Shown piece after piece: positions 1 through 64,000 of a DNA stretch of 64,000 nt. Location of the stretch: the NCBI RefSeq assembly GCF_022045235.1, contig NW_027266272.1:23312001-23376000 (forward strand). The letters run 5' to 3'. Each line of letters opens with the position of its first letter. The stretch's first letter is position 1. The notes beneath the pieces are model-generated. The model had not been told where the DNA came from. It searched no databases and saw nothing but the letters and a program-made list of their open reading frames with translations. This DNA is from Haliotis cracherodii. Lineage: Eukaryota. The position numbers and the translations under genes were made by a program.

Positions 1-22694: not shown

Positions 22695-23180
22695 GCCTCG
22701 GACCAATACAGCCTGCCTCGGGCCAATACAGCATGCCTCGGACCAATACAGCATGCTCCGGGCCAATACAGCCTGCCTCGGGCCAATACAGCATGCCTCG
22801 GACCAATTCAGCATGCTCCGGGCCAATAGAGCCTGCCTCGGGCCAATACAGCATGCCTCGGAGCAATACAGCATGCTCCGGGCCAATACAGCCTGCCTCG
22901 GGCCAATACAGCATGCCTCGGACCAATACAGCATGCTCCGGGCCAATACAGCCTGCCTCGGGCCAATACAGCATGCCCCGGGCCAATACAGCATGCTCCG
23001 GGTCAATACAGCCTGCCTCGGACCAATACAGCCCCACGGGCCAATACAACCTGCACCGGGCCAATACAGCCTGTCTCGGATTAATACAGCCTGCCTCAGA
23101 CCAATACAGCCCCATGGGCCAATACAGCCCAACGGGCCAATATAGCATGCTCCGGGCCAATACAGCCTGCCCCAGATCAA
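22695..23180. repeat. 20-bp minisatellite (GCCAATACAGCMTGCCTCGG)n with a 60-bp higher-order period
   Basis: Direct reading. Confidence 0.95.
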
Positions 23181-23908
23181 TATAGTTCCTCTAGGCCCTT
23201 TTGCCAGGCTAATATGAAACCCTCAAACAAATATGTCCACGATGTATTACGTGAGCAGATGTAAGGTTGAATGCACCGGGATATTTGCATAGTTAATGTT
23301 AGTGAAAGTGTTATTTAGTAGGTAATAAACACCTTAACGTGCAAACAACAGCTTCCTTGGGGAGAAAGAAGCACTCACGTGTCACAGTGAGCGTTGTATT
23401 CAAGTGCTGTGTCGCTGATGATAGCACTTAAAGAGTGTACGTACGGCTTACCGTAGTTATTATATTTCGTTGAACTAAAAAAATGTGTCATTGTTTTGAG
23501 ATTTTTCAAAACTGTGTGTGTGTTTTCAGCTCTGTGCTTCACCAAAGATCAAAAAGTGGAATGTCATCCATTAACGTACGTAGGTACATACTACATTTGA
23601 CCAAGTCTCCTTCTTACAGAATGTAGGGCAGCAATGTGTATTGGGTCAACGTAAGTGACAGGTGGACGTTCGCTTGACATAGCTGGGACGAAGTTGCGGA
23701 TGTCATGTTAAGGCCTTGCCTGACATCAATAGACCAAAGGTGGTGATTGCTTGACCCTTGGTCTGATTTAAATGCACCAAAGGTGGTGATTGGTTGACCC
23801 TTGGCCTGTTTAAAATGCACCAAAGGTGGTGATTAGTTGACCTTCACCTGATATTGTTGAGGACACGTTGACCACTGGTTCCCCTTGACATGATACTGTT
23901 TGGTCAAC

Positions 23909-24218
23909 GTTGACGATTAGTTGACCTTGACGTGATAGTATTGGTACGCGATATAAAATCGCAATTGTACAATAATTTTAAATCAGAACAGTGGCCGTTC
24001 TTTGAGGCCCAGGTTGACGATCAGTTGACCTTGACTTGATGGTATTGGTACGCAATATAAAATCTCAATTGCACAATAATTTCAATGAAAACTGGCCGTT
24101 CTATGAGGCCCAGGTTGACGATTAGTTGACCTTGACATGATGCTATTGGTACGCAATATAAAATCGCAATTGCACAATAATTTAAATGAAAACAGTGGCC
24201 GTTCTTTGAGACCCAGGT
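23909..24218. repeat. About 103-bp tandem triplication
   Basis: gttgacgattagttgaccttgac...gaggcccag x3. Confidence 0.9.
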
Positions 24219-24602
24219 TATGTTTATTGCCTGGAAGACACTAAATCACTTAGACATAAAGACAAAGTACATTGTAATGGCGATCCACATGCATGTTCGA
24301 AATATCCGGATATACCTTAACATCGAATTCTAAATAAGGGGGAAAATCAGAGTAACTTTATCTGAAACAACTATCTCATGATGAATCTCGTGAAGACTAA
24401 ATACAATATAAACTTTAGACAAGTCATAAACTCAATGGATAGCTAATCTTCATGAACACTATGTCCATATTGTGTTCATGATTCACAAAGCTCCAATGGA
24501 AATGGACACGCATTTCGTGAAGATCCCTTCATCAACAGAAAGACTTGCACTGAAAGGTGAAGTCTTATCGAGGGCCTCACAGTTCGGCAATAGTTTATAA
24601 AG

Positions 24603-24875
24603 TGGTGGTGAAATGGGGTGAACGCGCGCGTGCGTGCGTGCATGCGTGCATGCGTGCATGCGTGTGCATATGTGTGTTACAATTTAACATAGATACCACA
24701 CGCACTTTAGTTTAGTATAGAGAGCCGAATAGTCCTTGTTTGACACTCCCCCAATGCCGAGCGCCAGGCTGAGTGAGAACAAGTTCCATCTGCTAACTTA
24801 TGTTGGTATAACGCCACCAGGGTTCGAACCACAAACCTTGCACAAACCAGACGCTTTATCCACAAGGCCACGGAA
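24603..24875 (-). mobile_element. Diverged V-domain-like SINE with (GCRT)n expansion
   Basis: aatgccgagcgccag...ttggtataacgcc. Confidence 0.6.
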
Positions 24876-24951
24876 TAAATTATGAGGCAAGCCAAATGCT
24901 TCTGATGTCTGCTTCGTCAGTTCATCCCAGCATGTCACAGGAACTGACTAC

Positions 24952-27895
24952 AAGGATGAGGAGGCGGAGGATGACGAGGAAATTAAAGGGGGAGAAGGAC
25001 AAGAAGGAGGAGATATTATGACAGGAAGGAGGAGAGGAAAGGGGAGGATAGGAAAGGATAAGGACAAGGAGGAGGCGAGGAAAGTGGGTGGACAAGGAGG
25101 AGAGGAAAGGAGATGGACAAGGAAGGTGCGAGGAAAGTGGGTGGACAAGGGGGGGACAGGAAATTGGGAGGACAAGAAGGAGAGGAAAGGACGAGGACAA
25201 GGAAGAGGCGAGGAAAGGAGAAGGACAAGGAAGAGGCGAGGAAAGTGGGTGGACAAGGAGGCGAGGAAAGGAGAAGGACAAGGAAGAGGCGAGGAAAGTG
25301 GGTGGACAAGGAGGCGAGGAAAGGAGGAGGACAAGGGGGGCAGGACAGGGGGGGGGGGGGCAAGGGGGGCAGGAAAGGGGGGGGGGCAAGGAAGAGGCGA
25401 GGTAAGGGGAGGAGAAGGAGGCGAGGAAAGGAGAAGGACAAGGGGATGAGGAAAGGAGAAGGACAAGGAGGAGGAGAGGAAAGGGGAGGACAAGGAGGCG
25501 AGGAAAGGGTGAGGACAAGGAGGAGGAGAGGAAATGGGAGGACAAGGGGGAGGAGAGGAAAGGGGGGACAAGGAGGCGAGGAAAGGATGAGGACAAGGAG
25601 GAGGAGGAGAGGAAAGGATAAGGACAAGGGAGAGGAGAGGAAAGGGGAGGACAAGGGGGAGAGGAAAGGAAGAGGACAAGGAGGAGGAGAGGAAATGGGA
25701 GGACAAGGGGGAGGAGAGGAAAATGGGGACAAGGGGAGAGGAAAGGATGAGGACAAGGAGGAGGAGGAGAGGAAAGGATAAGGACAAGGGAGAGGAGAGG
25801 AAAGGGGAGGACAAGGGGGAGAGGAAAGGATGAGGACAAGGAGGAGGAGAGGAAATGGGAGGACAAGGGGGAGGAGAGGAAAATGGGGACAAGGGGGAGA
25901 GGAAAGGATGAGGACAAGGAGGAGGAGAGGAAGGGGGAGGAGAGGAAAGGGGAGGACAAGGAGGCGAGGAAAGGATGAGGACAAGGAGGTGGAGAGGAAA
26001 GGGGAGGACAAGGGGGAGAGGAAAGGATGAGGACAAGGAGGAGGACAGGAAAGGAGAAGGACAAGAAGGTGAGGTGGAGAGGAAAGGAGAAGGACAAGAA
26101 GGTGAGGGGAGAAGAAAAGATGAGGACAAGGAGGAGGAGAGGAAAGGAGAAGGACAAGAAGGTGAGGTGGAGAGGAAAGGTGAGGACAAGGAGGCGAGGA
26201 AAGGATGAGGCCAAGAAGGTGAGGTGGAGAGGAAAGGATGAGGACAAGGAGGAGGAGAGGAAAGGAGAAGGACAAGAAGGTGAGGTGGAGAGGAAAGGAT
26301 GAGGCCAAGGAGGTGAGGTGGAGAGGAAAGGATGAGGACAAGGAGGAGGAGAGGAAAGGAGAAGGACAAGAAGGTGAGGTGGAGAGGAAAGGATGAGGAC
26401 AAGGAGGCGAGGAAAGGATGAGGCCAAGAAGGTGAGGTGGAGAGGAAAGGATGAGGACAAGGAGGAGGAGAGGAAAGGAGAAGGACAAGAAGGTGAGGTG
26501 GAGAGGAAAGGATGAGGACAAGGAGGAGGAGAGGAAAGGGGGGGGACAAGGAGGCGAGGAAAGGATGAGGACAAGGAGGAGGACAGGAAAGGAGAAGGAC
26601 AAGAAGGTGAGGTGGAGAGGAAAGGATGAGGACAAGAAGGTGAGGTGGAGAGGAAAGGATGAGGACAAAGAGGAGGAGAGGAAAGGGGGGGGACAAGGAG
26701 GCGAGGAAAGGATGAGGACAAGGAGGAGGACAGGAAAGGAGAAGGACAAGAAGGTGAGGTGGAGAGGAAAGGATGAGGACAAGGAGGAGGAGAGGAAAGG
26801 AGAAGGACAAGAAGGTGAGGTGGAGAGGAAAGGATGAGGACAAGGAGGAGGAGAGGGAAGGGGGGGGGGGGGACAATGAGGCCAGGAAAGGAGGAGGACA
26901 AGGAGGAGGAGAGGAAATGGGGGGACAAGGAGCAGGTGAAGCAAGGGCAGGAGAAGGAGTAGGACAAGAAGGGGGAGGATGGGAGGAGGAGAAGGACAAG
27001 GGGTGGCAGAAGGTGGGGAAGAAAAAGGAGTAAGGGGTGAGGAGGGGAGAAGGAGGAGTAGGACAAGGAGGAGAGGAAGGTGGAGGAGAAGGAAAAGAAG
27101 GAAGGGGAAGAAGGAGGACGAAAATGGGGGGGGGGGGGGTGAAGAATGGGAGGAGGTGGTAAATGAGAAGGACAAGGAGGAGCTAGTGGAGTAGAAGGAG
27201 ATGGTGTAAGAAAGGAGGTGAAAAGGAGGGAAGAGGTGTGAAGGAGAAGGAGGAGGTGGGGAGGAGAAGGTGGAGGAAGAGGATGTGGTTATCGTGGAGT
27301 AGAAGGAGATGTGTAGGAGAAGGAGGAGAAGAACAAGAGGCAGGAGGAGGAGGAGCATGAAAAGAAGGAGGAGGTGGGGGGAGACGAAGGAGATGTGGAG
27401 GAGAAGGTGGGGAGGAGCAGAGAAGGAGGAGGAAGAGAAGGTGGTTCTCGTGGAGTAGGAGGGGGAGATGGTGTAGGAGAAGGAGGGGGGAGAACAACAA
27501 GCAGGAGTAGGAGGAGCATGAAAAGAAGGAGGGGAAGAGGGGGCAAGAAGGGGGAGGAGGAGATAAGGACAAGAAGGGGGAGAAGGAGATAAGGACAAGA
27601 AGGGGGAGAAAGGGGAGGAGAATGACAAGAAGGAGGCTGAGGAGGAGTGGGGATGTGGTGGAGGAGGAGGGGGAGAAGAATAGTTCGCCAATGACACAGG
27701 AACTGACTACTTGGGTGGTGGGGGGGGGGGGGGGGGGGGGCGAGAGAAGGAGAAGTAGGAGAATAGTTCGCCAACAGCAGATGCATGGGACAGAAATTGA
27801 CTAAAAGGAGGAGGAGGTGGAGAAGGGGAATAAGGAGGAGAGGAGGAGAAGGAGGATGAAGAGAAAGGAGGGGAAAGGGGGGTGGGGGGAAGGAC
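24952..27895. repeat. Polypurine low-complexity tract (GGACAAGGAGGAGGAGAGGAAA-type units)
   Basis: About 2.9 kb almost entirely A/G on the plus strand. Confidence 0.96.
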
Positions 27896-28967
27896 AGCAT
27901 ATTTTTGGTCACCGCTTTAGAACAGGTAATTTGTTGCTAAAAGTTGCACTATTTTCACAACAATCTTTTTTTCAGGAAAGCGTACATTTTTTATTTTTTT
28001 TATTTCATTTTATTTATTTTGGGTGAGGGGTGAGGTCATGTTGCTTTTTTCCATCTACTTCTAGAACAAATCATATTTAAAAAAATTCAAAACAATCTCT
28101 GCCCCAAACAATATCATATGGTCGGTACCTCACTGCATCGCGAATAATGGCGTTTTTGCGTGAGCCTGGTGTATATCGCTTAACGACTACTCCCATCGTC
28201 ATTTGTGTAAACATTACACCGCCGACAGACAACGACAGATTACCACAGTAAGTTTATTTAAACGACCGTTATACACCACCCTTTAGACACAGGATCACGT
28301 TCAGTCAACCGCAAATCAGCGCTTAGACTTAGGGTAACTGTGTGAGTCTGAAGAAGGTTTTACGCAACTTTTAGGTAAATTGCCGGGCAAAAGAAAGTAT
28401 CCATCCATGTTTGATGGTGCCTAATAACGAAACAAACAAGAAATGGTTATTCGATGATGTAAACATTTGATACGGTTATCAAGGTTGTGTTTTGGACCTC
28501 ACGTTAGCAGTGTTTCGGCGATTGTTTTCATTCCAGTAACGTTTTGATAACGTTTGCATTTTTTTTGTTAAAATTTTTTTTTCAAGTATCCCCGTGTTAT
28601 GGGCTTTCGGAAGCTTAAGAAACATTCGTAGTTTTCCCTCTAATCACATGAACAACTGTAAAACATCTCAATCACTTATAATTGACAACTTTCTCTAAAA
28701 TTGAGCCTTCATCCGAATATTTGCAATGTCAGTGTGGTGCTAGATCTCCCGTTATAGCGCGAGTAATCGCGAGAAACATGGCCGTCCGAAAACGTATGAC
28801 GTCCGAAAACCTATGACCCGGCGATATATACATTGATTCGGCAGTTTCATTCAAGTCACAGTGCTGGTGAATTAATGTTGAATGAGTTTTGAACATGTTG
28901 AATGTAAAGAAAGATAAATGCTTGAATGTGTGTTTGCCAGTGTTATGAACGTGTATATAAGGAGTAA

Positions 28968-29627
28968 CGTGTAGGAACCCTGAACAGCATGTGGCGAGAA
29001 GCTCACAGGCACATGACGTCAACATGGGTGGTGACGTCATTATCTACTTTGACGTCACTGAATCTGACGTCAAAAATGTATCGTGTAGGAACCCTGGGGT
29101 GCGTTGCAAAGCGCCAATCGCTTGTGAGCGATGTACAGCGATCCGCCTTACAACAGTGCGCTAACTTTCAGCCGCTTGCAAGCGAAACAATCGCTGGCTG
29201 AGGTCGCTTTGTTCTCAAACCAAAACGGCGGTTTACTTTGACAGCGGAACAAGAAATTCTTGACTGGATCAACGAGGAAATGAGCAAAGGTAGCCAACAC
29301 CCCATCATCCTCAGCCTGCTCTACATCTTCAAAGTAATTATAAATTCCATCAGCTCGTCATCGAGGCTCTTCTATTACGTTCTTCATTACGTCAAGGCAA
29401 CCAAGCGCTAGTTGCGCCGCCATTTTGGAAGAGTGCGCAAGCGCTTCGAACTGTTGCAGACACCGGTATGAGCGATTAATTTGCTTTCTCTTAGCGGTTC
29501 GTGGCTTGCAACGCGCCCCTGAACAGCATGTGGCGAGAAGGTTACAGGCACATGACGTCAACATGGGTGGTGACGTCATTATCTACTTTGACGTCACTGA
29601 ATCTGACGTCAAAAATGTATTACGTCA
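28968..29627. promoter_or_regulatory. Duplicated unit of about 114 bp, each copy with four TGACGTCA (CRE) palindromes
   Basis: Sites start at 29014, 29032, 29050, 29065, 29553, 29571, 29589 and 29604. Confidence 0.55.
29097..29518. mobile_element. PIF/Harbinger-type MITE
   Basis: TIR GGGYGCGTTGCAA; 3-bp TSD CTG confirmed by the paralogous empty site at 28971-28988. Confidence 0.88.
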
Positions 29628-29758
29628 CAAAATAGGTCGTCTATGAGAATCTTTCTTCTCAATCATCCCAAATATTGGCTGTCACGGGAGGTTACAAACT
29701 GAAAAAGTTGACAGAATTATTTTGGATGATAAATAGAATCTTAACCTCGTGTCTTTTG

Positions 29759-29822
29759 ATATCAAATATATCAACACACGGAGTTTTAAACTTTAATTGA
29801 CTCGTGTTGATATATTTGATAT
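29759..29822. repeat. Palindrome with 19-bp perfect arms
   Basis: atatcaaatatatcaacac / gtgttgatatatttgatat. Confidence 0.85.
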
Positions 29823-30509
29823 ACAAAAATACAAGGGTGTGTTATTTGTAACCATAACCAAATAGTTTGCTTGTTTGTTTTGTTAATTGTTTACAAAATG
29901 CGGCATTCGGCAATATTCAACACCATGGCGGCGGTCTACAGGTAAGTAATCGAGTCATGTCCAGACAAACCAGTGATTGATATCGGGATCACGCCGTCGG
30001 GAATGAAAGTGGTCTCAAGGACGGAGTTTATGTTGTTAACGCCGCTGTCATGAAAAGTTCAATATATAATGGCGTCCCGTTTAATGGCAAAGAAAGGGAT
30101 TTAAACAGAAGTTAAGGGTAAAGGACCGCTCGTAAAATCCGGAGAAATTGTTTACTTTTTTTTTTTACTTTTTGCTTTGAAGATAATTTAAAGATTTGTA
30201 ATTATCACAAGGATATGTCTTTCTTGAAAGTGATAGTGTGGAACTGAGAGCACAGATACATACTTAATGTATCGTAGTCATGGCAACGTGTGACTACATT
30301 TAGATTAACAGAAAACATAATGCGAATTTTAAACATGTTCCTCCATCGTGTTCAGTGACATTGACACCATATGCATTGATTATTTACATAGAAGTTTTGA
30401 GGATCGGACACATTCTGGGGTTATTATTATATCAAGAATAGTTTTCTTTGCACAGCACGGTACGTTCTTTCGTTAGACGTTCCGACGACCAGTTATCCTT
30501 TTCCTCTCG

Positions 30510-30791
30510 GGGGGCACGGGTGGCCCAGTCGTCTAAGGTGCCGCGATTCGCTGTGCAGAGTTGCGTTCCTTGGACACGCCAGAAACCTATGATTGTGGGT
30601 TCGAATCCCGGATCGCCCCGATTATGTTTCTAGGTTTGTCAGCACCATACCCGTGCTCGTGGGTTTCACCGAAGTGGTAAACGTCAGAGACTTGCATCAC
30701 TTCGGGCTTTCCTCCCACATTAAGCTGACACGCCGTGATATAACTGGAATACTGTTAAAAGCGGCGTTAACCCAACTCACTCACTCACTCA
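30510..30791 (+). mobile_element. SINE family C, full length
   Basis: TSD cttttcctctcg. Confidence 0.93.
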
Positions 30792-30867
30792 CTTTTCCTC
30801 TCGTTATACTTTTACTATTACCTAATAAGAGTAACATGGCCCCGATGTCCATACGATGTCTGTTGTA

Positions 30868-31038
30868 TAACGTCACACTCAGCAATATTCCAGCTATATG
30901 AAGGCGGTCGATAAGTAATCGAGAATAGGCCAAACAATCCAGTGATTGACATTATGAGCATCGATCTTCGCAATTGGGATACGATGACATGCATCAACCA
31001 AGTCAGCGAGCCTGACCGCCCGATCCCGTTAGTCGCCT
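30868..31038 (-). mobile_element. SINE family B, partial
   Basis: Family match. Confidence 0.85.
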
Positions 31039-31440
31039 GGAATAATCATATATATAGTTCTTAGGAGTATGCAATAATAATTTGCTAAAAGAATATGGAA
31101 AATATTTCATGTATGCATTGACGTCGGAATATTAAATCTTTTACAAACGTAACCTACAATTAAGGTATAAAACATTGTTGAATACTCAACGCTATATTTA
31201 TGTATTAATTAGAAACACCGATGTCTTTGGGGCATTAATATTCCTATAATTGTCACAAAGATAAATTTCAATCATTAAAATGAAGTTTATTCATAGAAAG
31301 AGGAATTTCTTACATATTTTAGATAATGGGGAGGAACTCAGCGCATCTCACTTGTTAGCACGCAGAGCGTGGAGAGAGAGGTACGGTCTACTCTCGCGTG
31401 AACTTAGCGAGCGCGAGGCTTAGGCAAGCGACAACACAAC

Positions 31441-31531
31441 ATGGCGGGCCAGAGTGATAGGACGGAGTTACTAGCTGCGATTTTACTAGCGACTTTACTC
31501 GCGGTTATAGTTACCACAGATGCCACAGAAG
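31441..31531 (+). CDS. First coding exon: signal peptide MAGQSDRTELLAAILLATLLAVIVTTDATE of an unidentified secreted or membrane protein
   Basis: caacATGG start, hydrophobic core with TDA cleavage motif, phase-1 G|gtatgt donor, CpG-rich leader. Confidence 0.8.
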
Positions 31532-33842
31532 GTATGTACATTGTCATTGTATCAAATTCTATTGATTTTGTACGTATTTTGTTACGTGTGTCAAGGAAAC
31601 AAGATTTTCACCTGTGTACGGAGTAAGGAAGTGATACCGAAATGCCTCACAATATAAACACTGCCATCTCGGGCTGGTCCCTGCTTCAAAGCACAAGTTA
31701 ACATGGCGTGACTGTTTTTGAAATGTATTGCTGACTCACTCATTCAAGATGGTGTTATGAAAGTGTCCCATACATAACTGTCTCCAAAGAACCCGCACTA
31801 CCGGTCGATCTCTTTTCAGCTGTCAAAATACCTAGCAATATACTGGCTACGAGGCCTCAGGTGAACGGCCGGAGAAATAAGCATTGTCACTGGCATTTCG
31901 TAATCAATATTTTTTCCAATAGCGTTCATAGGTTAAGGTAGTTTGGTTGTATACTATATAAGGAAGACTATCGTTTTATGACTTAACGTAATTAATAATA
32001 GAACGCGACCATATCGTTTTGATTAAATTCCTAGCCCTACCTGCATGGCTTATGCAAGAAAGAAATTTGCGTCTGCCATGTCTTCTGAGGGCTGAAGTTA
32101 TTACTATGTTAGGTAAATATTTCATCGAGACTCCAAATAGTCTGGGCCTATTGGATGATCTGGGTTCAAATTATAGCATGGTTGGTTTAAATGTAGACAC
32201 CCTGAGTGCCAGTAGGACATATTATTCATGACTAGATTGTTCGCATCAGGGGAAAGGATTGTCACCTGTTTTCTCACCTGATATAATTAAAACTTGTCTG
32301 ATTCTGAAGCTATACTCCAATACACAGATACAAAAGCAGGAAGTTTTGGTATACTGTTCTTGGTAGCATTTGGGTCCACAAAATGGAAATTGATAAGGAG
32401 GAATTTTTGGATGAAAGTTAAAGTTATTAAACCGCTAAAACATATATCACATGCTTTCTTTTAAAAATAACCCAGACGTTTTCTTGTACTATTGATTTTG
32501 AAATCTGTAGTGGTGTGTTATTTGATTTTACCTAATATGCTCAGCTGAGGACACTACTTTACAATCATAATCAACTATATATTCTGTACAACATGTACAA
32601 TAACCAGTTCCTGTAATCTATATACTGTAATCGATGTAATAAGCACTGAGGGCGCTTTCAAAATTAGAAATAGGGGGGTCTTGTTACATGTATTAGAATA
32701 TTATTTTTATGAAAAAAAAACAGATTTGAAAGATAAATTTCGTGGTTTATGCTGACAGCCTGAAATGTTTATATACCGTATTACACGACAGATATATTTT
32801 TCCAGAACTTAATTGCCCATAATTAAGGGTGCATATAACACTTGAGTGCGTATTATACATGAATAAATAAGTCTTGTGTACATTGATCAATCGGAAGGGT
32901 TGCTAATTGGGGTTGTTCACTTGCCAATATATTAGCAAATATCGCCGTGGGTGCTTATCAGAGCGGGGCGCTAATTATGTCGAATACGCTATTCATTGTA
33001 GTGTATCAAAATAGTTATCATTATTCATCCTACATTATGTGACTACATATCGGAAACATTTGAACAGTGTTGCCAAAATCATGAGCTCAATCAAAATCAA
33101 GTTCAGAATCTAGTTTTTATAACAACGTGTCAAAAATATTAAATAGAACTGAGGATGAACCTAAAGTTACACAGAAATAGTTTTACATCTGGAACGCCCT
33201 CCTGCCCTCCACCTGAAAGTGCAGTGTTCCTTGTCACAAGTCTGAAGGATTTAGGTAATTCCTGGGTTAAGGGTGTATGATAGAAAAACAACAAGGACGC
33301 CACGATTCCTTAATTTTGAAAATCATGTCGCTGGAGAGTGACAACTATCTTAATGTTTCTTGCAGCAATGTTGACACTGGCAATCAGTACAGAATGTTAG
33401 TTTACTCTACTCTTGAAGTGTGTGGTTCTGACCTTGTCGAATGGTAATGAGATCCCAAAGGAGCTATATACTCTCACACTCTTCTGCACAAAGACATCCC
33501 CTTGACAAGACATTGTCGTCTTCAAAGAAGCACCAGATTACATGTATAGCTTGAGCCACAGTCCTCCTATGTAAGGAGCATTTACAACCATATCATTCTA
33601 CTTCAAACAGATCCCAAACCCCAGATGAAATATATTTGATTAATGCATGTTTTTATTGTATACAGTTACTACCCTGAAGTGCTAAAAACAGAATCAAGAG
33701 TGTTTCGTAGCATCATTTATGAGTGGTCCAGTTCTGTGCTGTATGAGTGCATACTGAAGCCTGATTTGAATCCTTTGTAGAATGCATATGAAACGGACCA
33801 ATAACCTAAAAATCATCGCCAGGATAATTGCCCTGTTCCTAC

Positions 33843-33965
33843 TAGGGCTTGGAGGGGTAATTCGTGTATTTGGGTTGAGTTGGTACTGAGTAGGACCCAG
33901 GTACTCACAGGACTACCCAGACCCGTGGTTAGTCATGTGATATATTGTTTAATGAGAAAAACTCC
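33843..33965. mobile_element. Fragment of the TAGGGCTGG hAT MITE
   Basis: Similar to 42390-42500. Confidence 0.6.
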
Positions 33966-34149
33966 ATGGTTACCTACTGTGATCGATACTCGCATCAGGA
34001 ATATTGTGATGCATCGGTGTATCATCCCACCACTAGTTCTTAGCATACTTTTTATTATGTGGACTTTCATTATCTGGGCATACAGAGGTCAAACAGCCTT
34101 TTACTAGACTAGGGCTTCGGACCAGTGGCTTAAGTCACAGACTTTTTGT

Positions 34150-34305
34150 CAGTATTAGAAACTGATATTTTCAGCTCATTTGTCCTTATAATGATAACAT
34201 ATAGCAAAACCCTTTAAATTGGCAAAATTCTACTAGTCCTAATGATACCTTAGCTATTGGGAAGTTTGGCAAGGACTATGGGACTAGTGTCAATTTCTAA
34301 TGCTG
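34150..34305. mobile_element. About 155-bp CAG-terminated MITE (family D)
   Basis: TIR cagtattagaaa/tttctaatgctg; four copies in the window. Confidence 0.82.
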
Positions 34306-36522
34306 ATTATAGAATAATAAACAAATTTTGATTGATTCCATGACATTTAATTGGAAAACCAACCAATTATTTGTGTGCAGAAGTTTCCATAAACCTGAAA
34401 ACAAAAAGGTCACGCCCACAAGACAACTTCTGTTTCCTTATTGGCAGATAATAGAGTGGGTGGTTTGTGATCATGGTCTTTAGTTTTGTGATCATTATGA
34501 TTAGGTAATCAGTCTTTGGGGTTATTATTGTTGACTTATAATTTATAAGTATTGTTTTTCCACACCTACATATTTACACGTGTGCTCACCGGGTTTTACA
34601 TGTGTACCGCCATAAATGCAAAATATATCGAAAACAATTCTTAACTAACGATATAGTGGCGGTGATCTGGGTATTAAGTAAAAGATATGAAAGTATTCTA
34701 ATCTTTTCAGTTGAGGTGGTGTTTGTTTCTGTTCGTAATTATGTTAGAGTGTATTATGTATAAAATTGACTGTTTTTATGGGTGTTTTTTTACATTTAAT
34801 CAGAGATATTCTAGTTGCTGTTTCAATTCATAGACATGCCTCAAACACCTCAGAGATTTCAGGATGTGGCTAATGTGAGGATATCAGATTCAGCAGCAGC
34901 AATGACAGAGATACACACGCACAGATTTGTGGGAATATTTGTATTTTGTGAAGTAATCGGTCGTTATGACTGTTAAAATGGGTCGGATATGTTCGGTCAT
35001 GTGCCGAAGGACTAAAGCTGTTGTGACGGTGACGGATTGTAGACAAAAGTATTGATTGTGATTCTGTTTAATTAATTGTCTCTCTAAGCCTGTTGAACCA
35101 TCTACTAGACAACCCTATGATGGGGAAGCGATCACTGTTAAGTTTGCTAATATCGGTCTCAAGCACTGCCTCTCTGATTCTGCTGAGGGTGTTGGTGTTA
35201 ACTAATTATCAGATCATAGCTCTAGGATAAGTTCAAGAAACACTTCTAAGACGTCTCAACACGGATACATGGAACTGTGAGAAGACTGCAGTAAATTAAT
35301 TGTCAGACATAGAAAATTAATCCTGAATCAATTGAGTCATTTTAAGGAGTCTCCTATCAGTGCATTCTCGCTTTTAGTAACGCTATTGCTTTGAAGTTAG
35401 GTTACTGCTAGTCTCACCTGTCAGTGGCCATCTACTGATTGCAATTTAGGAAGGTTCGGTAGAAACAAACAAATTCAATTACCGTTGACTAAATGCTGGT
35501 TATACCTATAAGAATAATCATAACTCCTTTGACTGATTGAAGTCACAACATTCAGCATAATTGATAGTATTAGAGGAGTGTGGTTTTACCGGTAAGCCAC
35601 AATTTGAAATACTAGTGAATATGTATCACAACATCTTTGGAAAATACCAGTAGATTGCGTTTTTCAAAATCATTCATATTTTCATATTGTTTACATTGAC
35701 AGGTCAAATTGAATCATTGATGTGCATTAATCAGGACCTGTAATTTTAAAATCTATATGGTCAGTCTTTCTAGCTGGAGTCATGAAATATCAATATCTTT
35801 ATCTTGTTGAACTTGACAAAACTAAACTGTAAACAAATGAAATCGTGTTATTGCAAAATAAATATGTGAACAAGTTTTTAGGAATATATCTGTTTGACTA
35901 ATGAGTTTACAGTTCCACTGGTCATGTTAGCATGGTTAGCTTCTTGACAAACACTGTTAAGCCTGGTGAGGTACATACTACTATACTCAGGACTAATCAC
36001 AGACTAAATATAGTGCTTACGTACCTCAGCTGACATCTGTGTCTGTTTGTGTTTGAGCTAAAGGGGGCAGTTTTAGAAATTTACATTTTGTGTTCAGTGG
36101 TATGAGAAATAGACAGATTTATTTCTGGAATACAAATAGATGAAAAGGAACAGATTGATGTGTAAAAGAGATCAAGATTATATCCAGTAAATGTTGTGCT
36201 TGCCACTGAGGGAATATTATATTTAGCATGATGCGTTACAGGTTGATGTTTTGTGTCATACACTTAGTGTTTTTTTATTTTACTTTTAGAAAGTCATTAT
36301 TTATTACAAATCTTGTTTCAAAGTGCTTATGTTTTAAGTACCCCGGGGCAAATGTGTTTTAGAATGTATTATTGTTGCAATATTTTCAAAAGCACTTGTT
36401 GAAAATAACACTATGACCATATGTATAGTGTCACCTTATTCTTCTTCAGGGAGTAGACATTCTTGGTTATTTTTTTAAATATTTTTTTTATTCGTTTGTT
36501 TTGTGTTGGTATGTGCTAAACA

Positions 36523-36678
36523 CAGGGTTAGAGCTTACTCAAAAGCTGTGCTGTCCAAGGTAAAGATACAATGCCCTTGTAATGTTAAAACAATGGGGAA
36601 ATTGGGAAACTTATACAGCCCGCAGGAATTTGTACTAACCCGGGGCTCGCGGGCTGGTTTTAAGTTTTAACAACCCCG
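36523..36678. mobile_element. CAG-terminated MITE (family E)
   Basis: Homologous to 47112-47389. Confidence 0.65.
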
Positions 36679-36815
36679 CTGCAGTTATGCTTGATAATGT
36701 GTATTGCATTTTCTCAAAATTCTGATGCTTCCATTTTCATCTGTTATTATATGAAATTCTTCAACTCAAAATTCAATGCTTCAGTCACATGTTGATATTC
36801 ACATAAGAAAAAAGA

Positions 36816-36985
36816 TGAGTGAGTTTGGTTTTATGCCACTGTTAGCATGGTTAGCAATATTCCAGCAATATCATGACATGGGGATACCAGCCATGGGTTT
36901 CACGCATTATACCCTGTGGGGAATTGAACCCAGGTCTTCGGCGTGACAAGCAAACACTTTAACCACTGGGCTACCCCGCTGCCCC
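36816..36985 (-). mobile_element. SINE family A, CpG-decayed
   Basis: Family match. Confidence 0.85.
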
Positions 36986-39188
36986 CTTAGTCACATGAAC
37001 TGACAACTCACGACATGTCCTCCCCAATTCTATGGAATATAGCTGATATCTCCCTGAAAATGCAATAAAACTGAATAGAAATCCAGGGATTATCCTGGTA
37101 AATTTTATTGACATTTTTAGGTATGATAGATAATTTTATTCAAGCAGGAAGAGATTTTCGATTTTTGTAGGAGAAAAATTAGAGTGCTTATGCAGTTGAA
37201 ACTATTAAGAACAGTTATATGTATGTGATATTCAACCGCGTTAAATGAATGTTGATGCGACATCTATGAAAACTATTCGAGAATGTCGCGGAATAGCAGC
37301 CAAAGCCAATCCCTAGAGATCAGGAAGGACAATTATGTGCATTATGTAAAGACTTGATGTACTCCCAACAGGGAAAGGTGGCTGGTTATTGTACAAGGTT
37401 TACATGATGAATAGAAAATGTGTTGTTTGGTTTCCTAAAAAAAACCCTGTGTCAGTGTGTGCTGCCTTATACATGTTATACCCCTTGGTAGTCCTTTATT
37501 GAGATGAACCTGCCATGGCTGTCTACCAGCCTGCATAGTGATAACAGAAGAAGGTTCCACCAGCCGCCACAATGTCTTGAACATATGGCACACTGGTAGA
37601 ATACTGGTGCATGTTTCAAGTTGCTGCAAGTCCTCTGTAAATTACTCTTCCATTCTATGTTATCTACACTGTACACGTTTCATACATTGACTTCAATACT
37701 ATGATGATGATTGAGGGGCCAGTGGGGAAGGTTAGCTTGCTACACCTTCAGTCTGGGTTTCACTAAAAATCCCAAATAGGTTTGAAGTGTTTTGTGCATG
37801 TTGGTGTCAGACTGTCTGTTTTCTTGTTATGATCTCGGATGAGTGCAAACTTCAAACGAGTAAACTATGAATATCAACATTGCTGAGTTTTTCACTAACT
37901 CTGTGAAGAGAATTCTTGTCTTCTGAGAAATGAGGGTGTGTGTTTACTCTGTGGGTAGGTAAGACATGTTATGAATGCCTGCCTATGGTATTGGTCTAGA
38001 AATCAACCACTGTAGCAGGTAAAATGAATCGTTAAGAAAATGTACGTCATCGTGATCATAGCCGTATTGTTTATTACTTTTTATAATTGTTGCCATGGTT
38101 ACAGATCAAAAGACAAAATACTAATGATACATTTTTTCCACTTTGATCAGATGCCAATCGGTCAACACCTGTCATCAATATGTTTTATATTTGTACTGCA
38201 ATACATTGAATAGGTTGCCATTGTAAATGAAACAGTAAAATATTGTTTTTTGTTTGAATTAGTTAATTCACCCAGAATATGTTGGCTAAAAAAAAAAAGT
38301 ACAGAAAATGTATGTGTCAATGTTTGTGAAGATATATAACCTATTCACTTCAAACTTAGCACGATGGCTCTAAGGCTAGTTTGGCTTTTCTTTTTTTACA
38401 AGTTGGTATACTGATCCACCGATCCAAAATACTGAGAAAATGGAAAACAAATGAATATAAAAATCATTTTGAAAACCTATATTTTGACCCAAATACCTAA
38501 TCAATGCTAATGTGATAAAGAAATAAAAGAAGAACAAATCATTTTCTAGAATCTTGCAACGCAGTAAAGAAACGACTTTGCCATTAAAATGCAAGTTAAA
38601 ATAATATGCAGAACAGAGAGAATAAATGTGTCGTCTTTTTTATGTAGTCATTGTTTAAAAGAACCAGCTGCATTGTCACAGTTTTAAAGAACAAATCAAA
38701 ATACAGGCATATCAAGTCATTATTCCACCCCACCCCCAACTCAGTGGTTTGGGGAACATTCCATAAACCAACCCCCATAAGATGTCGTGTTATATTTACT
38801 TTATTCTCTTTTCTACCTGCCGAATTGACAAAACGGGATGTAAAAACCAAAATGACTTCATTAATACACCAATGACGGCCAGTGGTTTAAGGTTTTGTTT
38901 TGACCTCGGTATTTCTATAAAAACCTTGTGGTATAGAACAACGCAATTGTGCAAGTTGTGTGTGTATTTTTAGCTATCACCTGATCAAGCAACACTGAGT
39001 AGTCGTGACAGGTGACCAGCGAACCATAGCACTGCACCACTGGTATTGCCCATTAACAATGTTAACAAAGTCCTCCTTTGTTGGAGCAATACCACTGAGA
39101 ATGCCATTTTTTATTTGCACCCAATGTTAAGATGTGTCACTGCAACAACCTGTTCCATGTTGGCATTTTAAACTGTATTACCCTACAC

Positions 39189-39632
39189 TTACAGATAAAG
39201 GAATATTGTCGCCATATGCATCACAGACTATTTTACAGATAAAGGAATTTGTCCCAATATTACAGGTAAAGGAAATTGTCCCAATATTACAGGTAAAGGA
39301 ATGTGTCACCATATGCATCACAGACTATTTTACAGATAAAGGAATTTGTCACTATATTACAGGTAAAGGAATTTGTCGCCATATACATCACAGACTATTT
39401 TACAGATAAAGGAATTTGTTGCAATATTACAGGTAAAGGAATATTGTCGCCGTACGCATCACAGACTATTTTACAGGTAAAGGATTTTGTTACCATATAC
39501 ATCACAAACTATTTTACAGGTAAAGGAATTTATTGCAATATTACAAATAAAGGAATTTGTCGCCATATACATCACAAACCTTTTTACAGATAAAGGAATT
39601 TGTCGCCCTATACATCACAAACACTTTTACAG
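39189..39632. repeat. Minisatellite of alternating units of about 43 and 27 bp (ttacagataaaggaatttgtc...)
   Basis: Direct reading. Confidence 0.9.
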
Positions 39633-40593
39633 CTTAAGGAACAAACTTATATCAAACGTCTATGAAACATTTTCAGCAATAGTTAACAGACATTTCTATA
39701 CCCCTGCTGCACTGCTGTGTTTATTGTAAAAAGTCTGTTATGTTCTGTAACAATCTTATACACAAGGAATGCAGTCTGTAACACATATTTCAGGCTCAAT
39801 AAGGGGTGCCGATAAAGATTACTTTCAGATTGGTCTAGAAGTTTATCAGGGGGTAGTGCTTAATGGAACAGGGTCCTGTTCCACAAAGAGATCCAAGCGC
39901 GACGACAGTCGTAAGTCTTTGTTAAAGTATGGGAGTTACGATTACTGAAGCGCTACGATAGCTGTGTGGAAGGGACGCCAGGCTATTCATATGGTGAATA
40001 TGGTAACAAAAAACATTACCTATCCAATACATTTTATATACATCACAATTCACATGGTGTTTCCCACTGACTAAATATACAATGTACTTCACAGTGTATA
40101 TCACAGTGTATATCACAATCATGCTATAGCTCTGTCTGTTCTACAGTGTGGCCATGGTGGTGGAGTAATGGAGCTGTAGTGATATATTCCATGTGTATAA
40201 TTATGCTGTGATATAACTGTAATACTGTTAAATGCAGCGCTAAACCCTACTCACTCATTTGCATACTTATAACATCTCATTTATATTATTATATTTTAAA
40301 CACTTTTTCAGTGTTTTTCATTCCCTTTGCAATGTGAGGGTCATGATGATCTCCCAAAGAAATATCTGGTTTAAGATGTAAGAGAGCCACTGACTCATAA
40401 TTCATGTATCCAATTATACTGTATACAACAGTGTACATATACCCAGTGTAATACAATGCCTTTATCCATGAATTGGTAATATATTATTAATCCCTTTTAT
40501 GCTCGGAACTCACAAACATTGGACATGTTGGATATTTCTCAGCCAAATACTTGCGTCAATGTGATGCAGAGGTTATAGCATGGGAAGCAGTTG

Positions 40594-41098
40594 CATGCCA
40601 GGATTGGTGTATGATACATGCCAGGATTGGTGTATGATACATGCCAGGATTGCTGTATGATACATGCCAGTATTGCAGTATGATACATGCCAGGATTGTA
40701 TGATCCATGCCAAGATTGCTGTATGATACATGCCAGGATTGCAGTATGATACATGCCAGGATGGCTGTATGATACATGCCAGGATTGCTGTATGATACAT
40801 GCCAGGATTGCTGTATGATACATGCCAGGATTGCAGTATGATACATGCCAGGATTGCTGTATGATACATGTCAGGATTGCTGTATGATCATACAATTATT
40901 AGGATTGTATGATACATGCCTGAAGATTGCAGTATGATACATGCCAGGATTGTTGTATGATACATGCCAGGATTGCTGTATAATCCATGCCAAGATTGCT
41001 GTATGATCATACAATTGCCAGGATTGTATGATACATGCCTAAAGATTGCAGTATGATACATGCCAGGATTGTATGATACATGCCAGGATTGCAGTATG
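40594..41098. repeat. 23-bp minisatellite (TGCCAGGATTGCTGTATGATACA)n
   Basis: Direct reading. Confidence 0.95.
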
Positions 41099-41555
41099 AA
41101 TGACATATACTTGAAGTGCTATGTGATACATCACTGGAGTTCTGTATGCTATATATCCCTGTGGCCCTGTGTGTTACAATCATGCCATACACCTATCCTA
41201 TTCACTAACATTGTTGCCATTGTTGCTGTGTCACAGTCAGTTACACAAAGGTATCTGCTGAATCATGCATCACTTCTGACACATGTTACTGAAATATGGA
41301 AATAACACTTTGTTTATATTCGATCCTCGCCCCAATTATCCCACAGCTCTCTGCATTCCTGATTCATGAGTTACATTATTTTGCACAAAGACAATAAACG
41401 TTGTAACATGAGTTATTGCTTTTGTTCTAATGTGACTATAGGCTTGATTACATATTTCTAAACTTACTCAAACAATTAATAACATCTCTGTTTCATTTGA
41501 ATATATGTCAGGTGACCCCATGGGGATTCTAGGATAGATAAGGTCCCTGGTATAT

Positions 41556-42002
41556 CAGTGTTCCTGCTGGCATTTGAACCAGCCAGTCCTGGTGGACTGG
41601 TAACTTTAAAATTTACCAGTCCCCCCTAATCTTGGTCAGTCCCAACTTTCAACAAATAAATAAATGAATGAAAAAATTGCCTGGTTTTTATTCTTTCAAC
41701 ATGTTCAATGCAATGACATCATCTCTGAAGTAACTACATGTCCATCACACAAAGTTCAGTCACAATTTTCTCTTTTGTTTTTGAGTATTTCGAGAATAAG
41801 TCACTACAAGTATATATATTTAACCTCAAAGCAAAGCAAAATGCTATTTCCTTGCACTGAAAATAGACAAGAGGGAAAATATTTAATATTTATAAGGTAC
41901 TTTATTAGCCGGTCCACAGGGAGTGGTGGTCACATGAATTACCGGTCCAAGCCTTAATTTTACCGGTAAAAAACTGGTTATTACCGGCAAACGCGAACTC
42001 TG
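41556..42002. mobile_element. CAG-terminated MITE with 5-bp TSD
   Basis: cagtgttc.../...gaactctg, flanked by tatat on both sides. Confidence 0.7.
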
Positions 42003-42389
42003 TATATGCTGGTCGTAAGCCTTGACTTAATGGAGTGCGTTGTCGGGCTCCTCGGTCACTTATTTGATGGCGTGATCATGTACCCAGATGGCATTGAGCA
42101 TGCTTGTAATGTCACTCACTAGATTTTCTGGTTCAGAATCGGTTGTGTACATTCTGTCGTCATGTAGCAGGGATTTGAAAACAAACATACAAACTGAGAT
42201 ATGTTAACCTAGAAAACAATGAGATCTGTTGTTGCAGAAATATGGAAACTGGAGGCCGTTAGCAATCCGAATAGGGGGTCATACTTTCTGGCCTTAATGA
42301 CGAGGGCCCCATATGGGAGTTAGGGTCGTCTTAGTGCTATGATCACTGTGTTAAACGGGGCCCCTTCTTAAGCCATAAAGGGATTAGAG

Positions 42390-42818
42390 TAGGGCTGGGA
42401 CAGGTAACTCGGGTACTCGGGTCGGGTGGGTACGGAGTAGGACCCGGGTACCCACAGGACTACCCGGACCCGTGTTTAGTCACGTGATATATTGTTTCAT
42501 GACAAATATTCACTATATAACTGCATAGTTACATGACAATTTTAAGTCTCTAATGTTCGCATTTCTTCATGACTATGAACATGTTCCTTCTGACTTATAT
42601 ATGTTTGAACAAAGCTAAAACTTTAGTCAACTTCTGTGTATGCATAACCACATCGTTTTATACATGTATCTGAATACATTTTGCCAGGGCTAATGTCAAA
42701 CTATTCCCAATCAGACATTTTGTACCTATCTTTTGACACCAACAGCAGGTACCCGGGTAGGGTTGGGTAATAGGGGTGTGGGTACCCGGGTAGTAAATTT
42801 GGACTCGTCCCAGCCCTA
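42390..42818 (-). mobile_element. hAT-type MITE, inverted copy of 16189-16615
   Basis: TSD gattagag/gatcagag. Confidence 0.92.
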
Positions 42819-43382
42819 GATCAGAGCAATATTTTATGATTGACACAGCATTTGAAATATGTGCCAGCCTGTTACTTGGCACATGGCAGTTAGATCTCGT
42901 GTCGTCCCCGTAGTTTCAAATTTGTATGTGGCCCTTATGCTGATGGCCTGCTTTAAATTTGTGTCTCTATTTTTTTTCTCCCAATATTAAAGCTCCAGGT
43001 TTTTTAAATGAGGGCCTCAAGAGTTTAATCATGGCCTACAGCTAAAGTTTGTGGGTCCTGGGCAGTCTGGCACTTTTGTTTAATTTCAAACACTGGGTTG
43101 ACAAGAGGTGTGTTGCAGCCAGAGGGTGGTGTGGGGTGGAAAAGAGGGACCTTGATTTACTGGTCAAAACAGTGGTTTGAAATAAGTGGATTCGAGCTAA
43201 AGTCCTCCGGGGATGCAACTCAAATTGAACCCTTTTCTGGCCCTATTACATGTGATAGTGATGACACATACGGACACGTCGAAAATCAGACTCCTGCAGA
43301 GTTGCCTCCCTGTTCCTGTGCCATTTCATTTCAAAATTTATGCCATTCATGGGATCTTATCTAGTTTGTTTAAATGATTTTC

Positions 43383-43549
43383 AGGGCGGTCGGGTAGCCT
43401 AGTGGTTAAACGTGAGCTCATCACACCAAAGACCCGGGTTCGATTCCTGACATGTGTACAATGTGTGAAGCCCATTTTTGGTGTCCCCCACCGTGATATT
43501 CCTGGAATATTGCTAAAAGCGGCGTAAAACCTAACTCACTCACACTCAA
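43383..43549 (+). mobile_element. SINE family A
   Basis: TSD ttaaatgattttc. Confidence 0.92.
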
Positions 43550-45137
43550 TTAAATGATTTTCTGGCTTGTTTACATACTGTTGCGAAATGGCAGGAGTAC
43601 TGCTCTGCCGCATCAGGCAATAAACAAACAGTTACTTAGATCTTATGCAAATTGTGTGAGTGACTGGTGCCACCGGTAAGTCAGGACATGCTTACACTCT
43701 TTTGTTAACACCTGGCCTTATCACTTAGCAGATGATTGAGACTGGTTATTCACACTCATTGATGTTTTACAGTTAGAGACACCACAATCAGTTTTGACAT
43801 TTATGCCCAACACTGCTGTCATAGTCAATATTAGCCCTTGAGACATCATTGTTCGAAATTAAGCCTAAAATCCTTAGCACATGTCCAAGATTTTGGATTC
43901 CCTAGGTTCAAATTCCACAGAACACCTGAAGGATCCACTTGATATCAAACACTGCCATGTGTATATAATAAGACTATGGGAATATGCATGTGTTTGGAAA
44001 ATGTTTCCTACTGAAATTGACAAAATAATGAAAAGAATTCGAGTTATCTATTTAGGTTGAGGCTTAATTGCAGAATTGATTTGGTTGTTAATCAATAATA
44101 TTCCTGAATCTGCCATTTTGTATCTACCTACAACACATGACAGAGCAGTGTTGATCACATGTTACCATGGCAACAACCAACACAATACCTGCAAGCCTAC
44201 TAGGATGTAGCTGCCATTGTTAAGAATGACAATTGTTTCGCATTGATTTGTGTCAGGTTTGATGGATCCAGTGTTTGGAGAAGTGTTCTGCCACCTTAAG
44301 ATTTGTTATCAAGTGTCAGTGTTATTTGTCTGTTCTAAACATTTGTATTTTATATTTTTAAATATTTTGAAAGAACATGAATGCAACCGGAGTCTCACAG
44401 TCCCTGAACTATAATATGGTTCTATCCCAATCCTTCAATACTGTAATGCTACAGCCCTAAATGAAGAAAGTCTAGGTTTTTCACAGAATCTCCCATCTTA
44501 CCAGGGCTCTTTTTAAAAAATATATGGAGTTGTTTGTTCCTATCAAAATTACATATGTTCAGAGACTAAGCGTAATCTACTAAATTGTCTTCAATGGAAG
44601 TTTCTTAATGGGCTTAGCGCAGAAGTGTTGATCTAAGGTTTTGAATGTACGTTTTGGACTTATAGTATTTTTAAAGCTTCTGTTGCCTGGACGAAAAAAT
44701 ATCAGCAGTAATAAGATTAAATTGATCACCATTGATCACATTTAACGGACAAGGGTGGATCCAGCGTTTTTAAGAGGGAGGCGTCCAAAATATCAAAAGC
44801 ATGTATGTTGGTTGTTGTATTTAAATCTGATATCAACGTTACCGTCAAAATGTTAATATTACTTGATGAAATTCACAAACTTTGCAGACAGAGCCTGAGA
44901 TTGAAAGAGATATATATTCTCCCTGTTCAACAGACACGAAGTAATGATGGTTACAAATTAATGATTTTGTCTGCTGTCTGCGTGTTTATTGATCAGTGCA
45001 GTGTAGCGTGAACCTGTAAATAAGATTAATGGGGTATAACATTACAAAAAAATGAAACATCTTTTTCACCCGTTGATATTTTAACTTTTAAACTCGCAGG
45101 CAGTTTTATTTTCTTGCTATAAGCATCGATCCCATTT

Positions 45138-45293
45138 CAGTGATAGAAACTAACATTTTTCGTCCACTAGTCCTTATAATGATAACATATAGCAAAACCC
45201 TTAAAAATGGCAAATCTCTACTAGTCGTTATGATACCTTAACTATTGGGCAGTTTGGCATGGACTATAGGACTAGTGCCAATTTCTAACACTG
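45138..45293. mobile_element. MITE family D
   Basis: TIRs; ccattt flanks both sides. Confidence 0.85.
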
Positions 45294-45916
45294 CCATTTA
45301 CATCTCTTGAATCAGCAATAACACCTCACTTGAACTTGCAATAACACAACCAACATATACGTAACTAAATACAGGAAACTCTCTAAAACGTCAGTTAATG
45401 GTATCAATTCTACAGTGTATGACAACCGGACATACAAGCAGTACACGTTAGACTTATGAGTGACCTGTCTGGAGCATGAAACTTGCTTTATGTGTTATTA
45501 GCTGGAGTTCCCAATCCTAAGATGAATGCTGACAGTATTGACACCTTAATGAAAGCCTTTATCATGTTTATGGATATCACAAAGAGCCTCAGTGCATGTG
45601 ACATATCTGCATGTCAATTATGATTAGGTATATATATCAACTAGTCTTCGTTGCCATGGTTTCTGGTGGTTTTGACACCGAGACCACGTGCATTATTAAT
45701 CATTTATGCAGCGTTGAGTTCCCCTCACAGCTCAGCACTGATCTTGGCATAGTTAATGTTTAGAGACTTTCTTAAGTCGACTGGGAGGAAAGAGGGTGCA
45801 TTAATTGAGTATAGCGTATTTCCACACAAGTTCTTTTTGTTGTAATACACAGCTTCAGTAACTATTCTGTACATAAGCAATATACATACCTCCACTTCTA
45901 AATTCTAATGCCGATA

Positions 45917-46285
45917 ACCGCCTCCGTGGTCTAGTGGTAGGGCGTCCGCCTGGAGAGCGGAAGGCCCGGGGTTTGATCCCCGGCCGCGTCATACCAAAAG
46001 ACTTTAAAAGATGGTACTTGTTAATACCCTGTCTGGCGCTCGGCATTTAGGGGCTAAGACAAGGACTGGTTGGCTTGGAGTCAGTATACTGTGTCTTGGT
46101 GGGGTATTCATGTTAAACTGCGGCATGGAATCTCAGTGAACTAGCACTATAAATCGGCATCAGTCCGGACTAGTACAAGCAGCCACACACACGTGCATGC
46201 ACGTCGCTATATAAGTGCAATAATCTTGGACGCGACGTTCATCCCCACCTCACCTCACCTCACCTCACCTCACCTCACCTCACCT
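45917..46285 (+). mobile_element. V-domain-like SINE
   Basis: Family match, (cctca)n tail. Confidence 0.92.
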
Positions 46286-47111
46286 CTAATGTCCTGGCAA
46301 GAGGCTTTGTACTCTGACACGGCATGCTATTGTTTGTATGTTAGTTGCTATCGCTCCAATGCTCAAGGGAAATAACAGGGATTTACTGGACGCGAAATCC
46401 CATGTCCTATGCACATGAAATTTGAAATGGGCGCAACAAAATACAGTGTATCCTATGTGTATACATGTTTAGGGAAGAATGCTGATATTTGATAAATTGG
46501 AACCTCTTCAAATTCATTTTCGTACATAATCATTTTAAAAAAATACAGTCAGTGCTTCATGATTTTCAAGTATAAGTATGATACACATTTGATTAAATAT
46601 ACAACAAGCAAGGATTAAAGCTGCGCCATTCATGAAAATATCAACTGTTGGGTAACTCTGTGAGATAAACGTGTAGCTTGTTATCCCCATTTTCTAATCA
46701 AGCACCCCTGCATCAAATGTCAGTTAAAGGATGTTCCCTGAACCCCCAATCTAAATCACCAAGGTAGACCCCTTTATGCAAACAGTTGCCTCTATTTAAT
46801 ATTCATTGATACATTATTTGCCTGTAACGTTTCCTTGAAGCCATTTGGCAAGTGAGGTGAAAAATGAAGACACCAAATGAAATATGAAATCACACCGGGA
46901 ACTAGATCAATCGGCAGTTAGATGGCTGCTAATAGGTTTTCATCTCCATTGATCACAAGATGACAAGTTGACCGGACACACCATGGCCGGTTAGAGACTT
47001 GACATTGTCCACTGTAGGGTGATTGGATTTTAGGCTTGAGTTTTGTCCAACCGTTAGCAACAGGTAGTCACTTAACTTAGATTGACATGCATTATTGCTG
47101 GGGTAGCGTGA

Positions 47112-47389
47112 CAGGGTTAGAACTAAACTCAAAAGCTTTTCTAGCCAGGGTAATGATAAAAGCTCTTTGTAATGTTAAAACAGTGAGGAAATTTGTACTA
47201 GCCTTGTACTAGCCTACAGGAATTTGTACCAGCCTACAGGAATTTGTACCAGCCTGCAGGAATTTGAACTAGCCTGCAGGAATTTGTACCAGCCCGCAGG
47301 AATTTGAACTAGCCCGCAGGAATTTGAACTAGCCCGCAGGAATTAGTACCAGCTCAGGGCTAGCAGGCTAGTGTTGAGTTCTGACACTG
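47112..47389. mobile_element. MITE family E with internal 20-bp tandem expansion
   Basis: TIR cagggttagaact/agttctgacactg. Confidence 0.78.
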
Positions 47390-48807
47390 CAGTAGACAAC
47401 TGATGTGTGAGAACTTTGAGCTCATCTTGGACTCGTGTTTAAATAACTTCACTACATTTCAGGAGAAAACTACGAGTTTTCATAAATTTTCAATTGCCTG
47501 AGACTGGCGGACAGCTGGCCTTGTGTAACCTTAATCATTGTTTAGTGTTTCTCCACGTCGTCATGGCGAGGTTTATTGTGATCACTGTCAACACTGAGTT
47601 GATCATTAGTCTTGTGAAACGACTGGACGGTCCAGACTCTACAAGGTCTAATTAGAGAATTTGTTGTAAATATGATACGTGTATGTTATGTTCCTCAAGT
47701 CCAGACTACCAGTGTATTTTGTAGAACATTTAGGAGAACAGTTTTCAATCCAGCTCCCTCAACCCTCCTCAATAATTGCTAATTGGGAAAAAAGTTGGAA
47801 CAACATATTGGCCTTCTTAATATGGCTTACATGTTATTGCAAGCTTGATGTCGATTTAAGCTCAGTACAGCAGACAAGGAGTGTTGCATGGATTATGAAA
47901 GTCAGTTGTGCTGTGTTGGCCTAATTGACAGAGATGGGGTTGAATTAAGATGGAGACATCCTACCACTGAACCAGTCCACAAGGACAGCGCCATCTATCA
48001 CCGAGTGAGGACGAGGAGCAGGTGCTCTATCTGCCTAATTGACCTTACTGTTATTACTGCACAGTGTGATTTGTGCTCCTTTTGTAGTTACATACACTTA
48101 GGGGGACTTATGCCCTTTGCTGCATGCTGAAAGGATGGAGAAGATTTGTGGCCTTGTTAGCCAACATCGGAATTTGGTCTGAAGAGGCTGAATACCTGCA
48201 TATCTGATGATGCACTTTAAACCAGGATTTACCTGGCGTATTTATTTTGGGTTCCAGGGGACTGAAAGCCTTCAATTGCAGGAGTCCCAGATTAAAAAAA
48301 ATGGTCCCAGAAAAATGTCAATAATTGAGTACAGGCCTCTGCAACAATGTGACATTTGATGTAAGATTTCACATGCCAAAATAGATGTGGAGTTAGCCAA
48401 TTGAAATGAATCTATGTAGTATTTTTGAGATGATTACATACAATTATTTCTAGTGGCACCAAATTATGAAATAGCATCATTCAATTCTAAATCATATTTT
48501 TCTGCGTCCCACTGGATGCATAATTATTTCTTTTGTTCATGATTTCAATTGTCATGCATATTGGATGCAGAATTTCACATTTCAATAAATCTCTTCCTTT
48601 CCTGTTCTTTGTTTTTTTCCTTATTTAGTTTTCAGAAATAAACAGGAATGTCGAGGTGTTTGTCATCCATATGTATGAACAATGAAATATTGTTGCCAGA
48701 TCAGATTATAGCATCCTATACCCATGCAAATTGAGTATGGACGCATATAATTTAATCTGCAATTGAAAAAGGTAACACACTTATTTGTGTTTCGGCATCA
48801 TACCGTT

Positions 48808-49072
48808 GGGGGGGCAGTCATCTCAAGGCGCTGCTAATTGATATGCGGAGTTGCATCCCTTAGGCACGCCAGAAACATATGTTTATGGGTTTGAATCCTA
48901 ATTTGCCCCGGTTGTGCTTCTAGGTTTGTCAGCACTATACTTGTGATCGTGGGTTCCACCAAAGAGATCTACTCCCCTTTGGGCTTTCCTCCCACATCAA
49001 GCTCACATGACGTGACATAACTGGAATACTGTTCAAATTGTGTTCAAACCGACCCACTCACTCACTCACTCT
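48808..49072 (+). mobile_element. SINE family C, diverged
   Basis: Family match. Confidence 0.8.
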
Positions 49073-49168
49073 AATACAGTATGATACACCGTCCACAAAC
49101 AATTAGTTAGCCCCATCCTTTAACAGCAGCATCCCTTGCTCCATCACTGTTTAACAAAAGTAATAATC

Positions 49169-49327
49169 GGGGCGGTCGGGTAGCCTTGTGGTTAAAGCGT
49201 TCGCTCGTCCCCGGTTCGATTCCGACATGGGTACAATGTGTGAAGCCCATTTCTGGTGTCCCCCGCCGTGATATTGCTGGAATATTGCTAAAAGCGGCAT
49301 AAAACCATACTCACACACTCATTTACC
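49169..49327 (+). mobile_element. SINE family A
   Basis: Family match; aataatc flanks. Confidence 0.9.
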
Positions 49328-49899
49328 AATAATCAGATCGACCTGTTAACAGCTGTCTGGTGAACCGATGCCCTACGTCTAGGTGCCACACCCCCCACCC
49401 CCCATGTCTGACTACAGTTGAAATATTGGGTTCAAGCCTTCATTAGTTCCTGGATGTGTATTGGTAATAGAGTATAGACAGTCATAGAGCGGAGTAGGTT
49501 GTGTACATACAGGCATCGATCCTGTCAAACCGTCGTCACGTCTTAGCAAACAAAACACAGTACTTTGCCCGATTTGATTTTTTTGGCTTTTCATGATCGG
49601 CTCTGTAAACATGATAAAGCATCTGTGTCCTCATTCAGACCAATTTAGAAGATATATGATCTCATTTGAATTACACATGGTTAAGTGTTTCAGTGCAATA
49701 ATTTTTTAAGAAATGTGTCACTATTTCTGCTATCAAGCATGGTAAAACACAATATGACACAAATAAAGATAAATTGTGATATTTTTCAAAAGCACTTTAT
49801 GGAATAAGTTCTGTCATTATTTAAGTAAAGCATGAAGTGGGATATTGTGTCACATTGGATCCCTGGTAAGACACTTTACATAATAAATTGTCACCATTT

Positions 49900-50041
49900 C
49901 AGCGATAGAAACTAACAGTTCAAGCCAACTAGTCCTTATAATGATAACATATAGCAAATTTCAACTAGTCCTCGGGATACCTTGACTTTTGGGCAGTTTG
50001 GCACTATAGGACTATAGGACTAGTGACAATTTCTAATGCTT
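49900..50041. mobile_element. MITE family D
   Basis: TIRs; cattt flanks. Confidence 0.8.
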
Positions 50042-50142
50042 CATTTCTGCTCTGTATCCATGGTAAAACACTTCGAAATTCTTTTATATTTACAACTTTG
50101 TTGATTTTCTAACCAGATGAAGATCACATATATAAACTGATT

Positions 50143-50301
50143 GAGTGTGTATAGTTTAACACCGCTTTTAGCAGTATTCAAGCAAGATCACAGTGGGGGA
50201 CACCAGAATGGGCTTCACATATTGTACCCATATGGGGAATCAAACCCAGGTCTTCAGCATGACGAGCAAACACTTTAACCACTAGGCTACTCCACCGCCC
50301 C
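50143..50301 (-). mobile_element. SINE family A, CpG-decayed
   Basis: Family match. Confidence 0.85.
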
Positions 50302-50732
50302 TCTGGAGATAAAGACGAGTACCAAACCATTCATCACGGGTCACAGACTTTCAAGGTCAACAAATCATTTAGGTCAGTAGCCATAGTTGCATATGGGGAA
50401 TTGAACCCAGGTCTTCAGCATGATGAGCAAACACTTTAACCACTAGGCTACTCAACCGCCTCTCTGCAGATAAAGACGAGTACCAAACCATTCATCACGG
50501 GTCACAGACTTTCAAGGTCAACAAATCATTTAGGTCAGTAGCCATAGTTGCATATGGGGAATCGAACCCAGGTCTTCAGCATGATGAGCAAACACTTTAA
50601 CCACTAGGCTACTCAACCGCCCCTCTGCAGATAAAGACGAGTACCAAACCATTCATCACGGGTCACAGACTTTCGCATAGTTAGATAATACTTTCAAGGT
50701 CAACAAATCATTTAGGTCAGTAGCCATAGTTG
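50229..50732. repeat. 161-bp tandem triplication containing the SINE-A head
   Basis: catatggggaat...gccatagttg x3. Confidence 0.92.
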
Positions 50733-53700
50733 TGTTCTTGATCAGGTCACACATCCTTACATGATATGAATCACTGGGTTGTCTGGTCCAGAATCGATTA
50801 TTTACAGACCGCCGTCATATAGCTGAAATATTGCTGAGTGCAGTGTTAAACAAACAAACACATCCTAAGTTGCAAGTGTAAGTTAAAAAGGGCTAGTTAT
50901 CTACCTTTTGAACATGTCCGAAATATTTGAATGAAAGTTTTCTGGAAATTAAAAATGACATTTTAGGTGGGCCATACAGCACGTTACCAAATCCTTTGAT
51001 ATATTATTGCCAACTATTTCATTTGACTGATCCTTAATTTAGTATCAACTTGTGCTAAATAGGTCTCAATACACAGCGAAGGGAAATACAAGAAAGTTTC
51101 TCTAATCCAGCTTTTCTTGTAAAATGTAAAAAATTCAAATCCTTGGTGGAGTACATGATTAGAACAGCAGTATTAGCCCAAGGCTAAATATCTCCATGGA
51201 GGTCACAACGCTAACAGTTAGCCACTGACTTGGGCTGGTACACATGTCAAAGTACTTTCAGGTACGCCTGATGTGTTCAGGTCACTGTGGTCAACCATGA
51301 CATACTTTATGCCCGAAACTACTCATGTGCTCCATCAGATTGTTATTTTCACTTAGACAGGAATATTATTTCTGTTACTGTTAGCGCTTGCCTTGAAATA
51401 CCTGTTTGCTGTCGCCATCAAATAAGTGTCTGTATTTGATTGAAATCCATTTGCCGTATTTACCATGTGATTGTGTTGCTAGCATGAGGGGCTGATGGGT
51501 ATTGAGTTTCCTCCCCACCCCCCCCTAGGTCTGGGGTCCTGCTGTTGGGTTGCTAGTATCATTATTGAATAACAGTATATGTGTATCTATTTGACAGTTT
51601 CTATAGCAATGACATTACTCTGAATAAACAGGTATATGGGGAAATCATTCGAATGAATATGGAATTAGTAGCAACTCTTACATCCACCATCATTCAGGCA
51701 AAAGTGGCCACAACAGACCTTGTCATCAGCGGTTGTTATATCATGTAGCTCTCAAAATTACAGATTGTATGTGTTTGGGGACTTTGTGAAGATCCTCCCA
51801 TGAGAATTCAGGGGCAGAATTGGTCACAAACATCCCATGCTTGTTTAGAAAGAACTTTCCAGACTTCTAGACTTGGCCATGTTCCTTACTACACGAGAAT
51901 GAAGCAATGGACATGATGGAAGGAAAACAAGAGGTCCGTCTAAGCAAAGATCTAGTTCTTCCGTCTCAAAGGACAATAGTATTATTAATATTTTGTATAA
52001 CTACTACTATGAGCCATGATGACAATCCAAGAAGTGAAACTAATGAAAGCGAGATATTGAATTTGACCCTTTATTTATTGTGGTGTTTGTAAATAAACAT
52101 GAACCAGTATTTCGCTACGGTTGATGGTCCTTCTGACATATTTCATATTTTTAATTTGTTTAAGACATCCTCATTTATTGCTGTAATATATTGTCATTTG
52201 AATATGTCATTGACAGATATGTGTACTATTAGTCTACAAAGGTTCAGACTTATTGCTTAAATAGTTAAGGAATTACAGAAAAATGATACAAATAGGCCAT
52301 CTGTTGACATTTTTCCACAAACAAATTTTGAGATTTTGTCATCTTTGGTAACTTCTAACAGGTTCAATTGCATTATCAGAGGCCTGAAACCTGAACCAAA
52401 TGTGTATGGAAAGTGTTTCATATGCCTTATGCAGTCAGAAATCTTACTTTTATCATGTTTATGGTGATGTGAAATGTGTCAAACGACTAAATTTTCAAGT
52501 TTAATTTCCAACATTTTTCAATTTTCAGAGCTCAGTATGTCTAATTATATGTAGTCAGATGTGGACAGTAATTCTACAAATGGTTTAGAGTTATATATTT
52601 TATGTTTGCTTTTGTTGGTTTTTGTTTTGTTATGAATTAATGCTGAACTTGTTCCAATGAAGTAAATTTGCTCACATAAATGACAATGGATGTTTGATTG
52701 ACAATATCTCAAGAACTAATAAAGATATCTTCATAATTCTTATTTTTGTTTTGCTTGTATTCCTTATAAGTTTAAGAAAAGTCAGTTTGTTGTGTCAAAA
52801 AAAGAAGTTTTAAAATTTTGGCTGTCGGTACCTACTTGTTACCAAATCTGATGGTCAGGCTCAGTGAATTGATTGTGTGTCATTGTATCCCATAGGCAAG
52901 GATGGTTGCTCACAATACTGATCACTGAATTGTCTGGTTCAGAATTGATTAATTACAAACCAACGTCATAAATCTTCACAAATGCGGCGTTAATCAACAA
53001 ATGTCATCCTACATATGAGGATCTGGTATCCCAAAATGTGTGACCTGAGAAATGTCATTACCGACTGCGTAAATATTCGCTCACTCACCACTATGAAGCA
53101 TGAAGTCATTATGACATCGGGAATGTTTTATTATTTTGTTTGTTTTATTACATTGATTTGATACAGCATGAAACAACATGTTAAACAGCTTGAAATTATT
53201 TGCTTTAGATCATTTTAAAGAGTATGTTGAGGCAATGTACATTACTCAGGAAGTAAATAGCACTTCCAGAGTGTAAATACCCCATTTTATGATTAATAGA
53301 AACCCTCTTGGAAGAGTTATAAAACCATAACCCTAATCCATGAAGAGATGTTCACATGGGACCAACATATTAAATATGGTTTGTTTGCCTATCTGTGACC
53401 CAATGACCAAACTCCACCGTAATCGAAACAATTTATTTCCCTTTCCCTGACTAAACATGCTAAAAGGTTTCTTGACTGCTGAGGTTCGTGCAGGGGTTAG
53501 GGAAATAAACAGTGAACACTCCTGGCTGTCATCTTTGAGAAACGAGCGATAATGATAATAATAATAATAGGCCATTTATATTGTGATATACTTCCACACC
53601 ACTCAGGGTCATGCTCATGCTCAAAATGCTACACTTTTATTACCCCGCTGACTGGATCAGTAAGACTAACATATAGTCTCTGAAATGAACATATCGTACA

Positions 53701-53960
53701 GAAAAAAACAGTTGTTCAGTTATCTTAATAAAAATCTAATAAAAAAAGGAGCCCAGTGATTCTCTTCATTTTCAGATACTGCAGTAATCTAGACTTGCCA
53801 AACATTATAGACTTGCATGGGCTGTAGTTGATCTAAATGTATCAGGGTCTGTAAGACAGACTATGGATCAGTGTGCACTCGTTTTCATTCTCAGCTCCCT
53901 AGGGAGTACACATCCCAGGCTGCTTGTGAGGCACTACAAGGTTAACAGTCACAGTACTGT

Positions 53961-54183
53961 CCATGCTGGCCATAAAAGGTGACTATGCTTGTCATAAGAG
54001 GCGACTAACGGGATCTGGTGGTCAGGCTCGCTGACTTGGTAATGCATCATCGTATCCCAATTGTGTGGATCGATGCCTCTTGACATCAATCTCTGGATTG
54101 TCTGGTCCAGACTCGATTATTTACAGGCCGCCGTCATATAGGTGGAATATTGCTGAGTGCAACGTTTAACAACAAACAAAACA
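53961..54183 (+). mobile_element. SINE family B, 5'-truncated
   Basis: Family match. Confidence 0.87.
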
Positions 54184-54511
54184 ATACCATCCTACCGGGT
54201 ACCCATTCACAACTGGGTGATAAGAGGCGTATTTCGAACAAAGTCACTTGCCTGTTGTTCTATATTATCCATGAATGCCTTCTTGGTGATGTGTGTCTTT
54301 GTATCATGTTGTATCTTTGTAAAAATCTATTAGCAAATGAATGGATTTGGATATCGAATCACATTAAGCGTACCATCTCTGAATTACTGTTTCAAGCAGT
54401 GTTCAACCCACCTCACTGATTATGTGAAGACCTTGTGAATTATTGAGAAAAAAGCTGTAAGGGACATGGACGTGAGCTCAGCTCAACTAATCCACAGTTC
54501 ATTTGAAACCC

Positions 54512-54780
54512 GACCCGTGAAGATCCAGGGTAGAATAGGCCTTCAGCTACCCATGCCTTTTGTAAAAGGCAACTATTCTTGTTGTAAAAGGCGACTAACG
54601 GGATCAAGTGGTCAGACTCACTGACTTGGTTGATGCATGTCATCGATCCTACATCACGAGGATCGATGCTCATGATATAAATCCCTGGATTGTCTTGTCC
54701 AAACTTGATTATTTACAGACCGCCGTCCTATAGCTGGAATATTGCTGAGTGCAGGTTAAACAACAAACCAACCAACCAAA
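54512..54780 (+). mobile_element. SINE family B, full length
   Basis: TSD tcatttgaaaccc. Confidence 0.92.
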
Positions 54781-56062
54781 TCATTTGAAACCCAACAAGG
54801 CAACTTGACATGTGCAACAAATACATGGTTTATTAACGTTTTATGAATGTTTTATGAAGGCAGTGTTGCAGGATCTGGAGATACTCACTTCATGCATAGT
54901 CATCGAAATTGTCAGATTAGAAATCAAAGTCCGTTGATATGACAGATGTGGTGATATGGAGCAATATGTACCCATCCTTTGTTACTGAAAGTCCGCGTTA
55001 GAATTTAAGGGTCCTGAGGTGACATTTGAACATGCGGGTCAATTTTCTTGACATCCATCATGTCTATTCTTTGCTTGGAACACAGCATGTCAGAGGACAC
55101 TCTCCTGGGTGATGTCTGTCCTTAGTTCAGAGAGCCAGCAAGCAAATGCTCTTGAAACGCTTCTGGTTTTTCTCAAAAACACAATCTTTTACTGCATGGA
55201 CTCAGCATTTTGGAATCATATGCATCAGTCAGTTGTCTTTCTGACCATAAATCTCTCATGATCCAAATATTGATGCTATGAAGTAAAATGCAAAATTCTG
55301 CTGAGCCATCAATCTTACTTAATCATGTTAATAGTTAGGGCAGGCATGGTATTTCAAACCCCTGGTAATTGAAACATTACTTGCTGCATCCAATGGCCGG
55401 TTGAATGATGTTCTATTGATAATTTAGCTTGGCATTGACAACAATGGCCGTTGAACTATCATGGCTGACTGACCACAAGATTATTGTTGGTTAAGAAGGG
55501 ACGAGGTTGTTGCAGTTATGGCATAATTAATTTAAGAAAATGATGGGAACATATGCACCATTATTATAACATTTGTTGTGTGTTTCTGTTGTGTATATCA
55601 CACTATTAAATTATCTGTATTATTTTGCAATATTCTGGAAAAAATGTAAGAATCCTTTTTAACTGATGCGGATTAACCATGTTAACCTTCATTCAAGAGC
55701 AATGCAATTAGAACCATTACATTATTGATGTCCTTAAAATAACTGCAATCTGTGCGAAACTGGCTGCACCAGTCTGTGCGAAAAACCAAGCTGTTGAACC
55801 AGCAAAATTTCTGCTGGTCCATTTACTTGTTTGACAGGTTTTTTTTCTCACAGTAATGAACACTGTTTTCAGACAGCTTAATTGAAGGTAGTCTGTTATA
55901 GTATTATTGGTATATGAAAAACCTTTGAATTTATTTGAGACTGAATACCATGGTGACTGACAGAGTTCCAGATTAATGCTTTCAGATGAATTCAGGGTTC
56001 ATGGACAGATGTAATCCAATCTGTCATTAGTCAAGTAAACTGTTTTATTTGCGTTAAGCAAG

Positions 56063-56275
56063 TTGGTTGGTTGGTTGGTTTGTTGTTTAATGCCGCACTC
56101 AGCAATATTCCAGCTGTATGACGGCAGTCTGTAAATAATCGAGTCTGGACCAGACAATCCAGTAATTGACATCATGAGCATCGATCCACGCCATTGGGAT
56201 CGATGACATGCATCAACCAGGTCAGCGAGCCTGACCACCCGATACCGTTAGTCGCCTCTTACGACAAGCATAGTC
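56063..56275 (-). mobile_element. SINE family B
   Basis: Family match. Confidence 0.88.
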
Positions 56276-56335
56276 ATGCACTAAGCAAGTAATAGTCTAT
56301 GTATTAACATTCAGCTGCTACAGCTCGGTACCACT

Positions 56336-56525
56336 TTGAAGATCTGGGTTACAACTGGCCTTCAGCAAACCTTGCTTGTCATAAGAGGCAACTAACGGCA
56401 TCTGGTGGTCAGGCTCGTTGACTTGGTTGATGCATGTCATCGATCCCAACCTGACCTGATAATTTACAGATGGCTGTTATATGGTGGGAATATTGCTGAC
56501 TGCCGCATTAAACAACCAATAAAAA
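56336..56525 (+). mobile_element. SINE family B, internally deleted
   Basis: Family match. Confidence 0.78.
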
Positions 56526-58235
56526 CAAAAGCAGTAAAAAAGCTACTACAATAAAAATTTGTTTATCATGTTTATAACTAACATGTTTATAACCAGCAGA
56601 CAGATATAAGAAACTGTTTTTTTTGTCCTGGGTATGTGCTGCATGTATGCTGTATATAAACTTATAACAAGTTTTGGTTATCCATTTGAGTTCGTTATAA
56701 CCGTAGTTTACTATATGTTAACACTGAAGATGATGCCATTGACAAAGCTGGGCTAATACCCTCCAAGTTTTGGCACACACTGAAAATCCTTTTTGTCTAA
56801 TTCTTAAAATGCTTAAAGAAATAGTATTCAACGCGTTTGTTGAAAAGTCTTGGAATCGTTTGTTGGATATTTATCACCATTAATATTTTTGTCCTTGTCG
56901 AACGGCCCACATGGGTGGGTGTTTACATGACGTCACCCGTTTACGCAATAACCAATGAAATGTGTGTGTTAGCATGAAGTCATATTGACCTGTCAGATCA
57001 CTTGTATAAGCTTGGCCCACTGAGAGTGCAGTAGTTCCGACAGCAAATGCCCCTTTTACGAAATAGGATTCCGGTTTCATTATGTTTACATCTAAGTCAT
57101 ACCTGTCACCTACCAACGTATGTTTGAGCTACTAGTCACACCTAAGTCTAAAAACATTTAAGGTAAGAATCGATATTTTTAACTTAGTGTGCAATTGTGA
57201 TAGATACTTGTATCGAGATGTGAAAACTCGAGATCTACCGATGCGTCGCTGTATCGCGCCTCTGTTAGAAGCCTAAATCTTGTAGGTCACAGTCTGCTAC
57301 TCCATTTAGTCCACACAGTATCTCTGAATTCTACAGAAGTGATACAAAAGGACAAATTTAGTCTAAGAGAGCCAAAAGTCTTTGGGACATTCTGCTGGAG
57401 CTATGTGAGAGCATCACGTGGTGGGAAGATGAAGCAGATTGTCACATGACACAGATCAGTTCTCGTGCAGTAATTCAACTTTGGGGCAGCATACACGTTT
57501 CCGTTTATTTCTTGGCACAGAACTTGATGAAACATGTATTTGATCGAGCAAAACGTCCGTGGATGATATTGTTCTTGTGACAGTCCTGTGCTATAGACCC
57601 ATGGCTGCAGTGTTGGTCATGTGGTTTGTGACTGGGCAAATAGCTTTGAAATTAGATTTGACGAGTCAGGAAATTCCTTGTGAAGATTTCCCATGAATCA
57701 TTGCAAATCCTGCATAACAATGCACTCAAATCGCCTTGGCCTCTGAAAGGATTATTTTCACACATTGATTCTAGCGCAGGGCTTGTGCTTCCTGCTCCAC
57801 AATTAGAAAGCGGAACTTTGATGAGCCATGTTTTGAAACTCTGAGACCTGGCGTCCGGATAGATTTATGTGTTTGTTACGCCAACATATGACGAGATTGA
57901 CATGCCTCAATCCGGTCATCAGGATGATTGAAAGGAACATAACCATTATTTTCACGAATGTTGTTGGCTACGGGCTACGTCTGTCTGACGTTTTTGAACA
58001 GAAATATTCATAATTGCAGTCAATACGTATTATTGAAGTGTTACATGGATTGTCTGGGAGCAAGGGCTATGATCTGGGTAAATGGAGTGATAACTGAACT
58101 GCAGCTGGTCTGTTGGTTCTATCACATTCTTCCTGTGGGTGTTTAACAAGCGGCTGCGCATTTAGGTGGAGGGTCCTGTAATGATGGCCAGACATTAAAC
58201 CCTTTGTTTATGATAGCCCAATACAGACAGTTGCT

Positions 58236-58447
58236 GGGGCGGTCAGGTAGCCTAGTGGTTAAATCGTTCGCTCGTCACGCCGAAGGCCCGGGTTTCGATT
58301 CCCGACATGGGTACAGTGTGTGAAGCCCATTTCGGGTGTCCCCCCGCCGTGATATTGCTGGAATATTGCTAAAAGCGGCGTAAAACCATACTCACTCACT
58401 CACTCACTCACTCACTCACTCACTCACTCACTCACTCACTCACTCAC
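58236..58447 (+). mobile_element. SINE family A, young copy with long (CTCA)n tail
   Basis: Intact CpGs, A and B boxes. Confidence 0.92.
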
Positions 58448-58613
58448 AGTTTCTAAAGAATTTATGCCACTATTGAGATGAACTGCTCTTGAACTGCTCT
58501 TGTACGGGTGTAGAGAGTATTTCTATTTATACCATGGTAATGATGGGTGTCTCTGATACTACCTGGTTGATATCTGTGATAATGCATGGGTCATTATGCA
58601 TGCATGCATGCAT

Positions 58614-58806
58614 GTTTGTTTGTTTGTTTGTTGTTTAACGCTGAACTCAGCAATATTCCAGCTATATGATGGCGGTCTATAAATGATAGTGTGGACCAGA
58701 CAATCCAGTGACTGACATCATGAGCATCGATCCACGCCATTGGGATTGATGACATTCATCAACCAAGTCAGCGAGCCTGACCACCAGATCCTGTTAGTCG
58801 CCTCCT
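58614..58806 (-). mobile_element. SINE family B, partial
   Basis: Family match. Confidence 0.85.
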
Positions 58807-59231
58807 TTGCTAATGATTATGCATGTATACTCATGGTATAGATTGTTATTCATCATAAACATATTTGCGAATATCATTATACTAATCTGTTTGAATACAA
58901 AAGAAACCGTTTATGATTTGATTGGAGGCTGTTTTTCCTCTTCCTGTGGAAAGTTCATGCATCAGGGATGGGGTGTAGCCCTGTGGGTGAAGTGTTGTCT
59001 TGTTGTGCTGAAGGTCTGGGTTTGATTTCCAACATGGGTACAATGTATGAAGCAGGAAGCAACAAACAAACATTGTCAGAGGAATGTTCATCTGTTTCTC
59101 ATTCTTTGTTTGATTCATTAACTCATCTGTTTGTCCACATGCCCATCTGACAGCTGTCAAATTTGTCAATATGTCGGGTCAATTTATTCGCTCATGCTCT
59201 TGCTTAAACTGCGGAGATTGAATTGCAGGTG

Positions 59232-59389
59232 CAGTGATAGAAACTAACTGTTTTAGTCCATTAGTCCTTATAATGATAACGTATAGCAAAACCCTTCATA
59301 ATGGCAAATTTCTACTAGTCCTTGTGATACCTTAACTACTGGGCAGTTTGGCAAGGACTATAGGACCATGAAACCAATTTCTAATGCTG
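59232..59389. mobile_element. MITE family D
   Basis: TIRs; 5-bp TSD aggtg. Confidence 0.85.
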
Positions 59390-59992
59390 AGGTGATGACT
59401 TCAACTATTCATTGATCTGAGTCAAATTCAATTAGTCACCATTGTCATAAGGTTGTACATGTCAAATGGGCAGCCAAATCAGTCAATACTGACAAGGTCA
59501 AGGTCACACTAGTCACATGACACTGTATTAAAATTTGTATCGTTGTCACCGAGTGAAAAATATGACAGCGACCAATTCAAGAACAAATTCACTGTAATAT
59601 TCATGACACCAGGTCACACTTTGGAAAAGTAATGACAGTCAAGTTCTCAATGATAATTACAACTGGATCTTAGAGGTATTCTACCGTTATTCATCTCTAC
59701 GGCTCAACAACCCCTAGCCACATAGTTGTTTAAGTCATGGCTGTTTTTTTGTTTTTTCTCTCATAATTATTTTAAAAAACACCTTACCATAACCACTCCA
59801 CTATTCATGGTTATCAGAGTGAATGTTTGCAGATCACGATTGCCCTTTGCCATAAGTGTATAATTTATATCGTAATCAATGCCATTATTCAAGATTGATC
59901 CTAATAAGTGCCATTTTTGGCCTACTAGGTTAATTGTATAGTGTGATAATTGTGATGATTACAAATTATAAGTGAATCTTCTAAAAATTATC

Positions 59993-60217
59993 TTGCATCC
60001 CTTGGGCACGCCAGAAACCTATGTTTGTGGGTTCGAATCCCGGTTCGCCCCAATTATGTTTCTAGGTTTGTCAGCACCATACCCGTGCTCGTGGGTTTCA
60101 CCGAAGTGGTAAACGTCTAAAACCTGCATCACTTCAGACTTTCCTCCCACATTAAGCTGACACGCCGCGATATGACTGGAATAATGTTAAAAGCGGCGTT
60201 AAACCCAACTCAATCAC
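59993..60217 (+). mobile_element. SINE family C, 5'-truncated
   Basis: TSD tctaaaaattatc. Confidence 0.92.
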
Positions 60218-60315
60218 TCTAAAAATTATCAGGTGTGGCCTCTTGAACTAAGTTACCATGTTTAGTATTGTAAATGTGTGTTATGGTATGTGAGTTACAT
60301 ATACCACTCAACATT

Positions 60316-60660
60316 TGCTATATGATGGCGGTCTATAAATGATAGTGTGGACCAGACAATCCAGTGATTGACATCATGAGCATCGATCCACGCCATTGGG
60401 ATTGATGAGATTCATCAACCAAGTCAGCGAGCCTGACCACCAGATCCTGTTAGTCGCCTCCTTTGCTAATGATTATGCATATATACTCATGGTATAGATT
60501 GTTATTCATCATAAACATATTTGCGAATATCGTTATACTAATCTGTTTGAATACAAAAGAAACAGTTTATGATTTGATTGGAGGCTGTTTTTCCTCTTCC
60601 TGTGGAAAGTTCATGCATCAGGGATGGGGTGTAGCCCTGTGGGTGAAGTGTTGTCTTGTT
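60316..60660. repeat. About 345-bp near-identical duplicate of 58661-59002
   Basis: SINE-B fragment plus unique flank repeated. Confidence 0.9.
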
Positions 60661-60859
60661 ATTACATATACCACTCAATATTTGCTAAGGACCAAAACAG
60701 TTGTATTTTGACAAAGGTGTGGTCCTTCGCAAATGTTGAGTAGTATATTTGATATGACTAATGGTGTCTGTCCCTGGTGTGGTAATAATGTTGATTACAA
60801 ATAAAAAATGAATTTTCTATAAAACATGATCATGTGTTCCTGTGGCCTCTTGAACAAGA

Positions 60860-61010
60860 GGGGTCGTCGGGTGGTTAAAGCGCTCACTCGTCACGCCGAT
60901 GACCCGGGTTCCTTGACATGGGTACAATGTGTGAAGCCCATTTCTGGTGTCCCCCACCATGATATTGCTGGTATATTGCTAAGAGTGGCGTAAAATCGTA
61001 CTCACTCACT
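60860..61010 (+). mobile_element. SINE family A
   Basis: Family match. Confidence 0.82.
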
Positions 61011-61018
61011 CTTGAGTG

Positions 61019-61245
61019 TTAGAATATTAGAATAGATCATCAGTAACCCATGCTTGCCGTAAGAAGAAGAACAGGATCGGTGGTCATGTTCGCTGACTTG
61101 GTTGATGCATGACACTGTATCACAATGGCGAGGATCGCACATGATGTCAATCACTGGATTGTCTGGTCCAGACTTGATTATTTACAGACCACCGTCATAT
61201 CGTTGAAATATTGCTGAGTGCAGTGTTAAACAACAAACAAACAAC
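61019..61245 (+). mobile_element. SINE family B, diverged
   Basis: Family match. Confidence 0.8.
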
Positions 61246-61453
61246 GAAGTTAAGAGGTACACACATGTACGGCACATGTCATTAGGAAGGCAAGCTGGGA
61301 TTAATGAAGCCTCTAACCCATACATAATTAATCAGCGTGCTTGGTGTTCTATGTGATGTTGGTGTGATGAGGGACATATGATAACACGTCTCATCCGGCT
61401 GCAACAATCGCAGCCTCATCACACAAGACAGAATTCCAGTTCCCAGGCTGGCT

Positions 61454-61610
61454 GGGGCATTGGGGTAGCCTAGTTGTTTAAACATTGGCTTGTCACGACG
61501 AAGCCCCGGGTTCGATTCCCCACATGGGTACCTACAATGTGTGAAGTCCATTTCTGGTGTACCCCGCCGTGATATTGCAGGAATATTGCTAAAACCATAC
61601 TTGCTCACTC
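61454..61610 (+). mobile_element. SINE family A
   Basis: Family match. Confidence 0.85.
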
Positions 61611-64000
61611 AAACCTGGCCAGAAATGTTCAGTGTATAAATGTCAGTCTGAAACATGAAACAAATCTACAACTTAGGTCCAAATTAATTTGTCACTAATT
61701 AATATGTGGAGCCAAAACTGTCATTCTACAAATGAGGAGTGAGATATGATCAAGCTCATCTCAGATTCTACAACATTCAACAGGGAAAAGTAATTTCCCC
61801 TGGACATGAAACAGTCAAAGAGACCTTTAGAATCTTGATCTCTTGGTTATATCTGACATTGTCTAGTTTGCATGACCGTTAATGATACTGACTGCGTGTA
61901 GAGGATTAGACCGGACTCTCTAGTCTACAGCTGACTGCTGTACTGGTCAGATGATTGAAAGAAGACTATTATAGGGCAGGGACAATTGTTAGGACTAAAC
62001 CTTAGTCTCTGAAAATATATATTTTTGATAGAAACAAACAACTCCATTAAAGCTTAAAGGAGCCCCAGTGGGATGGGAGAGACCCTGTGGATAATCTAGA
62101 CTTGCTTCATTTAGAGCTACAGCTTTACAGTTGGGGCTGGGGGAGGGGGGGGAGGGAAAGTATAGTTCAGGGGCTGAGACAGACAAGGACATGTTGAGGA
62201 TGTAGGCATGGTGACTTGATACAAAGTTTCCTGTTGACCAGCCTGTGCCCATCGGTGATGTGGCTGTTATTGGTGGAAGCAACCCAGACTTGTGACTGCC
62301 TTGGATTCATGCTCCCTTGTTCCCTGAACATGCTTGACCATGTTATCATCTATTGGCTTGTCATGGATAGCGTATCAATGTGATAAACCACCCCGATAAA
62401 CTTGGTATCATCATCTATTGAATAAATATGCAAATGAGGTCTCTCAAATATACAGGAACTAGTTTTAAGCTCCAAACATCGATGCCATTTCTGCTTGATC
62501 AATAACCACTGGCTAATGTTCCCAGTAAGTTTAGATTGGGATTTCCCCCATGTGTGGGTCACGTGTTTCCAAGACAAACATGGCTGCAAATTACTTGACA
62601 AGGTTTGATAAATGGCATGGTTCACTGGGGCATTGTTTTCATGCATGGTTCCTAAAGTTACTTCTTTGAAAGAAATTACGACCCAACCATCAGTTGTCAA
62701 TATGACTTAAACATTTCGTCAAATTGGCTCAAAATAGGAAATGCCATCAGGCTACTAGAATTAGGGGTACATGTACCTCCATTCTTTGACTGACCTCATT
62801 TGAAACAGTGCTCATTAACTCAGTTACCATGCCACAAGATGATGGGGTTATTCTGAGCTGTATGAAGTTTGTGTAATGTCAGTCAGTGAAGTTGAGTATC
62901 ATACACATGAACAAGATGAAATTTGCAATATTTAGTCTCCTCATTCTATGCATATAGTTATTTTTGGTATCGATACATAGTGTGTAAATCTTGTCACTTG
63001 TTCAGAGACGGCTGCAAGATTTCTCATATAGTTTAGTGCAATGCTCACTCACTCTCACAGGGACACTGAGTGGAGCACTCAGCTCGTCTCCTTTCAATAG
63101 GGCCAGCAGAGGCAGTATACATATTGAAACTAGTTTTGTTCACATGGCTGTCACATGACTGTCACATGACTGTCACATGACACAGCCTGGCAACAGTCAT
63201 AAATGTTATATAACAGTTCAAATATAGCCATTTGCTTTTGACTTCAAATGAAAGTACATTCTCATTTCTCAAATTTCTTTAAGCACAGAATAATTTATCT
63301 TCAATAAAATGGCCGTAGTTATGAACTATAGAGCCCTATCTTTCAATGATACAAAAAAATGGTTCTCATATTTCTGTGGATATTTAAATAGACATATCTG
63401 ATTAACCCAATAAAAAATTGAGCAGTGTATATTCTGTGGGAATTTATGCAACATCATTGCTCCATTGCTGCTCCATTGCTGCTTCATTGCTGCCCCATTG
63501 CTGCTCCATTGCTGCCCAAGGTACTGTGTAGGAGTAAGTGGAGTGCATGTGAATCTTGAGACTGAACCCACTGCTGTCTCACTGTAGTCTCTGAAGTCGC
63601 TGTAGTCGCTGTAGTCGCTGTCATCATCACTGCAATCATCGCTGCTTGCTTGCCATCATCAAAGGGAGCATAGGGGATAGCCTACTAAACCTTTACTAAT
63701 GATTGGCAGAAATTACAGTTGAGCTGGGTACTGCTGCATCACTTGTGGAAGCACCTTATATTGCCCCCGGCTCACGAGCCAAGTGTATGGTGTGTGCATC
63801 TTGGGGAGCAATCTGCCCTCAATGGCAGGAAGTGTTGTGGAAGTGAGGACTGCGATAGGTAGTCACGTAAAATACTTTCACACAGATGAATAACTCGATG
63901 TAGAAATGCTGTCGGCAGTTAGAGTTGTCTTGGGCTCATTAGTTTGCTGCTTGGACAGAATTATCGTCTTACGTATGGTCGAGTGTCCACGACGGGATGC

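Follow-up and report, generated by a model that had tools for sequence, protein, structure and literature searches.

The head of a short box-free SINE is predicted with high confidence to fold as two tandem H-type pseudoknots joined to a near-invariant hairpin. The same RNA motif recurs in three settings: at the 5' terminus of the SINE, behind a ribozyme-like fold in the 5' region of LINEs, and at the start of the 3' untranslated region (UTR) of RNA viruses. One function must fit all three; we tentatively propose, as a reading that falls somewhat short of probable, that the head is a putative xrRNA-like roadblock to 5'-to-3' exoribonucleases and not a cutter. The analysis concerns a 64-kb stretch of the genome (hereafter, the window) that a first-pass annotation had examined from its letters, together with the rest of the same genome (the own genome), viral and prokaryote collections, and metagenomes.

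The SINE is 230–270 nt long (227–250 nt ahead of its terminal repeats; 250 nt in the copy at 13733), with approximately 18 copies or fragments in the window and more than 2,600 first-look candidates across the 1.18-Gb own genome. The whole copy at 54512..54780 (+), a double-hairpin variant and probable LP-SINE, lies between a 13-nt 5' TSD (54499..54511, +) and its 3' counterpart (54781..54793, +), and its 3' tail with AAAC/AACC repeats (54730..54780, +) is of the I/Nimb-LINE type, as judged by the likeness of the tail to those of LINEs. As the first-pass annotation had reported, there are four whole heads in the window: a single-hairpin head at 9405..9479 (+; 41.4 bits with model R1), double-hairpin heads at 13637..13733 (−; 56.6 bits) and 18471..18565 (+; 53 bits), and that at 54512 (+). 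Three of the four copies are indeed bounded by TSDs, of 13 nt at 54512, 11 nt at 18471 (18459–18469 and 18737–18747), and 13 nt, two of them mismatched, at 13733; the only TSD candidate for the 9405 copy is a 7-nt match distant from the tail. The start sequence ascribed to all four is exact for the 54512 copy (GACCCGTGAAG), whereas the others read GACCCGCG, GGGCCCGTG, and GACATGTG. Older, diverged heads are found at 21296..21374 (+; 33.6 bits) and 56330..56404 (+; 32.3 bits).

Several other features of the window can be noted in passing. A tandem array at 7878..8850 (−) is built of 42–52-nt units equivalent to the 5' half of the head and has a decayed SINE copy at its end; a second head-derived array, with a period of approximately 34 nt that includes the hairpin, lies elsewhere in the genome (G000:C23:27097894-27100529). 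Large minisatellite or low-complexity arrays occupy positions 1–2721 (34-nt period), 14360–15735, and 24952–27863. Open frames at 7009–7623 (−) and 9709–9870 contain, by eye, EF-hand-like calcium-binding motifs; they may be exons or derive from a retrocopied EF-hand gene. RNA sequencing runs labeled "pig gut" and "plant" contain the SINE (one 202-nt contig at depth 2.4; 311 contigs over the whole SINE); we do not take these as evidence of transfer to mammals.

The element is most likely the published abalone LP-SINE, an assignment made from the description, the length, and a scallop head rather than from the letters of the published consensus (Hdi_LP/Hmi_LP). LP-SINEs have been described in Haliotis, Littorina, and oysters, with a LINE-derived head of approximately 70 nt that was proposed to be a promoter (Matetovici 2016, PMC4758252). 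According to the text of that paper available to us, the Haliotis consensus, Hdi_LP, is 255 bp, the head is common to Nimb-17_LMi, I-3_DR, and RTE-9_CPB and stands in place of the tRNA head in an oyster SINE, and Pr77 is given as an analogy. The reported presence of the LP head in turtle, zebrafish, and locust LINEs suggests that it is an old, mobile module. Our SINE likewise has a LINE-derived head of this size instead of a tRNA head (the module also being found in the 5' UTRs of LINEs L189 and L193), as well as TSDs that vary and tandem repeats at the 3' end. In supplementary fig. S2 of PMC4758252, the scallop region marked "Nimb-17 homology" has, by eye, the same AGAAT and 17-nt hairpin, and its S2 helix differs in sequence but is complementary. 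The portions of PMC4758252 available to us contain no RNA fold, covariation, viral copies, or tandem with an HDV-like fold, and the corresponding portions of Kojima 2018 (PMC5786205), PMC6765202, and PMC8256844 do not describe the motif; the supplement of Kojima 2018 gave no text match to the hairpin. Our literature searches for the motif letters, for follow-up work on LP-SINEs, and for xrRNAs in retroposons returned nothing, and we did not find the motif fold, the viral copies, or the HDV tandem described in the literature searched; an earlier account of the motif or of the LINE HDV-like fold may exist elsewhere. The first-pass description of the head as an uncharacterised structured RNA thus holds for the pseudoknotted domain at the 5' end of a box-free SINE, but the head itself, at the level of DNA, has probably already been published; what appears to be new is the predicted fold, the viral copies, and the tandem arrangement with the HDV-like fold.

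The head spans approximately 75 nt, in the order S1a, 1 nt, S2a, S1b, a loop ending in AGAAUA, S2b, P3a, a loop that provides Pb a, P3b, UG, P4, CUAA, and Pb b, so that the P4 hairpin is placed inside the second pseudoknot. In the 54512 copy (all coordinates on the + strand), pseudoknot 1 opens with the S1 5' strand, CCCG, at 54514..54517, which is conserved with little variation, followed after a 1-nt loop by the 7-nt S2 5' strand at 54519..54525, for which 7/7 pairs change on both sides in an unfitted alignment. The S1 3' strand (54526..54529) is here mismatched at one position. The conserved AGAAT(A/T) at 54532..54537, whose columns are invariant, lies in loop 3 of pseudoknot 1, which tolerates long insertions upstream of that sequence; the S2 3' strand then follows at 54538..54544. 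The P3 hairpin (54545..54557) has 4 bp, of which 2/4 remain in this copy, and its loop is the Pb 5' strand of pseudoknot 2. Next come a first, decayed copy of the doubled P4 hairpin (54559..54575) and P4 itself (54581..54598), which has a 7-nt purine-rich loop, is followed by CTAA, and is near-invariant across elements and viruses. The Pb 3' strand (54598..54602) pairs with the P3 loop, with one A.C mismatch in the SINE. The 54512 copy as a whole is decayed, having mismatches in S1, S2, P3, and both hairpins and a fold z of −1.68. The doubling of the hairpin that the first-pass annotation saw in some copies is common, being present in 34/63 own-genome heads (selected for their likeness to two copies from the window). 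The motif is also found, with other S2 sequences, in older subfamilies of the own genome and in one further family (L324, L321, L339, L341). Separately, the 5'-truncated SINE copies at window positions 3385, 31038, 53961, 56273, 58804, and 60460 have starts within the P4 region or immediately ahead of it, a pattern that may reflect frequent drop-off of reverse transcriptase there.

To assess the fold across elements, we hand-picked 20 head types, 6 of them viral and 14 non-viral, in which the 5' end is intact and loop 3 is short; AGAAT(A/T) also served as an anchor in this choice, and long-loop families and decayed singletons were excluded. Because several of the 14 non-viral heads are related and the choice was made by hand, the permutation counts that follow are not probabilities. 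In a sequence-only MAFFT alignment of the 20 types, S1, S2, P3, and P4 together pair in 86.6% of 357 cells, compared with 33–53% for slid controls; 11/18 pairs show double-sided changes, and 0/500 shuffles match the score. RNAalifold recovers S2, P3, and P4 unaided. S2, P3, and Pb each covary, with strand-swap permutations equaling the observed pairing in 0/20,000 cases, whereas the figure for S1 is 1373/20000 (519/20000 after the addition of five variants). P4 was fixed by the search pattern used to collect the motif; relaxed viral scans yielded no true motif with a different P4 stem, and its outer pair is U.U in 19/25, G.U in 3/25, and G-C in 3/25. In all, approximately 19 nt of the motif are near-invariant. 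CCAA and CCGA occur as variants of the CUAA strand, and a 24-nt duplication within pseudoknot 2 is common. The Rfam scan that the first-pass annotation had recommended gave no family that covers the motif, whether in the window or in SINE, LINE, or viral loci (E up to 10), and the motif is absent from Rfam 15.

Covariation, which the first-pass annotation had suggested checking, does exist, but for S2, P3, and Pb, which are partly other helices than those it proposed. Its GAAGATC/GGTCTTC helix and its GTCG..CGAC hairpin followed by TAA are present, and it missed the P3 hairpin. The compensatory changes that it pointed to do not hold up across the 63 own-genome heads: For CGAAGA/TCTTCG the two sides are uncoupled (T>C alone in 8, A>G alone in 3, both in 0, the filter for this set having left out the 9405 copy), and the TACCC case is a single change in 1/63 heads. 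Similarly, the proposed loop GGGTT has G at position 18 in 43/63 heads and T in 16/63, making GGGGT the commoner form, and AACCC is unchanged in response. When head types are compared, neither the closing helix nor the loop/AACCC pseudoknot exceeds chance (49.7% paired, with 286/500 shuffles equal; strand swaps 4498 and 18194 of 20000), and we reject both as conserved features. As the closing helix does form in single-sequence folds of the SINE, it may be a family-specific alternative in this element.

We next consider where copies of the SINE begin. A TSD of at least 8 nt delimits 25/63 full-length own-genome copies, which have AAAC/AACC tails. Consistent with the near-uniform start described for the window copies, the 5' ends are not heterogeneous: 16/25 TSD-delimited copies begin no more than 1 nt from the G two bases ahead of CCCG, and the remaining 9/25 start between 12 nt upstream and 1 nt downstream of the first C. 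Several SINE families that are unrelated to one another have the motif at their 5' terminus. Two other SINE families have 5' ends at or beside the C run in 6/7 TSDs; for a third, metagenome family TSDs were found in 2/14 copies tested, both 4–6 nt upstream, and for a fourth in 0/2. A search with A- and B-box patterns found no such pair at tRNA spacing in any head, in agreement with the first-pass annotation, whereas the tRNA-SINE at window position 45920 has both; the tRNA-like head with A/B boxes that marks tRNA-derived SINEs (SINE2) is accordingly lacking here. In one metagenome family, an ARAGORN search of 10 loci found no tRNA downstream of the motif. The box-bearing tRNA-derived SINE is present in the window at 45920-46265 (+), 11626-11982 (−), and 6260-6605 (−), and its head resembles the MESC-type head of supplementary fig. 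S1 in PMC4758252, as far as that source was available. Small-RNA runs gave few reads over the head, mostly antisense species of approximately 30 nt and hardly any sense reads. In one such run, 128 antisense reads of approximately 31 nt, nearly all with the same start, cover pseudoknot 1 of a LINE motif (L245:817-847); these are piRNA-like, and possibly copies of one molecule.

Box-free heads with a sharp start raise the question of whether the head acts mainly as an internal DNA promoter, as in the "LINE promoter" proposal of Matetovici 2016, with the RNA fold taking second place (compare the trypanosome Pr77). Such a role would suit the 5'-terminal position of the head, its substitution for tRNA heads in the oyster SINE (PMC4758252, in the text available), and the sharp start at a purine, which is G in 51/63 heads. 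It would explain neither the base-pair covariation nor the presence of the motif in RNA viruses that have no DNA stage; the viral copies described below cannot be accounted for by a DNA promoter. Moreover, LINEs of the own genome start 57 nt upstream of the motif. We therefore regard a promoter as a quite improbable main role, though it may be an added role of the head.

The LINE copies are informative on this point. Two APE-type LINEs in the prokaryote collection have the hairpin approximately 340–460 nt ahead of the ORF1 frame, L193 with the whole motif and L189 cut by the contig start. In the own genome, 18/20 loci found by ORF1 similarity contain the motif at 56–66 bits, in most LINE loci 380–550 nt ahead of ORF1, and ORF2 of these LINEs encodes the same domain set as I/Nimb elements, namely APE, RT, and RNase H. 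These I/Nimb-type LINEs begin 57 nt upstream of the motif, at G1 of an HDV-like fold whose last strand abuts S1. The canonical minimal HDV-like features are all recognizable: P1 pairs 7/7 from G1 with a closing G.U, P2 7/7, and P3 3/3, together with a pyrimidine-rich L3 (TCCTCGT), GG, and CTAA with C in J4/2. Against RF02682 the fold scores 27.5–29 bits, under the gathering score of 44. We thus consider the 5' fold of these LINEs to be HDV-like, a predicted candidate for self-cleaving RNA, and an unusually small one. Examination of distinct LINE insertion sites (best-scoring and hence young copies) places 43/43 starts in the HDV-like fold and 0/43 at the motif; genomic reads of a related organism show 38 loose ends at the HDV start (753–756) and none at the motif start among the matches listed. 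Likewise, no own-genome LINE starting at the motif was seen among 30 of 99 pattern matches. No HDV-like fold was found upstream of the 20 other head types (for L169 there are only 12 nt to examine).

With regard to this module, the 57-nt HDV-like fold at L245:754-810 and at 42 other insertion sites has almost no P4 and starts several I/Nimb-type LINE families. The ORF1 identity between these families falls to 42–47%, and yet their first approximately 200 nt are near-identical, a likeness that hints at a recent exchange of the 5' module among HDV-led LINE families. At L245:811, seven genomic reads comprise the HDV-like part followed by other sequence, and the module may therefore also exist without the motif. 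At the other end of the SINE, the tail (taken from copy L060) agrees at 30/32 nt with those of two LINEs, L261 and L266, among 12 extended loci. Because the tail repeat of these LINEs is ACTC, unlike the AAAC/AACC of the SINE, we reject them as its exact partner. Other SINE families (window 11127-11414, 12650-12820, and like copies) have the same I/Nimb-type tail, with ACTC repeats at the end.

These LINE starts bear directly on the 5'-processing ribozyme suggested by the first-pass annotation, that is, a new self-cleaving class cutting at the 5' edge of the head. The sharp 5' ends of the SINE would be expected of such a ribozyme, as would a compact double pseudoknot with many invariant nucleotides and a CUAA after the hairpin like that of the upstream HDV-like fold, and 5' ribozymes are used by many non-LTR elements (PMC6765202 and PMC5786205, in the text available). 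However, the 57 nt upstream of the motif are kept in 43/43 LINE insertions, which implies that there is no efficient cut there; a 5' cut would, by our reasoning, strip the 3' end from an RNA-virus genome, and the viral contigs read through the site. The 24-nt duplication is common inside pseudoknot 2, and the CUAA strand varies. Cleavage at the 5' edge would fit the SINE setting alone of the three. Given that a separate upstream HDV-like fold marks the LINE 5' end and that the viral 3' end would be lost, a ribozyme is improbable.

Nor does the motif match any of the ribozyme classes compared here. HDV-like ribozymes of R2, L1Tc/Pr77, and RTE are, like the motif, portable 5' LINE modules with a double pseudoknot and CUAA after a hairpin, but their helices are nested whereas those of the motif are in tandem. 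The first-pass statement that the fold is neither HDV-like nor hammerhead is borne out by this tandem helix order and by the lack of Rfam or descriptor support: Our own loose HDV-like descriptor occurs in 3/20 regions, at inconsistent strands and places, compared with 8/100 shuffles (one strand). For hammerhead, twister, pistol, hatchet, and twister-sister ribozymes, Rfam gave no match even at E up to 10 (the last two judged by Rfam only). Core patterns for the first three of these produced a single antisense hammerhead-core match in 20 regions, which we treat as background. The Pistol ribozyme opens, as the motif does, with a pseudoknot having an A-rich connecting strand. The later helix order differs, the motif has no cleavage-site junction, and neither Rfam nor the pattern search yields a match.

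The exact 17-nt hairpin pattern is found in 5 viral contigs, at least 120 metagenome loci, and 9 loci of the prokaryote collection; clustering was feasible for 131/136 loci and sorted them into four large families and many singletons. The 9 prokaryote matches comprise 5 chance-like ones (without the upstream motif, at most 21.4 bits) and 4 true motifs, in which animal-type LINE or SINE DNA within bacterial assemblies (L189, L193, L187, L190) is probably host contamination. Relaxed viral scans returned 36 rows with no new true motif, as judged by eye, and a further relaxed scan returned 21 rows, 14 of them new or unexamined before, including one true motif, L314. The motif is in sense in 7/7 RNA-virus-type contigs (L196, L197, L201, L199, L200, L202, L314), representing 6 distinct contigs, since L201 is 99.3% identical to L197. 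In these 6, the first motif copy lies 3–122 nt past the stop codon of the last long ORF; in the RNA-virus-type contigs, the distance between the end of a hairpin and the contig end is 14–119 nt. Pfam identifies a tombus-type RdRP_3 in L200, L202, and L314 and RdRP_4 in L199, and tetravirus-type, nodavirus-type, and S-domain capsids among the viral contigs; L196 has only a weak capsid match (E 0.005). Two contigs have tandem motif copies, L314 with two and L196 with a second that is cut by the contig end. In addition, L198, a 212-kb DNA-virus contig that encodes an NAD-dependent ligase, has one motif copy between genes.

Several observations bear on the origin of the viral copies. A model built from 12 non-viral heads only scores the viral loci at 42–68 bits, compared with at most 26 for chance pattern matches. 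The S2 of every viral copy is individually compensated, and the viral downstream sequence has no match in 281 non-viral loci; both facts disfavour chimeric assembly as their source, as do the two records L197 and L201, which are 99.3% identical across the junction. The viral copies also weigh on the possibility that the head is a binding site for the ORF1 or ORF2 protein of the element, serving packaging or 5' integration, and was taken up by viruses without that role. SINEs often carry 5' parts of LINEs (PMC5786205), and the head is common to I/Nimb and RTE elements (PMC4758252; both sources as available to us), as a putative protein-binding site might be. Against this, the viral copies keep the fold through compensatory changes of their own, so that selection in the virus is needed. 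It also has to be considered that the ORF1 and RT proteins of the I/Nimb and RTE clades are unrelated. Of all the functions weighed here, this is the one to which we give least credence.

The reading that we prefer, a putative block to exoribonucleases, would operate as follows. A read-through transcript of the SINE would be trimmed by Xrn1/Xrn2 back to the base of S1, leaving a stable RNA with a defined 5' end, for which neither a pol III promoter nor a ribozyme would be needed; the protein of an I/Nimb-type LINE would then reverse-transcribe the SINE RNA by way of the common 3' tail. In viruses, the same block would yield a short non-coding 3' RNA, and the module could have spread among LINE clades, SINEs, and viruses through template switching. 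The SINE and viral settings are thus accommodated, whereas in the LINE setting a block would be at least partly redundant.

The comparison with viral xrRNAs is instructive in both directions. Gezelle 2025 (PMC12397905, in the text available to us) describes plant xrRNAs as compact pseudoknots of the loop-to-3' type that are located in 3' UTRs, and reports that Xrn1 halts at the first helix base. The motif is likewise a compact pseudoknot of a viral 3' UTR in which a hairpin loop pairs with a downstream strand, and its 5' boundary, too, falls at the first helix base: SINE copies start 0–3 nt before S1, that is, at an xrRNA-type halt position. On the other hand, the scaffolds that define the xrRNA classes in the available text of PMC12397905 are lacking, as there is neither a three-way junction nor a P1/P2 stack with an L2B T-loop. 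The motif further differs from class 3, of plant viruses, and from classes 1 and 2, of flaviviruses, in having a second pseudoknot and an invariant hairpin downstream, in occurring in host retroposons, and in matching no Rfam family. Because ordinary frameshift H-type pseudoknots do not stall Xrn1 (Dilweg 2023, PMC10321173, in the text available), topology alone proves nothing. Several findings stand against a block: No trimmed LINE copies were seen, as 0/43 insertions start at the motif; S1 is little varied; Pb is weak in L197, L198, and L200; and P4, the most invariant part, lies at least 45 nt downstream of the expected nuclease stop and looks more like a binding site than part of a block. 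Known xrRNAs are, moreover, variable in sequence, which we also count against the block. That the motif represents a new structural class of putative xrRNA, one that defines retroposon 5' ends and has been traded among I/Nimb and RTE LINEs, SINEs, RNA viruses, and a DNA virus, is accordingly a possibility that we would put forward only with reserve.

The near-invariance of P4 is more readily understood if the hairpin is shown to a host translation factor or ribosome, as in a putative cap-substitute resembling a 3' CITE. Such an element would drive translation of uncapped LINE or viral RNA and would tether the SINE to ribosomes making LINE protein. It would fit both the LINE setting, where the motif stands directly behind the HDV-like fold, whose product would be uncapped, and before ORF1, and the viral setting, where three contigs have a tombus-type RdRP_3; tombusvirids use 3' CITEs (PMC6471432, in the text available). 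The approximately 19 near-invariant nucleotides suggest a conserved ligand, and the doubling of the hairpin in more than half of the heads (34/63) would suit a binding site. Conversely, the SINEs are non-coding and there is no Rfam match, and a cap-substitute alone leaves unexplained the sharp S1 ends of box-free SINEs, for which a promoter would be needed too. Known 3' CITEs are said to be specific to plant viruses (Gezelle 2025, PMC12397905, in the available text). In form, the motif shares with 3' CITEs such as the PTE (PMC6471432, as available) a structured, pseudoknotted character and a place in tombus-type viral 3' UTRs, but it is not T-shaped with a C-rich junction and a G-rich bulge as described there, is far more conserved in sequence, and is found at retroposon 5' ends. 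We judge a cap-substitute to be possible but unlikely. The likelihoods given here to the exoribonuclease block and to the four other functions are not mutually exclusive.

Taken together, the covarying helices and the copies in viruses suggest that the head acts as RNA. The finding bears on how box-free SINEs and LINEs obtain a precise 5' end, a question for which the LP head has been the proposed promoter since 2016. If the preferred reading is true, an xrRNA in host retroposons would constitute a third route to a defined 5' end, besides promoters and ribozymes. Whatever its function, the motif, absent from Rfam, ties the evolution of transposons to that of viruses.
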